Program-made: the position numbers and the translations under genes | Part shown: positions 1 to 64,000 of the stretch, piece after piece | Position numbering within the stretch: position 1 is the stretch's first letter | How the letters are laid out: each line of letters begins with the position of its first letter | Assembly: GCA_963727445.1 (NCBI GenBank) | Contig: CAVSGI010000010.1 | Span: 416,001 to 480,000 of the forward strand | From: an uncultured delta proteobacterium | GTDB lineage: Bacteria > Myxococcota_A > Polyangia > Polyangiales > B10-G4 | Direction: 5' to 3' | Length of the DNA stretch: 64,000 nt | Notes under the pieces: model-generated | The model's database searches: none | Told to the model about the DNA's origin: nothing | What the model saw: only the letters and a program-made list of their open reading frames with translations

Positions 1-661
1 TGAATGCGATGCCTTCCTGTGCCGCCTCGGCATGGGCGGCGCGCTCGTACTCCCGAACGCTCTCGGCGATGCGCGCCCGCGCGCCGCGCTCGCCATAGGC
101 GGCGATGAGCTGCTCGGGCATCTCGAGGCGGAGCTCTGCGCTCTCGGGCCAGTCGGGGTTTTCGGGGTCGAAGTATCCGTCGGGGCGTGTGGCACTGATG
201 ACGCGCCTCCCGATGTCGCCGGGGAGCGTCTTGGCCCCGGGCCAGTCCTTGGCGTAGCGGACGGCGAAGGCGGACACGGCATTGGCGATGAGGTAGGCGA
301 TGTCGTCGACGAGCGCGTCCGCGGTCAACGGCTCGTGCTCGCCCTTGAGGTACTTGTTGAAGACCTCCTCGGGCCAGCCGAGCAGCGCCTTCATCCCCTG
401 CGCAAACGTGCGATGAAAGTCGCGCTTGAAGTCGGGCTGCACGCCGCGCACGTCGGTGTAGACGATGTGGATGTGCGTCGACATCAGTATCGCGGCATGA
501 ACGCGGACGCCGTGCTTCTTCGCGGCCGCCGCGAGGCAGTACCAGAAGAGATTTTCGACCTGGCGCTGCTCGTCTGGGCGGAACAGGAAGTAGCGGCGCG
601 TCGTGCGCCGGACGGTCGTCCAGACCTTGCCCTTGATCACGCGCTTGCGGCGCGTACGCAT
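1..661 (-). mobile_element. HUH/Y1 tyrosine transposase (RAYT/IS200-like), 3'-partial
   Basis: Manually translated; absent from the ORF track because it runs off the window. MRTRRKRVIKGKVWTTVRRTTRRYFLFRP...AILMSTHIHIVYTD (HUH motif)...IAYLIANAVSAFAVRYAKDWPG (YxxxN-type catalytic Tyr). Probable 1-nt frameshift near 92. Confidence 0.8.
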
Positions 662-908
662 GCGCCGGCTGCGCAGATGTCGGTCATAGGTATTTGTCGG
701 CTTGCGGAGCGCGCCCATGCCGACCCGGCGCTGCCAGAAAGGCGCCAGAAATCGGCGACGTGATTTCGAGCACTTGCGCCGATAAAGCGGCGAACCCTCC
801 GCCACCCGCCGGCGGTCCGCCACCTGCGGTTTTGTCGCGGTTTCTTACCCGTGCCGCCTTCGAAGCCGCCCGGTCTGCGCCGACCCGGTCACGATCTCCC
901 CGCGGTCC

Positions 909-2738
909 TCAGCCGTGTCCGTGCCCGTGGCCGTGATCGTGATCGTCGTGGGGATCGCCGAGGCCCTCACGGAGGGCCGACATCCAAGACGAGAGGCCCT
1001 CGCGCCAGATGCCGCGCAGCGATAGGAGCACCAGGACGGCGGTCGCGACCCAGGCGAAGTAGCTCTCCTCGTGCGCGCTCTCGGGCTCGAGCACCGGAAC
1101 GACCACCCAGCTCGACCCATTGAGGGCCATCGCCACGATCCAGATGGTGATCACCAGGCCAGCGATGCCCACGGCGGTGGCGCGCGTTCCGAAATGCGAT
1201 CGCAGGAAGCCGACGGTCGCGAGGTTCGTCGCAGGCCCGAGGAGCAGACCTGCGAGCACGGCGCCAGGGCTCATCCCCTTGAGCAGGAGCACGGCGGCGA
1301 GGGGCGTCGCGCTCGCGGCGCAGACGTAGCTGGGGACGGCGACGAGGCTGACGATCAGCACGTCGAGTCCGAAGACCGTGAGACCCGTGAGCGCGTCCGT
1401 GTCGAGAGTCGCCTCGACATAGGCCGCGGCGACGAGCCCGACCAGCGTCCAGGGCCCGACGTGCTCGAGGAGCTCCTCGAGCTGATGGAGCACGCGACGA
1501 TGCCACGAGCCGTGGCCCATGGCGGCGATCGGCGCGGTCGACGGGCGCGGGAGCGCGCGCTCGGGCGCATCGCGTCCCGCGATCCCGGCGACGATCAGCG
1601 CGGCGATGATCGCCACCACGACCGCGGCGACGAGCCGCACCACCGCCATCTCCCAGCCGAGGAAGCGGACGGTCAGGGCGAAGGTCTCCACGCCGAGCTC
1701 GGGTGTGGCGAGGAGAAAAGCGACCACCAGCGCCGCGCTGCCGCCGCGCATGCGCAGCGATTGGGCGACTGGCAGCACGCCGCAGGCGCATATGGGCAAC
1801 GGCGCGCCCACCACCGCGCCGCGGATCGCCTGACGCAGGTGCGAGCCGCGGGTGAGCCAGCGCATCGGGATGCGGCTGCCGAGGAGCTGCAGGGCGGCGC
1901 CGATCGCCAGGCCGATGAGCAGCGTGGGCGCGGTCTCGAGGGTGAGATCGACGAAGGCATGGCCTGCGCGCTCTGCCAGCGAAGTGCTCTCGTGGTGGTG
2001 ATGACCGCCGCTCGGCAAGAGCACCAGGCCCACGCCCAGGGCCAGGGCGAGGATCTCCACGAAGCCGTGGCGGTCGCGCGTCTCTCCAGGCGACCAATCG
2101 TGCGCCACCACGTGCAGGAGCAGCCCGCCGACGACGGCGCTGATGTAGGGATGCGCCGATTCGAGGATTTCCGTCGGCAGGATCTGGATCGCGAAGACGC
2201 CGACGCTCGTCGCGATCGCCAGTCCTGCGGCACGGTAGAGGCCGGCACGAACGCCTCGATTGTTGGCGTAAGCGAGCACCACCAGGGCGGTGACCGGAAC
2301 GGTGTGCGAGGCGATCGCCAGGACCACGTCGTAGTGGCTGTGCCCGGCGTGGGCGGCGCTGGTGAAGGTCGCGATGCTCGCGCCATCACCCACCTGGTGG
2401 AAAAGCAAGCCGGCGTACCCGACCTCCAGCCCGATCTGATGCCCACTGCCGCTCCCGTGCCCGTGCGCATGCCCGTGGCCATGTCCGTGGCCATGCGCCT
2501 CGCCCCCCATCAACCGTCCGAGCACCGACGGCAGCACCGCCGCACCCGCGGTGATCGCGAGCGCCCAGAGCCCGAGCTCGGTGAGGGCGTCGGGCAGAAG
2601 CTGGACGAGCACCACCACCACCGCCGAGACCAGCGCGAAGGTGCGGATGCCCCCCAGGAGCGGACCGGAGCGATGGTAGATCCCGAGCATCGCGCCGAGA
2701 GCGACCGAGCCGATCGCCACCGCGAGGCCGAGAGCCAT
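909..2738 (-). CDS. His-rich metal permease: ZIP-like N-terminal half fused to a DUF318/ArsP-type permease
   Basis: Many TM segments; LPICACGVLP and YVCAASATP (DUF318-type); LLFHQVGDG and IASHTVP (ZIP-like); three His tracts. Confidence 0.75.
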   Translation of the reverse strand: MALGLAVAIGSVALGAMLGIYHRSGPLLGGIRTFALVSAVVVVLVQLLPDALTELGLWALAITAGAAVLPSVLGRLMGGEAHGHGHGHGHAHGHGSGSGHQIGLEVGYAGLLFHQVGDGASIATFTSAAHAGHSHYDVVLAIASHTVPVTALVVLAYANNRGVRAGLYRAAGLAIATSVGVFAIQILPTEILESAHPYISAVVGGLLLHVVAHDWSPGETRDRHGFVEILALALGVGLVLLPSGGHHHHESTSLAERAGHAFVDLTLETAPTLLIGLAIGAALQLLGSRIPMRWLTRGSHLRQAIRGAVVGAPLPICACGVLPVAQSLRMRGGSAALVVAFLLATPELGVETFALTVRFLGWEMAVVRLVAAVVVAIIAALIVAGIAGRDAPERALPRPSTAPIAAMGHGSWHRRVLHQLEELLEHVGPWTLVGLVAAAYVEATLDTDALTGLTVFGLDVLIVSLVAVPSYVCAASATPLAAVLLLKGMSPGAVLAGLLLGPATNLATVGFLRSHFGTRATAVGIAGLVITIWIVAMALNGSSWVVVPVLEPESAHEESYFAWVATAVLVLLSLRGIWREGLSSWMSALREGLGDPHDDHDHGHGHGHG

Positions 2739-2870
2739 GGCTGGCGCTTTAGCACGCAGAAAGGGGGGAGGGCACTTGCCTGGTGGCGACTGGATCGGCC
2801 GCCTTAATCACCGAAATGACGCCGGAAACCCCGTCTCGGGGGTGGCATGGCGCTGGCAATGCTCGGGGGC

Positions 2871-4019
2871 ATGAAGCGCGTCCTTTCGTTTCTCTCTCTT
2901 CTGCTCGCCCTCGCGGGCTGCGCCCCGACGTCCGGTCCCGTCGACGATCGGGGCGGTCTGGTCGGCGAAGGTGGGAAGGCGGACGGCCCCTCTGGGGTCG
3001 ACGTGATGGCCATGCTCGCGCCGGGCGTGGGTGAGGAGTCGCGCATGGAGGGCGCGCGCGACGACCTCGGCTACGTCTTCTACGCCGAGGCCGGCACCCA
3101 GCTCGAGGTCGAGGTGACCCAGCGCGGCACGAGCCGGGGTTTCGACAGCTTCCTCGCCGTCCGCGGACCGCGGCAGGCCGACGGGGACTATCCCGAGACC
3201 CTCGCCTCCGACGACGAGGCGGGTTACGGCGCGCTCTCACGCGTCGGTCTGGTCGCGCCCGAGACGGGCTTCTATCTGGCGCAGCTCTCGGTCGACGAGG
3301 AAGCACAGGCCGCCTTCGACGGCGCCAACTTTCGGCTGCTCCTCAGCTGTGACGTGGGTTGCGTCGCGCCGGGCCCGGTCGCCGAGATGGACGACGCGAC
3401 CCACTGGATGCGCAATTCGGCGGAGTTCGATGCGCTCTCGGTGCAGGCCTATCAGACGGCGATCGCGCGCCTCGAAGCGATGCAGGCGGCGGGTGAGCTA
3501 CCTGCGAGCTGGGCGGTCGCGTTCGACACCGACGAGACGCTCCTCTCCAACGCGCAGTTCGAGAAGGAGCGCGCGGAGCTCGGCGTCGGCTATTCGAGCA
3601 AGGCGTGGACGGCATGGGTGAATCGCCGCGCGGCGCCAGCGAACCCCGGCGCGGTGGCGCTCACCCGCCGCATCCACGAGCTCGGCGGCTACGTGGCGGT
3701 CGTGACCAATCGCAAGGTCACGGAGTGCGATGCGACCCGGGACAACCTCCAGAACGAGGGCATCGTGCCCGACGCCATCCTGTGTCGCACCGGCTCCTCC
3801 AACAAGGCCGCGCGCTGGGCGATGGTCGAAGAGGGCAGCGCCGGCTCCATCCCGGCGTCGACCCTGGTGATGTGGGTCGGCGACAACATCCAGGACTTCC
3901 CGGAGATGGATCAGGACAGCCGCTTCGACGGCGAGAGCGCCTTTTCGGACTTCGGGCGGCGCTTCATCGTGATCCCGAACGCGATGTACGGGAGCTGGGA
4001 GCGCAACGCGCGCGATTGA
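2871..4019 (+). CDS. Lipoprotein HAD class C acid phosphatase / 5'-nucleotidase (e(P4)-like) with an N-terminal beta domain
   Basis: Lipobox LAGC, GKAD motif, FDTDETLL, VTNR, VGDNIQDF, IPNAMYGSWE. Confidence 0.85.
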   Translation: MKRVLSFLSLLLALAGCAPTSGPVDDRGGLVGEGGKADGPSGVDVMAMLAPGVGEESRMEGARDDLGYVFYAEAGTQLEVEVTQRGTSRGFDSFLAVRGPRQADGDYPETLASDDEAGYGALSRVGLVAPETGFYLAQLSVDEEAQAAFDGANFRLLLSCDVGCVAPGPVAEMDDATHWMRNSAEFDALSVQAYQTAIARLEAMQAAGELPASWAVAFDTDETLLSNAQFEKERAELGVGYSSKAWTAWVNRRAAPANPGAVALTRRIHELGGYVAVVTNRKVTECDATRDNLQNEGIVPDAILCRTGSSNKAARWAMVEEGSAGSIPASTLVMWVGDNIQDFPEMDQDSRFDGESAFSDFGRRFIVIPNAMYGSWERNARD

Positions 4020-4022
4020 CGA

Positions 4023-5137
4023 TCACTCGCATCGCACGACGGTGGTGACGAGCGCGTCGTCCCGTGCGGCGGCGACGATGAAGGCTGCGGGACCGAGGCG
4101 GGCGACGTCGGCGACGGCTCCTGCGTCGGGAACGGCCAGCACTCCGCGCGCTACCGAATCTCCCGCGCCGTCGTCGACGTCGAGCAGGAGCCCTGCCTCG
4201 CCGAGACGCGCGCGGGCGCGGCGCCGCCCGACGAAGGGTGGCGGCAGAGGCTCTGCTGGGGCGAGCAAGAGCGGCTCGGATTCGCCCTCCTCGGGCAGGA
4301 CGACGAGCTTCGGTCGCGAGAACTCGAAGGAGGCGATCACCGACAGGCCGTCGGGTCCCGGCGCGAAGGACTCGATCGCCAGCGCCTCTTCGAGCCCTTC
4401 GATGGTGCGCGGCGGCGTCTCGTGCGCGAGGTTACGGGAGCGCACGAGAGCCACGTGGCTGTCGCCACCTTCGGCCGCACCCACGCGATAGAGCGCGGCC
4501 CAGCCAGCGCCGTCGGCCGTGAGTCCCAGCACCTCGGTTTGCGTCTCCGCCGGCGCGCCGAGGACGGTGCGCACGACCTCGCCGTCGAAGGGAAAGGCGA
4601 GCACCTCCGGCGGCGCGTCCTCGTGACCGAAGGCCAGGACCAGCGCCGACGCGAGCGTGGCCTGCTTACGCGTCCACGTCGTGGACAATGCGGCGCGCGC
4701 GCTACCGGTGTGTGCGCGCCCGTCGCCCGCGACGAAGCGCGCCACGAGGCAGGTCTGTGCTTCGCATCGGGCGGCGAAGAGCGCCACATAGCCCCCGTCC
4801 ACCGCGGCCAGCGCCGAGATGTCGCCCGTGGGCCCCTCGATCGTCATCGCTTCGCCCGAAGCGCGTCCGCTCTCATCGATGGGAATGGCCGATGTGCGCT
4901 CGCCGCTGCGAAGCAGGACGAGACCGCCCGCGTCGCCCATCGCGATGCCGACGCCGGAAGGCGTCGCGTCGAGGGAGCGGAGGACGATCGGCGCTTCGGC
5001 CTCGCATGGAGGCGGCGGCGCGGGGCTCGGCGATGCTTCGACGACCGACGTTGGCGGGGGCTCGGGGGCGGGCGCGCGGGGCGCGCCGTCGTCACCACAA
5101 GCCGCGAGGCACAAGGCGATCGCGGCCCAGGCCAGTC

Positions 5138-5141
<4 letters not shown>
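4023..5141 (-). CDS. Hypothetical lipoprotein
   Basis: LAAC lipobox, Pro-rich linker; overlaps the upstream gene by 4 nt. Confidence 0.65.
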
Positions 5142-6007
<866 letters not shown>

Positions 6008-6120
6008 GGGGCGAGCAGCTTAGCGCTTCGACGCGCGGCTGCGGGCCTATAAGTAAGAGCTATGTAAAGGATAGAAAGGATTTGGTTTCGCCATAGTCTG
6101 GTCGTGGCCAGCCTGAGGGA

Positions 6121-6537
6121 ATGGCCCACCGACTCCTTCACACCCTCGTCGTTTCGAGCGCCCTTTCGCCCCTGGGGCTCGGGTGCGCATTCAGCCACCG
6201 CGAGCCCATCCTCGAGCGCGAGCCCGAGCCGCTCGACCTGCCCGGCGTCACGGACGAGGCGGCCACCGTCGTCGACGCGGGCCCGGAAGAGTCGGGCGCG
6301 AGCCCCGAGGACGTGGGCGTGAGCGCGGAAGACGCAGGAGCGCGCGCACCGGACGCGGAAGCGGCGGACGCTGGACCCGACCCCATGGACCTTCGCTTCT
6401 GCGAGCCGGGATGGCCCACCACCAAGGCCTCCTATTGCTACACCCTCGACGAGAGCGAGATGCCGCCGCGCGTCGTCTGCTGCAACTCCTGGGGAGGTGA
6501 GGATGGCGGACGGTCTTGCTGCTTGGGGGAGGAGTGA
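6121..6537 (+). CDS. Small lipoprotein with acidic linker and a six-Cys C-terminus
   Basis: LGLGC lipobox-like; tail FCEPGW..YCY..VCCNSW..SCCLGEE; TGATG coupling to the next gene. Confidence 0.65.
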   Translation: MAHRLLHTLVVSSALSPLGLGCAFSHREPILEREPEPLDLPGVTDEAATVVDAGPEESGASPEDVGVSAEDAGARAPDAEAADAGPDPMDLRFCEPGWPTTKASYCYTLDESEMPPRVVCCNSWGGEDGGRSCCLGEE

Positions 6538-7361
6538 TGCGCGCGTCTGCGAGCGCATCGATGGCGTCGCCTCGGACCCGCGCGCGGCTTCGCGCCGACG
6601 GCCGATGGGGTGGGGCCGTCACCCAGCGCGCCGTTCCCGACGACGAGGCGCTCCGCGCGCTGAGCGTCGAGGTGCGCGGTCGTCTCGCCGCCAACTGGCT
6701 GGGGCAGGCCGCGACCGAAGCGCGGGTCGCCCATTCCTTTTCGGTCATTCACGAGAGCCTCTCGCGTCTCGGTGCGGGGCGAGAGCTCGTCGCCCTGGCA
6801 GCGCGCGCGGTCGACGACGAGCATCGCCACGCCGCGCTCGCCGAGGAGATGGCCGGGATCTACGCCGGCCGCGTCGTGGGACCACACGACCGGCTCCCCG
6901 CACGGCGCCCGGCCCACCTGGCAGCGTCGAGCCCCGCGCTGCGCGACGTCCTCTGGGTCGTGGGCCAGTGCGCGCTGAACGAGACCTTCGCCAGCGCGTA
7001 CCTGAGCGCCGCGCGCCGCGGAGCGAAGAGCACTCTATCGCGCTGGGCGCTTCGCGAGCTGCTCGAGGACGAGATCGATCACTCCCGGATCGGCTGGGCG
7101 TTTCTGCGTCATCTCCCGAGCGAGATGAAGCGGGAGCTCTCGGAGTGGCTGTTGCCGCTCACCGTCTGCAACCTGCGCGAGTGGCGGGCCCTGGTGCTTC
7201 CCGAGGACGACATCCTCGCGCCCCACGGCGTGCCCCCGATGGAAGTGGCGCGGGTGGCCATCGACGAGGCGCTGGTCGATCTGCTCCTTCCGGGCTTCGT
7301 TCACGTGGGGCTCGATACCCGCGCGCTCGAACGGTGGATCGCGAGGGGCAAGCCCCTCTGA
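6537..7361 (+). CDS. Ferritin-like (diiron-carboxylate) domain protein
   Basis: Ligand pattern TEAR / DDEHRH / LNETF / EDEIDH (E, ExxH, E, ExxH). Confidence 0.75.
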   Translation: MRASASASMASPRTRARLRADGRWGGAVTQRAVPDDEALRALSVEVRGRLAANWLGQAATEARVAHSFSVIHESLSRLGAGRELVALAARAVDDEHRHAALAEEMAGIYAGRVVGPHDRLPARRPAHLAASSPALRDVLWVVGQCALNETFASAYLSAARRGAKSTLSRWALRELLEDEIDHSRIGWAFLRHLPSEMKRELSEWLLPLTVCNLREWRALVLPEDDILAPHGVPPMEVARVAIDEALVDLLLPGFVHVGLDTRALERWIARGKPL

Positions 7362-7368
7362 GGGTCGC

Positions 7369-9753
<2,385 letters not shown>

Positions 9754-9788
9754 GCCCCCAGAACGTCAAGTGATTTCGGACACTCGCG

Positions 9789-10901
9789 CTACATGCAGTC
9801 GAGGCTCAGGACCTCGAGTTGGTTGCCGTTCGAGACGAGGAGGTGCTCGCCGTCGCGCAGTGAGTAGAAGGGGTCGCCGCTGCTTGCCAGGGTGCCGATG
9901 ATACGGGGTGCGGAAGCGGGGGAGAGGTCGACGACCTGGATGCCACCTGCGCCGACGAAGGCGAGGCTGCCCGAGAGGCTGATGCCCAGACCGCCGCCGC
10001 CGGGATCCGAAGGCGGGGGCAGGGTGCCGACGGTGCGACCTTCCGTGAGCTCGATGCTCTGCACCAGCGGATCTGTCCCGACGACGTGCACGAGCGTGCC
10101 GTCGATGGCGCCCCGGCGCCGGAGCACCGTGTCTCCTGCGAGGGGCAGGCTGGTCACGATCGCGGGTGCGCTGGGGGTCGAGATGTCGACGCGGATCACG
10201 AGATCGGGACCCGTTTCCCCGAAGCGTCGCGACGAAAGGACGACGAGCCCATCGGTGCGAAAGGGAAGCACGCTGCCGGGCTTGCCCTCGAGGTCGAGTG
10301 AGGCGAAGCGGCTGGGCGCCGAGGGGTCGGAGATGTCGTACGCGTCGAGCGATGCCGTCGATCCCTCTGCGAAGGGCTCGAAGCCGACCCACAGCGTCGT
10401 GCCGCGGACGACGAGATCCGTGACCGCCCCTTCGAGATCGACGCCGCCGATGGGGCGCGGGTCGGTGGGGGTCGACACGTCGAAGACGTCGATGCCCCAG
10501 CTGCCGACGTAGAGGATGTCGTCGTCGAGGGTGACTGCGCCCTCCGAACCGATATGCGACTGCGTGACGCTTCCGAGCAACACCGGTGCGCCTCCGCTCA
10601 CGTCGATCACGTCGAGGCTCGCGCCGCTCCGGTAGGCGAGGCCGTCGGGATGACGCGCGAAGGGGCCCTGACAGAAGCAGCCCTCGCCCACGCCACCCAG
10701 GCTCTCGCCGGTGCAGGCGCTGGGGGTGGCGGCGTCGACGATCGCGTCAAGTCCAGCCGAGCCGTCCGGGATCGTCGACACGTCGGGAGGGGCGGACCCA
10801 TCGGGCGCGGCGTCGGGGACCGCGCCGCCATCGAAGCCGTCGTGGCTGGTGCCACAGGCGGCGAGGACGAAGATGGCGAGCGTGACAAAGCGCGTGGGCA
10901 T
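9789..10901 (-). CDS. LVIVD-repeat beta-propeller lipoprotein
   Basis: LAAC lipobox; repeats IDVFDVSTPTDP, LDAYDISDPSAP, RVDISTPSAP, VVDLSPASAP. Confidence 0.75.
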   Translation of the reverse strand: MPTRFVTLAIFVLAACGTSHDGFDGGAVPDAAPDGSAPPDVSTIPDGSAGLDAIVDAATPSACTGESLGGVGEGCFCQGPFARHPDGLAYRSGASLDVIDVSGGAPVLLGSVTQSHIGSEGAVTLDDDILYVGSWGIDVFDVSTPTDPRPIGGVDLEGAVTDLVVRGTTLWVGFEPFAEGSTASLDAYDISDPSAPSRFASLDLEGKPGSVLPFRTDGLVVLSSRRFGETGPDLVIRVDISTPSAPAIVTSLPLAGDTVLRRRGAIDGTLVHVVGTDPLVQSIELTEGRTVGTLPPPSDPGGGGLGISLSGSLAFVGAGGIQVVDLSPASAPRIIGTLASSGDPFYSLRDGEHLLVSNGNQLEVLSLDCM

Positions 10902-10956
10902 GGGGCAAGGATGGTTCGCTCAGCCATGCAGACAACGAGGGAGCTCTCTATGAGAG

Positions 10957-13900
10957 CTATGCCCCCTCTTTATCCCTTCGGGCGAGGCGGCGCTCTTCGA
11001 AGAAGCTGTAGAGAACCGGGACCACGAAGAGGGTGATGAGCTCGATGCTCATCCCGCCGAAGATGGGGATGGCCATCGGCGCCATGACGTCGCCGCCGCG
11101 GCCGGTCGACATGATCACCGGCAGGAGCGCGATGAGGGTCGTGGCGGTGGTCATCAAGCACGGCCGCACACGGCGCTTTCCGGCTTCGACGGTTTGGTGG
11201 CGGACGTCCTCAGCGGTCTGGGGAGGCTCCGCCTCGAGGCGCTGCTTCATGTAGGTGGCGACGATCACGCCGTCGTCGGTGGCGATGCCGATGAGGGCGA
11301 TGAAGCCGACCCAGACCGCGACCGAGAGGTTCATCGGCCCGAGGCCGAGGAGCTGCGCGATGCTCTCGGGGACGAAGGGCAGGTGGCCCCAGAGCCAGAG
11401 CAGGATGATGCCGCCGCTCAGCGCCACAGCGACACCGGTGAGGATGGTCAACGCCACCGTGCTCCGGCGGAACTGGAGGTAGAGCAGCATGAAGACCAGC
11501 GCGATGGTGACGGGCACCAATAGCCCGAGGCGGTGCTCACTGCGTACCTGGTTTTCGTAGGTGCCGGCGAAGGAGAAGGTCACCCCGGCGGGGCGTTCGA
11601 TCAAGTCGGCGTCGATGGCGGCTTCGAGGCGCGCGCGTGCCGCCTCCACAGCTTCGACCTCGGCGACGTCCACCTCCTTGTCGAAGAGGACGTAGGCGGT
11701 CGGGAAGGAGTCCTCGCTCTTGATGACCTGGGGGCCGCGCACGTACTCGAGGGTCGCGAGTTGCTCGAGAGGGATTTCCTCGCCCATGGGCGTGGAGACG
11801 CGCACTCGGCCGATCGCCTCGACGCTGTCGCGCTCCTCCCGGGGGTAGCGCACGCGGACCGCGAAGCGCTCGCGACCCTCGATGGTGCGGGTCACGGTCT
11901 GACCGCCCAGCGCGGTCTGGATCACGCGCTGCACAGCTTCGATGGTGAGCCCGTAGCGACCGAGCGCTTCTCGGTCGAGATCGATCTCGAGGTAGGGCTT
12001 GCCCACCACGCGGTCGGCGAAGACTGTCTCGCGACGAAGCTGCGGGACTTCCTTGAGCACCTCCTCGGCGGCGAAGGCGAAGGCCTCGATCGATTCGAGG
12101 TCGGGGCCCCGGATCTTGAGCCCCATGGGCGCGCGCATGCCCGATCTGAAGCATCACGATGCGGGTGGAGATGGGTTGAAGAAAGGGCGCCGACGTGAGG
12201 CCCGGCATGGAAGCCGCGGCGACGATCTCGTCCCAGATGTCGTGTGAGGTCCGGATGTGATCGCGCCAGTTTCGGACGCGGTTGCCTTCGTCGTCCTCCG
12301 TGTACTCGGGGACGAAGGTGATCAATGTCTCGATCATGGAGACCGGCGCCGGGTCGAGGGCGCTGTCGATGCGTCCGAGCTTGCCCACGACGCGGTCGAC
12401 CTCGGGCACGTTGGCGATCGCCGCGTCGAGACGGCTGAGCATCTCCTCCACTTCCCCGATGGACGCGTGGGGCATGGTGGAGGGCATGTACAGGAACGCG
12501 CCTTCGTCGAAGGGCGGCATGTACTCGTGGCCCAGGCCGGGAAAGACGGTCGTCAACTTTCGCACCGGCGTGCTGGTGCGGATAGCGTCGGGCAGAAACG
12601 ACGTCAGGCGATCCGCGCCGAACCAACAGAACGCGCCGCCGATGACGAGGAGCAGAGGGGTCGCCAGAAACGCGGCGCGATTTGCGAGGAAGAAGCGAAG
12701 CAGTGTCTCGTAGAAGTGCCGGAAGAGGGCGAAGGAGCCCAGGATCAGGCCCGAGGTCGAGAGGACGAAGAGAGTGTTGACGAAGAGCCCGGCGTCGGGG
12801 CCGAGCGGCTGCCAGTCGCGACCGAGGAGCACGGCGACGCCGAGCACGGCGACGGCGATGAACACGTCGATGAGGCGGCGGCGCTTCTTGGCGGCCGGGT
12901 CATCGGTCGCGGCGCTCTGGCGACGGAGGAAGAGACGGGCGGCGGCGGGGAGGATCGAGCGCGGCGATCAGGAACGACGCGATCAAGGCGAAAGTCTTGG
13001 TCGCGGCGAGCGGGGTGAAGAGCTTGCCTTCGGAGGCGGTGAGCGCGAAGACGGGCAAGAAGCTCACGACCGTGGTCGCGGTCGAGGTGAGGACGGCGGG
13101 CGCGACCTCCGCGGCGCCCTCCTCGATGACCTTCACCCGCGACTCGGTCGGCTCGCGCTCGTCGAGGTGCCGCTGCACGTTCTCGACGATGACGATGCCC
13201 ATGTCGACCATGGTCCCGATCGCGATCGCGATGCCGGCGAGGGCCATCACGTTGGCGTCGACCCCGAAGGTCTTCATCGCCACGAAAGCGCCGAGGACTC
13301 CGAGGGGGAGGAGCCCCGCGACCAGCGTGGCGCTCCGCGGATCACGGAGCATCACCAGCACCACCAGGAGCGCTATGAGGATTCTGCGACCAGAGCGCTG
13401 ACGAGAGCGTGGAGAGGGTCTCCTCGATGAGCTCGGCGCGATCGTAGAAGGGGACGATGCTGACCTTCGAGACGCGCCCATCCTCGAGGGTGCGCTCGGG
13501 GAGCCCGCCCGCGATCTCCTCGATCTTGGCGTGGACGCGCTGGATCACCTCCATCGGGTTTTCGCCATAGCGAACGACCACCACCCCGCCGACCACCTCG
13601 GCGCCTTCGTCGTCGAGGACTCCCCGGCGCGGGGCCGGGCCGAGCGCGACGTGCCCCACGTCGCGAACGCGGATCGGGGTGTTGCTCGCGGCTGGCGATG
13701 ACGGTGCTCTCGAGATCGGACAGGTCCTGAACGAGACCGAGCCCGCGCACCAGATACTCGACGCGGTTGACCTCGAGGGTGCGGGCGCCGACGTCGAGGT
13801 TGGTGCCGCGGAGCGCGCGGACGACGTCGTCGAGGCGCAGGTCGGCCGCGGCCAGGGCTTCGGGATCGACGTCCACCTGATATTCGCGGACGTGGCCCCC

Positions 13901-14491
13901 GATGGAGGCGACCTCGGCTACGCCGGGCACCGACTGCAGGGCGTAACGCACCGTGAAATCCTGCAGAGCCCGAAGCTCGTGGAGGGCCCAACCGCCGGCG
14001 AGGGCTCCGTCCTCGTCGTGCCCTTCGAGGGTGTACCAATAGACCTGGCCGAGGGCGGTGGCGTCGGGGCCGAGGGTGGGGGTGGCGTCGGGAGGAAGTG
14101 TATCCGGCGGCAGGGCGGCGAGCTTTTCGAGGACGCGGGAGCGCGCCCAGTAGAACTCCACGTCGTCCTCGAAGATGACGTAGATGGTGGAAAAGCCGAG
14201 CATCGAGCTCGAGCGCACGGTGCGCACGCCCGGCATGCCGAGGAGCGCCGTCGTCAGCGGATAGGTGACCTGGTCCTCGACGTCGCGCGGCGAGCGTCCG
14301 GCCCACTCCGTGAAGACGATCTGCTGGTTTTCGCCGACATCGGGGATGGCGTCGACCGGGACGCGCTCGCGCGGGATGCCGCCGTAGTCGTGATCGAAGG
14401 GCGAAGTCGAGAGGCCGCCCAGGATCAACAGACCCACCAGCACCACCGCCGCCGCCGGGCTCTCGACGAAGAAGCCGATGACGCGCGACAT
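10957..14491 (-). CDS. cusA: CusA/CzcA-family heavy-metal RND permease (four apparent +1 frameshifts)
   Basis: Five collinear fragments: DAIPDVGENQQIVFTEW, GIAIAIGTMVDMGIV, YMPPFDEGAFLYMP, GIATDDG, RPCLMTTATT. Shifts near 13685, 13383, 12956 and 12144. Confidence 0.9.
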
Positions 14492-16458
14492 CAGTGCATG
14501 TCTCCGTCGTCGACGCGTTGGAGAGTCATCCCGCAGATGGGGCAGCGGCCCGGCTGGGGCTCGCGAATCTGCGGGTGCATGGGGCAGGTGTAAACGTGCG
14601 CATTCTCGTTCCCGTTCCCGCGCGCGTTCCCATTCCCGTTCCCGCGCGCGTTCCCGTTCCCGCGCGCGTTCCCGTTCCCGTTCCCGCGCGCGTTCCCGTT
14701 CCCGTTCCCGCCCGCCGGCGGATACGCCTCTCTCTCGGTCCCGCAGGTGCGCATCTCCTCGCCGAAGTAGGCGTTGTCGACCTCGGCGCTCCGCTGGACC
14801 CAGTCGGCACCAGCGAAGTCGAAGGCCATGGGGCAGTGGATGCGGTGAGCGCTTTCGTCGGTGGGGTTGCCGAAGGTCTCGAAGACCGAGATCGCCGCCG
14901 TGCTCGCGCGGTGGAATGCCTGGCGGGCGACATCGAGGGAGCGCGCGCCGTGAATGTCGTGGCCGGCGTCGATGAGCGTCCGGCGCATCGGCGCCCAGGC
15001 TTCCGCGGCATCGGCCGGCGCCGTGGGGGCGAAGGCCTCTGCCGCCTCCATCATGGCGTGCGCCGCATGCTTGGCGGCCTCGAGGTCGTCGGCGGCCAGG
15101 GCGGTGCTCAGGTCGAGGTAGGGGTCCATCACGGACGCGAGGGACAGCCGGAAGGCGCTGCCGATGCTCTGCGCCAGGGCCCCGGGGGCCGTGCGATTGT
15201 CGGGGTGCATCATCATCGAATGGCCACCACGGATCTGGAGCTCGGCGTCGATGGCGAAGGCGCCTTCGACGACGACCACCTCACCCTCGGCGAGTCCGGA
15301 CAGGACCGGGTAGACGTCACCGGACCGCGGCCCGAGGCGAACGCTCCGCGGCGCGTAGGTCGGCGTATCCATGCCCGCGACTTCGACGTAGACGATGGAG
15401 CGCCGGCCGGTGAAGAGGGGCGCAGAGGCGGGGATCACCAGCGGTGACTCCGCTTCGGTGCTCTGCACCTCGACCATCGCCTCGACGAACATGCCTGGCC
15501 TCAGGCGCCCCTCTTGAGAGTCGACCTCCACCCGCACGTGCGCCGTGCGCCGCATGGGATCGACGATCGGATCGACGAAGACCACGTGACCTTCGAGCAC
15601 CTCGCCGGGTAGCCCCTCGACGGTGAAGGTCACGGACTGCCCCTCGGCGAGGAGCGGTAGATCGCTCTCGTAGGCGTCGAGCTCCACCCAGAGCTTGTCG
15701 AGATCCGCGAGGCGATAGAGGACCGCGCCGGTCGAGACGTAGCTGCCCTCGGTGGCGACCCTTTCGAGCACCGTGCCGCTGAAGGGAGAGCGGATGCGCA
15801 CGGTGCGCGTCGGCGCGGACGCGTTCTCCATGCTCGCGACCTCCGCGTCGGGCAAGCCGAGCAGGCGCAGGCGCTGCCGCGCGGACTCGAGCGTGGCTTC
15901 GGCCGCGCGCCGCGCGGTTCCGGTGCCCGCCGAGAGGCGCGCGAGCTGCTGTCTGGCGACCAGCAGGTCCTGGTGCGCTGCGTAGACCTCCGGGCTGTAG
16001 AGCGTGGCGATGACCTGGCCGCGCCGGATGCGCTCCCCCGTCACGTCGACGTGGAGCCGCTCGATGCGACCGCCGATCCACGCCGTCACCTCGCGCCGCG
16101 TCGACTCGTCCGGGGAGATCTCGCCCAACAGACGTCGCGCACCTGCCGCGCCGGCGCGATGCACGACCGCCGTGCGCACCTGGGCCAGCGTCTTGGCGCG
16201 TTCGCTGAGCTGGACCTCCTCGCCGGTTTGCAGATCGCTGACGGGGATCAGGTCCATCCCGCAGATCGGGCACTGGCCAGGCTCGTTCGAGCGCACCTGC
16301 GGGTGCATGGCGCAGGTGTATTCGACCGTCTCGCCTTCCTCCGCGGTCGGCTCGGGTGTCGCCATGGCGCAGGTGCCGAAGACGAAAGCGAGGGTCGCCA
16401 CCAATGGCAGGAGGAGCCACGGACCGTATCGGAAGAGGTCTTCCTTTCGCTCACTCAT
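14491..16458 (-). CDS. cusB: CusB-family periplasmic adaptor with HMBDs at both ends and a DUF3347-like domain
   Basis: YTCAMHP..CPICGMDL, YSPEVYAAHQD, LRPGMF, HCPMAF..W..NAYFGEEMRTCG, C-terminal YTCPMHP..CPICGMTL. Confidence 0.9.
   Translation of the reverse strand: MSERKEDLFRYGPWLLLPLVATLAFVFGTCAMATPEPTAEEGETVEYTCAMHPQVRSNEPGQCPICGMDLIPVSDLQTGEEVQLSERAKTLAQVRTAVVHRAGAAGARRLLGEISPDESTRREVTAWIGGRIERLHVDVTGERIRRGQVIATLYSPEVYAAHQDLLVARQQLARLSAGTGTARRAAEATLESARQRLRLLGLPDAEVASMENASAPTRTVRIRSPFSGTVLERVATEGSYVSTGAVLYRLADLDKLWVELDAYESDLPLLAEGQSVTFTVEGLPGEVLEGHVVFVDPIVDPMRRTAHVRVEVDSQEGRLRPGMFVEAMVEVQSTEAESPLVIPASAPLFTGRRSIVYVEVAGMDTPTYAPRSVRLGPRSGDVYPVLSGLAEGEVVVVEGAFAIDAELQIRGGHSMMMHPDNRTAPGALAQSIGSAFRLSLASVMDPYLDLSTALAADDLEAAKHAAHAMMEAAEAFAPTAPADAAEAWAPMRRTLIDAGHDIHGARSLDVARQAFHRASTAAISVFETFGNPTDESAHRIHCPMAFDFAGADWVQRSAEVDNAYFGEEMRTCGTEREAYPPAGGNGNGNARGNGNGNARGNGNARGNGNGNARGNGNENAHVYTCPMHPQIREPQPGRCPICGMTLQRVDDGDMH
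14602..14710 (-). repeat. In-frame (GGGAAC)n/GCGCGC tandem repeat encoding a GNGNGNAR linker in cusB
   Basis: Directly visible 18-24 bp units. Confidence 0.9.
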
Positions 16459-17815
16459 CGCCCGCCTCCCGTCGCTCCACGCGCGAGCCCACCGCGTGCT
16501 CGAGACGCGCCCACGCTGTCGCGTGCTCTGCGCGCGCGTTCACCTCCTCGACGCCGATCTCGATCAACGCCGACACCGCCCAGAGCACTTGCGCGATGTC
16601 GGCTTGGCCCGCCGAATAGCCTCCCAGTGCGGCCTCGTAGGCACCCTCTGCCTGCGGGACGAGCGTATTTTCGTAGAGGAGCACGCGGCGCGCCGAGTCG
16701 CGCACCTGCGAGAGCGCCACACTCATCGCCTCCTCGGCGTGGTCGGCCGCGGCTTCACCCGCCGCCCGGGAAGCGGCCGCTTCGGCGTGACGCGCCTCGG
16801 CGGCCTCGCGGTAGGTGCCGTACCAGAGCGGCACGCTGACCGCGACGGAGACGATCAGCGGGTCCTTGCCGCTGCCCTGCACCCCCGCTGTGACGGCGCT
16901 GCCGGTCTCGATCCAGTCGAAGCCCAGCTCGAAGCTCGGCAGACCGCGCGCGGCCTCGGCATCCCCCGCCGTATCCTGAGACGCCGCGTCCTGTTCGAAG
17001 GCGGCGACGCTGGGATGCGACCGCGCCATCGCGCGCATCGTCTCTTCGTCGGTCGCGGGGAGGGCGACCTGGGTCGGGTCTTCGGCGGTGGGGAGCGCCA
17101 CCTCCGAGCCCACGCCGAGGACCGCTCGGAGCTCGGCGGCGGCGGCTCGCTGCATCTGTCGGTGCCGGTCGCGGTGGTCGTGGTGGCGCTCGACCCGGAG
17201 ATCGAGCTGCGCGAGGTCGCCCACGTTCGCCTGCCCGATCTCGACCCGCGCGCGCACGGTCTCGAGGAGCGCGTCGAGGAGCCCGTCCTGATCCGCGAGC
17301 AGCGCGTGGATGCGGCGGATCCGCCAGAGCTCGTAGTACGCTTCCACGACGCGCCGCTCCACAGCGAGGGCCTCCGCTTCGAAGCGCTCGCTGGCGGCGC
17401 GCGCCGCGAGGGCAGCGGACTCGCCTCCCGCGCTCACCTGTGTCGGCCAGGGGAGGCGTTGCCTCAAGCCCACCCGATGGCGCTGCGGACCCACCCGCGT
17501 CTCGACGCTGCGGATGAAGTAGCCGTAGCTCACCATCGGGTCCGGCAGACGCCGCGCGCCGGAGATGCGGAGCGTGGCCGCCTTCCATCGCCCGTAGCTC
17601 GCTTCGAGCGTCGGGCTCTCGGCGAGGGCGTGGGTGACGTAGGCCTGCACCGACCCGTCGAAGCTCGGCGCGCCTTCCCGTTGGGCTTCGGCAGCACGTT
17701 CACGCCCGAAACGGCGCAGATCACTGCGAACGCTCTGCTCCGTGCTGCCTGCACATCCCGCGATCGCCACGACGAGCGTCGCGATCGCCATCTTCCTCTG
17801 ACTCATCTCCATCAC
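16451..17815 (-). CDS. TolC/CusC-family outer-membrane factor
   Basis: IAGC lipobox, LPDP, QRLPW, SVPLW, LYENTLVPQAE; position next to cusB. Confidence 0.9.
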   Translation of the reverse strand: MMEMSQRKMAIATLVVAIAGCAGSTEQSVRSDLRRFGRERAAEAQREGAPSFDGSVQAYVTHALAESPTLEASYGRWKAATLRISGARRLPDPMVSYGYFIRSVETRVGPQRHRVGLRQRLPWPTQVSAGGESAALAARAASERFEAEALAVERRVVEAYYELWRIRRIHALLADQDGLLDALLETVRARVEIGQANVGDLAQLDLRVERHHDHRDRHRQMQRAAAAELRAVLGVGSEVALPTAEDPTQVALPATDEETMRAMARSHPSVAAFEQDAASQDTAGDAEAARGLPSFELGFDWIETGSAVTAGVQGSGKDPLIVSVAVSVPLWYGTYREAAEARHAEAAASRAAGEAAADHAEEAMSVALSQVRDSARRVLLYENTLVPQAEGAYEAALGGYSAGQADIAQVLWAVSALIEIGVEEVNARAEHATAWARLEHAVGSRVERREAGDE

Positions 17816-17932
17816 CTCTCGCAGAGAGATCCGTTTGGTCCTCCGTCGTACGGACGGCGGCCCATCGCCAAACCGGCGAGGCTCAGGCGACCACTGCGCG
17901 CACGAAAGCCGTGGCGGCGGTCGCCGCGCGGA

Positions 17933-18322
17933 TCAGATCACGAGGACGATGGTGCGCGTCGGCGGCGCCCGATCCGGTGGACGTTCGACGATCGGTCGAA
18001 AGCCGCGCGGGTCGGGACCCTGGCTTCCGTGCAGCGCGCCGAGCGGCGCGTGGAGGATGGCGAGGGGGGGGCCGCCGATCTCGGGCGTCGAGGCGGTCGT
18101 GGAGGAGGGCGAGCTGTCCGCGACGAAAGGCCGCTGACAGCAGCTGTGATGAACGCGCTCGACAGCCGGCGCTTCGTCGTGGGCGCAGCAGCCGGGGATC
18201 GGAGGCGCGACCTCGAGCCGCGAGTAGCACTCGTCCAGCCCCACGAGGGTCTGCCCGGAGACCGCGAGGGTCATCAGGGACAGGAGGGCGGCGACAGAGC
18301 CTCTGAGGATCGCGCGGAGCAC
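17933..18322 (-). CDS. Putative CutF/CruR (DUF2946-like) leader protein with a C-terminal RAPP motif
   Basis: Signal-like N-terminus, GCCAH and HHSCC, C-terminus ERPPDRAPPTRTIVLVI*. Start chosen just downstream of a predicted promoter. Confidence 0.65.
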   Translation of the reverse strand: MLRAILRGSVAALLSLMTLAVSGQTLVGLDECYSRLEVAPPIPGCCAHDEAPAVERVHHSCCQRPFVADSSPSSTTASTPEIGGPPLAILHAPLGALHGSQGPDPRGFRPIVERPPDRAPPTRTIVLVI

Positions 18323-18332
18323 GACGACCACA

Positions 18333-18400
18333 ATTATGTGCGGCCCGATGCTCCCGTTGCAAGCTGAGCACTTTACGCCTGCGCAAGCGTTCCGTAGCGT
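18333..18400. promoter_or_regulatory. Back-to-back sigma70-like promoters
   Basis: Minus strand: TTGCAA(18362-57)-N18-CATAAT(18338-33). Plus strand: TTTACG(18372-77)-N17-TAGCGT(18395-400), 6 nt before ATG 18407. Confidence 0.55.
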
Positions 18401-18406
18401 TCGGGC

Positions 18407-18748
18407 ATGTCCCCAATTCGTCTGGCCGTCGCTCTCCTCGTCCTCCTCTCGGCTTGCGACGACGTGGCCGAGGCGCCCGCCGAGGGGCCGGTGCGTCACG
18501 CGATCGAGGTCGACGCCCACGGTTACCACCCGGATCGCGTCGAGGCGCGGGCAGGGGAGCCCGTGACCCTCGTCTTCACGCGCACCACCGAAGAGGGCTG
18601 CGGCGACGAGCTGGTGATCGAGAGCGAAGGGATCCGCCGCGAACTGCCCGTCGGTGAGGCGGTGGAGGTCACCTTCACCCCGGAGGCCGGCGAGGTGAGC
18701 TTCGCCTGTGGCATGAACATGTACCGCGGCACCGTCGTCGTTCGGTGA
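18407..18748 (+). CDS. Cupredoxin-domain lipoprotein (CupA-like)
   Basis: LSAC lipobox; GYHPDRV, EGCGDEL, FACGMNMYRG. Confidence 0.85.
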   Translation: MSPIRLAVALLVLLSACDDVAEAPAEGPVRHAIEVDAHGYHPDRVEARAGEPVTLVFTRTTEEGCGDELVIESEGIRRELPVGEAVEVTFTPEAGEVSFACGMNMYRGTVVVR

Positions 18749-18834
18749 AGGTGCGTGGGACGCTCCGCCTCGAGCGCCGATGTACGTGTTGCCCCGCCGA
18801 GCGGCGCGCGTAGATGGGCCCTCGGAGGCGATGG

Positions 18835-19419
18835 ATGAGAGACATCATTTTTCCGATGTTGGCGTTGCTCGCGGCCTGCGGCGGGCCACAGGATCCCGCG
18901 ACCGAGAATCTGACCGCGGATGAGCACGAGGCCGAGGCCGAACGAGAGGAGGCCGAGGCAGATGAGCAGGAATCCCTCGCGACCCACGTGTACAGCGCGA
19001 GCGAGTACGACCCCACCGATGCGCGTTTGGCGGTCGCGGAAGAGCATCGTGACCACGCCGAGGCGCACCGTCGCCAGGCGGAGCGGCTGCGCGCCTTCGA
19101 AAACGCGCAGTGCGCGGAGTTCAGCGAGTCCGCCAGGTCCGCTTGCCCGTTCCTGTTGGGGCTACGCGAGATCGAGGATGTCGACGGCGGAGTCAGGGTC
19201 GTCTTCGACAGCGACGCGCCCATCGACGCCATCGTCGACCACATCCGCTGCCACCTCGCCTTCGTCGCGGCCCAGGGTGACGAAGGCATCGAGGACTGCG
19301 CCCTCTACGTTCCCGGTGCCGCAGTCCAGGAGCTGGACGGCGTGGTCGTGCTCACCACGGACCAACCGGATCAGGTTGCCGAGCTGCGCCGTCGAGTTCG
19401 CCTGCAGGAGGAACACTGA
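18835..19419 (+). CDS. Hypothetical His/Cys-containing lipoprotein
   Basis: LAAC lipobox, upstream GGAGG, EHRDHAEAH, four Cys in the mature part. Confidence 0.7.
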   Translation: MRDIIFPMLALLAACGGPQDPATENLTADEHEAEAEREEAEADEQESLATHVYSASEYDPTDARLAVAEEHRDHAEAHRRQAERLRAFENAQCAEFSESARSACPFLLGLREIEDVDGGVRVVFDSDAPIDAIVDHIRCHLAFVAAQGDEGIEDCALYVPGAAVQELDGVVVLTTDQPDQVAELRRRVRLQEEH

Positions 19420-19429
19420 CAGCGATGTG

Positions 19430-20359
19430 TCACGCCGCCTTTTGTGAGAGCTTGGCGAGGCGTGCCGCCTCGGTGGCGGGCTCGGTGACGTCGTAGCCGA
19501 CAGAGCGGCTGAGCAGGGCGATCAGCGTCTCCCAAACGCGCGATGCGAAGAGGAAACGGGGGACCGTGACCTGAGTGTCGAGGACGAGCGCCATCCCATA
19601 CCACGCCGGCACGAGCCGGACCGCGTCGAGGGCGAAGCTCATCCTGGGCCAGAGGGGCCCCACGAGGTGGAGCTCACCCTCGCGGAGGATGACGGTGCTC
19701 ACCGCCAGGCACTCGAGGAGACAGACGAAGAAGGTGGCGAGGACCGTGAGGCCGAGTGCCCAGCTGAAGTCGATGGAGCTGGCGAAGACGCAGGCGAGGA
19801 ACAGGATGCAGAACGCGAGCAACCGCGGGGTCCCCAATGCCACGTCGGCGTGAAAGCCCAGGTCGCTTTGTTCGCGCGAAGCGAACCGACGGATCTCCTC
19901 TTCCGGCGCCAGCACGTCATAGCCGGCGAGCTCGATGAGCAGGGGCATGACTTCGCGACGGGCCTCGACGGTCAGCTCCTCGACGTAGACGACCATCTCG
20001 CCTTCGCGGTCGAGTGCGACGCGTCCGGTGGAGACGCGGTGAATGAGGAGATCGAGGTAGTCGATTCGCCGGTCGGTTCCGTCGGCGTAGACCAGGCGCA
20101 CGATCGACCTCTCGATCTCGAGGCGTACGGGACGGGGCGCCGTGAACGAGGTGCTGATGGGCACCATCGCCAGCGTCCCGACGAGGAGCAGGCCCCCGGC
20201 GGCGATCCCCACCCACCCCTCGGCCGTGGCACAGAGCGCCACCCCGGCGACGAGGGTGATCGCCATGACGCCCAGGGCGGAGGCCCACACCTCGGTGTGC
20301 AGCGGCAGCTGAACTGAACGCGCCCCCGGGGATGGGTGATGTCGGTAGGGGGAGGGCAT
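19430..20359 (-). CDS. Hypothetical membrane protein (two TM-pair plus soluble modules)
   Basis: Two hydrophobic hairpins; fills the gap between neighbouring genes. Confidence 0.55.
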   Translation of the reverse strand: MPSPYRHHPSPGARSVQLPLHTEVWASALGVMAITLVAGVALCATAEGWVGIAAGGLLLVGTLAMVPISTSFTAPRPVRLEIERSIVRLVYADGTDRRIDYLDLLIHRVSTGRVALDREGEMVVYVEELTVEARREVMPLLIELAGYDVLAPEEEIRRFASREQSDLGFHADVALGTPRLLAFCILFLACVFASSIDFSWALGLTVLATFFVCLLECLAVSTVILREGELHLVGPLWPRMSFALDAVRLVPAWYGMALVLDTQVTVPRFLFASRVWETLIALLSRSVGYDVTEPATEAARLAKLSQKAA

Positions 20360-20482
20360 GGCTCTACGAGGAGCAAGCCGCGTTCCATTCCCATTCGCCC
20401 GTAAGGGGAGGGTGAGAGCGCTCTCGGGGGCCCATCGCGTCGGGCAAGATCTCTCGCTGGTGCAGCCTGCACCAGCACGAGC

Positions 20483-21535
20483 TCAGACGAAGCGGGCGGG
20501 GCCCCGCACCCCGTCGCTCTCCTCGCCCTCCCCGTAGCGGTAGGGCGGATCGAGGAGCTCGTTGATGCGGTCCATCACCACGTCCACGTATCCCTGGAAG
20601 CGATCGTGATGGGCGTGCTCGGCCTCTGGGGTGAAGGGCTGGAAGTCGTCCTCGGTGTGGAAGCGCGACATCTGGTCGTAGGTGATCGGCTGGCCGAAGC
20701 GATAGACGATGTCGCCGCCGCCCCGCGCGATCGGCGAGCTGGTGCGGTACACCTCGTTCGAGCCGTTGCAGCCCACGGGGACGATGGTGCGCCGATGCTT
20801 GAGCGCGATCTGCGCGATGCCCCCGTGCCCGCGCGAGAGCTGCACGGAGCGCGTCCCCTGGGGGAAGATCAGCGTGTCGAGGCCCTTGTCGAGCGCCTCG
20901 GCGTTCAGCTCCGTGAAGATGCCCATCATCTCCTTGAAGAGCTCGACGATGGCCAACGCGTAGTCCTCGTGACGCGGGTCGAAGGGGCGCCCGAGGAGAT
21001 CGCGCGCTTCGGTAAGCACGCGCGGTGGCACGCCGGAGGCGTCGACCTCGTCCCGGGCGGCGCCGGTCGCGAGCGAGATCGCGGCCGCCTCCACCATCGC
21101 GCGCAGCGTCTTGTATTCGTCTTCGGAAGGAGGCCGCCCCACGACGTTGACGAAGTCACGGGTCACGAGGTAGCCCCGGCTCACCGTCGGGATGTTGTTG
21201 GTGACCTCCATGAACTTCCCGACGTAGGGGTTCTGGTAGTACTTCCCTTTGACCCAGGTGGCGGTGAAGCGGCCCTCGTTGCGCCACAGCCAGTACTGGA
21301 ACGGCCAGTAGTTGTAGCGATCCGTGTGATTCATCGCGAAGAGCACCGGATGCTCGGGCACGTTGTCGAAGCCCTCGAAGCGGATCCGAACCCTGGGGGG
21401 CAGGTTGTAGTTCGGCATCAGGAGCATGTAGGCGACGAGCCGCTGGAAGCGCGGGTGCGCCGTCAGACGGATCGATCGGAGCCTGCCCAGGGTCAGCACG
21501 TTTTCGTTTTGCCGCTCCGGCCTCGTGGGTGTCAA
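20483..21535 (-). CDS. PlsC-like lysophospholipid acyltransferase
   Basis: FAMNHTDRYN, IFPQGTRS, IVPVG. Confidence 0.8.
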   Translation of the reverse strand: MTPTRPERQNENVLTLGRLRSIRLTAHPRFQRLVAYMLLMPNYNLPPRVRIRFEGFDNVPEHPVLFAMNHTDRYNYWPFQYWLWRNEGRFTATWVKGKYYQNPYVGKFMEVTNNIPTVSRGYLVTRDFVNVVGRPPSEDEYKTLRAMVEAAAISLATGAARDEVDASGVPPRVLTEARDLLGRPFDPRHEDYALAIVELFKEMMGIFTELNAEALDKGLDTLIFPQGTRSVQLSRGHGGIAQIALKHRRTIVPVGCNGSNEVYRTSSPIARGGGDIVYRFGQPITYDQMSRFHTEDDFQPFTPEAEHAHHDRFQGYVDVVMDRINELLDPPYRYGEGEESDGVRGPARFV

Positions 21536-21552
21536 CCTCCGCCGAACGAGCG

Positions 21553-22263
21553 ATGGCGGAGCAGACCGAAGAGGGCGGCGGCCCGGAGCAGCCGCGGAGA
21601 GGCGGAGCGCGGCGGCACCTCCTCGCGGGCTTCGTGCTCTTTCACCTCGCGAGCGCGTGCATCCTCTCGGTCCCGGCGTCGGGGGGCATGCGGGACATCA
21701 GCGCGTGGCGCGCGCCTCACGCCCAACGCGAGCTCGCGGTCTGGGCCGAGCGCGCCCGGGGGCTCGGCTGGGACGTGAGCAACTCCGAGTTCGAGGCGTG
21801 GCTGTGGGACTTCGCGCACGACTACCTCGAGGTGCGCGACCAGATCGCCGCGCCCTTCTCCCTCTACGCTCATTACACCGGTGCCCTCCAGGGCTGGTCG
21901 ATGTTCGCCAACCCGCAGACCGAGCCGGCGTGGCTGGTCGTCGATGTCCGTGACGAGGGGGGAGATTTTCGAACCGTCTACCGCGAGCGCTCCGACTCCG
22001 AGGAGTGGATGCGGCGGCAGCTCGATTTCAATCGCGTGCGCAAGCTCGAAGGCCGTCTCGGTCGCGGCGCGTACGACGACTACTATCGCGGCCTGGTGGA
22101 CTGGCTCGCGCGTCACGCCGCCACCGACTTCCCCGAGGCGACCCAGCTCCGCGCGCGCGTGGAGAGACGACACACGCTCCCGCCCTCCGACAACGCCGAT
22201 GGGGACTACGAGGGGGCGCGCTACGAGCGCGAGCTGATCGTCGACCTGGAGCCGCTCCGATGA
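21553..22263 (+). CDS. DUF5819/SdpA-like protein
   Basis: N-terminal TM with His; QGWSMFANP; ATGA-coupled to the HTTM gene. Confidence 0.55.
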   Translation: MAEQTEEGGGPEQPRRGGARRHLLAGFVLFHLASACILSVPASGGMRDISAWRAPHAQRELAVWAERARGLGWDVSNSEFEAWLWDFAHDYLEVRDQIAAPFSLYAHYTGALQGWSMFANPQTEPAWLVVDVRDEGGDFRTVYRERSDSEEWMRRQLDFNRVRKLEGRLGRGAYDDYYRGLVDWLARHAATDFPEATQLRARVERRHTLPPSDNADGDYEGARYERELIVDLEPLR

Positions 22264-23228
22264 AGCGCTTCTGGCGCTGGATGGTGGAGCTCTCCTCCCG
22301 GCAGGAGGGCGGGACGAGCTTGGCGCTCTTTCGGATCTTCGTCTCGCTGACGCTGCTCTACAGCCTGCTCAGCATCGCCTCTGCCGATCTGGTGACGGCT
22401 CTGTGGGTCGACCGGAGCCACGGCGGCATGCAGAGCGTCTACGAAAACGATCTGATGCGCCTCCTCGGCGGCGCGACGCCGGACGTCGTGTGGCTGCTGT
22501 GGACGACGGCGCTCCTTTCGAGCCTCGCGCTCCTCGCCGGTCTCTGGGGGCGGTTGAGCGCCTTCGTGCTGCTTCAGAGCTACTACGCGCTCTACATGAC
22601 GAACGGCCTCGCTTCGGGCGGCTACGACATGATGATCTCGAACGCTCTGTGGCTCCTCGTGCTGGGGAACGGCACGGCGACGCTCTCGGTCGACTGCTAC
22701 CGGCGCTACGGCACGATCGGCAGCGACGAGACGGTACCCGCGTGGCCGCGCTACGCCCTCGTCTGGCAGCTGACGATGATCTACTTCTTCACCGGCATCC
22801 AGAAGGCCAGCGCGCCGTGGACACCTGGCGGCGGTTACACCGCGCTCTACTACGTGATGCACGACCCGACCTGGATGCGCTGGGGCGGCGCGTCCTTGGC
22901 CGATGCGCTGTTGCCGCTCACCCGCATCGGGACCGCCGTCAGCTGGCACTGGGAGCACTCCGCCATCCTCCTGCCCCTGGTCTTCTACTATCGCGCGACA
23001 CGGGATCGTCCCGGGCGGATCCGCGCCGCTTTCAACCGCTTCGACCTCCGAAAGGTCTGGGCCGTGCTCGGTTTGTCCATGCACGTCGGCATCCTGACGA
23101 TGCTCAACGTGGGCCCCTTCTCCCTCATCAGCGCGAGCTATTACGTCTCCCTCTTCGCGCCCGACGAGGCGAAGCGGGCGCTGTTGCGCGTGCTGCCGGC
23201 GCGCCTCAGTGCTGCGGTCGGCAGATGA
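22260..23228 (+). CDS. HTTM-domain membrane protein (SdpB/VKGC-like)
   Basis: SLALFRI, QLTMIYFFTGIQK, MHVGI..LNVGPFS. Confidence 0.8.
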   Translation: MKRFWRWMVELSSRQEGGTSLALFRIFVSLTLLYSLLSIASADLVTALWVDRSHGGMQSVYENDLMRLLGGATPDVVWLLWTTALLSSLALLAGLWGRLSAFVLLQSYYALYMTNGLASGGYDMMISNALWLLVLGNGTATLSVDCYRRYGTIGSDETVPAWPRYALVWQLTMIYFFTGIQKASAPWTPGGGYTALYYVMHDPTWMRWGGASLADALLPLTRIGTAVSWHWEHSAILLPLVFYYRATRDRPGRIRAAFNRFDLRKVWAVLGLSMHVGILTMLNVGPFSLISASYYVSLFAPDEAKRALLRVLPARLSAAVGR

Positions 23229-23400
23229 GACAGGGCGGCTCGGCGCACTCGCCTTCGCGCACCGAGCACACACCGAGCAGGCCGTCTTCGATCACGCACT
23301 GCGCTCCGATCTCGGTGCACTCGCGGCTCGGCCCTCCGCTGCCGGAGCCGGTGGGGCAGCCCGCCAAGAGGCAGAGGGCGACGAGGGGCCAGAGCCTCAC
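23206..23400 (-). CDS. Small Cys-rich lipoprotein (64 aa)
   Basis: GTG start overlapping the PP2C stop; LLAGC lipobox; six further Cys. Confidence 0.6.
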   Translation of the reverse strand: MRLWPLVALCLLAGCPTGSGSGGPSRECTEIGAQCVIEDGLLGVCSVREGECAEPPCLICRPQH

Positions 23401-24426
23401 TCGTCTTCCTCGGAGAGGTCGGCGGGGTGGAGCGGCCGCTCCGACTGGCGGTGGGGCTCGACGATCTCCTGGATCACGTCGAGGAGGTCCTGACTGATGT
23501 CCTGGGCGGGGACCACGTGAATGGAGGAGCGGGCCTCGTCGTGGCCGAGGACCATGATCTCCGGGTAGTCGTCGTCGGTGCCCCCCTCGTATCCGATGGT
23601 GTGCTTGCGTTGGGGACGCGGGGCCTCGTCGACGCCCGGCGCGAGATTCGCAGCCGATCACCACCGCCGCGACGTTGTCGTCCATCGGGCCCTCCTTGGC
23701 GAGCTCGAGGAGCAGGCGTACCTGTTCTTCGGGCGTGCTCGCCAGCTCCAGGGCGTCGACCATCTGGTAGCCCGAGATCCGATCCGTGAGCCCATCGGAG
23801 CACAGGACGAAGCGATCGCCCGCGGCGAGCTCCCAGGTGCGGATGGTCGCGCGGATCGTGTCGCCCATTCCGAGCGCGCGGGTGATCACGTTGCGCGGCA
23901 GCCGCGAGAGCTGCGAATCAGGCATGTCCGGGCGGAGCGCGAGCACGTCGTTCATCAGCGTGTGGTCGTGCGTGAGAAGCTCGAAGATCCCGTTTCGAAG
24001 CCGGTAGCACCGGCTGTCTCCCACGTGGCCGATGTGCACCACGCTGCGGTCGGGCTCGAAGAAGGCGGCCACGATGGTGGTCCCCATGCCGCGGTATCGC
24101 TTCGAGGTCTTCGCGATGTCCGCGACCGCGCGATTCGCGCGATGGATCCCCGTCGACAGCCGGCGCGCCGCGGTCGAGAGCCCCACCGCGTCGTACTCCG
24201 GCTCGACGGTCGCGCGGTCCTCTGTCTCTTCGAAGTAGTGAGCCACGGTGCTCACCGCGAGGGTGCTCGCGACGTTGCCCGCGTTGTGCCCGCCCGCACC
24301 GTCGGCCAGCAGAAAGAGACCGAGGTCGGGGCGAAGCATGACCGTGTCCTCGTTGTGAGGTCGGGTCCCGATGTGGGTGTCACCGGCGCCGGTGACCTCG
24401 AGCGCGTGTTGGCCCGTCGTCTCCAT
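23397..24426 (-). CDS. PP2C/PPM Ser/Thr phosphatase (+1 frameshift near 23646)
   Basis: RPHNED, LADGAGG, GMGTT, HVGDSR, CSDGL, DN. The corrected tail ends ...DLSEEDE*. Confidence 0.88.
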
Positions 24427-24466
24427 GCGGCGAGTATCGAGGGCGCGCTCCAAACGCACAAGCGGG

Positions 24467-25990
<1,524 letters not shown>

Positions 25991-26050
25991 GACCCCTCAG
26001 ATTTAAGCATTCGGGGTGGGGGAGGGCAATCGTTCAGGTGGCCCCCCGGC

Positions 26051-27865
26051 TCAGAGCGCCCACATCATCTCTTCGAGGGCGCTGACGCAGTCGGTGACGC
26101 TCCCGTACATCTTGTCGCTGTAGCGGCCGTGGACCTCGTCCATGGCGTCCGCGCGGGTGTAGAAGCCGCTGTTCATGTCGCAGCTGACCGCCAGCCCGCC
26201 GTCCTCGGCCGCGTCGATGGACGCGCGGTAGGTTCCGTACTCCCCTTCGGCGCGGCGCTCGAGGCTCGCCGGATCGCGGCCATCCAGGACGTCCGCTGGG
26301 AAAGGATCGTAGCCCTGGGTGGTCATCCGCACGACGCAGGTGCCATCGCCTGGGCAGGAGACCTCGTTGACGTGCCAGTTGTAGTCGCCCTCGCACCAGG
26401 TGTCGCCACAGATGTCGTCGAGGGACTGGCGCACCTTCTCCGCCTCGCGGGCGTCGAGGATGGGGGTGGTCGCGGGCGGATCGTCCACGGCGGGATCGCG
26501 CGTGAAGGCGGAGCAGGCGGGGCGCTCCTCGGCCTCGCGCACGAAACGCCGCCAGCGGTAGACGGCCTCGGCGAGATACTCGATGTGCGCTGGTCCCACC
26601 TGGTCGACGGCGTCGAGGTCCGCCAGGGAGCGGAACCCGCGACGCTGGGCCGCCGCCACGTTGCGCGCGGCGTCGGAGCGAAAGTGGGGGAGGGCGTCGA
26701 GCTGCTCTTCGGTGGCGGTGTTCGCCATGTCGAGGACGAGCTCGAGGTCGTGCATCGACATGGCAGAGACGCCGTCGACGTGGTCGTTGGCGGGCGCCAT
26801 CAGCTCGGCCAACGTGCCCTCGCCGCGCTTGAAGGCTTCCCAGGTCGCCGAGAAGCGACGCAGCTTCCGCAACCCTTCGGTCCCGACGTAATAGGCGTTG
26901 CCCAGCCGGTCGAGGCTGCAGATCGCGCTCTGGGTGCGCTCTCCGTCGATGGACCGCGCCGCCCGCGTGTCGAGGATCGCGTCGAGGGTCCGCACGTCGG
27001 CGGTGTTCACGAAATCGAGGGTGAGCGCCGCTTCTTCCTGCGTGAAGGAGATGCCTTCGAGGTCGCCGGCGAGCGTCTCGCCTTCGATGGTGATGCCGGG
27101 GCACGCCGCGGCGAGGGTCTCGGCCGCGGCGACCGGCGCGTCGAGGCTCCCGCACTGAGTCAGCGCGGCGCGGGCGAAGATCCGCCAGTCGGCCATGCCG
27201 TCGCGCAGGTACTCCATGTGCCGGGTCCCGACGCCGAAGACCTCCGCGACCTCGGCGAGGCTGCTGAAACCGCCGCGGGCTCGCCGCTCGCGCACCAGGG
27301 AGCGGGCGGCGTCGGAGCGGAAGTGGGGGATGGCGTCGAGCTGCGAGGCGCTCGCGTACGAGGCCATCTCGAGGGCGACGAAGGCCTCGCCGGCGGTGAA
27401 GGGCGTCCCGTCGTAGGTGCCGCCGTCGGCCATCAGGTCCGCGACGGTGGCGTCTCCAGCATCGGCGATCTCCCACACGGCGCTGAACTGGCGTGCGCGC
27501 TCGAGGTTGGCGGGGCCGACCTGCGGCAGGTCCGCCAGCTCGCCCACGTTGCAGAGCGTGCCGCGTTCGGCGCGAGCGGTGACGATGCTGCGTGCCGTGT
27601 CGGCGTCGAGCCCCGCGCCCATCGCGCGATCGAGCTCTTCCTGCGACGCCTTGTTGGCCATGTCGAGGACCAGCTCCGCCTCGCGGCGGGTGAGCTCGAC
27701 GCCGTCGTACTCGCCGCCACGGGCGATGCAGGCGGCGTCGTCCGAGGCGTCATCGGCCTTGCCGCCGCCTCCGAGGCCGGGCGAGCCCGGGGCCGGGCCG
27801 CCCATGGCGCAGGCGCCGAGTCCGAGGAGGCTGAGAAGGCAAGCGAGGCGAAGGTGGGCATGCAT
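26051..27865 (-). CDS. Lipoprotein with four ComEA-like helix-hairpin-helix modules and a Cys-containing C-terminal domain
   Basis: LGAC lipobox, GKAD; repeats of N(K/T)A..LD..A..I...R..F....L....VG; DDICGDTWCEGDY. Confidence 0.75.
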   Translation of the reverse strand: MHAHLRLACLLSLLGLGACAMGGPAPGSPGLGGGGKADDASDDAACIARGGEYDGVELTRREAELVLDMANKASQEELDRAMGAGLDADTARSIVTARAERGTLCNVGELADLPQVGPANLERARQFSAVWEIADAGDATVADLMADGGTYDGTPFTAGEAFVALEMASYASASQLDAIPHFRSDAARSLVRERRARGGFSSLAEVAEVFGVGTRHMEYLRDGMADWRIFARAALTQCGSLDAPVAAAETLAAACPGITIEGETLAGDLEGISFTQEEAALTLDFVNTADVRTLDAILDTRAARSIDGERTQSAICSLDRLGNAYYVGTEGLRKLRRFSATWEAFKRGEGTLAELMAPANDHVDGVSAMSMHDLELVLDMANTATEEQLDALPHFRSDAARNVAAAQRRGFRSLADLDAVDQVGPAHIEYLAEAVYRWRRFVREAEERPACSAFTRDPAVDDPPATTPILDAREAEKVRQSLDDICGDTWCEGDYNWHVNEVSCPGDGTCVVRMTTQGYDPFPADVLDGRDPASLERRAEGEYGTYRASIDAAEDGGLAVSCDMNSGFYTRADAMDEVHGRYSDKMYGSVTDCVSALEEMMWAL

Positions 27866-28052
27866 GGGGAAGCTCCGGTTGGTGCTTCCGCGATTTCGCA
27901 ATGGGCGTACCATTTCGATTAAGCCAGTGATTTCAATCTGCCAACCGAAGTAGCCGGCGGCTACTCCGGCCGAGATCGACGCGGCTGGCCAGGCGATCCG
28001 GAAGCTTTCGTGGCCAGCATGGGGGGTTGTCGTAGGATCGCCGCCGCCCCTG

Positions 28053-28604
28053 ATGGCCGACGAGAAACGACGCATCGCCCTCATCTCCACCGGCGGGACC
28101 ATCGAGAAGACCTACGACTCGCTCTCCGGGGTGCTGGCGAACCAGGTCTCCGTGTTGGACGTGATGCTCACCCAGCTCCAAACAGAGGGGGTCGAGCTGG
28201 TTCGGGTCCCCCTGATGAACAAGGACAGCCTCGACATGAGCGAGGTGGACCACACGCTCATCGCCAACACGGCCCTGTCGATGGGGGAGGCCCACGATGG
28301 CGTGGTGGTGGTGCATGGAACCGACCGCCTCGCGGTCACCGGCGAGCGCATCCACGAAGTCTCGGGCGGCCGTCCTCCCGTCCCGGTCGTCCTGACCGGC
28401 GCGATGCAGCCCTACGCGCTCCGCACCACCGACGCGATCCAGAACCTCACCGAAGCGCTCCTCGCCGTCCAGCTCGTGAGCCCTGGTGTCTACGTCGCCA
28501 TGCACAACAAGGTGCTCGCCTTCCCGGGCGTGGTGAAAGACACCGAAGCCGGCACTTTCACCGGTGGTGTGGTGGTCCGCGCGACAGCGTCCGGCCACTC
28601 CTGA
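28053..28604 (+). CDS. Short asparaginase (N-terminal catalytic domain only)
   Basis: STGGTIEK, NKDS, HGTD, LTGAM. Confidence 0.85.
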   Translation: MADEKRRIALISTGGTIEKTYDSLSGVLANQVSVLDVMLTQLQTEGVELVRVPLMNKDSLDMSEVDHTLIANTALSMGEAHDGVVVVHGTDRLAVTGERIHEVSGGRPPVPVVLTGAMQPYALRTTDAIQNLTEALLAVQLVSPGVYVAMHNKVLAFPGVVKDTEAGTFTGGVVVRATASGHS

Positions 28605-28697
28605 TCACAGCGGCGGCACGGATCGTCAGCGCGCCGCCGAAAACAGGCGCCGGCGCACCAGGTGGCGCAGATCGACAGGCCGCGCTGAACAACGTCA

Positions 28698-29087
28698 TCA
28701 GGGGGTGGTGACGACCGTCATGATGTTGGCGCGCTGGAGCTCCGGCGGGTCGTAGTCTTGGACGTGGGAGAGACGCGTGCGCGCCGTGGGTCGAGCCGCG
28801 CAGTCGGTGCTGGGGTCGCAGTAGGCCGGCGCCGCGCGTGCGAACCGTGACGGCGCCCGCCGCGATCCCCCGATCTCGGCCACTCGAATCCCGAGGAGCC
28901 CGTCTCGTTCAGCGTCGACCGCCGTGTCGGCGCGTGCTCCCCCGCCGCCCCAGAGCACTTCGGTGGCCACCTGGGAGAATTCGATTCCCGGCACGTAGTC
29001 GGTCTTCAGATCGACGGTGAGCTCGAGGCCACCGTCGCACCCGAGGCCAGCGATCAGCGAGAGAAGCAACAGCAGGCCGAGACGCAC
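28698..29087 (-). pseudogene. Truncated or frameshifted remnant of a lipoprotein gene
   Basis: LGC lipobox and VDLKTDYVPGIEF; the coding signal decays after about 28870. Confidence 0.4.
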
Positions 29088-29184
29088 GACGGCGATACTA
29101 CACTCGCACCGCTAGGGGCGTGGGCCCGCGGCGTCAACGGTGGCGCAGATCGACAGTGGTTCCCGGGGTGCCGAGAGGAGCTGA

Positions 29185-30624
29185 TCACTCCGCGCGCCTG
29201 CCCAGCGCTCTGTCGAGGGCCGCGTGGGCTACGTGGAGTGACGCCTCGGCGTCCACCACCACCGCCTTCGCTGCCGCCGCGGCTTCCTCGCGGAGGTTCA
29301 CCACGAAGAGCTGGGTCGCCCCCAACTCGAAGCGCGTGCGCTCCGCTGCGGCGACCGCGTCGGCGACGTCGGCGGCTTCGCGCGCCAGAGAGAGGGAGCG
29401 CTCGGCGGCGCGGACCGCGCTGTGAGCGTCACGCACCTGCGCTTCGACGCGATCTCTGGCCAGGCGCGCTTCGGCCGTGAGGCCCGCGAGCTCGGCATCG
29501 ATGCGCACGACGTTCCCCCGGGCCTCTCGGTTCTGAAGGGGGAGGGCGAAGGTGAGTGAGGCCTCGACGACGGCGGGGCCCAGCACCTCGCGCTGGGCGT
29601 CGGTTCCGTCGCCGAGGTCGACCGAAGCCCCGATGCCGAAGTCGATCCGAGGCGCGCGCGCGTTCTCCGCGAGCGAGAGGCTCACCTCCTGTTGGGCGAT
29701 TCTGGCCTGATAGCGCGCGGACTCGGGCCGGTCGTTCCAGGCGCGATCGACGGCCGTCCGGAGATCGAAGCGGAGCGCGGCCAGCGGTGGGAGATCGCGC
29801 GGCAAGCGACCGGCCCCTGGCACCCGAGGCGAGCCGGCGCGGTCTCGGTAGTAGAGGGACAGCGCGATCGCCGCCTGCTCCACTGCGCGCTCGGCCGAGA
29901 CCAGCGCGGTGCGTCGCGCGACGACCACCCGCTGGTTTTCGAGCGACTCGATCGCGGGAAGGTGTCCCGCCTCGACCTTGGCCGCGAGCTGCGCCTGACG
30001 CGTCTCCGCGATCGACAACAGCTGCTGCGCGATCTCGTACCTCCGCCCAGCCGCGACCCAACGGAAGTAGGCGACGGAGGCATCGAGGCGCAGCGACAGG
30101 CGCCCCTCCGAGAGCGACGCTTCCGCGATGTCGACCTGCTGGTCGGCGCGACGACGCCGCGCGCGGGCGGCGTCGATGGGACCGTCGCGCAGGAGCGGGA
30201 TCCGCGCGCCCACCGAGAGCTCACCGCCGTCGAGGGTGCCGTAGCCGCCGCGATAGGCGGGGATCTCGCCAGAGCCGATCCGCCAGCCAGCGTAGAAGCG
30301 CGCACCCCACAGGGGCGTCGGCTGCTCGAGGCCGACCCGCGCACGCCCCCAGTCGTAGTAGCCGAGGGGCGCGACGTAGCCGTCCGCGACGAGGGAGAGG
30401 TCGAAGGCGCCTTCGGAGGAGAGCGCCTCGCCTTCCGCGGCGCGGATCTGCTCCCGCCCGGCGATCAGCGCCGGATGATGCGTCTCTACCGAGGCGAGGA
30501 CCGCGCCTAGCGTCAGCGGCCCCCCGCTCCGAAAGGAGCGATCTTCCTCCTGTGCGAAGGCGATCTCGGGAGCGCCCGTCACAGCCAGGGCGATCAGATG
30601 GAGCATGGACCACGCGCGGCTCAT
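29185..30624 (-). CDS. TolC-family outer-membrane protein
   Basis: Signal peptide, GAFD, PLLRDG, LPLQNR, LFVVNLRE. Confidence 0.88.
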   Translation of the reverse strand: MSRAWSMLHLIALAVTGAPEIAFAQEEDRSFRSGGPLTLGAVLASVETHHPALIAGREQIRAAEGEALSSEGAFDLSLVADGYVAPLGYYDWGRARVGLEQPTPLWGARFYAGWRIGSGEIPAYRGGYGTLDGGELSVGARIPLLRDGPIDAARARRRRADQQVDIAEASLSEGRLSLRLDASVAYFRWVAAGRRYEIAQQLLSIAETRQAQLAAKVEAGHLPAIESLENQRVVVARRTALVSAERAVEQAAIALSLYYRDRAGSPRVPGAGRLPRDLPPLAALRFDLRTAVDRAWNDRPESARYQARIAQQEVSLSLAENARAPRIDFGIGASVDLGDGTDAQREVLGPAVVEASLTFALPLQNREARGNVVRIDAELAGLTAEARLARDRVEAQVRDAHSAVRAAERSLSLAREAADVADAVAAAERTRFELGATQLFVVNLREEAAAAAKAVVVDAEASLHVAHAALDRALGRRAE

Positions 30625-31938
30625 CGCGGTGCACCTACGCTCTCGGAGGGGGGCGTGCCGAGCTTCGGGGGAAACCCGTTGAGCAGCCGCCAGAGCTCGA
30701 AGCCGACGCTCACCCTCTCGAGGAGGACCCAACCGTTGGCGCGGGCGCCCTGCCGCAAGAAGCGAGAGCTCGGCCAGGGCTCATCGTCCGGATCGGGGAC
30801 CACCACCGCGCGAAAGTCACCGTTGCCGTCGTCGGTGGCGTCTACGAAGGCGACGCGTCCGCCGAAGGTCCCCACCGCGACCGAGGGCCAGCCCGTGAAC
30901 TGCACCGCGGGCCACCCTTCGAACTGAAGGCGCACGGAGCGGCCAGGGCTGATCAGCGCGGCGTCGTTTCCGTCGACCCAGATCTCCACCGCGCGCTGTT
31001 CCGTGTCGGGCACGAGGAGCGCGAGCGTGTCGCCGGCGCTGACCTGCTCACCGCCCTGATTCGCGACGAGCCGGAAGATGGTGCCTGCGCGGGGCGCGGT
31101 GACGACCTGGGCCTCCTGACGCGAGAATCCGCACGTCGAGCTGGGCGAGGGCGGCCCGCATCGCGGCGACGTCGCTCTCGGCGGAGCGCAGCGACGCCCG
31201 CGCACCCTCCAGCTCGGCGTCCCGCTCGCCGCGCGCGCGGTCCACCGATGCCCCCGCGGAGGAGAGCTGATCGCGGACGGCGCGCGCGCGGGCGCGTCGG
31301 GCGTCGAGATCCGTCCGCGCCTGCGCGTGGGCGAGCTCGGCGAGCTCGCGATCCCGGGCCGAGGCCAGGCCCTGCTCGTAGAGGGAGGTGAGGCGCGTGA
31401 GGTTGAGCTCCGCGGTGCGCAGGGCCGCTGTGGCGGCCTGCTCGGCCTGGTCCGCGACCTCGACCGCGCGCTCGGCCGCGCGGCGGTCGGCGCGATGCGA
31501 CTCGATGGAGCCGTCCTGCGCCCGGCTCACGGCGTCGATGCGCGCCGCCTGCGCTGCAGCGCGATCCTCGTAGCTCCGCAGTCGCTCGGCGATGGCGCTC
31601 CGCTCCGCCTCGAGCCGCGCCATGAGCAACGGGTCGTTGTCGGAGAGGCGGACGACGGGGTCCCCTTCGTTCACGACGCTTCCCTCCTGCACGAACCATT
31701 CGGCGACCCGCCCAGTGACCGGCGCTTCGAGGGCCTGACGCCGCTCGAGAGGCGCGTAGGCGATGACCCGCCCGGTGCCGCGCACGCTCTGCTGCCAGGG
31801 GGAGGAGAGCGCGAAGACGATGAACACGCCGAAGGCCGCGGCCAGCGTCCACGCGACCCGGCGCGCTCGCGTCGGCGGCGGCACGAGGCGCGCCGAGGAG
31901 AGCCCGGGGCTTCGGTAGGGATGGGCGGTGGAGGGCAT
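30621..31938 (-). CDS. HlyD-family adaptor (+1 frameshift near 31126)
   Basis: PWQQSVRGTG, APVTGRV, coiled coil, QFEGWPAVQFTGWP, ELWRLLNGFPP. Confidence 0.88.
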
Positions 31939-31939
31939 T

Positions 31940-34030
31940 TCAGTCTTCGTCCTTCATCACACGCACGCGGTCAATCTGCTGCGCCAGGGTCTCGGAGTGG
32001 GTCACCACGAGAAGGGTCCAGGTCGCATCTTCGGCGAGGAGCACGCCGAGCAGCTCTTCGCAGGTCTCGGCGTCGAGCCCGTCCAAGGCGCCGTCGATGA
32101 CCAACAGGGCCGGGTCGCCTGCCACCGCACGGGCCACGACCAGACGCAGCGCGTGGGACGGAGACAGCGGCGCGCCTCCCGGCATCAGTCGGGTGTGAAT
32201 CCCGTCTTCGAGGCGGCTCACCTCTTCGCCGAGGCCGACCCGATCGAGCGCCGCGCGTGCGCGCGTGACGTCGACGCCGCGACGACCGAAGGCGACGTTG
32301 TCGAAGACGGTACCAGCCACCACGTCCGCGCCCCGGACGAGCGCAGCCCGCGCGCGGAGACCCTCGGCGTCGAGATCGTCGAGGTCCACGCCATCGATGT
32401 TCACCCGCCGATCGCCGTCGCGATGGAGCCCGAGGATCGCGTCCACGATCGGGCTCTGGCCCGCGTCTCGGTCGACCAGCAGGGCCCTGTCACCAGGGGC
32501 CAGCGCGAGTTCGCGGGTCTCGACGCGCGCGCCTCGGGGGTCGTTCGCGACACAGGGAGCGCTCCCGCCGGACTCCATGGGGAGGTCGACGAGACGCCCG
32601 ATCTTCTCGAGGGCGGCGAGGAGGTCGTAGACCGTCTCGAGGTGCTTGCCGACCTTGGCGAAGGAGGCGACGACCATCGTCACAATCAGCTCCGCCGCGA
32701 CGAGCTGCCCGAGGGTGAGCTGCCGGTCGATCACGAGAAAGCCGCCGATGCCGAGGATGCCGGCGCTCGCGAAGGCATGGAGCGAGAGCGCACCGACCAG
32801 CTGACGGAAGACGACGCGGAAGTGGCGCTCGCGACTCTGGATGTAGTCGGCAGCGAGCACATCGGCGCGATCGCGCGCGAGCGCCGGGCCGCCGGCGAGC
32901 TTGAAGGTCGCGGGATGGCGCGCGACCTCCTCGAGCCAGCCTGCGACGGCGTACTTGGCCTTCGATTCGGCGACCGCGGTGTGGGTGGCGCCGCGCCCGA
33001 GGCCGAAGAGGATGACGCAGACGAGCAGGATCAGGATCACGTCGAAGGCCAACAGGAGCGGGTGGTAGAAGGCCAGCACCAGCATCCCGACCGCGGCGGT
33101 CAGCACCACCTCGAGGCCGCCGATGAGCAGCGAGGATGCGGCCTTCTGGATGGTGAAGACGTCGAAGAAGCGGTTGAGCAGCTCGGGCCCGTGGGCACGG
33201 GAAAAGGCCGACAGAGAAACCCGCGGCAGGCGGTGCGACAAATCGTCGACCAGCGAGACGAAGATGCGCCGCTGCAGGATCTCCACCACCCACGCCTGTA
33301 GTGCCCGGAGCACGCCCGCGAACGCGAGGCCGGCGAGCAGGAGGACGCTGAGGACGAGGACCGGTTGGAGCAGCGTTCCGAAGGCGACGGTGTTGACGAG
33401 GGCCTGAACCGCGATCGGCGTGGCCAGAGTGAGGAGGCCTGCACCGACGGCGTAGAGCAGCACCACCACGATGTCCTGCCGCTCTCGCGTCACCAGGCGC
33501 TGTAGTCGAAGCCAGGGCGAGGTCGGATGGCTCGACGTCGGCCCGTCATTCGCGGGCAGAAGCGACGGCGGATCGATGGCCAACCAGCGAATGGTTCCGG
33601 CGGCGTCCTCCGGCAAGAGGGCGTGGAGCCCGTCTCGGGACAGGACTCTGGGCTCGGCGCTCGCCCAGGTCTCGACCTCGGTGCCAAAGCCCTGGCGGCC
33701 GACGACCAGGATCCAGCCCCCGCTGTCGTCGACTGCGACCGCCGGGTGCTCCGGACCCACCGAGGCGCGAAGATCCGCGACCGTCCCTTCGAACATCCGC
33801 GCGCGAAGGCCGAGATCGGTGACGGCGCGCTCCACCGTGGTGAGCGGATGCGCCTCCATCCAGCGTTCGGCGCGCGTGACCGCTCGCCGAATGGCTTCGA
33901 GAGTAGGCGTCGCCCCCGCTCGATCCGCGACCCGTTCGAGGAGGGTCTGTAGCCAATCGCGGTCGAGACCAAGCGAGGGCCGAGAGCCGTCACTTCCCGT
34001 GCTACCGAGTGATTCCATCACCGGGTACAC
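31940..34030 (-). CDS. T1SS-type ABC exporter with C39-like N-terminus and degenerate NBD
   Basis: ABC membrane domain (LTLGQLVAAEL, NRFFDV); NBD motifs are non-canonical. Confidence 0.85.
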   Translation of the reverse strand: MYPVMESLGSTGSDGSRPSLGLDRDWLQTLLERVADRAGATPTLEAIRRAVTRAERWMEAHPLTTVERAVTDLGLRARMFEGTVADLRASVGPEHPAVAVDDSGGWILVVGRQGFGTEVETWASAEPRVLSRDGLHALLPEDAAGTIRWLAIDPPSLLPANDGPTSSHPTSPWLRLQRLVTRERQDIVVVLLYAVGAGLLTLATPIAVQALVNTVAFGTLLQPVLVLSVLLLAGLAFAGVLRALQAWVVEILQRRIFVSLVDDLSHRLPRVSLSAFSRAHGPELLNRFFDVFTIQKAASSLLIGGLEVVLTAAVGMLVLAFYHPLLLAFDVILILLVCVILFGLGRGATHTAVAESKAKYAVAGWLEEVARHPATFKLAGGPALARDRADVLAADYIQSRERHFRVVFRQLVGALSLHAFASAGILGIGGFLVIDRQLTLGQLVAAELIVTMVVASFAKVGKHLETVYDLLAALEKIGRLVDLPMESGGSAPCVANDPRGARVETRELALAPGDRALLVDRDAGQSPIVDAILGLHRDGDRRVNIDGVDLDDLDAEGLRARAALVRGADVVAGTVFDNVAFGRRGVDVTRARAALDRVGLGEEVSRLEDGIHTRLMPGGAPLSPSHALRLVVARAVAGDPALLVIDGALDGLDAETCEELLGVLLAEDATWTLLVVTHSETLAQQIDRVRVMKDED

Positions 34031-34079
34031 CTCTAAGGCTCGCCAACGATGCGAACAAATCGATAATATGGAGATTGAT

Positions 34080-34096
34080 ATTCGAAAAAAACGAAT
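34080..34096. promoter_or_regulatory. LysR-type operator (T-N11-A)
   Basis: Perfect inverted repeat ATTCG-A7-CGAAT in the AT-rich gap between divergent ABC and nhaR genes. Confidence 0.7.
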
Positions 34097-34109
34097 CTAG
34101 GGTTGGCCC

Positions 34110-35012
34110 GTGGCGTGGCTGAACTATCACCACCTCTTCTATTTCTGGACCGTTGCCGAAGAGGGGTCGGTCACGGCGGCCGCGCAGACTTTGCGACTCT
34201 CTCAGCCCACGATCAGCGGCCAGGTGAAGATGCTTGAGGAAGCGCTGGGCGAGAAGCTCTTCCGGCGTTCGGGTAGAAACCTCGAGCTCACCGAGATGGG
34301 AAAGGTCGCGCATCGCTACGCCGGCGAGATCTTCGGGCTCGGGCGCGAGATGCAGGACGTCATCGCGGGGCGTACCGCGCGCGCTCCTCAGAAGCTGACG
34401 ATCGGCGTCAGCGATCTGGTCCCGAAGCTCGTCCTGCACCGCCTGATCGAACCGGCGCTCACGATGGACGAGAGCGTGCGCGTGGTCTGCCGCGAGGACA
34501 AGACCGAACGCCTCCTCGCCGAGCTTTCGGTCCACGATCTCGATCTGGTGATCGCTGAGGAGCCCATCGCCGGGCATGCGAGCGTTCGAGCTTTCAACCA
34601 CCTCCTCGGTGAGACCGACGTCGGCTTCTTCGCGACGGCCAAGCTCGCGCGGAAGTACGAGCGCAACTTCCCCTCCTCACTCGACGGAGCGCCGCTGCTC
34701 GTGCCCACCGAGAACACGCTTCTGAGGCGCGCGCTCGAGCACTGGTTCTCCGATCTCGACATCCGCCCGCAGATCGTGGCCGAGTTCGAAGACAGTGCGC
34801 TCCTGAAGGCCTTCGGTGCCGAGGGCGCGGGCATCTTCCCTGGCCCGAGCGCCTTCGCCGACGAGATCTGCGACGCGTATCGCGTCAGACCGGTCGGATC
34901 GACCCACGGTGTGGTCGAGCGCTTCTACGCCATCACCGTCGAGCGCCGCATCAAGCACCCCGCGGTGCAGCTGATCAGCGCCAACGCCAAAGAGCGCCTC
35001 TTCCCCGTCTAG
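34110..35012 (+). CDS. nhaR: LysR-family activator NhaR
   Basis: WLNYHHLFYFW, LSQPTISGQ, EFEDSALLKAFG, ERRIKHPAV. Confidence 0.88.
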   Translation: MAWLNYHHLFYFWTVAEEGSVTAAAQTLRLSQPTISGQVKMLEEALGEKLFRRSGRNLELTEMGKVAHRYAGEIFGLGREMQDVIAGRTARAPQKLTIGVSDLVPKLVLHRLIEPALTMDESVRVVCREDKTERLLAELSVHDLDLVIAEEPIAGHASVRAFNHLLGETDVGFFATAKLARKYERNFPSSLDGAPLLVPTENTLLRRALEHWFSDLDIRPQIVAEFEDSALLKAFGAEGAGIFPGPSAFADEICDAYRVRPVGSTHGVVERFYAITVERRIKHPAVQLISANAKERLFPV

Positions 35013-35023
35013 GAGGGGACGCG

Positions 35024-35322
35024 GGGGACGCTAGATTGACAATTGACTTTCGCCCGTGGAGCGGGGGGAGAGAGGGGGACGCTAGATTGACAATTGACTT
35101 TCGCCCGTGGAGCGGAGGGAGAGAGGGGACGCTAGATTGACAATTGACTTTCGCCCGTGGTGCGGGTGCCTTTTTCCTAAATCGCTTGGTGGGGGCGAAA
35201 GTCAATTGTCAATCTAGCGTCCCCAGGGATTCGCTTGGTGGGGGCGAAAGTCAATTGTCAATCTAGCGTCCCCAGGGATTCGCTTGGTGGGGGCGAAAGT
35301 CAATTGTCAATCTAGCGTCCCC
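35024..35322. repeat. Three direct plus three inverted copies of the 32-bp unit GGGGACGCTAGATTGACAATTGACTTTCGCCC
   Basis: Forward at 35024-55, 35075-106, 35125-156; inverted at 35193-224, 35242-273, 35291-322. Confidence 0.95.
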
Positions 35323-36971
35323 AGGGATTCGCGGGCCATGTCGACCAGGTCCCAGTAGGGAGGTGTGTAGCCCTGCTGCTGGCGGAAGGTCTCGGCACGC
35401 CGGAGCACGCCTTCCTTCACTTTCGCATGTCGCGCGGAGAGCCACTCGGCGCGAAGCGCACGCGTCGCGCTCATGCCTTCCGGGACGGGTCCCGCGTCGC
35501 CGAAGAGGTTGAGAAGCACGCTGTAGGACTTGGCCAGCCGTGCCAGGGGGAGCATTCGGTAGTCGTAGTCGAGCTGGTCGCCGCGCTCGGCGCCTTCGAG
35601 CATGGCGTCGATGACGGCGTTGTCGACGTGGTCGTCGAAGAGCGCGTCCGGGTCACGCCACTCGGCCACCACCACCACTTTCGGATCGTATTCGAGGTCC
35701 GACGGGCCGTGCGTCACGAACTGCTCCACCCCGAAACGCGAGAGCCACGAGGTTACGCCCCGCGAGGACATGCTGGTCAGTCCCTCCCACAGATCCACGC
35801 CGAGGTCGGCGTAGGGCGCCGACGCCACTTCGGAGCAGAACATCGCGCTGTGCTCGTCGTAGCGCATGGCGAAGTCGTAAGGCACGTGGCGCGCGCGCGC
35901 TTCGGCGAGGGCGGCCTCGGCGGCGCGGTGCGGCAGCATGGGATCGTCGACCATCGCGTCCAGGTCGTGCGCGAGGCGCAGCACCATGACCCGCAGCTTC
36001 TCGTCGGCGAGGTAGGTCTCGAGGGAGGAGACGGTGACGCCCACTTCGATGTGTGCCTCGATCACGCGCGCTTCGCCGTCCTCGCCGACGTGCAGGAGCG
36101 CGATGTGCGAGAAGTTGCCTGGGTAGTCGTTTCCGCGCGCGATCAAGGCGCTGGTGGGTGCGCCGCCACGCGACACCAGGATGTCTCCGCTGTGCACCTC
36201 GATGCCGAGGAGCTCGGCGGCGGGCGTGCGCGAGGGCTCGGGGGTACCCATGACCACCGGCGAGAGCGCCGAGCGATCCATCTGGAGCATCACCTCTTCG
36301 ATCGCGGTGCGGCTCCCGTAGAGGAGGCGATAGATGCGCCGGCGCGCCACCGCTTCCGACACGTCCCACTCGCGGCTGGTCCTCTTGAGCGCGGCGCGCA
36401 GTCGAACGACCCGCTGCACGAGCTCTTCGCTCCGCGCGGGACAGGCGGCGACGAGGGGCGCCGCCGAAAAGACGTGCTCCAAGATCGCGTCGAGCCGCGG
36501 ATCGCTCGGTCCGTAGCCGCCTCCTTCGAGCCACAGGACATCGGCCGAGAGCGCGGATAGATGCGAGGTGATGGGCGCCTCCGCGCGCACGCAGCCAGCG
36601 CGCCGCGCGTCGATGAAGCGCGCTTCGAGCGCCTCCCAGAGCGCGTCTTGATCCCACACGAAAGGCTCGGCGTCGGCGGGCACGGGGGTGTCCGGCGCCG
36701 GCTCCGGTATGAGGAGGAGCGCGGCGAGGATGGCTACCAAGACGAGCGCGACGCGGAAGATCTTGCGTCGCCGGCCACGGACCCTCGACTCCGAGCCCTT
36801 CTGGCGAAGACTTTTCGCGCGCGCCACGAGGCGCCCATCATACAGCCTCGCCCGCGTCCAGCCGCGACCTCCGCGCAGAGCGTAGCCATCGTTGACGGCT
36901 CGGACCCTTCCCGCGTAAAGCAAGGGTTTGTCGATGCTGGCCCGGCGCGTCTGTCTGATCACCCTCGCCAC
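35307..36971 (-). CDS. Permuted NlpC/P60 (YiiX/YebB-like) cysteine hydrolase, membrane-anchored (start uncertain)
   Basis: SGDILVSRG, FSHIAL, IEAH, PYDF, MFCSEV. Confidence 0.8.
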   Translation of the reverse strand: MARVIRQTRRASIDKPLLYAGRVRAVNDGYALRGGRGWTRARLYDGRLVARAKSLRQKGSESRVRGRRRKIFRVALVLVAILAALLLIPEPAPDTPVPADAEPFVWDQDALWEALEARFIDARRAGCVRAEAPITSHLSALSADVLWLEGGGYGPSDPRLDAILEHVFSAAPLVAACPARSEELVQRVVRLRAALKRTSREWDVSEAVARRRIYRLLYGSRTAIEEVMLQMDRSALSPVVMGTPEPSRTPAAELLGIEVHSGDILVSRGGAPTSALIARGNDYPGNFSHIALLHVGEDGEARVIEAHIEVGVTVSSLETYLADEKLRVMVLRLAHDLDAMVDDPMLPHRAAEAALAEARARHVPYDFAMRYDEHSAMFCSEVASAPYADLGVDLWEGLTSMSSRGVTSWLSRFGVEQFVTHGPSDLEYDPKVVVVAEWRDPDALFDDHVDNAVIDAMLEGAERGDQLDYDYRMLPLARLAKSYSVLLNLFGDAGPVPEGMSATRALRAEWLSARHAKVKEGVLRRAETFRQQQGYTPPYWDLVDMARESLGTLD

Positions 36972-38089
36972 GGCCTCGTGGGCGATGCCCGTGAGCCTGA
37001 AGGCCCAGGACGCGGGCGCTGACGCAGGCGTGGTGAGCGTGTCGTCGGCCGATTCGGGACCGGAGACGGACGCCGCGACGCAGACGGAGGCGGACGCGGC
37101 GACGGAGACGGACGCGGCGACGGAAACGGACGCGGAAACGGCGACGGAGACGGAGACGGACGCGGCGACGGAGACGGACGCGGCGACGGAGACTGCCGCC
37201 CCCGTCGCAGACGTCGACGAGACGATCGAAGGGACCGTCGTCGAGACCGAGCCCGCGCTTCCCGAGCCGATGATGCCCCGCCTGACCTGGGAGCCGAAGT
37301 GGGGACGATTCGGGCGTCCTGAACTATCTGATGGTCGGCACCTCCGCCGTCATCGCCGGGCTCAACATGGGCATCGGGCCGCGCTCGGACAATCCGACCC
37401 AGGGCGGCGTGCTCTTCGACGAGGGCGCGCGCAACACCCTCCGCGTGGGGAACGAGCTCGGCCGCGAGACGGCGCGCGACGTCAGTGACGTCCTGCTCAC
37501 CTTCCTGACCAGCTATCCGACCCTGGTCGACGCGCTCCTGGTCGCGGCGTGGATGCACGACTCCGCCGACGTCGCGGTGCAGATGATCCTGATGCACGCC
37601 GAGGTCGTCACCTTCATCCTCGCGCTGCAGACCACCGCCAACGTCCTCATGAGCCGAGAGCGTCCCTACGCCCGCACCTGCGGCGGGCCCGGCGCCGACG
37701 ACCTGCCGGGAGACGCCGGGCTCTGTAACGGGAGCGTTCGTTACTACAGCTTCTTCAGCGGCCACACGTCTCAGTCCTTCGCCAGCGCGGCGCTCGTCTG
37801 CATGAACCACGCGTACCTCGACCTCTACGGAGGCGGCGTCGCGGACGCGATCCCCTGCGTGTCGAGCCTCGTCCTCGCCGGCGTCACCGGTCTGCTGCGG
37901 ATCATGGGGGACATGCACTACGCGACCGACGTCATCACCGGCGCCATCATGGGTACCGGCGTCGGTCTGCTACTTCCGTACCTCTTGCACTACGGCCACG
38001 ACGACGCCCCGCTCACCATCGAGAACGAGCACGTCTCGGTCTCCTTCCTGCCGACGCCCGTCGGCGCCAGCATCTTCGGGAGCTTCTGA
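36934..38089 (+). CDS. PAP2-family phosphatase with acidic repeat N-terminus (frameshift near 37312)
   Basis: RERP, SFFSGH, RIMGDMHYATDV. Confidence 0.82.
37063..37195 (+). repeat. 18-bp tandem repeat GAGACGGACGCGGCGACG encoding (ETDAAT)n
   Basis: Directly visible, about 7 imperfect units. Confidence 0.85.
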
Positions 38090-39048
38090 TGCGGCTCCTC
38101 GTATGGATGTTGCTGTTGTTGCTGACGCCGACGATGGCGCTCGCTCAGGACGGGGCGGGGGCTGAGACGGAGACGGATTCGGAGGCGGATTCGGAGACGG
38201 AGACGGGCGCGGGCACGGGCACGGATGCCGACATGTACGTCGAGTCCTCCACGCGCCCGATTCGCGAGCCGTCGATGGGCGACGTCTTCCTCCCAATCTC
38301 CTCCGAGCGTCTCCGGTACTGGCAGCGAGGGGAGCCGCGGTGGTTCGTGGGGGGCATCGTCGACTTCGGTTACCTCTATCTCCGTCCCAGCTTTCAGGTC
38401 GGTTACGGGCGGCCCCACTGGAGCTGGGTCGGGCTCGAGCTCGAGCCGCTGATCAGCACGAGCTACATAGGCGGCTACCTCGGACTTCACGCGGCGCTTC
38501 CTTTCATCGAGCTCCGCGTGGGCGGGCGCTACGTCTTCACATTCTCGCAGAGCTACCTCGCTCCCAGGCAGAGCTACGCGCCCCTCGATCTCGAATCGAG
38601 CGCCGGACCTCCCTCGCGCTCGCTGGCGCTCCAGGCGCAGCTCGTGCTCAAGATCCCCCTGGGGCCCGGCGATTTTCGCTCCGTGATCACCGGGACCTAC
38701 CTCGCCCTCGTCGACGACGGCTTCTACGTCTACGACAACATCCTGCGTCTGGTGGCCGCGCCGCCGTGGAACTGGGGAGCCACGGCTGGCTATCGAATCA
38801 GCTTCGGGCCGAACGCGTCGATGTACGTGCAGCCGATGGCCGAGCTCGTTCACCTCGTGGAGCGGCAGGCGTTCATCGTGCGCGCGGGCGCTGCCGTGGG
38901 CGCGCAGCTCTGGCCGGATCTCGAGCTGCGCCTGCGCGTCCTACCGCAGGTCTATGGGCCCGATCCTCTCGGTGGAAAGGGCGGGTACACGATCCAGTTC
39001 GGAATCCGTTATCGTTTCGCCACGGATGCGCCGAACTTCGAAGATTGA
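38089..39048 (+). CDS. Hypothetical secreted or outer-membrane beta-rich protein
   Basis: Signal peptide, alternating aromatic beta pattern, FGIRYRF near the C-terminus. Confidence 0.6.
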   Translation: MRLLVWMLLLLLTPTMALAQDGAGAETETDSEADSETETGAGTGTDADMYVESSTRPIREPSMGDVFLPISSERLRYWQRGEPRWFVGGIVDFGYLYLRPSFQVGYGRPHWSWVGLELEPLISTSYIGGYLGLHAALPFIELRVGGRYVFTFSQSYLAPRQSYAPLDLESSAGPPSRSLALQAQLVLKIPLGPGDFRSVITGTYLALVDDGFYVYDNILRLVAAPPWNWGATAGYRISFGPNASMYVQPMAELVHLVERQAFIVRAGAAVGAQLWPDLELRLRVLPQVYGPDPLGGKGGYTIQFGIRYRFATDAPNFED

Positions 39049-40162
39049 GCTGATCTCGCTCGTCCTGCTCGCGGGCGGGTGTGGGGGCGCGAGCGAGAGC
39101 CCCCGACCCGCGCTCAGGGACGACGAGGTCGCGGACCAGCGCGAGGCGCGGCGGCGCTCCGAGTTTCGCGAGGTGACCACCGGCGCCGCCCATTCCTGCG
39201 CGATCAGCGTGGAGGGGACCGTCGCCTGCTGGGGCGACAACGCCCTCGGCCAGCTCGGGGACGGAACGGAGGAGGAGCGGCTCACGCCGGTGTGGGTCGA
39301 GCGGATCGACAACGCCATCGACGTGGACGCGGGCATGTCCTCGACCTGCGCGCTGCACGAGGGAGGGGGCGCGAGCTGCTGGGGCGGGAGCGCGAGCGCT
39401 CTTCGGCCGCCGACCGCGCTCGAGGGCATCCACGGCGTCATCCGTTCGATCGCCGTCGGCCGCACCGTGTGTGCCATCGATCTGCCCGGGCGCGTCTTCT
39501 GTTGGCCCAACGCGGAGGGCATCGCTTCGGGCCGCCCCGTCGAGCTCGCGCCGCGCAATCCCGCGCGCTACCTCGACGTGGGCCTGGACTGGCTGTGCAC
39601 CCTCTCCGGCCCCGACGACGGGCAGTGCTTCACCTTCAGCGCGGCCGAAGACGATCCCGAGCGTCTCACCTTCGGCGAAGACGACGTGGTGCTCGAGCTC
39701 GACGACGTGCGCCAGCTCGCGGTGAGCGGACATCAGGCCTGCGCCACCGGCCACGGCCGCGCCGTGTGCTGGGGGCACAACGATCACGGTCAGCTGGGAA
39801 CCGGCGATCTCGAGGCGCGTGTGCAGCCCGTGCGCATTCTCGACGGGGTCGACGTCACGCACGTCACCACCGGCTGGCAGCACAGCTGCGCGACCACCGC
39901 CGCGGGCGGCGTGAAGTGCTGGGGCGACAACAGCTTCGGCCAGCTCGGCGACGGGACCATGGAGCAGCGGACCGAGCCGGTCGACGTGATCGGTCTCGAA
40001 CAAGGCGTTGTGCGGGTCGCTGCCGGGCGCGGTCATACCTGCGCCGTGACCATCGGCCGCGAGGTCTACTGCTGGGGGCAGAACGATCACGGTCAGCTCG
40101 GCGACGGCACGCGGGCGCTCCGGACGACGCCGGTCGCCGTCGACGTGAGCTCACTCCGCTGA
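39026..40162 (+). CDS. RCC1/BLIP-II repeat lipoprotein
   Basis: Repeated HxCA...CWGxNxxGQLGDG. Confidence 0.88.
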   Translation: MRRTSKIELISLVLLAGGCGGASESPRPALRDDEVADQREARRRSEFREVTTGAAHSCAISVEGTVACWGDNALGQLGDGTEEERLTPVWVERIDNAIDVDAGMSSTCALHEGGGASCWGGSASALRPPTALEGIHGVIRSIAVGRTVCAIDLPGRVFCWPNAEGIASGRPVELAPRNPARYLDVGLDWLCTLSGPDDGQCFTFSAAEDDPERLTFGEDDVVLELDDVRQLAVSGHQACATGHGRAVCWGHNDHGQLGTGDLEARVQPVRILDGVDVTHVTTGWQHSCATTAAGGVKCWGDNSFGQLGDGTMEQRTEPVDVIGLEQGVVRVAAGRGHTCAVTIGREVYCWGQNDHGQLGDGTRALRTTPVAVDVSSLR

Positions 40163-41242
40163 GGTTTCCTCTTCGCTCTCGGCCGGCTCATCGGGGGTCC
40201 CCGCGGTCTCGGCGGGCGCGGATGTCCCGCTCCCGACCGGGAACGCGACCGGGATGGTGAGGTCGCCAATCTGGATCTCCAGGCGGCACTCGCCATCGGT
40301 GAGCGCGTCCACGCGGTAGACCCCGTCGCCGTACACGTCCTCGAGGTTCTCGGTTTCACAGACCGCCGGATCGAGCGCCACCAAGGAGGCGCGCCCGACC
40401 AGTCCGAAGAGGCGCGTGCCGTCGGTGCGCTTGGACCAGACGCTGACCAGGGTCCGCCGTCCGGGCTCCATGCCGTCGAGCGGCATCTCGCCACCCTCCG
40501 GATCGATCGCCGACACACCCCAGGTGTCATCCTCGGCTGCGTCGACGATCGGGAAGGTCACCGGATGACCTCCCAGGGGGCGAAGCGTCACCTCCTCCGC
40601 GTCCTGCTCGAGGTGGACGTCGACGCGCTCCACGTCGCCGTCACGGATCGAGAGCCGCGCCGCGCGCGGCGGATCGACGCGCACCGGGAGCGCCGCGCCG
40701 TACCCGCCGAGGACGCGGTGCGCCATGTCCCGTCGGGTCATACCGAAGCGCGCGATGCCGCCGCGCACGAAGGCGACCTGCGCGCCTTCCGGGAGCCGGT
40801 CCCAGACGAAGTGGTCGAGCTCGACCAGCGCGGGCTCCGCGACGTGGATCTGAAAGGTGCGGGTGCCGTGATCGGTCTGAAAGGTGACGTCGACGGTTCC
40901 TGGCCGCAGGCCCTCGATCTTCGCGTAGCTCCCGCGGAAGGAGTCGATGTGTAGGACGGTCTCGTCCGAGGAGATGGCGCTCTGAATGACCGCCGGGCTG
41001 ATGTTCTCCGCTTCCTGCGCGTAGCCGCCGCCCTCGAGGGCGCCAGGCTCGAAGATCTCGAGGTCGGCGAACATGCCGGTGGAGAGCGAGAGCTCGATGG
41101 GGCTCGCGCCGGCCACCCGCCCGCCGCCGACCCGATGTCCGATCTGCAGGGTGGTGCTCTCGGGGCCGGTGGATGCGGTCGCGCCGCACGCGGCCGCGAA
41201 GAGCGAGACGACGACGAGGGAGTACGACAGGCACTGCGTCAC
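40151..41242 (-). CDS. Hypothetical lipoprotein (Ig-like beta domains)
   Basis: AAAC lipobox; directly downstream of the next gene. Confidence 0.6.
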   Translation of the reverse strand: MTQCLSYSLVVVSLFAAACGATASTGPESTTLQIGHRVGGGRVAGASPIELSLSTGMFADLEIFEPGALEGGGYAQEAENISPAVIQSAISSDETVLHIDSFRGSYAKIEGLRPGTVDVTFQTDHGTRTFQIHVAEPALVELDHFVWDRLPEGAQVAFVRGGIARFGMTRRDMAHRVLGGYGAALPVRVDPPRAARLSIRDGDVERVDVHLEQDAEEVTLRPLGGHPVTFPIVDAAEDDTWGVSAIDPEGGEMPLDGMEPGRRTLVSVWSKRTDGTRLFGLVGRASLVALDPAVCETENLEDVYGDGVYRVDALTDGECRLEIQIGDLTIPVAFPVGSGTSAPAETAGTPDEPAESEEETSAE

Positions 41243-41246
41243 GGGG

Positions 41247-41939
41247 TCAGCTCGCCTTTTGCGCCGGGTACACGCGGTCGCGCGCCGGAGGGATGAGCTC
41301 GTCGAGCTCGTCCGTGAGCTTGGCGAGGGTCCGCTGCACCTTCGCGACGACGTCCGGGGACAGATCGTCGATCTTGTCGACGAGGGAGGTGAGCCGGCGG
41401 GCGGCTGCACTGGCCCGCTCCATGCGCTCGAGGGCCTCGGCGCCGTCGGGCTTCGCCTTGAGGACGGGATTGAACTCGCGACGCAGCACGGCGACCGGCT
41501 TGTTGTCATCGAAGACGGCGGTCTTGAGCTCGCGGATCACCTCCGGATCGGGCTCGGGGAGCGGCCGCTTCGGGTTGGGCTTGGGGTTGAGCGCCTGCGC
41601 GAAGTAGTCCACCGCGTCCACGCTGGGGATCTCGCTGGCGACGCCGTCGCGCCGCAGCACCTGCGGTGCATGCTCGCGGAGCGTCGCGTAACCGCCAGTG
41701 AGCTTGTCCACCGTGGTGCCGCGGATGTGCAGCTCCTCGTGACAGTAGCTGTGGAGATCGGGATAGCCCCAGCGCTCGTAGGCGCCCGTGTCGCGAACCC
41801 AGGCGATGGCTTCGGCCATCTCCACCCAGCTGCGCTTGAATCGCCGCGCGCGCTGGACGAGCTCCAGCCGCTGCCCGTCGTCTCCCTTCTTCGCCAGGCT
41901 TTCTGCCAATGCGTCGAGCTTCTCGTGGACGGTCGCCAT
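41247..41939 (-). CDS. Hypothetical helical protein, possibly DNA-binding
   Basis: FKRSWVEMA..YERWGY...SYCHEELHI motif; clean codon usage. Confidence 0.65.
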   Translation of the reverse strand: MATVHEKLDALAESLAKKGDDGQRLELVQRARRFKRSWVEMAEAIAWVRDTGAYERWGYPDLHSYCHEELHIRGTTVDKLTGGYATLREHAPQVLRRDGVASEIPSVDAVDYFAQALNPKPNPKRPLPEPDPEVIRELKTAVFDDNKPVAVLRREFNPVLKAKPDGAEALERMERASAAARRLTSLVDKIDDLSPDVVAKVQRTLAKLTDELDELIPPARDRVYPAQKAS

Positions 41940-42026
41940 GGGGCCGTATAGATCGGGCCCAAGGCTCTCGTGAAGGCGTTTTCAAACTCCCGCGGGATCT
42001 CTACCCTTCCCGCCACGGAGGAATGG

Positions 42027-42845
42027 ATGATGCCCCCCAGGTCCACCACGCTGCTCGTCCTCACGGCCCTCGTCGCCGGCGGTCTCGCCGTCGCCTGTGA
42101 CCGGGCCAATCCGCGCGGCGACGCGCCCCCCGCCCGCCGTTTGCCGGAGTCCGAGCGCCAGCAGGTCCAGCAGCAGGCCGAGACGCGCCCCGCCTCGCGT
42201 CCCGAGCCTACCGCCCCGCCGCCCACCAACGCCCCCCCGGAGGCGCCGACCGCGATGGATCCCGAGGTCCGCGCGCGCCTGCTCGACCCGCCCCCCGACG
42301 AGCATGCGCCCGACGAGTTCACCATCGTCCTCGACACCACCGAGGGCGAGGTGTTGATCGACGTCCATCGCGAGTGGGCGCCCGTGGGCGCCGACCGGAT
42401 CTACTCCCTGGTGCGCCTCGGCTACTTCGACGACACGGCGTTCTTCCGCGTGATCGAGGGCTTCATGGCGCAGGTCGGCATTCACGGCGACGGCGCGGTG
42501 AACCGCGCCTGGCGCAGCCGCAACATCCAGGACGACCCCGTCACCCAGTCCAACACGCGCGGCATGGTGACCTTCGCCAAGACGGGGATGCCGAACAGCC
42601 GCGCCACCCAGTTCTTCATCAACTTCGGCGACAACTCGCGCCTCGATCCGATGGGCTTCGCCCCCTTCGGTCGGGTGCGGGACATGAGCGTGGTGGATCG
42701 TCTGTATGCCGGGTACGGGGAAGGGGCGCCCAGCGGGCGGGGCCCGGCCCAGGGCCGACTCCAGATGGAGGGGAATCGTTACCTTCGGGCGGAGTTTCCG
42801 GAGCTCGATTACATCCGCACCGCGCGGATCCAGGGCGAGGAGTAG
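42027..42845 (+). CDS. Cyclophilin-type peptidyl-prolyl isomerase (lipoprotein)
   Basis: FFRVIEGFMAQ, SNTRG, TQFFIN, FAPFG. Confidence 0.92.
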   Translation: MMPPRSTTLLVLTALVAGGLAVACDRANPRGDAPPARRLPESERQQVQQQAETRPASRPEPTAPPPTNAPPEAPTAMDPEVRARLLDPPPDEHAPDEFTIVLDTTEGEVLIDVHREWAPVGADRIYSLVRLGYFDDTAFFRVIEGFMAQVGIHGDGAVNRAWRSRNIQDDPVTQSNTRGMVTFAKTGMPNSRATQFFINFGDNSRLDPMGFAPFGRVRDMSVVDRLYAGYGEGAPSGRGPAQGRLQMEGNRYLRAEFPELDYIRTARIQGEE

Positions 42846-42931
42846 GGCGTTTCCGCAGCGCCGAGCCTCTTCGGCATTGAATCTTCGTCTCCGCTGCGCG
42901 TCTGCCTCGCGTGGCTGCTAGGCTGAAGAGC

Positions 42932-43429
42932 GTGAGGCTCCGTCTACTCTCCGTGCTCCTGCTTCTGACCGCCGCGACGGTGGCCCAGGCGCAGGAGGGC
43001 GGCGGCGAAGGCGGGCAGAGCGGCGATGGCGCCGAGGCGACCGGCGGAGGAACCCTGAGGGTTCACATCGTCGCCCTGCGCAACGACGACGGGGACGTCG
43101 GGTGCCTGCTCTTCCGCAGCTCGGACGGTTTCCCCGGCGAGCCCGACAAGGCGGTGCAGAAGGTGGTGGGGGAGTTCGGTCGCAGCAACCGTCGCACGGC
43201 CACCTGCGTCTTCCGCCACGTCCCCGCGGGCCGCTACGCCGTCGTCGTCGGCCACGACGAAAACGGCAACCACCGCATGGACCGCAACGCGCTCGGCATT
43301 CCCAGCGAAGGCTGGGGCACCTCGAGAGATGCCCCCGCCCGTTTCGGTCCTCCCGACTTCGACGACGCCGTCTTCCGCTTCAACGGCCGCCGCCAGCTCG
43401 TCCTCGTGACGATGCGCTACGGCTTCTAG
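42932..43429 (+). CDS. DUF2141-family secreted protein
   Basis: GRYAV..HDENGN..D...GIPSEGWGTS..FGPP.F. Confidence 0.85.
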   Translation: MRLRLLSVLLLLTAATVAQAQEGGGEGGQSGDGAEATGGGTLRVHIVALRNDDGDVGCLLFRSSDGFPGEPDKAVQKVVGEFGRSNRRTATCVFRHVPAGRYAVVVGHDENGNHRMDRNALGIPSEGWGTSRDAPARFGPPDFDDAVFRFNGRRQLVLVTMRYGF

Positions 43430-43448
43430 CGGGCGACGACATCAGTCT

Positions 43449-44633
43449 CTAGACGAAGGGCAGGAAGCGGCGCAGGACGTAGCGGCCGCGGCGGAAGATG
43501 GTCTGGGGAGCGAGGGTGCCCGCGCCGACGGCGAAGCCGGTGACGATGGTCGCGCCATAGAAGACCAGGTCGATGGGCGTCGCGTGGTAGGCGATGTGCT
43601 CGCCGAGGCTGAGGTGGGGCTGGACGAGGATCTCGAAGAGCGCCTTGCCCGTGAGGATGCCGGCGAGACCGAAGACCGCGCCGAGGGCGCCGACGCCCTT
43701 GCTGTGCCCCCCACCGAGCTGCGCCGCGCCGACGCCGGTGAAGAGGCCGATGAGGATCGCGCCGTACTTGAACTCGTAGCCGCCGGTCAGCCAGCCCACG
43801 CCGCCCCAGAGGATGGCGCCGAGGATGGCGCCGAGGAGCGCACCGAAGAGGGCGCGGCCGCCGCGGAGCTCCTTGGTCGCCTGCGTCGCGGGCGCATGGC
43901 TCGGCGCGGCGTTCGCGGAGCTCGGCCCGGCGGGCGGCGCGGGCGTGGGGATGGGCGCCGCGAAGTACGCGGGGCTCTGGTTCTGGTTCGCGTAGGACAC
44001 GCCCCCGGCGTCTGCGACGAGCGGCTGGGTCGCTTCCGGGGCGACCACCGGGAGCGCGACGACGTTGTGCCCATAGGAGGGCGCGGGCGCAGCAGACTGC
44101 GCGCTGAAGGCGGGCATGGCCATGGTGGGCGGCAGGGAGGGCTGGCTCTGGTAGGGCGGGTAGACCGGCGCCTCCATCGTGGGGGCGAAGGCGGCCGGCT
44201 GCACCGCCGGCATCGCCTGGGTGGGGGGCAGGGTGGTGTCGGCGTCGGTGGCTGCTGACATCATCACCATGGTCGGGCCGTAGCCACCATCGTCGTCCTC
44301 TTCGGTGCAGAAGACGCCGGTCTCCTCGTGGCGTGGCACGAAGGCAGCGGCCTGCGGGTAGCCTCGCAGCGGCTCGGTGAAGGTGTGCTGCACGGGCGTC
44401 GAGGGGTAGCCCTTCGCGAGCTTGGTGCGGCTGGCGGGAATGACGCCGCTCTCGGCGTAGCCGAACTCCTGGGCTTCTTCAGCCTGCCTCGCCTCGGCCT
44501 CGGCCTGATCGGCGATCATGGCGAGGTAGGGGCTCGGGCAGACCACCGTGGCCTCTTCGTCCATGTCGTCGTGGTCGGCGGCGGCGTGTGGGAAGGCGTG
44601 TGAGTAGGCGTGCATGGTCCGATGTGAGAGCAC
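43449..44633 (-). CDS. Hypothetical membrane protein with a long Pro/Ala/Tyr-rich N-terminus
   Basis: Disordered N-terminus plus about four Gly-rich TM helices. Confidence 0.65.
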   Translation of the reverse strand: MLSHRTMHAYSHAFPHAAADHDDMDEEATVVCPSPYLAMIADQAEAEARQAEEAQEFGYAESGVIPASRTKLAKGYPSTPVQHTFTEPLRGYPQAAAFVPRHEETGVFCTEEDDDGGYGPTMVMMSAATDADTTLPPTQAMPAVQPAAFAPTMEAPVYPPYQSQPSLPPTMAMPAFSAQSAAPAPSYGHNVVALPVVAPEATQPLVADAGGVSYANQNQSPAYFAAPIPTPAPPAGPSSANAAPSHAPATQATKELRGGRALFGALLGAILGAILWGGVGWLTGGYEFKYGAILIGLFTGVGAAQLGGGHSKGVGALGAVFGLAGILTGKALFEILVQPHLSLGEHIAYHATPIDLVFYGATIVTGFAVGAGTLAPQTIFRRGRYVLRRFLPFV

Positions 44634-44806
44634 GGAGCATGCCGCCCTGGGGTCCGCGAAATCGCTTCGGATCCGGGTCTTGCGCGATACTGGAGCTGCC
44701 TAACAATGCAAACCTTGCCCGACCGAATCGTGCTCAGGGGCTTCGCCGGCGGAGCCGCCAAGCACAGCTCGACGGTCTCGGGGCGGGTGGTTAGCATGCA
44801 CGCCCC

Positions 44807-46510
44807 ATGGCCGAAAAAAGGGAAAGTCGAGCCGCTGAAGGGGACGAAGGTCCCGGAAATTTCGTGGCGGAGTTGGTTCGGGAGGACCTCGCGGCGGGGC
44901 GCGTCTCCGAGGTCCGGACGCGCTTTCCCCCGGAGCCGAACGGCTACCTCCACGTCGGCCACGCCAAGAGCATCGTCCTCAACTTCGGTCTCGCCGCCGA
45001 GTTCGGGGGGACCTGCAACCTGCGCTTCGACGACACCAATCCCGAGGCCGAGGACGTCGAGTACGTCGACTCCATCAAGGAGGACATCCGCTGGCTCGGC
45101 TATTCGTGGGACGCCGAGCTCTACGCGTCGGATTACTTCGAGCAGCTCCACGCCTGGGCCGTCCAGATGATCGAAGCCGGAAAGGCCTACGTAGACAGCC
45201 GGAGCATCGACGAGATCCGCGCCACCCGAGGCGACTTCCACAAGCCGGGCGTGAACAGCCCCTATCGCGATCGCACGGTCGACGAGAACCTCGCGCTCTT
45301 CGCGCAGATGCGCGCTGGCGAGCTCGAGGAAGGCGCGCACGTGCTCCGGGCGAAGATCGACATGCAGTCGCGCGATCTCAAGCTGCGTGACCCGCTCATG
45401 TATCGCATTCGCAAGGTCGCGCATCATCGCACCGGCGACGCGTGGTGCATCTACCCGATGTACGACTGGGCGCACGGTCAGTCGGACGCGATCGAAGGGA
45501 TCACCCACTCGGTCTGTACGCTCGAGTTCCAGAACCACCGCGGGCTCTACGACTGGTTCCTGAAGACGGTCGGCGCCGATCCAGCGCCCAAGCAGATCGA
45601 GTTCGCGCGCCTCAACCTGGCGTACACGGTGCTCTCCAAGCGGCGCCTCTTGCAGCTGGTGAAGGAGAAGCACGTCCGCGGATGGGACGATCCACGCATG
45701 CCCACCATCGCCGGCATGCGTCGCCGCGGCTACCCGCCCGAGGCGCTGGTGAAGTTCTGCGAGCGCGTGGGCGTGTCGAAGAACGACGGGATCGTCGACA
45801 TCACCCTCTTCGAGCACACCCTCCGCGAGGATCTCAACGCGCGCTGCCCGCGCTACATGGGGGTGATCGATCCGCTCAAGGTGGTGATCGAAAACCTCGA
45901 GGAAGGCGTCGTCCACGAAGTGGACGCGCCGCTTTCGCCGGACGATGCCAGCGTCGGCTCCCGCAAGGTCGCGCTCACGCGCGAGGTGTGGGTCGAGCGC
46001 GACGACTTCATGGAGGAGGCGCCCAAGAAGTGGTTCCGCATGGCGCCCGGCAAAGAGGTGCGCCTCCGCTATGGCTGCCTGGTGACGGTGAAGGACGTGA
46101 TCAAGGACGACGACGGCCATGTGGTCGAGCTCCGCTGCACGTGGGATCCCGGCTCGCTCGGGGGGGACGCGCCCGACGGACGCAAGGTTCGCGGGACCAT
46201 CCACTGGGTCTCGGCGGCGCGCGCGGTCGAGGCCGAAGTGCGCCTCTACGATCGGCTCTTCACGGTGGAAGACCCGATGGACGTACCGGAGGGAGGCGAC
46301 TTCCTCGACGCGCTCAACCCCGACTCCCTGGTGCTTCAAAAGAGCGCCAAGCTCGAAGCCGCCCTGGCCGGCCATCCGGCGGGGACGCGCGTCCAGCTCG
46401 AGCGCATCGGCTACTTCTGCTTCGATCCCGACGAAACCGAGGCGCGACCGGTGCTGAACCGCACCATCGCGCTCCGCGACTCCTGGGCGAAGATCGCCAA
46501 GAAGAGCTGA
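44807..46510 (+). CDS. glnS: Glutamine--tRNA ligase
   Basis: RFPPEPNGYLHVGHAK, RFDDTNP, IYPMYD, VLSKR, GWDDPRMPT. Confidence 0.97.
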   Translation: MAEKRESRAAEGDEGPGNFVAELVREDLAAGRVSEVRTRFPPEPNGYLHVGHAKSIVLNFGLAAEFGGTCNLRFDDTNPEAEDVEYVDSIKEDIRWLGYSWDAELYASDYFEQLHAWAVQMIEAGKAYVDSRSIDEIRATRGDFHKPGVNSPYRDRTVDENLALFAQMRAGELEEGAHVLRAKIDMQSRDLKLRDPLMYRIRKVAHHRTGDAWCIYPMYDWAHGQSDAIEGITHSVCTLEFQNHRGLYDWFLKTVGADPAPKQIEFARLNLAYTVLSKRRLLQLVKEKHVRGWDDPRMPTIAGMRRRGYPPEALVKFCERVGVSKNDGIVDITLFEHTLREDLNARCPRYMGVIDPLKVVIENLEEGVVHEVDAPLSPDDASVGSRKVALTREVWVERDDFMEEAPKKWFRMAPGKEVRLRYGCLVTVKDVIKDDDGHVVELRCTWDPGSLGGDAPDGRKVRGTIHWVSAARAVEAEVRLYDRLFTVEDPMDVPEGGDFLDALNPDSLVLQKSAKLEAALAGHPAGTRVQLERIGYFCFDPDETEARPVLNRTIALRDSWAKIAKKS

Positions 46511-46568
46511 GCCGAGCACGTCTCGAGCCGCCTGCCCTCGGCGGTCTCTGCCTGCTACCATTCAGGGG

Positions 46569-48356
46569 ATGCGCAGTACGGCTTGTCTTTTGCTGATCGC
46601 GGTGGCGGTCGTGTTCGGTGGGTGTGCCGCGGAGGAGCCGGTGGGCGAGGCGAACGCGCCCATCATCATGGGAACGCGCGAGACCGGCCAGCCGTCGGTG
46701 GTCGCCGTGGTGCGGGTCAACGGTCGTGGCGCCATCATCGGCATCTGCTCGGGGACGGCGATCTCCGATCGGCACGTGCTCACTGCGAAGCACTGCGTCT
46801 TCAACGAGAACGCCGACGGGACCTTCACCGCGCTCGGGGCGTCGAGCTTCCGGGTCCTCCCAGGCAACGACATCACTCGGCCGACCTCGACCCAGGTCGT
46901 CGATCAGATCGCCACCACACCCGGCGTCTACACCGACGATCAGGCGTCGATGGGCCTCGACGTCGCGGTTCTGCGGACGTCCTCGCGCCACGGCATACCG
47001 CCACTCGAGGTGGCGCGGGCGCAGCCGCGTCCGCGAAACCGCCTCCGCATCGTGGGCTTCGGGCGGACGTCGTCCACCAGCAGCGCCTCCGGCCGGAAAT
47101 TCTCGGGCAATGCCCGCGTGCGTGAGGTCTTCCGCGGCGTGTTCGACACGGGCGGTCCCTCCTGGACCTGCCAGGGGGACAGCGGCGGGCCGGCAATCGA
47201 CGCTGCAGGGCGCGTCACCGGTGTGACCAGCTTCGGCCTCGACGAGAACTGCACCGACTCCGAGGTCTACTTCACCGAGGTGGCGAGCAACGTTCCCTTC
47301 ATCGAGAGTGTGATCGGCACGGCGCCGTGTACCTCGCGGACCGAGACCTGTAACGGCGCCGATGACGATTGCAACGGCGTGGTCGACGACGGATGCGGCG
47401 AGATCGGCGATGCATGTTTCGGTGACGACGAGTGTGTGAGCGGGATGTGTCGCGTCGTGGACGGCAATCCGGTCTGCATCCAGGAGTGCGAGTCGGCCTC
47501 CGCCGATCCGGGATGCCCCGATGGGTACGTCTGCGACGTCACGGGCTGCAACGTCGGCACCTGCGTCGCCGGCGCGCCCGGGCCCTCCCCGGTGGACACG
47601 CCCTGCACCGCCAACAGCGACTGCGAGACCAACTTCTGCTTCGAGCTCGACGATGGCTCGAGCGTCTGCGCGCGCCAGTGCCAGGAGGGCGGCGAGCCGT
47701 GCTCCACCGGGAGGGTCTGCATCACCGAAGGCTTCCCCTGCGGCTCCTGCGTGGTGCCCGCGCCGGGCGATCCGCTCCCCTTCGGCTCGGCATGCAGCGA
47801 CGATTCGGAGTGCATCGGGATGATCTGCCGCGCCGCCGCCTGCACCCGAAGCTGCACGGCCGACGGCGACTGCCCGACGGGGAACCGATGCAGCGGCGGC
47901 GTGTGCGTCTCGGGCGCGGCGGTGCCGCCTTTCGGGCCGTGCACCGACTCCCTCGAGTGCGAGGACACCGCGCCGGTCTGCGCCCCCGTGGATGGCGAGA
48001 ACGTGTGCCTCGCCGAGTGCCCGCTGGGCAGCTGCGCCGGCGACGCCGTTTGTCAGGACGGGCTGTGCTTCCCCTCCGGCCTCGCGCTGGGTGATCCATG
48101 CGCACAAAACCTCGAGTGTCGAAGCGGCATCTGCGCGGGCACGTGCACGCGCGTATGTACGGCGGACGCGGACTGCCCGGACGGCTTCTCCTGCAACCCC
48201 GCTGGTGAGGTCTCGGGCTGCTTCCCCCTTCCGGACAGCACGCCGCCGGCCGACGGTCGCGGAGGATGCGCCGTGAGCGCGTCGGGGCCAGGCGCGACCG
48301 CTCCCATCGCCTTCGCCCTCGGCGCGCTGCTCCTCTTCAGCCGACGCCGACGATGA
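46569..48356 (+). CDS. S1 trypsin-like protease with Cys-rich repeats and a MYXO-CTERM-like tail
   Basis: [45 protein letters not shown]. Confidence 0.9.
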
Positions 48357-49077
48357 GCTCGCGCTCCCGGTCGGCGCGCACGGTCCATCGCTTTTCGGGA
48401 TCGGCCTCTCGGGAGTCGCAGAGCTCGGCGAGGGGGCAGTGCGTGCAGTCCGGGGTCTTGGCCTTGCACAGATAGCGGCCGTGGAGGACGAGCTGGTGGC
48501 TCACGAGGATCCAGCTCCGCTTCGGCACCAGCGCCATCAGGGCCTCTTCGACCTTCACCGGATCCTGCGCGTCGGTGAGACCCAGACGCCGCGCCACGCG
48601 TCCGACGTGCGTGTCCACCACGATTCCGCTCGAGAGGCCGTAGGCGGCGCCGAGCACGACGTTCGCGGTCTTGCGCGCGACGCCCGGCAGGCGCGTGATC
48701 TTCGCCATCGTCCTGGGCACCTCGCCCCCGAACTCGTCGGCGATCATCTTGCTGGCGGCTTGAATGGCGGCCGCCTTGTTGCGGAAGTAGCCGGTGGGCC
48801 GGACGATCTCCTGTACGTCCTCCGGCTCGGCCTCGGCCAGCGCAGCCGGGGTGGGGTAGCGCTCGAAGAGCTTCGGCGTGACGCGGTTGATGGTCACGTC
48901 CGTGCTCTGCGCGGCGAGGATGGTCGCCACCAGGAGCTGCCAGGGCGTTTCGAAGTCCAGCTCGACCCGGGCGACCGGCATCACCCGCTTGAGCCGTTTG
49001 CGGATGGCGTCCATGCGCTTCTTGAGCGCTTCGGGCGGGGCGTCGGCTTGCCGCTTCGTCTCGGGGGCTCTAGTCAT
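48337..49077 (-). CDS. nth: Endonuclease III
   Basis: [25 protein letters not shown], CxxxxxxCxxCxxxxxC. Confidence 0.95.
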
Positions 49078-49137
49078 AGCTGGCCAGCGGCCCGCATGTT
49101 ACAGGGGCGGCTGGGTTTCGACGAGACCGAGAAGAGC

Positions 49138-50070
49138 ATGAGCCCCGAGCCCAAGCGCTACGAAGACCTGGAGACGGCGATCGACTCCGTGGTGAAGAGC
49201 TACGACGGGGGCCAGCCCATCGACAACCTCGAGAGCGCGGCGCTGCCCAACAGCCGCGCGGTGGTCGAGGCGATGCGTCACCTCGAGCCCGTCATCTACA
49301 TGGGCTTCTTCAGCACCCGGCCGCTGAACCGCGACAACCTCCGTCACGGCATCGCCGAGCACCTCTACGCGGCCCACGAGCTGCTCGTCGCGCAGATCGA
49401 GCGCGCCGCCAACTACGATCATTGGATCGGTCGCAGCCCCAAGCCGCCTGCCGCCGGGTCCGGCGAGGCCGTGGTGCTCGCGCTCTTCAGCGCGCTGCCG
49501 AAGATCCGCGCGATGCTCGACCTCGACGTCATGGCGGCCTACGAGGGCGACCCTGCGGCGCTCAGCGTCGAGGAGGTCGTCTTCAGCTATCCCGCCATCA
49601 AGGCGCTCACCGCCTATCGCATCGCGCACGAGCTCCGCCGACTCGGCGCACCGATGCTGCCGCGCATCATCAGCGAGGACGCGCACTCGCGCACGGGCAT
49701 CGACATCAACCCGGGTGCCACCATCGGCAAGTCCTTCTTCATCGACCACGGCACCGGTGTGGTGATCGGCGAGACCGCCGTCATCGGCGATCGCGTCAAG
49801 GTCTACCAGGGCGTGACCCTCGGTGCGCTCTCGGTCCCCGGGCGAAAAGGGAGGAACGGGAGCAGTCCTCCGAGCGAGCACGGTGAAAAGCGTCATCCCA
49901 CCATCGAGGACGACGTCACCATCTACTCGGGCGCGACCATCCTCGGCGGCGACACCGTCATCGGGAAGGGCTCCGTGATCGGCGGCAACGTGTGGCTGGT
50001 GCGTTCGGTGCCGCCCGGCTCCAAGGTCTTCGGTCGCGGCAAGGACGCGCCGAGCGCCGACGAGCAATGA
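49138..50070 (+). CDS. cysE: Serine O-acetyltransferase
   Basis: [38 protein letters not shown]. Confidence 0.92.
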
Positions 50071-50083
50071 AGGGCTGACGGCG

Positions 50084-50662
50084 ATGCCGTTCCCCTATTA
50101 CTACCGCCTCTCCAAGGCCGACAAGCGGACCTATCGGAAGAGCGACGAATACGATCGGATCGTTCTTCCGGACGCGGCGGCGCTCCGCGACGCGGCGAAG
50201 GTGCTGGAGTCTGCGCTGGCAGCGGACGATCGCGTCGCGGTGGAGCGAGGCGCGCAGAAGCTCCTCTCGCTCGCATCTCATCAGCTCGGGGTCGGAGCCG
50301 TCTCGGTACGTGTCCTCGACGTGCGACCGTCGGACGCCGAATCGGAGCTCCACGGCTTGTACGTGCGCGAGGAAGACGCGACCCCGGTGATCCACGTTTG
50401 GATGCGCACCGCGGCCAAGAAGCACGTCGTCGCGTTCCGCACCTTCCTGAGGACGCTGCTCCACGAGCTCTGCCACCACCTCGACTACGAGCTGCTCGAT
50501 CTCGAGGACTCGTTCCATACCGAGGGCTTCTTTCAGCGCGAATCGGCGCTGGTGCGCGACATCGCCGGGCCCGGCAAGCGTCGCGGGAAGAAGGCCGCCC
50601 AGGAGCCGGAGGCGGTCGAGGTCGCGGCGGGGAAGAAGCCCGAGCAGCTGAAGCTCTTCTGA
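50084..50662 (+). CDS. Small zincin-like (HExxH) protein
   Basis: TLLHELCHH...FHTEGF. Confidence 0.65.
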   Translation: MPFPYYYRLSKADKRTYRKSDEYDRIVLPDAAALRDAAKVLESALAADDRVAVERGAQKLLSLASHQLGVGAVSVRVLDVRPSDAESELHGLYVREEDATPVIHVWMRTAAKKHVVAFRTFLRTLLHELCHHLDYELLDLEDSFHTEGFFQRESALVRDIAGPGKRRGKKAAQEPEAVEVAAGKKPEQLKLF

Positions 50663-50694
50663 GCGCTGCCGCCGCTCTGGTACGCTCCGCCGCC

Positions 50695-51441
50695 ATGCGG
50701 AAAAGAACGCTCGCTCTGTGCCCCGCCCTCGTCGTCGTGCTCGCCTCTGCCTGTGGCGGCTCGGCGCCCGAAACCGCCGAGCCGGTGGAGCCGGCTCCCG
50801 AGACCGCCGGCGGCGAGACGGCCGAACCGGTGGTCCTGCGCACCACGACGCCGGTGCCGGTGCCTCAGCCCGCGGTGGCGCGCGAGGAGCTGGCGGATGC
50901 CTTGCAGCAGCTCTGGACGCGCGCCGAGGAGATCGTCGCCGATAGCGCCCCCGAGCCACCGACCGAGGGCACGACCGAAGCCCTCGCGGCGTGGGCCGAC
51001 GATCCCTTCCTGCCGTGGGTGAACGGGCGGCGGGAAGCCATCGAAGGCGCCGAGCCCTTCGTCGAGGCGATCGGTGAGGATCCGGTGCAGCGCTCGGTCG
51101 CCGCAGCTCTGTTCGGCTACATGTACGAGGACACGGCCGCCGGGATCCGCGGGGCGCCGGTGCCCGCGGAGATCGCCTCTGATCCGGAGCTCCTCGACAT
51201 CTACGTGCAGACCCTCGACGAGCAGCTGCACCCCTTCGCCCAGCGCGCGCTCGAGAGCTACGCGTACTGCGCGACGACGCTGGCCAACCTCGGGGAGACC
51301 CCCTGGGTCAGCTGGGCCTCATATTGCCTCGAGCGCGGTCGCGACGTGGGCGCCGTCTTCGAGCTCGGCGCCGCCGCCGAAGAGGAGACGGAAGACGCCG
51401 CGGCCACCGCAGAAGATAGAGCCGCTCAGCCTCCGAGATAG
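50695..51441 (+). CDS. Hypothetical helical lipoprotein
   Basis: ASAC lipobox. Confidence 0.65.
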   Translation: MRKRTLALCPALVVVLASACGGSAPETAEPVEPAPETAGGETAEPVVLRTTTPVPVPQPAVAREELADALQQLWTRAEEIVADSAPEPPTEGTTEALAAWADDPFLPWVNGRREAIEGAEPFVEAIGEDPVQRSVAAALFGYMYEDTAAGIRGAPVPAEIASDPELLDIYVQTLDEQLHPFAQRALESYAYCATTLANLGETPWVSWASYCLERGRDVGAVFELGAAAEEETEDAAATAEDRAAQPPR

Positions 51442-52529
51442 CCTTCGACCAGGCTGCACAGGGCGTCGCCGGGGCAGCAGACGTCGACCGAGTACGTGTC
51501 GGAGTGCACGCAGACCTTCGGGCCGTGGCTCGGGTAGTAGTAGGCCCAGAAGAAGCACATCTCGTCGTTCGCGGACTCGCCGAAGCCGACACTGCTGGCG
51601 CTCGTGTTGTCGTACTCGCAGGTGAAGCGGAAGCCGCCGCCGCGAGGCACGGTGAACGCGGGGTCGTGATACACGGTCTCGGGCTCGTCCCAATACCAGC
51701 GGGCGACGTCGTAGACCGGCGTGCCGGTGCCGCTCGCGCTGTCGGTGGTCTCGACGAAGACGTTGGTGCCCCATTGGTGGGTGTGCCCCGTGACGGAGAA
51801 GAAGTTCGAGTCGGCGAGGTCGGCCGGGAGTGGGAAGTAGGTCGGCCCCAGGGTCAGGGTGGAGCGCGCCGGGATGTCGATCTCGGGATTGCCGATGAAG
51901 AGGAAGTCCGCTTCGTTCTCGAAGGTCTCGGGCGCGATGCTCACGAAGGTGCTCGACGCGACCACCTCGACCGGGTCGGGGGTGGTGTTGATGTAGTGGA
52001 GCTCGAGGCGAACCATCTGATTGGCGTCGAGGGTGTAGGCCACGCCTTCGGGCAGGGTGATCGTCTCTTCAGAGCGCTGGGAGACGGTGAGCGGCGCGCC
52101 TCGCGACGGGTCGAGGGTGTCGACGAAGGGCGTGCAGTCGAAGGGCTCGAGCTGCTCCATCGTGTCCGCCGTCCGGTAGACGATCATGTGATGAGACGCC
52201 GGGCCGAGGCTGTTGATGATCTGTCCGACGCGAACGGGCTCCGGGTTGCCGAGGCGCGCCACGATGCACTTGGTGTTCTCCTCGCCCGCGGCGGCGGTGA
52301 CCGGGCCCCAGTTGATCGTGTAGCGCTCTCCGCCGGGCACGAAGGTCCCGGCGTCGACGGCTCCGCCGGTGTCGGTGGTGACGCTGCCGTCCGAGGGCGT
52401 CCCCGTGTCGGTGACGGAGGCGTCGGAGCTCGCGTCACTGCCGCCATCCGGGGTGGTGGCGGAGTCACCGCAGGCCAGGAGGAGGACGAGGAGGGACAAG
52501 AGGGGAAACAGCCGCATGGGGTTGCTCAT
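51426..52529 (-). CDS. PHM/DBH-like dicopper monooxygenase-domain lipoprotein
   Basis: SHHM, ELHY, GHTH, DEMC; LLAC lipobox. Confidence 0.8.
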   Translation of the reverse strand: MSNPMRLFPLLSLLVLLLACGDSATTPDGGSDASSDASVTDTGTPSDGSVTTDTGGAVDAGTFVPGGERYTINWGPVTAAAGEENTKCIVARLGNPEPVRVGQIINSLGPASHHMIVYRTADTMEQLEPFDCTPFVDTLDPSRGAPLTVSQRSEETITLPEGVAYTLDANQMVRLELHYINTTPDPVEVVASSTFVSIAPETFENEADFLFIGNPEIDIPARSTLTLGPTYFPLPADLADSNFFSVTGHTHQWGTNVFVETTDSASGTGTPVYDVARWYWDEPETVYHDPAFTVPRGGGFRFTCEYDNTSASSVGFGESANDEMCFFWAYYYPSHGPKVCVHSDTYSVDVCCPGDALCSLVEGYLGG

Positions 52530-52595
52530 TAACATCAGAGCGGACCCGGCGCGAGCGGGCTTGAACCCTCGGCCGCCTCCCACGATAGTTTCTCG

Positions 52596-53013
52596 ATGCA
52601 CCGCTGGATCTTTACAGCCTTGAATTGGCGCGGCGGCCGCATGCGGCGGCGCGCAGAAACCCATCCAGGTGGTCGGGGAGGGGGTGGTGCATCGGGGCAT
52701 GGTGACGTCGGTGGAGGGCACGGCCTCGGTCTGGGAGGGCGAGAGCTGCGAAGTGCGGGTCCAGCCCACCGACGACCCCCGCTTCAACTGCCGGGTCGAG
52801 GTTCGCTGCGGCGAAGAGGTCCTCTACGGCTTCCCCGGGGCTGGCTTCAATCGCTGCGCGCGCGAGTCGGGGGCCTTCGTGGCGGCGCGTGATGGCTACA
52901 AGACCCGAGCGGACGGCGACCCGATGATGGGGTGGGATCTCCGCCAGCATCTGGTGATCGTCATGGACAGCGAGCCGGACTTCAAAGTGACGCTGGCGCT
53001 TCACGCGAACTGA
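52596..53013 (+). CDS. Hypothetical lipoprotein (+1 frameshift near 52624)
   Basis: Removing one A gives MHRWIFTALIGAAAACGGAQ, in frame with ORF 52669..53013. Confidence 0.55.
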
Positions 53014-53022
53014 GACGTCGGG

Positions 53023-54489
53023 GTGACGGTGCGCGCAGAGGAGAGGGGCACCGCGGAAGCGGACGACGCCACGGCCTCATTGGCCATGGCGCCGCGCGAT
53101 CCGGCCGAGGCACGCCGGGGACTCCGTGCGGCGCTCGATCGTGGCGCGGCTGAACCATGGTGCGCTTTCGCGTTGCGAGCGATCTTCGAGCGCGACGGAG
53201 ATCGGTCGGCGCTACGCGCGCTCTACCCGCACGTGCGCGCGCGCTTCGATGGATCGGACCGCGAGCGCTCGGGTTTCGAGGGCGCGTGTCTGTGGGCGCG
53301 CGCCCTTCATGACCTCGCGCGCCTCGCCGCGGATCTGGGTGAGGGCGGCGACGCCGAACGTCTCACCCGCCTATTCGAGGAGTCGCGCGCGACGCTTCGG
53401 GCGGCTGAGCCTTCGGCGCCCCGGCGTGCGGGGGCCTTCTCGATCCTCTTCGCCGGCGCCGCCGCGAACGCGAGGGCGGACGCCCTGATCGACGCGCTCC
53501 TCGACCGGCGCAGCTGGTGGGGAGGCTGGGGCGTGCCCGGCGTTCCCTTCGACGATCCAGCCTTCGAGCGTGAGCGGACAGGTGCGGGAGCGATCGACCT
53601 ACGTTTCCAATGGACTCTCTTCGAAGGGCTCCGGGACTACGGTCGTCACGACATCGCCGCCGACCTCGCGCGCTCCTGCCGCCGGCTCGTGGAGCAGGCG
53701 GGCTCGTACGCGCGCTACGACGCGCTCAGCGGTGCGGGCCTCGGACCCGCGGACCCAAGCTATCTCGCCCTCGTCGAGACCATGCAGCCGAGCAGGCCCG
53801 ACCCCGTGTTCGAGGAGCGCGTCCTGATCCGACCAAAGCGCGAGCTCTGCGGGGGCGAGGCCGGGATCGTCTACGATCATCCGGAGATGCGCGTGGTCGA
53901 TCGCGTGGATGGCTCCGCGGTCTCACCGCCTGTGGTCTCGCGCGCGATCGAGCGCGCCTCGGCTGCCCCCGGCTCGTCCATCGAGGCGGTGGCGCGCGCG
54001 GTTCGGGACGCCATCCAGCCGGTCGACGGTTACGCGCGATTCTGCGACGGGGCCACGGCGGCGCTGGCCGCGGCCCTCGAGGCTCGGGGGTACCGCGTCG
54101 ACAAGCATTGGTCGCCCTATCTCCACTACTTTCCCGTCGTCATCGACGCGGACGGCGCACACCTGGTCGTCGATCTCTGTGCCCACCAGTTCGCGACGCA
54201 CCCCACCTCGCGTGGCCCGCTCCTCCTCGAGCAGGCGACCCTGGGCCTCGCACACGCCCTCTCGGTCGAGCGCCCCGCCGGCGCGGTCCTGCTCCGCAGC
54301 CTCCGCGATCTGCGATACGACCTGGCCCAGCTGCCCACGGTGCGGATGGACCGAAACGAACGCGCGGCGATGGAGCTCGTGGTCCAGCGACATCTGGACC
54401 ACGTCGCCCGCGCCGGGGAGCACGCTCCGGTTGCGCCACATCGCGAATGGATCGTGGCGTGGAGCCGTCGGGGCGCCGCCTCCCGCTGA
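53023..54489 (+). CDS. Degenerate GH63/trehalase-like (alpha/alpha)6 region fused to a putative Cys-His-Asp domain
   Basis: WGGWGVP..DDPAF, EGLRDYG, YDALSGAGLG; FCDGAT / HYF / VDLCAHQF. Confidence 0.5.
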   Translation: MTVRAEERGTAEADDATASLAMAPRDPAEARRGLRAALDRGAAEPWCAFALRAIFERDGDRSALRALYPHVRARFDGSDRERSGFEGACLWARALHDLARLAADLGEGGDAERLTRLFEESRATLRAAEPSAPRRAGAFSILFAGAAANARADALIDALLDRRSWWGGWGVPGVPFDDPAFERERTGAGAIDLRFQWTLFEGLRDYGRHDIAADLARSCRRLVEQAGSYARYDALSGAGLGPADPSYLALVETMQPSRPDPVFEERVLIRPKRELCGGEAGIVYDHPEMRVVDRVDGSAVSPPVVSRAIERASAAPGSSIEAVARAVRDAIQPVDGYARFCDGATAALAAALEARGYRVDKHWSPYLHYFPVVIDADGAHLVVDLCAHQFATHPTSRGPLLLEQATLGLAHALSVERPAGAVLLRSLRDLRYDLAQLPTVRMDRNERAAMELVVQRHLDHVARAGEHAPVAPHREWIVAWSRRGAASR

Positions 54490-54643
54490 GGCCGAGCGCG
54501 TCGACCGCTGGCCAGCGGTCCAGCCGCTTCGGGTGGTCGATCGGCTAGGGAGCGAGCCGGCGCCGCGGCGTTTCTCCTCCAGATCGCGCATGCCCCCTGG
54601 CGGCACGCGTCTTGAACAACCCTGGCTCGACGGAGGTCGCGTC

Positions 54644-54955
54644 ATGGGAATCGTCGAGCAGAGCGAAGAGAGGCCCCAGGAGTGGTTGCTCACCCTCGAA
54701 CAGAATCGCGGGCTGTACCGGGCACTCCTCGACGAGTGTCAGAGCCTCGCCGTCGCGGCGCACGCCATCGCCCGGGCGCGCTGCCGCAGCCGTGACGTCT
54801 CCACGGCGATTCCGAGCGTAGCCGAGGTGGGCGCGGCGGCCCGCGAGGTCGCCCGTCGCGTGGGCGTCGAAGAGCCGCTTCCACGCGCGATGCGCCTCGC
54901 CGACGAGTGCGAGGCGCAGGGGCTTCCGGTCATCGGTGCACGCATGGCCGCGTGA
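54644..54955 (+). CDS. Small hypothetical protein
   Basis: GGAGG before the ATG; MGIVEQ...ARMAA. Confidence 0.55.
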   Translation: MGIVEQSEERPQEWLLTLEQNRGLYRALLDECQSLAVAAHAIARARCRSRDVSTAIPSVAEVGAAAREVARRVGVEEPLPRAMRLADECEAQGLPVIGARMAA

Positions 54956-54958
54956 TCC

Positions 54959-55723
54959 TCAGAGGTGGCCGACCGTCACCTGCAGCATGCCGCCGCCTTG
55001 CACCGGCACCGCGTCGAGGTCGACCGTGGTGCCGTGACCGTCGGGCGGGCCCATCACCCGCACCTGCACCGTCTCCTTCGTGAGCATCCCCGCGATGAAG
55101 AGCGCGAGGCCGCCGATCTGCATCAGGCCCATGGTGACGGGGATCGCGGGATGTGGCGCGCCCGTGACGAGCTGGGCGATGGGGCCAACGATGGGCACCA
55201 CCGACCAGGCCCAGGCGTCCTGCTCGATGGCGGGGTCGCGCTCGTCGCTGATCGAGTTGGCGAGGGGCGTCGCGATGGCGAAGTCGCCGACCCAGCCGAG
55301 GCCGAAGAGGATCACGCCCGGCAGCCAGAGGCGGCGCGTCGCGCGCTCACGCTCTTCGAAGTGGAACTGCGGCTGCTGCTGCGTGGGCACCTGATAGCCG
55401 TACGCGCCCACCGGGTAGCCTCCTTGCGGCTGGTAGGCGTAGCCCCAGGACTGCTGCGGCACCTGCACCTGCTGAACCGGCGCGGGCGCGGGCTGCGGCT
55501 GCGGGTACGGCTGCTGTGGCGCCTGCTGTTGCTGGACCTGCGCCTGCTGAGCCTGCGGCTGCTGGGCTTGCTGCTGCGGGCCGCCGGCGGGGACCTGGAC
55601 CACCGGGGCCGAGAGGCCACCCGCTGGCGCGGTCTCCTGGGCCAAGGCGGGGGAGGCGAGGAGCGTCACCGCGAGGGCGGCGACGAGGGTCGAGAGGCAG
55701 AGCTTGTCGTGAACGTCGTGCAT
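54959..55723 (-). CDS. Hypothetical membrane or secreted protein with Q/P-rich linker
   Basis: Signal peptide ALAQ, Q-rich tract, VPIVGP plus TM segments. Confidence 0.65.
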   Translation of the reverse strand: MHDVHDKLCLSTLVAALAVTLLASPALAQETAPAGGLSAPVVQVPAGGPQQQAQQPQAQQAQVQQQQAPQQPYPQPQPAPAPVQQVQVPQQSWGYAYQPQGGYPVGAYGYQVPTQQQPQFHFEERERATRRLWLPGVILFGLGWVGDFAIATPLANSISDERDPAIEQDAWAWSVVPIVGPIAQLVTGAPHPAIPVTMGLMQIGGLALFIAGMLTKETVQVRVMGPPDGHGTTVDLDAVPVQGGGMLQVTVGHL

Positions 55724-55858
55724 GCCAGGCCCTGGAGCAGGGGGCGTGCCGCGCGGAATTTCGTGAAAGATCGCGACGGTCGTGAAGAGGGCGTGCAAGA
55801 CGCTGCACGCCAGACCTCGCCGGATGCGCAGCGGGCTTCACGGATCGTGCGCGCTCGC

Positions 55859-56644
55859 TCAGAACCCGAAGAAGACGTCGAAGGTCGGCATGAGGTGCGT
55901 GCGTACGCCGACCGGGTAGCGGCCGGTGACGACGCGGTAGCCGAGGGAGAGGCCGAAGCCTCTGCCGGGATGCCACGCGAGGGACGCGCTGTGCTCGAGG
56001 GTGTAGCCGTGGGGGACGACGGGGACGCTCGTCAGCCGGAGGTCGGCCTGCCAGGCGAAGTCGTCGCCGAGCATGCCGTTCACGGCGACGCCGACGTAGG
56101 TCGTGCCTTTCGTCGAGGCCGCGCCGAAGCGGGAGTAGAGGAAGGGGAAGTCGAGGACGATGGGGTCGCCGTCGCTGAGCCGTGGCGCGACGGAGAGGCC
56201 GAGCTCGAGCGTGTAATGCGTCCGGTCGTCCGGGGCCGAGACGGTGACGAGGAACGACGTGTCGAGACCGAGGATGGTCGGGACGTTCGTGTTCGCGGGC
56301 AAGAGGCCGAGCGTCCCTTCGCGCGCGAAGGTCGACATGAAGAGCGTCGGATAGGACAGGCGGTGCCAGGTGGAGAGCGAAACCTGGCGGCCGTGGATCC
56401 ATCGGATCTTCGCGTCGAGGTGCGGCAGCGCGATCTCGAGGAGCGGATGCGCGGCCAGCTCGATGTCGTCGGTGACGCCCCAGCGGATCGGATGGAAGAG
56501 GCCGGCTTCGATGCGGCCCTGGGGAATGGTGAACGCGGTGTTCGACGACCAGAGACGCGCCGAGGCGGGTGGGCTCTGCGCGGCGGCGGGCGCCGTCCAG
56601 AGGAGGGCGCTGGCGAGCGTGATGCCGAGGAGCGCGCGTCTCAC
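55859..56644 (-). CDS. Hypothetical outer-membrane beta-barrel protein
   Basis: Signal peptide, amphipathic strands, terminal Phe. Confidence 0.65.
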   Translation of the reverse strand: MRRALLGITLASALLWTAPAAAQSPPASARLWSSNTAFTIPQGRIEAGLFHPIRWGVTDDIELAAHPLLEIALPHLDAKIRWIHGRQVSLSTWHRLSYPTLFMSTFAREGTLGLLPANTNVPTILGLDTSFLVTVSAPDDRTHYTLELGLSVAPRLSDGDPIVLDFPFLYSRFGAASTKGTTYVGVAVNGMLGDDFAWQADLRLTSVPVVPHGYTLEHSASLAWHPGRGFGLSLGYRVVTGRYPVGVRTHLMPTFDVFFGF

Positions 56645-57741
56645 GGCAGCGCGAGCTCCGCGGTGACGGGGGCGTGGTCCGACAGCGGCATCGTCTCCAT
56701 CCCCGTGCGGCTGTCCTGGTGCACCACGCCGGATCCGGGGACCCAGGCGCCGTTCGTGAAGAGGTAATCGAGCTGGCGATTCCAGAAGCCGCGCCCGTCC
56801 ACTGTATGCGAGAAGTAGGCGGCGTTGTCGGCGGCGTAGTCCTCGGTGGGGACGAAGGGCGCGTAGCTCGCGTAGAGCGCGTCGAGCCAGCCGACCTCGG
56901 GACGATAGTCGTCGGCGACGAACTCCTCGTCGGTGCAGACGGAGTCCGGGAAGTCGAAGAGCTCGTCGGTGCCGGGCGGTAGCGTGTTCAGGTCACCGCC
57001 GCCGATGACCAGCGCCCCTTCGGCGTCGAGGCGATCCATCTCTTCGCGCAGCCGGTCGATGTGCGCCCGTTTGGTCCCGTCCTCTCCGTAGGCGTCGGTG
57101 TGCACGTTGACGACCCAGAAGCTGCGCCCGCCGGGCACCTCCACGCGTGCCCGGAGCACCGCGCGACGCAGATAGAAGTAGCGGGTCAGCGCGCTCTGAT
57201 CGCTCCGGAGCGGAAGGGCGATGCGCGTCGCCTCTTCCAGAGGCCACTTGCTCAAGATGGCGATCCCGTCGTCGATGGGCCCGAGCCCGTCGCTCGGCAC
57301 GTAGTCCGCCTTCCACTGCGAGGCGTAGGCGGCGTAGCGGAGGTCCGTGTGCTCGAGGAGCCACGCGAGCTGATCGACGAAGGCCGATCGCTTCGCGTTC
57401 ACGTCGACCTCCTGGAGCATCAGCACGTCGGGATCGACCTGGCGGATCTTCGCGGCGAGGCCCTCGAGGTTCGCGATCACCTCGCTCCGCTCCATGAGCA
57501 CCCGGTCGCCGAAGCAGTCGAAGAAGAAGTCGATGCGGCCGCCGCCGAATTTGATGTTCCAGTCCATGACGCGGAGCGGTCCGTCGGGCGGCGGCGCCGG
57601 ATCGGCGCCTTCGGCCTCGTAGAGCCTCGCCGGCTCTTCGTCCTCGAAGCCGGTGTGGAAGGGGTCGCAGCCTGTCCCGAGCAGGGCAATCAGCGCAGCG
57701 AGCGCAGCGGCCTTCGAACGATGCCCCTCCACTGTCCGCAC
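56641..57741 (-). CDS. Endonuclease/exonuclease/phosphatase-family lipoprotein
   Basis: WNIK, LQEVD, NVH, GGDLN, LDY, SDHAPV. Confidence 0.9.
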   Translation of the reverse strand: MRTVEGHRSKAAALAALIALLGTGCDPFHTGFEDEEPARLYEAEGADPAPPPDGPLRVMDWNIKFGGGRIDFFFDCFGDRVLMERSEVIANLEGLAAKIRQVDPDVLMLQEVDVNAKRSAFVDQLAWLLEHTDLRYAAYASQWKADYVPSDGLGPIDDGIAILSKWPLEEATRIALPLRSDQSALTRYFYLRRAVLRARVEVPGGRSFWVVNVHTDAYGEDGTKRAHIDRLREEMDRLDAEGALVIGGGDLNTLPPGTDELFDFPDSVCTDEEFVADDYRPEVGWLDALYASYAPFVPTEDYAADNAAYFSHTVDGRGFWNRQLDYLFTNGAWVPGSGVVHQDSRTGMETMPLSDHAPVTAELALP

Positions 57742-57748
57742 GTGCGCC

Positions 57749-59125
57749 TCAGGGCCCGATGGGGTCTCCGGGACAGGTCGTCAGGATCTCGAGCTCGCGG
57801 TCGGGAGACGCGCCGAGGAGCGCGCAGCTCTCCGGACAGAGCGCGATGCGCACCAGCTCTTCCATGGGCTCGGGCACGTAGAAGCCGCCGCTGCCACACG
57901 CTTCGGGCCCGCTCACCTGCGCGAGCCAGGTCTCGCGGCCGCCGCGGGTGATGCGGGCGAAGACGGGATCGCCGGTGAGCGGTACCGGCTCGGAGAGCGC
58001 GAAGTCGCAGGCGGTGGCGTCGAGCCGCACCTGGTTCAGCGCATTCAGCAGCTCGGAAGTGGTCCCTCCGCCCGTCTCCACGATGTAGGCGGCGCCGGTG
58101 TCACCCGCGATGGCGATGCGGTCGAGATTCATCTGGGCGAAGGGTCGCTCGCCCGGGCCGAAGACACCGATGATGAAAGTCTGCACGGACGCAGCGTCGA
58201 CCCCCATCCGCGCTACCTCGGCGATGTTGTCGATACCGCGCTCGAAGCCGGCGCGGAAATCGGGATCGCAGGAGGTCGGGAAGCCGTCGGTGGCGACGAC
58301 GACCACCACCTTGTGGGTGGGGTTGTCCCGCGCCCACTGGACCGCGCCTTCCACCACACCCTGGACAGCGGGCAGGGTCGGCGTGCCGCCTGCGTCTTCA
58401 CGCGACACCTCGTGCGCATCGAAGGTCCTGAGGAGCGCGGCGGCACCGGTGTTCAGCTGTTGGATGCCGATGGCCGGCGTCCGGTAGTCGGCGACGTTGC
58501 AGTCGTCGCGGTTGTCGCAGACGCCCATGCGCGTGCAGGGCCCGGTGCCCATCGCGCAGGGGAAGGTGCCATCGAAGCTGCACGAGGGGCCCATGATCCC
58601 GGTGGCGGCGCAGTAGCCGAGGGCGAGGCAGGCGTCTCCCGGAAAGCCGCGGAGCTCGCAGTCGGTGACGGTGTTGCAGAGCACCCCGGCGTCGCGGCAG
58701 GCCTGCGCGGGGATGCAGGCGCCGGGCATCATGCAGCTGCAATCGTTCTCGCAGAGCAGCGGGACTTCCAGCTGGACCTGCGGGAAGAAGGTGAGGGCGA
58801 CGCCGATGCCTTCGGACTCCGGGTCGCGGAAGAAGCCGCGGATCGCGCGGCGGGTCGCCTGCCACTTGGTGGTGCCGCTGTCGATGGGCTCCTGCATCGA
58901 GCCCGAAGCATCGAAGAGCATGAAGACGTCCAGGGGCAGGAGCTGCGCCGTGGCGCCGAAGGCGGTGCATTCCGGGACGTCCACCGGGACGTCGATGGGC
59001 ACGTCGGGGAGCGCATCCATCGCTGCGTCCTCGGGCGCCGGCTCCGGGATCTTCAGACCGGTCTTGCTGCCGCAGGCCGTGAGGGCGAGGGCGCCCAGCA
59101 GCGCGCTGGCAGCAGCCGCCTTCAT
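57749..59125 (-). CDS. vWA-domain lipoprotein with Cys-rich insertion
   Basis: LTAC lipobox; MIDAS DASGS, GTPT, ATDG. Confidence 0.85.
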
Positions 59126-60870
59126 GACGCGCGCTCGCGCTTGGCGTTCACGAACTTCACGAATTTCGAAAGGCTCCACGTGTTCGCGACCTTCGCGCGG
59201 TCGACCCAGCCTCGCTGGGCCTGCTGCGCGCCCCACTGCATCCGATCGTACTCTGCCACGTGATGGGCGTCCGTGCTGATGATGAAGGTGACGTCGAGCT
59301 CGCGGGCCCGGATCAGGGCGTCGGCGGCGCAGTCGAGGCGGGGCAACGCCGCGTTGATCTCGATGGCGGTGCCCGTCTCGACCGCCTTCTGGAAGACGGC
59401 GTCGAGGTCGAGGTCGATGCCGGGGCGCTTGCCGATCATGCGCCCGCTCAGGTGCCCGATGACGTTGACCGACGGATCGTCCATGGCGGCGAGGATGCGT
59501 TTGGTCTGCTCGGCCTGACTCAGGTCGAAGTGGGAGTGCACGGCGGCGACGCAGAAATCGAGCGCCATGCGAAAGTCGTGATCGTAGTCGAGCCCGCCCT
59601 TCGGGCCGATGTTGAGCTCGATGCCCTGCATGAGGTTCAGGTCGGGGTACTCCTCGCGGAGGCGCGCGATCTCTTCGCGCTGCGCCAGGATCTCCTCGCG
59701 TGAGATGCCGTTCATCGGCAGGTCTTCGGCGTGGTCGGTGATCGCGAAGTAGCGGTACTCGCGCTCCACCGCCTTTCCCACCACCTCCGCGATCGGGCTG
59801 TGCGCGTCTCCGCTGCGGTCGGTGTGGACGTGGAAGTCGCCCTCGAGGTCCCTCACCTCGACCGCCTTCGGCAGGCGGTCCTCGGCGGCGGCTTCGATCT
59901 CTCCGTTGTTCTCGCGCATCGGCGCCGGGACGTACTTCATCTCCAGCGCTTCGTAGATCGCCTTTTCGGTCTTGGCGGCGACGACCTCGCCGCTCTCCTC
60001 GACGCTCAGGGCGTACTCGTTGAGCGTCCAGCCGCGCTCGATGGCGCGCTGGCGGAGCGCGATGTTGTGGGCCTTGCTCCCGGTGAAGTACATGAGCGCC
60101 GCGCCCATCTGATCGGGCGAGACCACCCGCAGATCCACTTGGAGGCCGGCTTCGGTGCGGATCGAGGACTTCTTGTCTCCGTGGGCGATGACGTCGGCGA
60201 CGTCGGGCAGGGCGACGAAGGCGTCCATCACCTTCTTCGGCGACTTGCTCGCCACCAGGATGTCGACGTCGCCGATGGTCTCGCGCAGCCGCCGGAGGCT
60301 CCCGCAGTACGACGCCGACTCCACCTCGGGCAGCGCCGAGATCTCTTCGACCAGGCGCACCGCCACCGGCATCGCCTTGGCGATTGGCGTCCGGTCCTCC
60401 GACTTGTTCTTGAGGGCCTTGTCGAGCGCGTCCTTGAGCTTCTCCTCGGTCTTCTCCCCGAAGCCGGAGAGCTTTCGGACCTTCTGCTCCTCGATCGCCT
60501 TCTTCAGGTCGGCGATGGACTCCACCTTCAGCTCCTTGCGGAGCTTCGCCACCGTCTTGGGACCGACACCCGGGATGCGCGAGAGCTCGACCACGCTCTT
60601 CGGGAACTTGTCGCGGAGCTTCTCGAGCTTGGCGATCTTTCCCGACTCGACGAACTCCTTGATTTTGGCGGCGGTGCTCTTGCCGATGCCGCGCTTCTTG
60701 GCGAGCTCGGTCGCGCTCATCTCGCCGAAGTCGGCGGGCAGGTTCCGGATGGCCTGCACCGCGTTCTCGTAGGCGCGGACGCGAAAGGCTTGAGGGTTTT
60801 CCTCGTCGAGGATGGTCAGCTCGGCGAGCTCCCGGAACAGGTTGGCGAGGCGATCACGCTCGTGGGCCAT
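59122..60870 (-). CDS. polX: DNA polymerase X / PHP 3'-5' exonuclease
   Basis: [28 protein letters not shown] motifs HVHT..SGD, ITDH, STDAH. Confidence 0.95.
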
Positions 60871-60901
60871 GGCGGGTATGATGCCCGACTCGGAGGCGCC
60901 C

Positions 60902-61979
60902 GTGGACCTGCCCGTCAATCCCCCCATCGAGCCGATGCTCGCCAAGTTGATGAATGAGGTCCCCGACGAGGGGGAGCTGCTCTTCGAGCCGAAATGGGAC
61001 GGCTTTCGCGCCCTCGTCTTCCGGGACGGCGACGAGATATTCATCCAGAGCCGGGACAAGAAGGAGCTGAACCGCTACTTCCCGGAGCTCATCGAGCCCC
61101 TGAAGCGCTCCCTGCCCACGCGATGCGTGGTCGACGGCGAGATCATCCTGATGCAGGACGGCCGCCTCGAGTTCGACGTGCTCCAACAGCGCATCCACCC
61201 CGCCGCGAGCCGGGTGAAGAAGCTCTCCGAGGAGACGCCGGCGCAGTACGTCGCCTTCGACCTGCTCTGCCTCGGCGACGAGAGCCTGATCGAGACGCCT
61301 CAGGTCGAGCGTCGCGCGCGTCTCGAAAAGGCCCTCGAGGGCGCCGAGCCGCCCGTGATGCTCACGCCGATGACCCGGGACACCGACGTCGCCAAGCGCT
61401 GGTTCGTCGAGTTCGAAGGCGCGGGGCTCGACGGGATCGTGGCCAAGCCCGCCGAGCTGGCCTACATGCCCAAGAAGCGGCGGCTCCTCAAGATCAAGCA
61501 CGTGCGCACCGCGGACTGCGTCGTCGCGGGCTTTCGCTGGCACAAGAAGGGCCCGGGGACACTCGTCGGCTCGCTGCTCCTCGGCCTCTACGATGACGAC
61601 GGCGTCCTGCATCACGTCGGCGTGACCTCGAGCTTCAAGATGAAGGAGCGCGAGTCGCTCGCGAAGGAGCTGGCGCCGCTGCGCGAAGACGCCGAGAAGG
61701 ACCATCCGTGGGCCGAGTGGGCGGACTGGGAAACGCGCGCCGAAAACGAGCAGCGCATGCCGGGCTCGAAGAGCCGCTGGAGCGCGGGGAAGAACCTCGC
61801 GTGGAACCCGCTTCGCATCGAGCGCGTCTGCGAGGTGAAGTACGACTTCATGCAGGGCGACCGGCTTCCGGCACGCCACCACCTTCCAGCGGTGGCGCAC
61901 CGACAAGAAGCCCGCCGACTGCCGCTACGACCAGCTCGAAGAGCCGACCGAGTTCGACCTGCGGTCGGTCATGACCTGA
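60902..61979 (+). CDS. ligC: ATP-dependent DNA ligase, LigC type (+1 frameshift near 61864)
   Basis: [34 protein letters not shown]; corrected tail [22 protein letters not shown]. Confidence 0.88.
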
Positions 61980-62056
61980 CGGCGGAGGGGGCGCGAAATG
62001 CGCGTCGAAGCCCGAAGCTCAGCCCAGTGCCCGTGGCGGGATCTTCCCCGACGGGG

Positions 62057-63205
62057 TCAACGAAGAACGTGGCGCACGAGGAATGCGCGGTGGAACGCGC
62101 GCGGCGCGGGCGTCGCCTCCACGCGCGCAAACGCGTCGATGTTCGCTGCCGGGAGCCAGTAGAGGAGGACGTCTTCGTCGCGCGGATCGGGCGAGACCGG
62201 CATGTCCACAGGCATCGTCTCGTCGGCGCTCAGGCGATCCACGTTCGCCGGCAGGTCGTCTGCGACGATCCCATCCCCGACGTCCCCGTCTCCGATGTCC
62301 TCGTCGTCCTCGTCGTCCTCGGGTGCGCCCGCGGCGGCGCCGAAGAGCACCCGCCCCCACGCGCGGTCGAAGGCGCGCCCCTCCTCGCGCGTGAGGCCGA
62401 GCGCGTCGAGCGTTTGGCGCATGTCCGTGTGACCGAGCGCGGGCTCGCCGGTCGGGAGCGGGATCGTCACGCTTTCGCCGACGACCGGCACGTCGACGCG
62501 CGACGCCCGCGTCCCGTTCGGTCCGCGCGTGACGCGCCAGATCGCTGGGAGCCTCCCGATGGTGCGGATGTCGGTGTTCGTCACCACGACGTCTGTGCCG
62601 CGCACCTCGACGCGGAGCGGGAGCGCGGGGGCGGCGGCCGCATTGGGCGCCCAGAGCCGGTAGAAGAGGAGCGGCGCGCGCACGTCGCCGACGCTCAAGC
62701 ATGCGGCGTCGGCGGTCTCGTAGATCCCGATCTCGGCGATCTCGCAGTAGCCGCCCGGGCACCGCCCATCGACGTCGGTCGGATAGCTGCCGCGACAGGT
62801 CCCACCGGCGTGGGCGTGCCACGCGAGCGGCGAGAGGTCGGTCGGCGGATAGTGCTCGGCGATCGCGAGCCCCGCCCCGAGCGTCACGCGCAGGTCGAGA
62901 TCGAGCTCCGCCCCACTTTCCGGGTGGACGTAGAGCACGGGTTTGTCGACCGCCATCGGCATCGCGGCTGGGTGCATGCCCGGACCGGCGGCGACCTCGA
63001 AGCTGCCTTGCCGGACGGCGATCAAGCCCCACTCGTGGAGGTCGTACGGCGCGGCGACGGAGGGGGGCTCCGTCTCGTGTTCGGCGGTGGGCGTCGAAGG
63101 CGACTCGACGTCGGGCCCGGCTGCGGGAGGTTGGCACCCGCAGGCGGCGCCGAGCATCGCCACGACGAGGGCCAAGACGAGCGCGAAAGCGGAGAAGAGA
63201 CGCAT
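62057..63205 (-). CDS. Hypothetical secreted protein or lipoprotein (HEWG...KPVLY motif)
   Basis: Signal peptide with Cys; YDLHEWG, DKPVLYVH, GLTREE..AF..AW. Confidence 0.7.
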   Translation of the reverse strand: MRLFSAFALVLALVVAMLGAACGCQPPAAGPDVESPSTPTAEHETEPPSVAAPYDLHEWGLIAVRQGSFEVAAGPGMHPAAMPMAVDKPVLYVHPESGAELDLDLRVTLGAGLAIAEHYPPTDLSPLAWHAHAGGTCRGSYPTDVDGRCPGGYCEIAEIGIYETADAACLSVGDVRAPLLFYRLWAPNAAAAPALPLRVEVRGTDVVVTNTDIRTIGRLPAIWRVTRGPNGTRASRVDVPVVGESVTIPLPTGEPALGHTDMRQTLDALGLTREEGRAFDRAWGRVLFGAAAGAPEDDEDDEDIGDGDVGDGIVADDLPANVDRLSADETMPVDMPVSPDPRDEDVLLYWLPAANIDAFARVEATPAPRAFHRAFLVRHVLR

Positions 63206-63294
63206 GGGCTCTTCTAGACGTACGAGGACGCCCCGGAGTCTATCCCCTCCGATCAGCCCTCCGCCCGAAATCTCTCTTCATCCGGGGCCAGGCA

Positions 63295-63819
63295 CTAGCC
63301 GCAGTTCCAGAGCGACGGTTGCTCCGCACAGATCGCCGTGCGCTCCGCCGGCTCGACACAGACGCCCGTGAGATCGGCGCCGCCGCAGGTGGGGCTCTCC
63401 ATCACGCACTCGGTGCCGTCGGGGCACATGGTGCCCGCGATGCCCCCGCAGGTGGCCGCGCCGGTCCCGATGCAGAAGCCCATCTCGGACGAGCAGGTGG
63501 TGTTCGCCTGAAAGCACATCTCGTCCGTGTCGCAGTCGCCGCCGGAGGTGCAGAAGCCGATCACGTTGCCGGCGTCGGTGGCGCCGTCGCCAGCCGAGCC
63601 ATCGGCGGAGCCGTCGCCTGCGCTGCCGTCGCTGGCGCCGTCGGTGGTTCCCGTATCCGTGGCGCCGTCACCGGCCGTCGAGTCGGCGACCGTGCTGTCC
63701 GGCGTGCCGGTGTCGCTGGTGGTGCTGTCGGGGGTCCCGGTGTCACTCGCTGGGGTGCTGTCGTCCCCGCACGCGACGAGGAGGGCGATGGCGACTGAGG
63801 CAAGAAAGAGCTTCTTCAT
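63295..63819 (-). CDS. Lipoprotein with D/G/S/T linker and Cys-rich C-terminus
   Basis: LVAC lipobox; TCGGIAG.MCPDG.EC...CGGAD.TGVC. Confidence 0.7.
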   Translation of the reverse strand: MKKLFLASVAIALLVACGDDSTPASDTGTPDSTTSDTGTPDSTVADSTAGDGATDTGTTDGASDGSAGDGSADGSAGDGATDAGNVIGFCTSGGDCDTDEMCFQANTTCSSEMGFCIGTGAATCGGIAGTMCPDGTECVMESPTCGGADLTGVCVEPAERTAICAEQPSLWNCG

Positions 63820-63865
63820 GCGGGGAGCATGCAATGGGCGCCGGGCGGACGGCAAGCCGAAGAGG

Positions 63866-64000
63866 TCAGGGTTCGCGGAGGCAGCGGCCGGCGCGGCACA
63901 CGGCGGCGAAGTCGCCTTCTACCAGGGGGCAGCCGGCGCACTCTTCGACAGCGCAGCCGGCTTCCTCCTGGATCGGCGCGCAGTCGACGCTCGCGCATTC
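63866..64000 (-). CDS. 5'-partial Cys-rich protein
   Basis: Manual translation ECASVDC...CAVEECAGC...CRAGRCLREP*. Confidence 0.5.
   Translation of the reverse strand, partial: ECASVDCAPIQEEAGCAVEECAGCPLVEGDFAAVCRAGRCLREP

Follow-up and report, generated by a model that had tools for sequence, protein, structure and literature searches.

To our knowledge, only two CutF-like leaders have a worked-out mechanism: CutF itself, in which a stalled ribosome switches expression on, and CruR, in which release of the ribosome switches expression off via Rho. CutF of Rhodobacter capsulatus ends in PPPRL, carries a CxxxC motif and has its stem-loop in the intergenic region, where stalling promotes expression of the genes that follow (bioRxiv 10.1101/2025.02.05.636593; PMC9973294). 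CruR of Bordetella pertussis, a DUF2946 protein, carries CxxC and has RAPP three residues from its end, a dispensable signal peptide and a role in the Rho-dependent shut-off of an uptake gene (PMC9426467). It stalls at RAPP, RAPP and RGPP arrest being robust and refractory to EF-P (PMC12992588), and copper has been proposed to relieve this stalling (PMC9426467; bioRxiv 2025.02.05.636593). Beyond copper, SecM-type and RQH peptides stall to melt a stem-loop before sec or yidC genes, which are thereby turned on (PMC10987492). The puzzle addressed here is how a strong, EF-P-resistant RAPP arrest could switch export on in copper.

Leaders of this general kind are numerous. The accessible part of the Ozturk 2023 survey describes 5,334 CutF-like proteins with varied Cys/His motifs, among which SilD and CusD are labelled, gives OEP genes as their commonest neighbours and publishes 29 clusters (PMC9973294). 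As far as that part of the survey goes, a leader ahead of a CusC-type gene is therefore not new, and its cluster list may already hold members of the family described below. Here we examine such a leader in an uncultured delta proteobacterium, within a 64,000-nt stretch of contig CAVSGI010000010.1 (GenBank assembly GCA_963727445.1, positions 416,001 to 480,000 of the forward strand) that we call the window and whose coordinates are used throughout.

Gene neighbourhood of the leader

The first-pass annotation of the window had placed a short Cys/His-rich ORF at the head of a co-oriented run tolC-cusB-cusA-LVIVD-copA, and domain scans confirmed this gene order. The genes concerned are:

16451..17806, minus strand: tolC/cusC-type outer-membrane factor (OEP/TolC; PF02321, E 2.5e-30; ORF from 17815)
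17818-17812, minus strand: SD-like GAGGTGA of tolC
14491..16458, minus strand: cusB-type adaptor with two HMBD domains and DUF3347, its start overlapping the tolC stop
10957..14491, minus strand: cusA-type RND pump in four frameshifted pieces in the assembly (four ACR_tran pieces matching successive parts of the profile)
9789..10901, minus strand: LVIVD-repeat lipoprotein-like gene (profile scan)
7369..9753, minus strand: CopA-type P1B ATPase with YHS and HMBD domains (TIGR01511, 592.9 bits against a cut-off of 397)
18407..18748, plus strand: divergent cupredoxin-like gene (PF13473, E 3e-16), 84 nt from the leader start

The OEP gene begins 126 nt downstream of the leader in the same orientation, and its likely start is the ATG at 17806, judging from the SD spacing and the lipoprotein signal of the encoded protein. 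By their ORF coordinates cusB and cusA also overlap. The cusA frameshifts, together with a fused OEP-adaptor frame on another contig of the same genome (C14), suggest assembly indels. Towards the end of cusB (14526-14640) there is a GNGNARGN-type repeat linker ahead of the C-terminal HMBD domain.

The annotation had also reported that no CueR, CsoR or CusSR gene lies in the cluster, and our scan of the neighbouring ORFs agreed, with none of these and no other two-component gene among them. A search of the genome, which is 86% complete, gave no CsoR (PF02583); five MerR-type matches, all below the CueR cut-off, lie elsewhere in it, the nearest about 360 kb away.

Features of the leader and its RNA

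The ORF call reproduced the annotated 129-aa frame at 18322-17933 (minus strand) with its GCCAH and HHSCC clusters, Ser/Pro-rich linker and C-terminal ending, and the RAPP codons were found at 17971-17960 as reported. The annotated features stand as they were given; what had been overlooked were a fifth invariant Cys (C32), the divergent cupredoxin gene and the predicted pairing between leader tail and tolC. The features of the leader and its transcript are:

17933..18322, minus strand: leader ORF, 129 aa, GTG start, ending in ERPPDRAPPTRTIVLVI followed by the stop (homologues and synteny)
18333..18362, minus strand: sigma-70-like promoter, with -35 TTGCAA at 18362-18357, an 18-nt spacer and -10 CATAAT at 18338-18333
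18254..18322, minus strand: signal-peptide-like N-terminus, about residues 1-23, with a putative cleavage site (hydrophobic window)
18137..18229, minus strand: Cys cluster C32 .. C45C46 .. C61C62 (C32, C45, C61 and C62 in 44/44 aligned rows, C46 in 43/44)
17975..17986, minus strand: site 1, ERPP (E113-P116), the family's arrest-motif slot as placed by spacing
17960..17971, minus strand: site 2, RAPP (R118-P121), a second, clade-limited RxPP (8 closest rows)
17928..17952, minus strand: 5' arm of a predicted long-range helix, made of the last 6 codons, the stop and the 5 nt after it (pair probabilities)
17788..17813, minus strand: 3' arm of that helix, made of the tolC initiation region with the likely start ATG 17806 and the first codons (folding)

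We regard the ORF as more than a chance frame because it has a promoter, protein searches returned 7 close homologues at 56-75% identity, and homologous ORFs occupy the same place in other genomes. The promoter, TTGCAA-18-CATAAT, ends 11 nt 5' of the leader start (1 found against 0.1 expected), and in relatives TAnnnT stands 4-14 nt 5' of an in-frame start in 23/53 loci against 1/53 internal control windows, the query locus with its CATAAT not being among the 23. Because these elements lie so close to the leader start, the leader mRNAs are probably near-leaderless or carry a very short leader of their own. A hydrophobic 11-residue window scoring at least 1.8 was present in 36/36 scorable aligned rows (2.29 in the query leader), and the Cys cluster could form either a Cu(I)/Ag(I) site or a disulfide site.

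Comparison with described leaders and arrest peptides

Judged by its sequence, the ORF is a genuine, conserved CutF/CruR-like leader of a known kind and not a member of DUF2946. The CutF/CruR-type leader proposed in the first-pass annotation is supported by the hydrophobic N-terminus in all 36 rows, by the invariance of C32, C45, C61, C62 and P116 and by the metal-efflux genes downstream. It also falls within the rules of the Ozturk 2023 survey. With 129 aa and a hydrophobic N-terminal window it agrees with the rule of <150 aa plus an N-terminal signal peptide, its P115-P116 lie 15 residues and its P120-P121 10 residues from the end where the survey looks for PP within the last 15, and its five conserved Cys and the OEP gene at 126 nt correspond to the rule of a Cys/His motif plus a co-oriented metal gene within 1 kb. 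The survey's PP filter would miss family members whose sole PP stands 16-19 residues from the end.

Like CutF, the protein is a small Sec-type leader with a Cys motif and a C-terminal PP that stands first in a copper-detoxifying operon, and a helix is predicted to hide the next SD. It differs in its Cys pattern, C..CC..CC, and in its main PP, which stands 15 codons before the end; the leader's final codons themselves supply the 5' arm of the helix, and a ribosome at the main slot would not cover them. In CruR, too, a RAPP-type slot follows the Cys motif at a set distance (45 residues there, about 51 here) and copper is proposed to free the ribosome. The outcome would differ: in the present leader the freed ribosome would expose a start site and export would come on. 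PF11162 gave no match. The resemblance to ApdA, ApdP, RQH and SecM lies in the RAPP, RGPP or RAGP that fills the slot in 49/95 leaders and in the secretion signal; the query slot reads ERPP, outside the (R/Q/H)(A/G/D)(P/G/S)(P/G) pattern as given in the accessible parts of the RAPP-class reports (PMC10987492, PMC12992588). The family HYC_CC_PP (NF047658) has, to judge by its name, a comparable arrangement of Cys motif, CC and PP, and with 131 positions it is of comparable length. The query has no HYC motif, and NF047658 had no match at E up to 1 in the query genome or in five genomes with related leaders.

Distribution and conservation of the family

To avoid circularity, loci were gathered through tolC orthologues and not through the leader. 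A close orthologue was present in 80/401 genomes of the order, giving 82 loci, three of them with short upstream sequence; a leader lies directly upstream in 34/82 of these loci, and 48/82 are without one. A profile built from 11 rows gave 39 matches. Profile matches were present in 35/401 genomes of the order, and in a phylum-wide sample they occurred in 7/401 genomes, all of the same order. A single-sequence search of 401 genomes returned one clear relative only, most of its weak matches having internal stops. No paralogue of the query's leader subfamily was found in its own genome, and pattern scans of metagenome contigs and genome contigs found no related loci. Among 11 further loci that were scanned, the gene after the leader was OEP in 8 and an HMBD-bearing CusB in 1, and in 2 it had no family. 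A quick tree of 94 rows, made with the last 22 residues removed and L016 left out, leaves 48/91 forks open and gives no order for the changes of motif.

Across the 44-row alignment P116 is as invariant as the four fully kept Cys. The expectation that signal peptide and CC motifs would be conserved in relatives was borne out (hydrophobic N-terminus in 36/36 rows, Cys in 43-44 of 44), and so was the use of CC rather than CxxC, the pattern being C..CC..CC. The His part of the proposed Cys/His clusters fared otherwise, with H48 in 8/44, H58 in 7/44 and H59 in 4/44 rows. The suggested link to DUF2946 found no backing either: PF11162 matched neither the query nor 14 homologues at E up to 10, nor anything in the genome, and no Pfam or NCBIfam family was found for the leader or those homologues. 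In the Atlas the closest clusters consist of unnamed proteins, those of the top two being mostly from Myxococcota, and a cluster with 23% DUF2946 members is listed merely as a near look-alike.

The PP slot

The distance between the Cys cluster and a C-terminal PP motif defines a slot in these leaders. CruR has CxxC about 45 residues before RAPP; here the last CC of C..CC..CC precedes the first Pro by 49-54 aa in 89/95 leaders (53 in the query). CruR also has its motif at the very C-terminus, and here the slot lies 13-19 codons before the stop in 94/95 (15 in the query). Across the 95 leaders, which are distinct but related and hence not independent, the slot reads ERPP in 28, RAPP in 28, RGPP in 15, ARPP in 8, RAGP in 6 and something else in 10, and the ERPPD, RAPP and RGPP classes have equal slot spacing. 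ERPP therefore fills the family slot in the query: its spacings (53 and 15) are the modal ones, and RAPP, with 58 aa to the last CC and 10 codons to the end, is a second site that may still matter.

The annotation had singled out RAPP, which conservation does not bear out as the family motif. ERPPDR is present in 11/11 close rows and RAPP in 5/11 (5/8 of the closest), RAPP occurs in 6/22 ERPPD leaders and RxPP in 12/22, and R[AG]PP within the last 26 aa is a feature of 51/95 leaders. In the 8 closest rows R118, P120 and P121 are invariant and A119 varies (A, S or T), and across the query clade RxPP at site 2 persists and site 1 changes (DGPP, DKPP, RGPP). In one genus the second site is HGPP. 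Of the first-pass reading as a whole, then, the general idea of a CutF/CruR-type leader holds and the RAPP claim holds in part; the conservation of His and the DUF2946 link do not hold.

A second leader in the same genome (L156:670-993 on G000:C14, stop at 430792, plus strand) heads another OEP-adaptor-RND system, whose OEP and adaptor share a single fused frame in the assembly. It has a signal-like N-terminus, HGCPEHGC..HHCGCC and the ending GFRTQLERPPIA followed by the stop, is of a short-tail ERPP type and gave no NCBIfam or Pfam match. Because GFRTQLERPPIA matches the query's GFRPIVERPP over 13 columns, the comparison points to ERPP as a real motif rather than a product of decay. At six other loci (L131, L148, L149, L152, L153 and L155) a SecM-type RAGP occupies the slot, and three of these leaders precede a small lipoprotein and not an OEP gene.

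Predicted pairing between the leader tail and the tolC start

The results in this and the next section are computed, on GC-rich sequence and with an assumed ribosome footprint, and the helix tests cover loci other than those of the seven closest protein homologues, for which protein sequence only was at hand. In the computed fold of the query locus, 17952-17938 paired with probabilities of 0.86-0.97, the strongest pairs lying in the first tolC codons. When the duplex was limited to -24 to +3, the query was unexceptional, with foreign RBS windows as good in 13/30 cases and a fraction of 0.33 for recoded tails, and the folding z-score of the whole region (-0.35) was uninformative.

Across the family the signal is stronger. 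In 31 curated loci, 12 of them from one genus and with L063 (stop read-through) and L108 and L120 (start unclear) omitted, the 24-nt segment that pairs best with the tolC start window lay at the leader stop in 22/31, against about 6% expected. With automatic starts, pairing at the leader stop was found in 19/34 leader loci and in 0/23 leader-less controls, the 23 being what remained of 48 once 25 had no co-oriented upstream gene by the rule used. Since codons for hydrophobic residues are pyrimidine-rich and pair by default with a purine-rich SD, we compared cognate with swapped partners, using one locus from each of 13 lineage groups. Cognate duplexes averaged -23.0 against -17.1 +/- 0.8 kcal/mol for swapped ones, and 0/500 derangements reached the cognate value in each of 200 draws, a comparison that addresses default pairing only in part. 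Natural codons beat synonymous recodings (fraction <0.1) in 18/31 loci, and RNAalifold on 14 related loci, 12 of them from one genus, returned the same helix with 11 pairs, 3 of which had changes on both sides.

Full folding of 19 further loci (L147, at a contig end, and L016 omitted) gave pairing in 13 against 2/23 controls, with little pairing in 6/19; removing three loci seen before the idea was formed leaves 10/16. A simple window scan of these loci was weak, with 3/19 for automatic and 6/19 for curated starts. Taken together, the models predict the tail helix to be an anti-initiation-site element. A near-strain contig (depth 2.2 over 17741-17991) carries 11 differences; the 10 that were listed all fall outside the core helix, too few to count. 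The window also holds an intergenic hairpin at 17922-17889, in which, in the same low-depth contig, the 17917:17894 pair survives a double change and the neighbouring wobble pair is lost through another change.

Ribosome geometry

Placing a ribosome on these models separated the slot from the stop. A footprint at site 1 eased opening of the start region by at least 2 kcal in 3/31 loci and one at the stop in 27/31, with the slot auto-placed too far upstream for L092 and L124; in the further loci the counts were 0/19 and 13/19, and controls with a ribosome at their own stop gave 1/23. The helix begins a median of 26.5 nt after the slot P-site and lies beyond +17 in 38/44 loci. The short-tail ERPP leaders L156 and L016 had no ribosome-dependent opening in the model.

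In the query the helix starts +12 nt from the P-site of RAPP, and modelled start-region opening was 14.7 with the RNA free, 11.5-13.2 with a ribosome at RAPP and 11.5 with one at the stop. A stall at RAPP would thus free the start region to much the same degree as termination at the stop, and therefore both a hand-over from ERPP to RAPP and a CutF-like switch in which stalling turns expression on would fit. A copper-induced stall that opens the SD is something the folding models would allow for RAPP in the query and not for the main slot of the family.

Proposed mechanism and alternatives

We infer, with a confidence that stands about even, that the leader acts in cis as a copper-responsive switch of translation: tolC would stay off as long as a ribosome is paused on the leader and come on once metal releases that ribosome. 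Known arrest motifs (RAPP, RGPP and RAGP) alternate with ERPP at one fixed-distance slot, which supports such a switch, and this polarity is favoured because efflux must rise with copper, which a motif that stalls by default would permit only where stalling shuts the next gene, and because the footprint geometry predicts a shut helix while the ribosome is paused. The mRNA of the leader would be near-leaderless, and Sec would export the peptide while it is being made. As long as metal is absent, the ribosome would dwell at site 1, about 53 residues past the Cys cluster, leaving the helix further on shut. Binding of Cu(I) or Ag(I) by C..CC..CC would alter the pull on the chain and free the pause, as proposed for CruR, after which the ribosome would enter the tail, melt the helix and terminate, so that tolC initiates. 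In the query clade the ribosome would next be caught by RAPP at the edge of the helix, so that the start region stays open for longer. Through the overlaps of start and stop codons cusB and cusA would follow tolC, and copA may be affected as well, by polarity.

Put more generally, this would be a third logic for copper leaders, which we offer tentatively, as possible rather than probable. A default arrest 13-19 codons before the stop would keep an anti-RBS helix in the tail shut and metal-induced release would turn expression on; the conserved hydrophobic tail (VLLI, CSFLN, VLRR) would be an RNA element; ERPP would be an arrest motif, so far undescribed, that can stand in for RAPP, RGPP and RAGP and be replaced by them; and a second RxPP or HGPP stop at the helix edge would in some clades make a ribosome switch with two positions, an off site and an on site. 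The new content lies in the RNA geometry and the ERPP slot. A literature search that took in a minority of subscription papers found no print report of a tail-encoded anti-RBS in such leaders with release as the on signal, and no paper joining ERPP with an arrest peptide. If true, the tail helix would explain the long conserved tail after PP and make predictions at the level of single bases, ERPP would be nominated as a new pause motif, and the leader would offer a compact, factor-free copper sensor for reporters.

The fit of RAPP in the query invites the opposite polarity, which comes nearest to the first-pass annotation and which we think unlikely: copper bound outside the membrane would prolong the RAPP stall, melting the helix and turning tolC on, and ERPP would be secondary. 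CutF acts so (bioRxiv 10.1101/2025.02.05.636593), and the model opens the helix from a RAPP ribosome that sits 12 nt before it. All 8 closest rows keep RxPP with A, S or T at x, a position where A, S and Pro are stall-permissive (PMC12992588, accessible part); A, S and T together make up 57/364 RxPP in the long ORFs of the genome. A second PP occurs in 19/50 loci and stands within +14 of the helix in 12/17 of those with a helix, yet 31/50 have no second PP and most of them keep the helix, the ERPPD-only clade included. At 58 aa from CC the query RAPP also falls outside the 49-54 kept by 89/95 leaders, and arrest at RAPP has been described as constitutive and refractory to EF-P, which sets it apart from the PPP of CutF. 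Improbable in our view is that the helix merely couples tolC to completed translation of the leader, with the PP slot sensing secretion or disulfides or acting as a throttle and metal control being transcriptional, through a distant MerR-type regulator, a two-component system or a metal-dependent ECF sigma factor. Its attractions are the five MerR-type genes elsewhere in the genome, the 48/82 tolC orthologues without a leader, the described control of copper in Myxococcus through CorE and CorSR, and the chance that the five Cys form disulfides, as proposed for CutF without copper (bioRxiv 10.1101/2025.02.05.636593). Such a role sits poorly with a five-Cys pattern and a distance to the PP slot that are both tightly held, and with a next gene that is OEP in 8/11 further loci and an HMBD-bearing CusB in one. 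CueR-type promoters have a 19-nt spacer, and the one found here has 18 nt.

The two remaining readings account for less of what was found. A C-over-G-rich stretch in the linker codons (about 18120-18045, roughly 150 nt before the leader stop; (C-G)/n = 0.295) resembles the rut site of cruR as described in the accessible part of that report (PMC9426467), and the position of the ribosome might accordingly gate Rho termination before or within tolC, with the helix mainly a means of making untranslated RNA. We consider this very unlikely, as the stretch is rut-like in the query locus and not family-wide (above 0.1 at that place in only 8/52 loci), the CruR logic of release followed by termination would shut an efflux operon in copper, and the cognate covariation with the start region would go unexplained. 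Least probable of all, and hardly to be expected, is that the product is a secreted metallothionein-like copper buffer with no role in cis. The signal-like N-terminus and five Cys would suit such a protein, but the arrest motifs in a fixed slot, the tail-RBS helix and the first position in the operon would have no explanation, and the AlphaFold model, a helix at 2-27 plus disorder (pTM 0.28), contains no folded domain.

Loci without a leader

The tolC orthologues that have no leader are preceded by other genes. At several of them (L010, L011, L012, L073, L076 and L103) a cupredoxin-like protein is encoded directly upstream of tolC in the same direction. Six others (L008, L089, L090, L095, L112 and L119) have, by eye, a lookalike of the C-terminal helix-turn-helix of a sigma-54-type response regulator before tolC, which suggests that transcriptional control replaces the leader at those six loci. 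At L100, L102, L104, L109-L111 and L116 tolC follows a small membrane protein starting DHLANERT, which we take to be DUF202-like.
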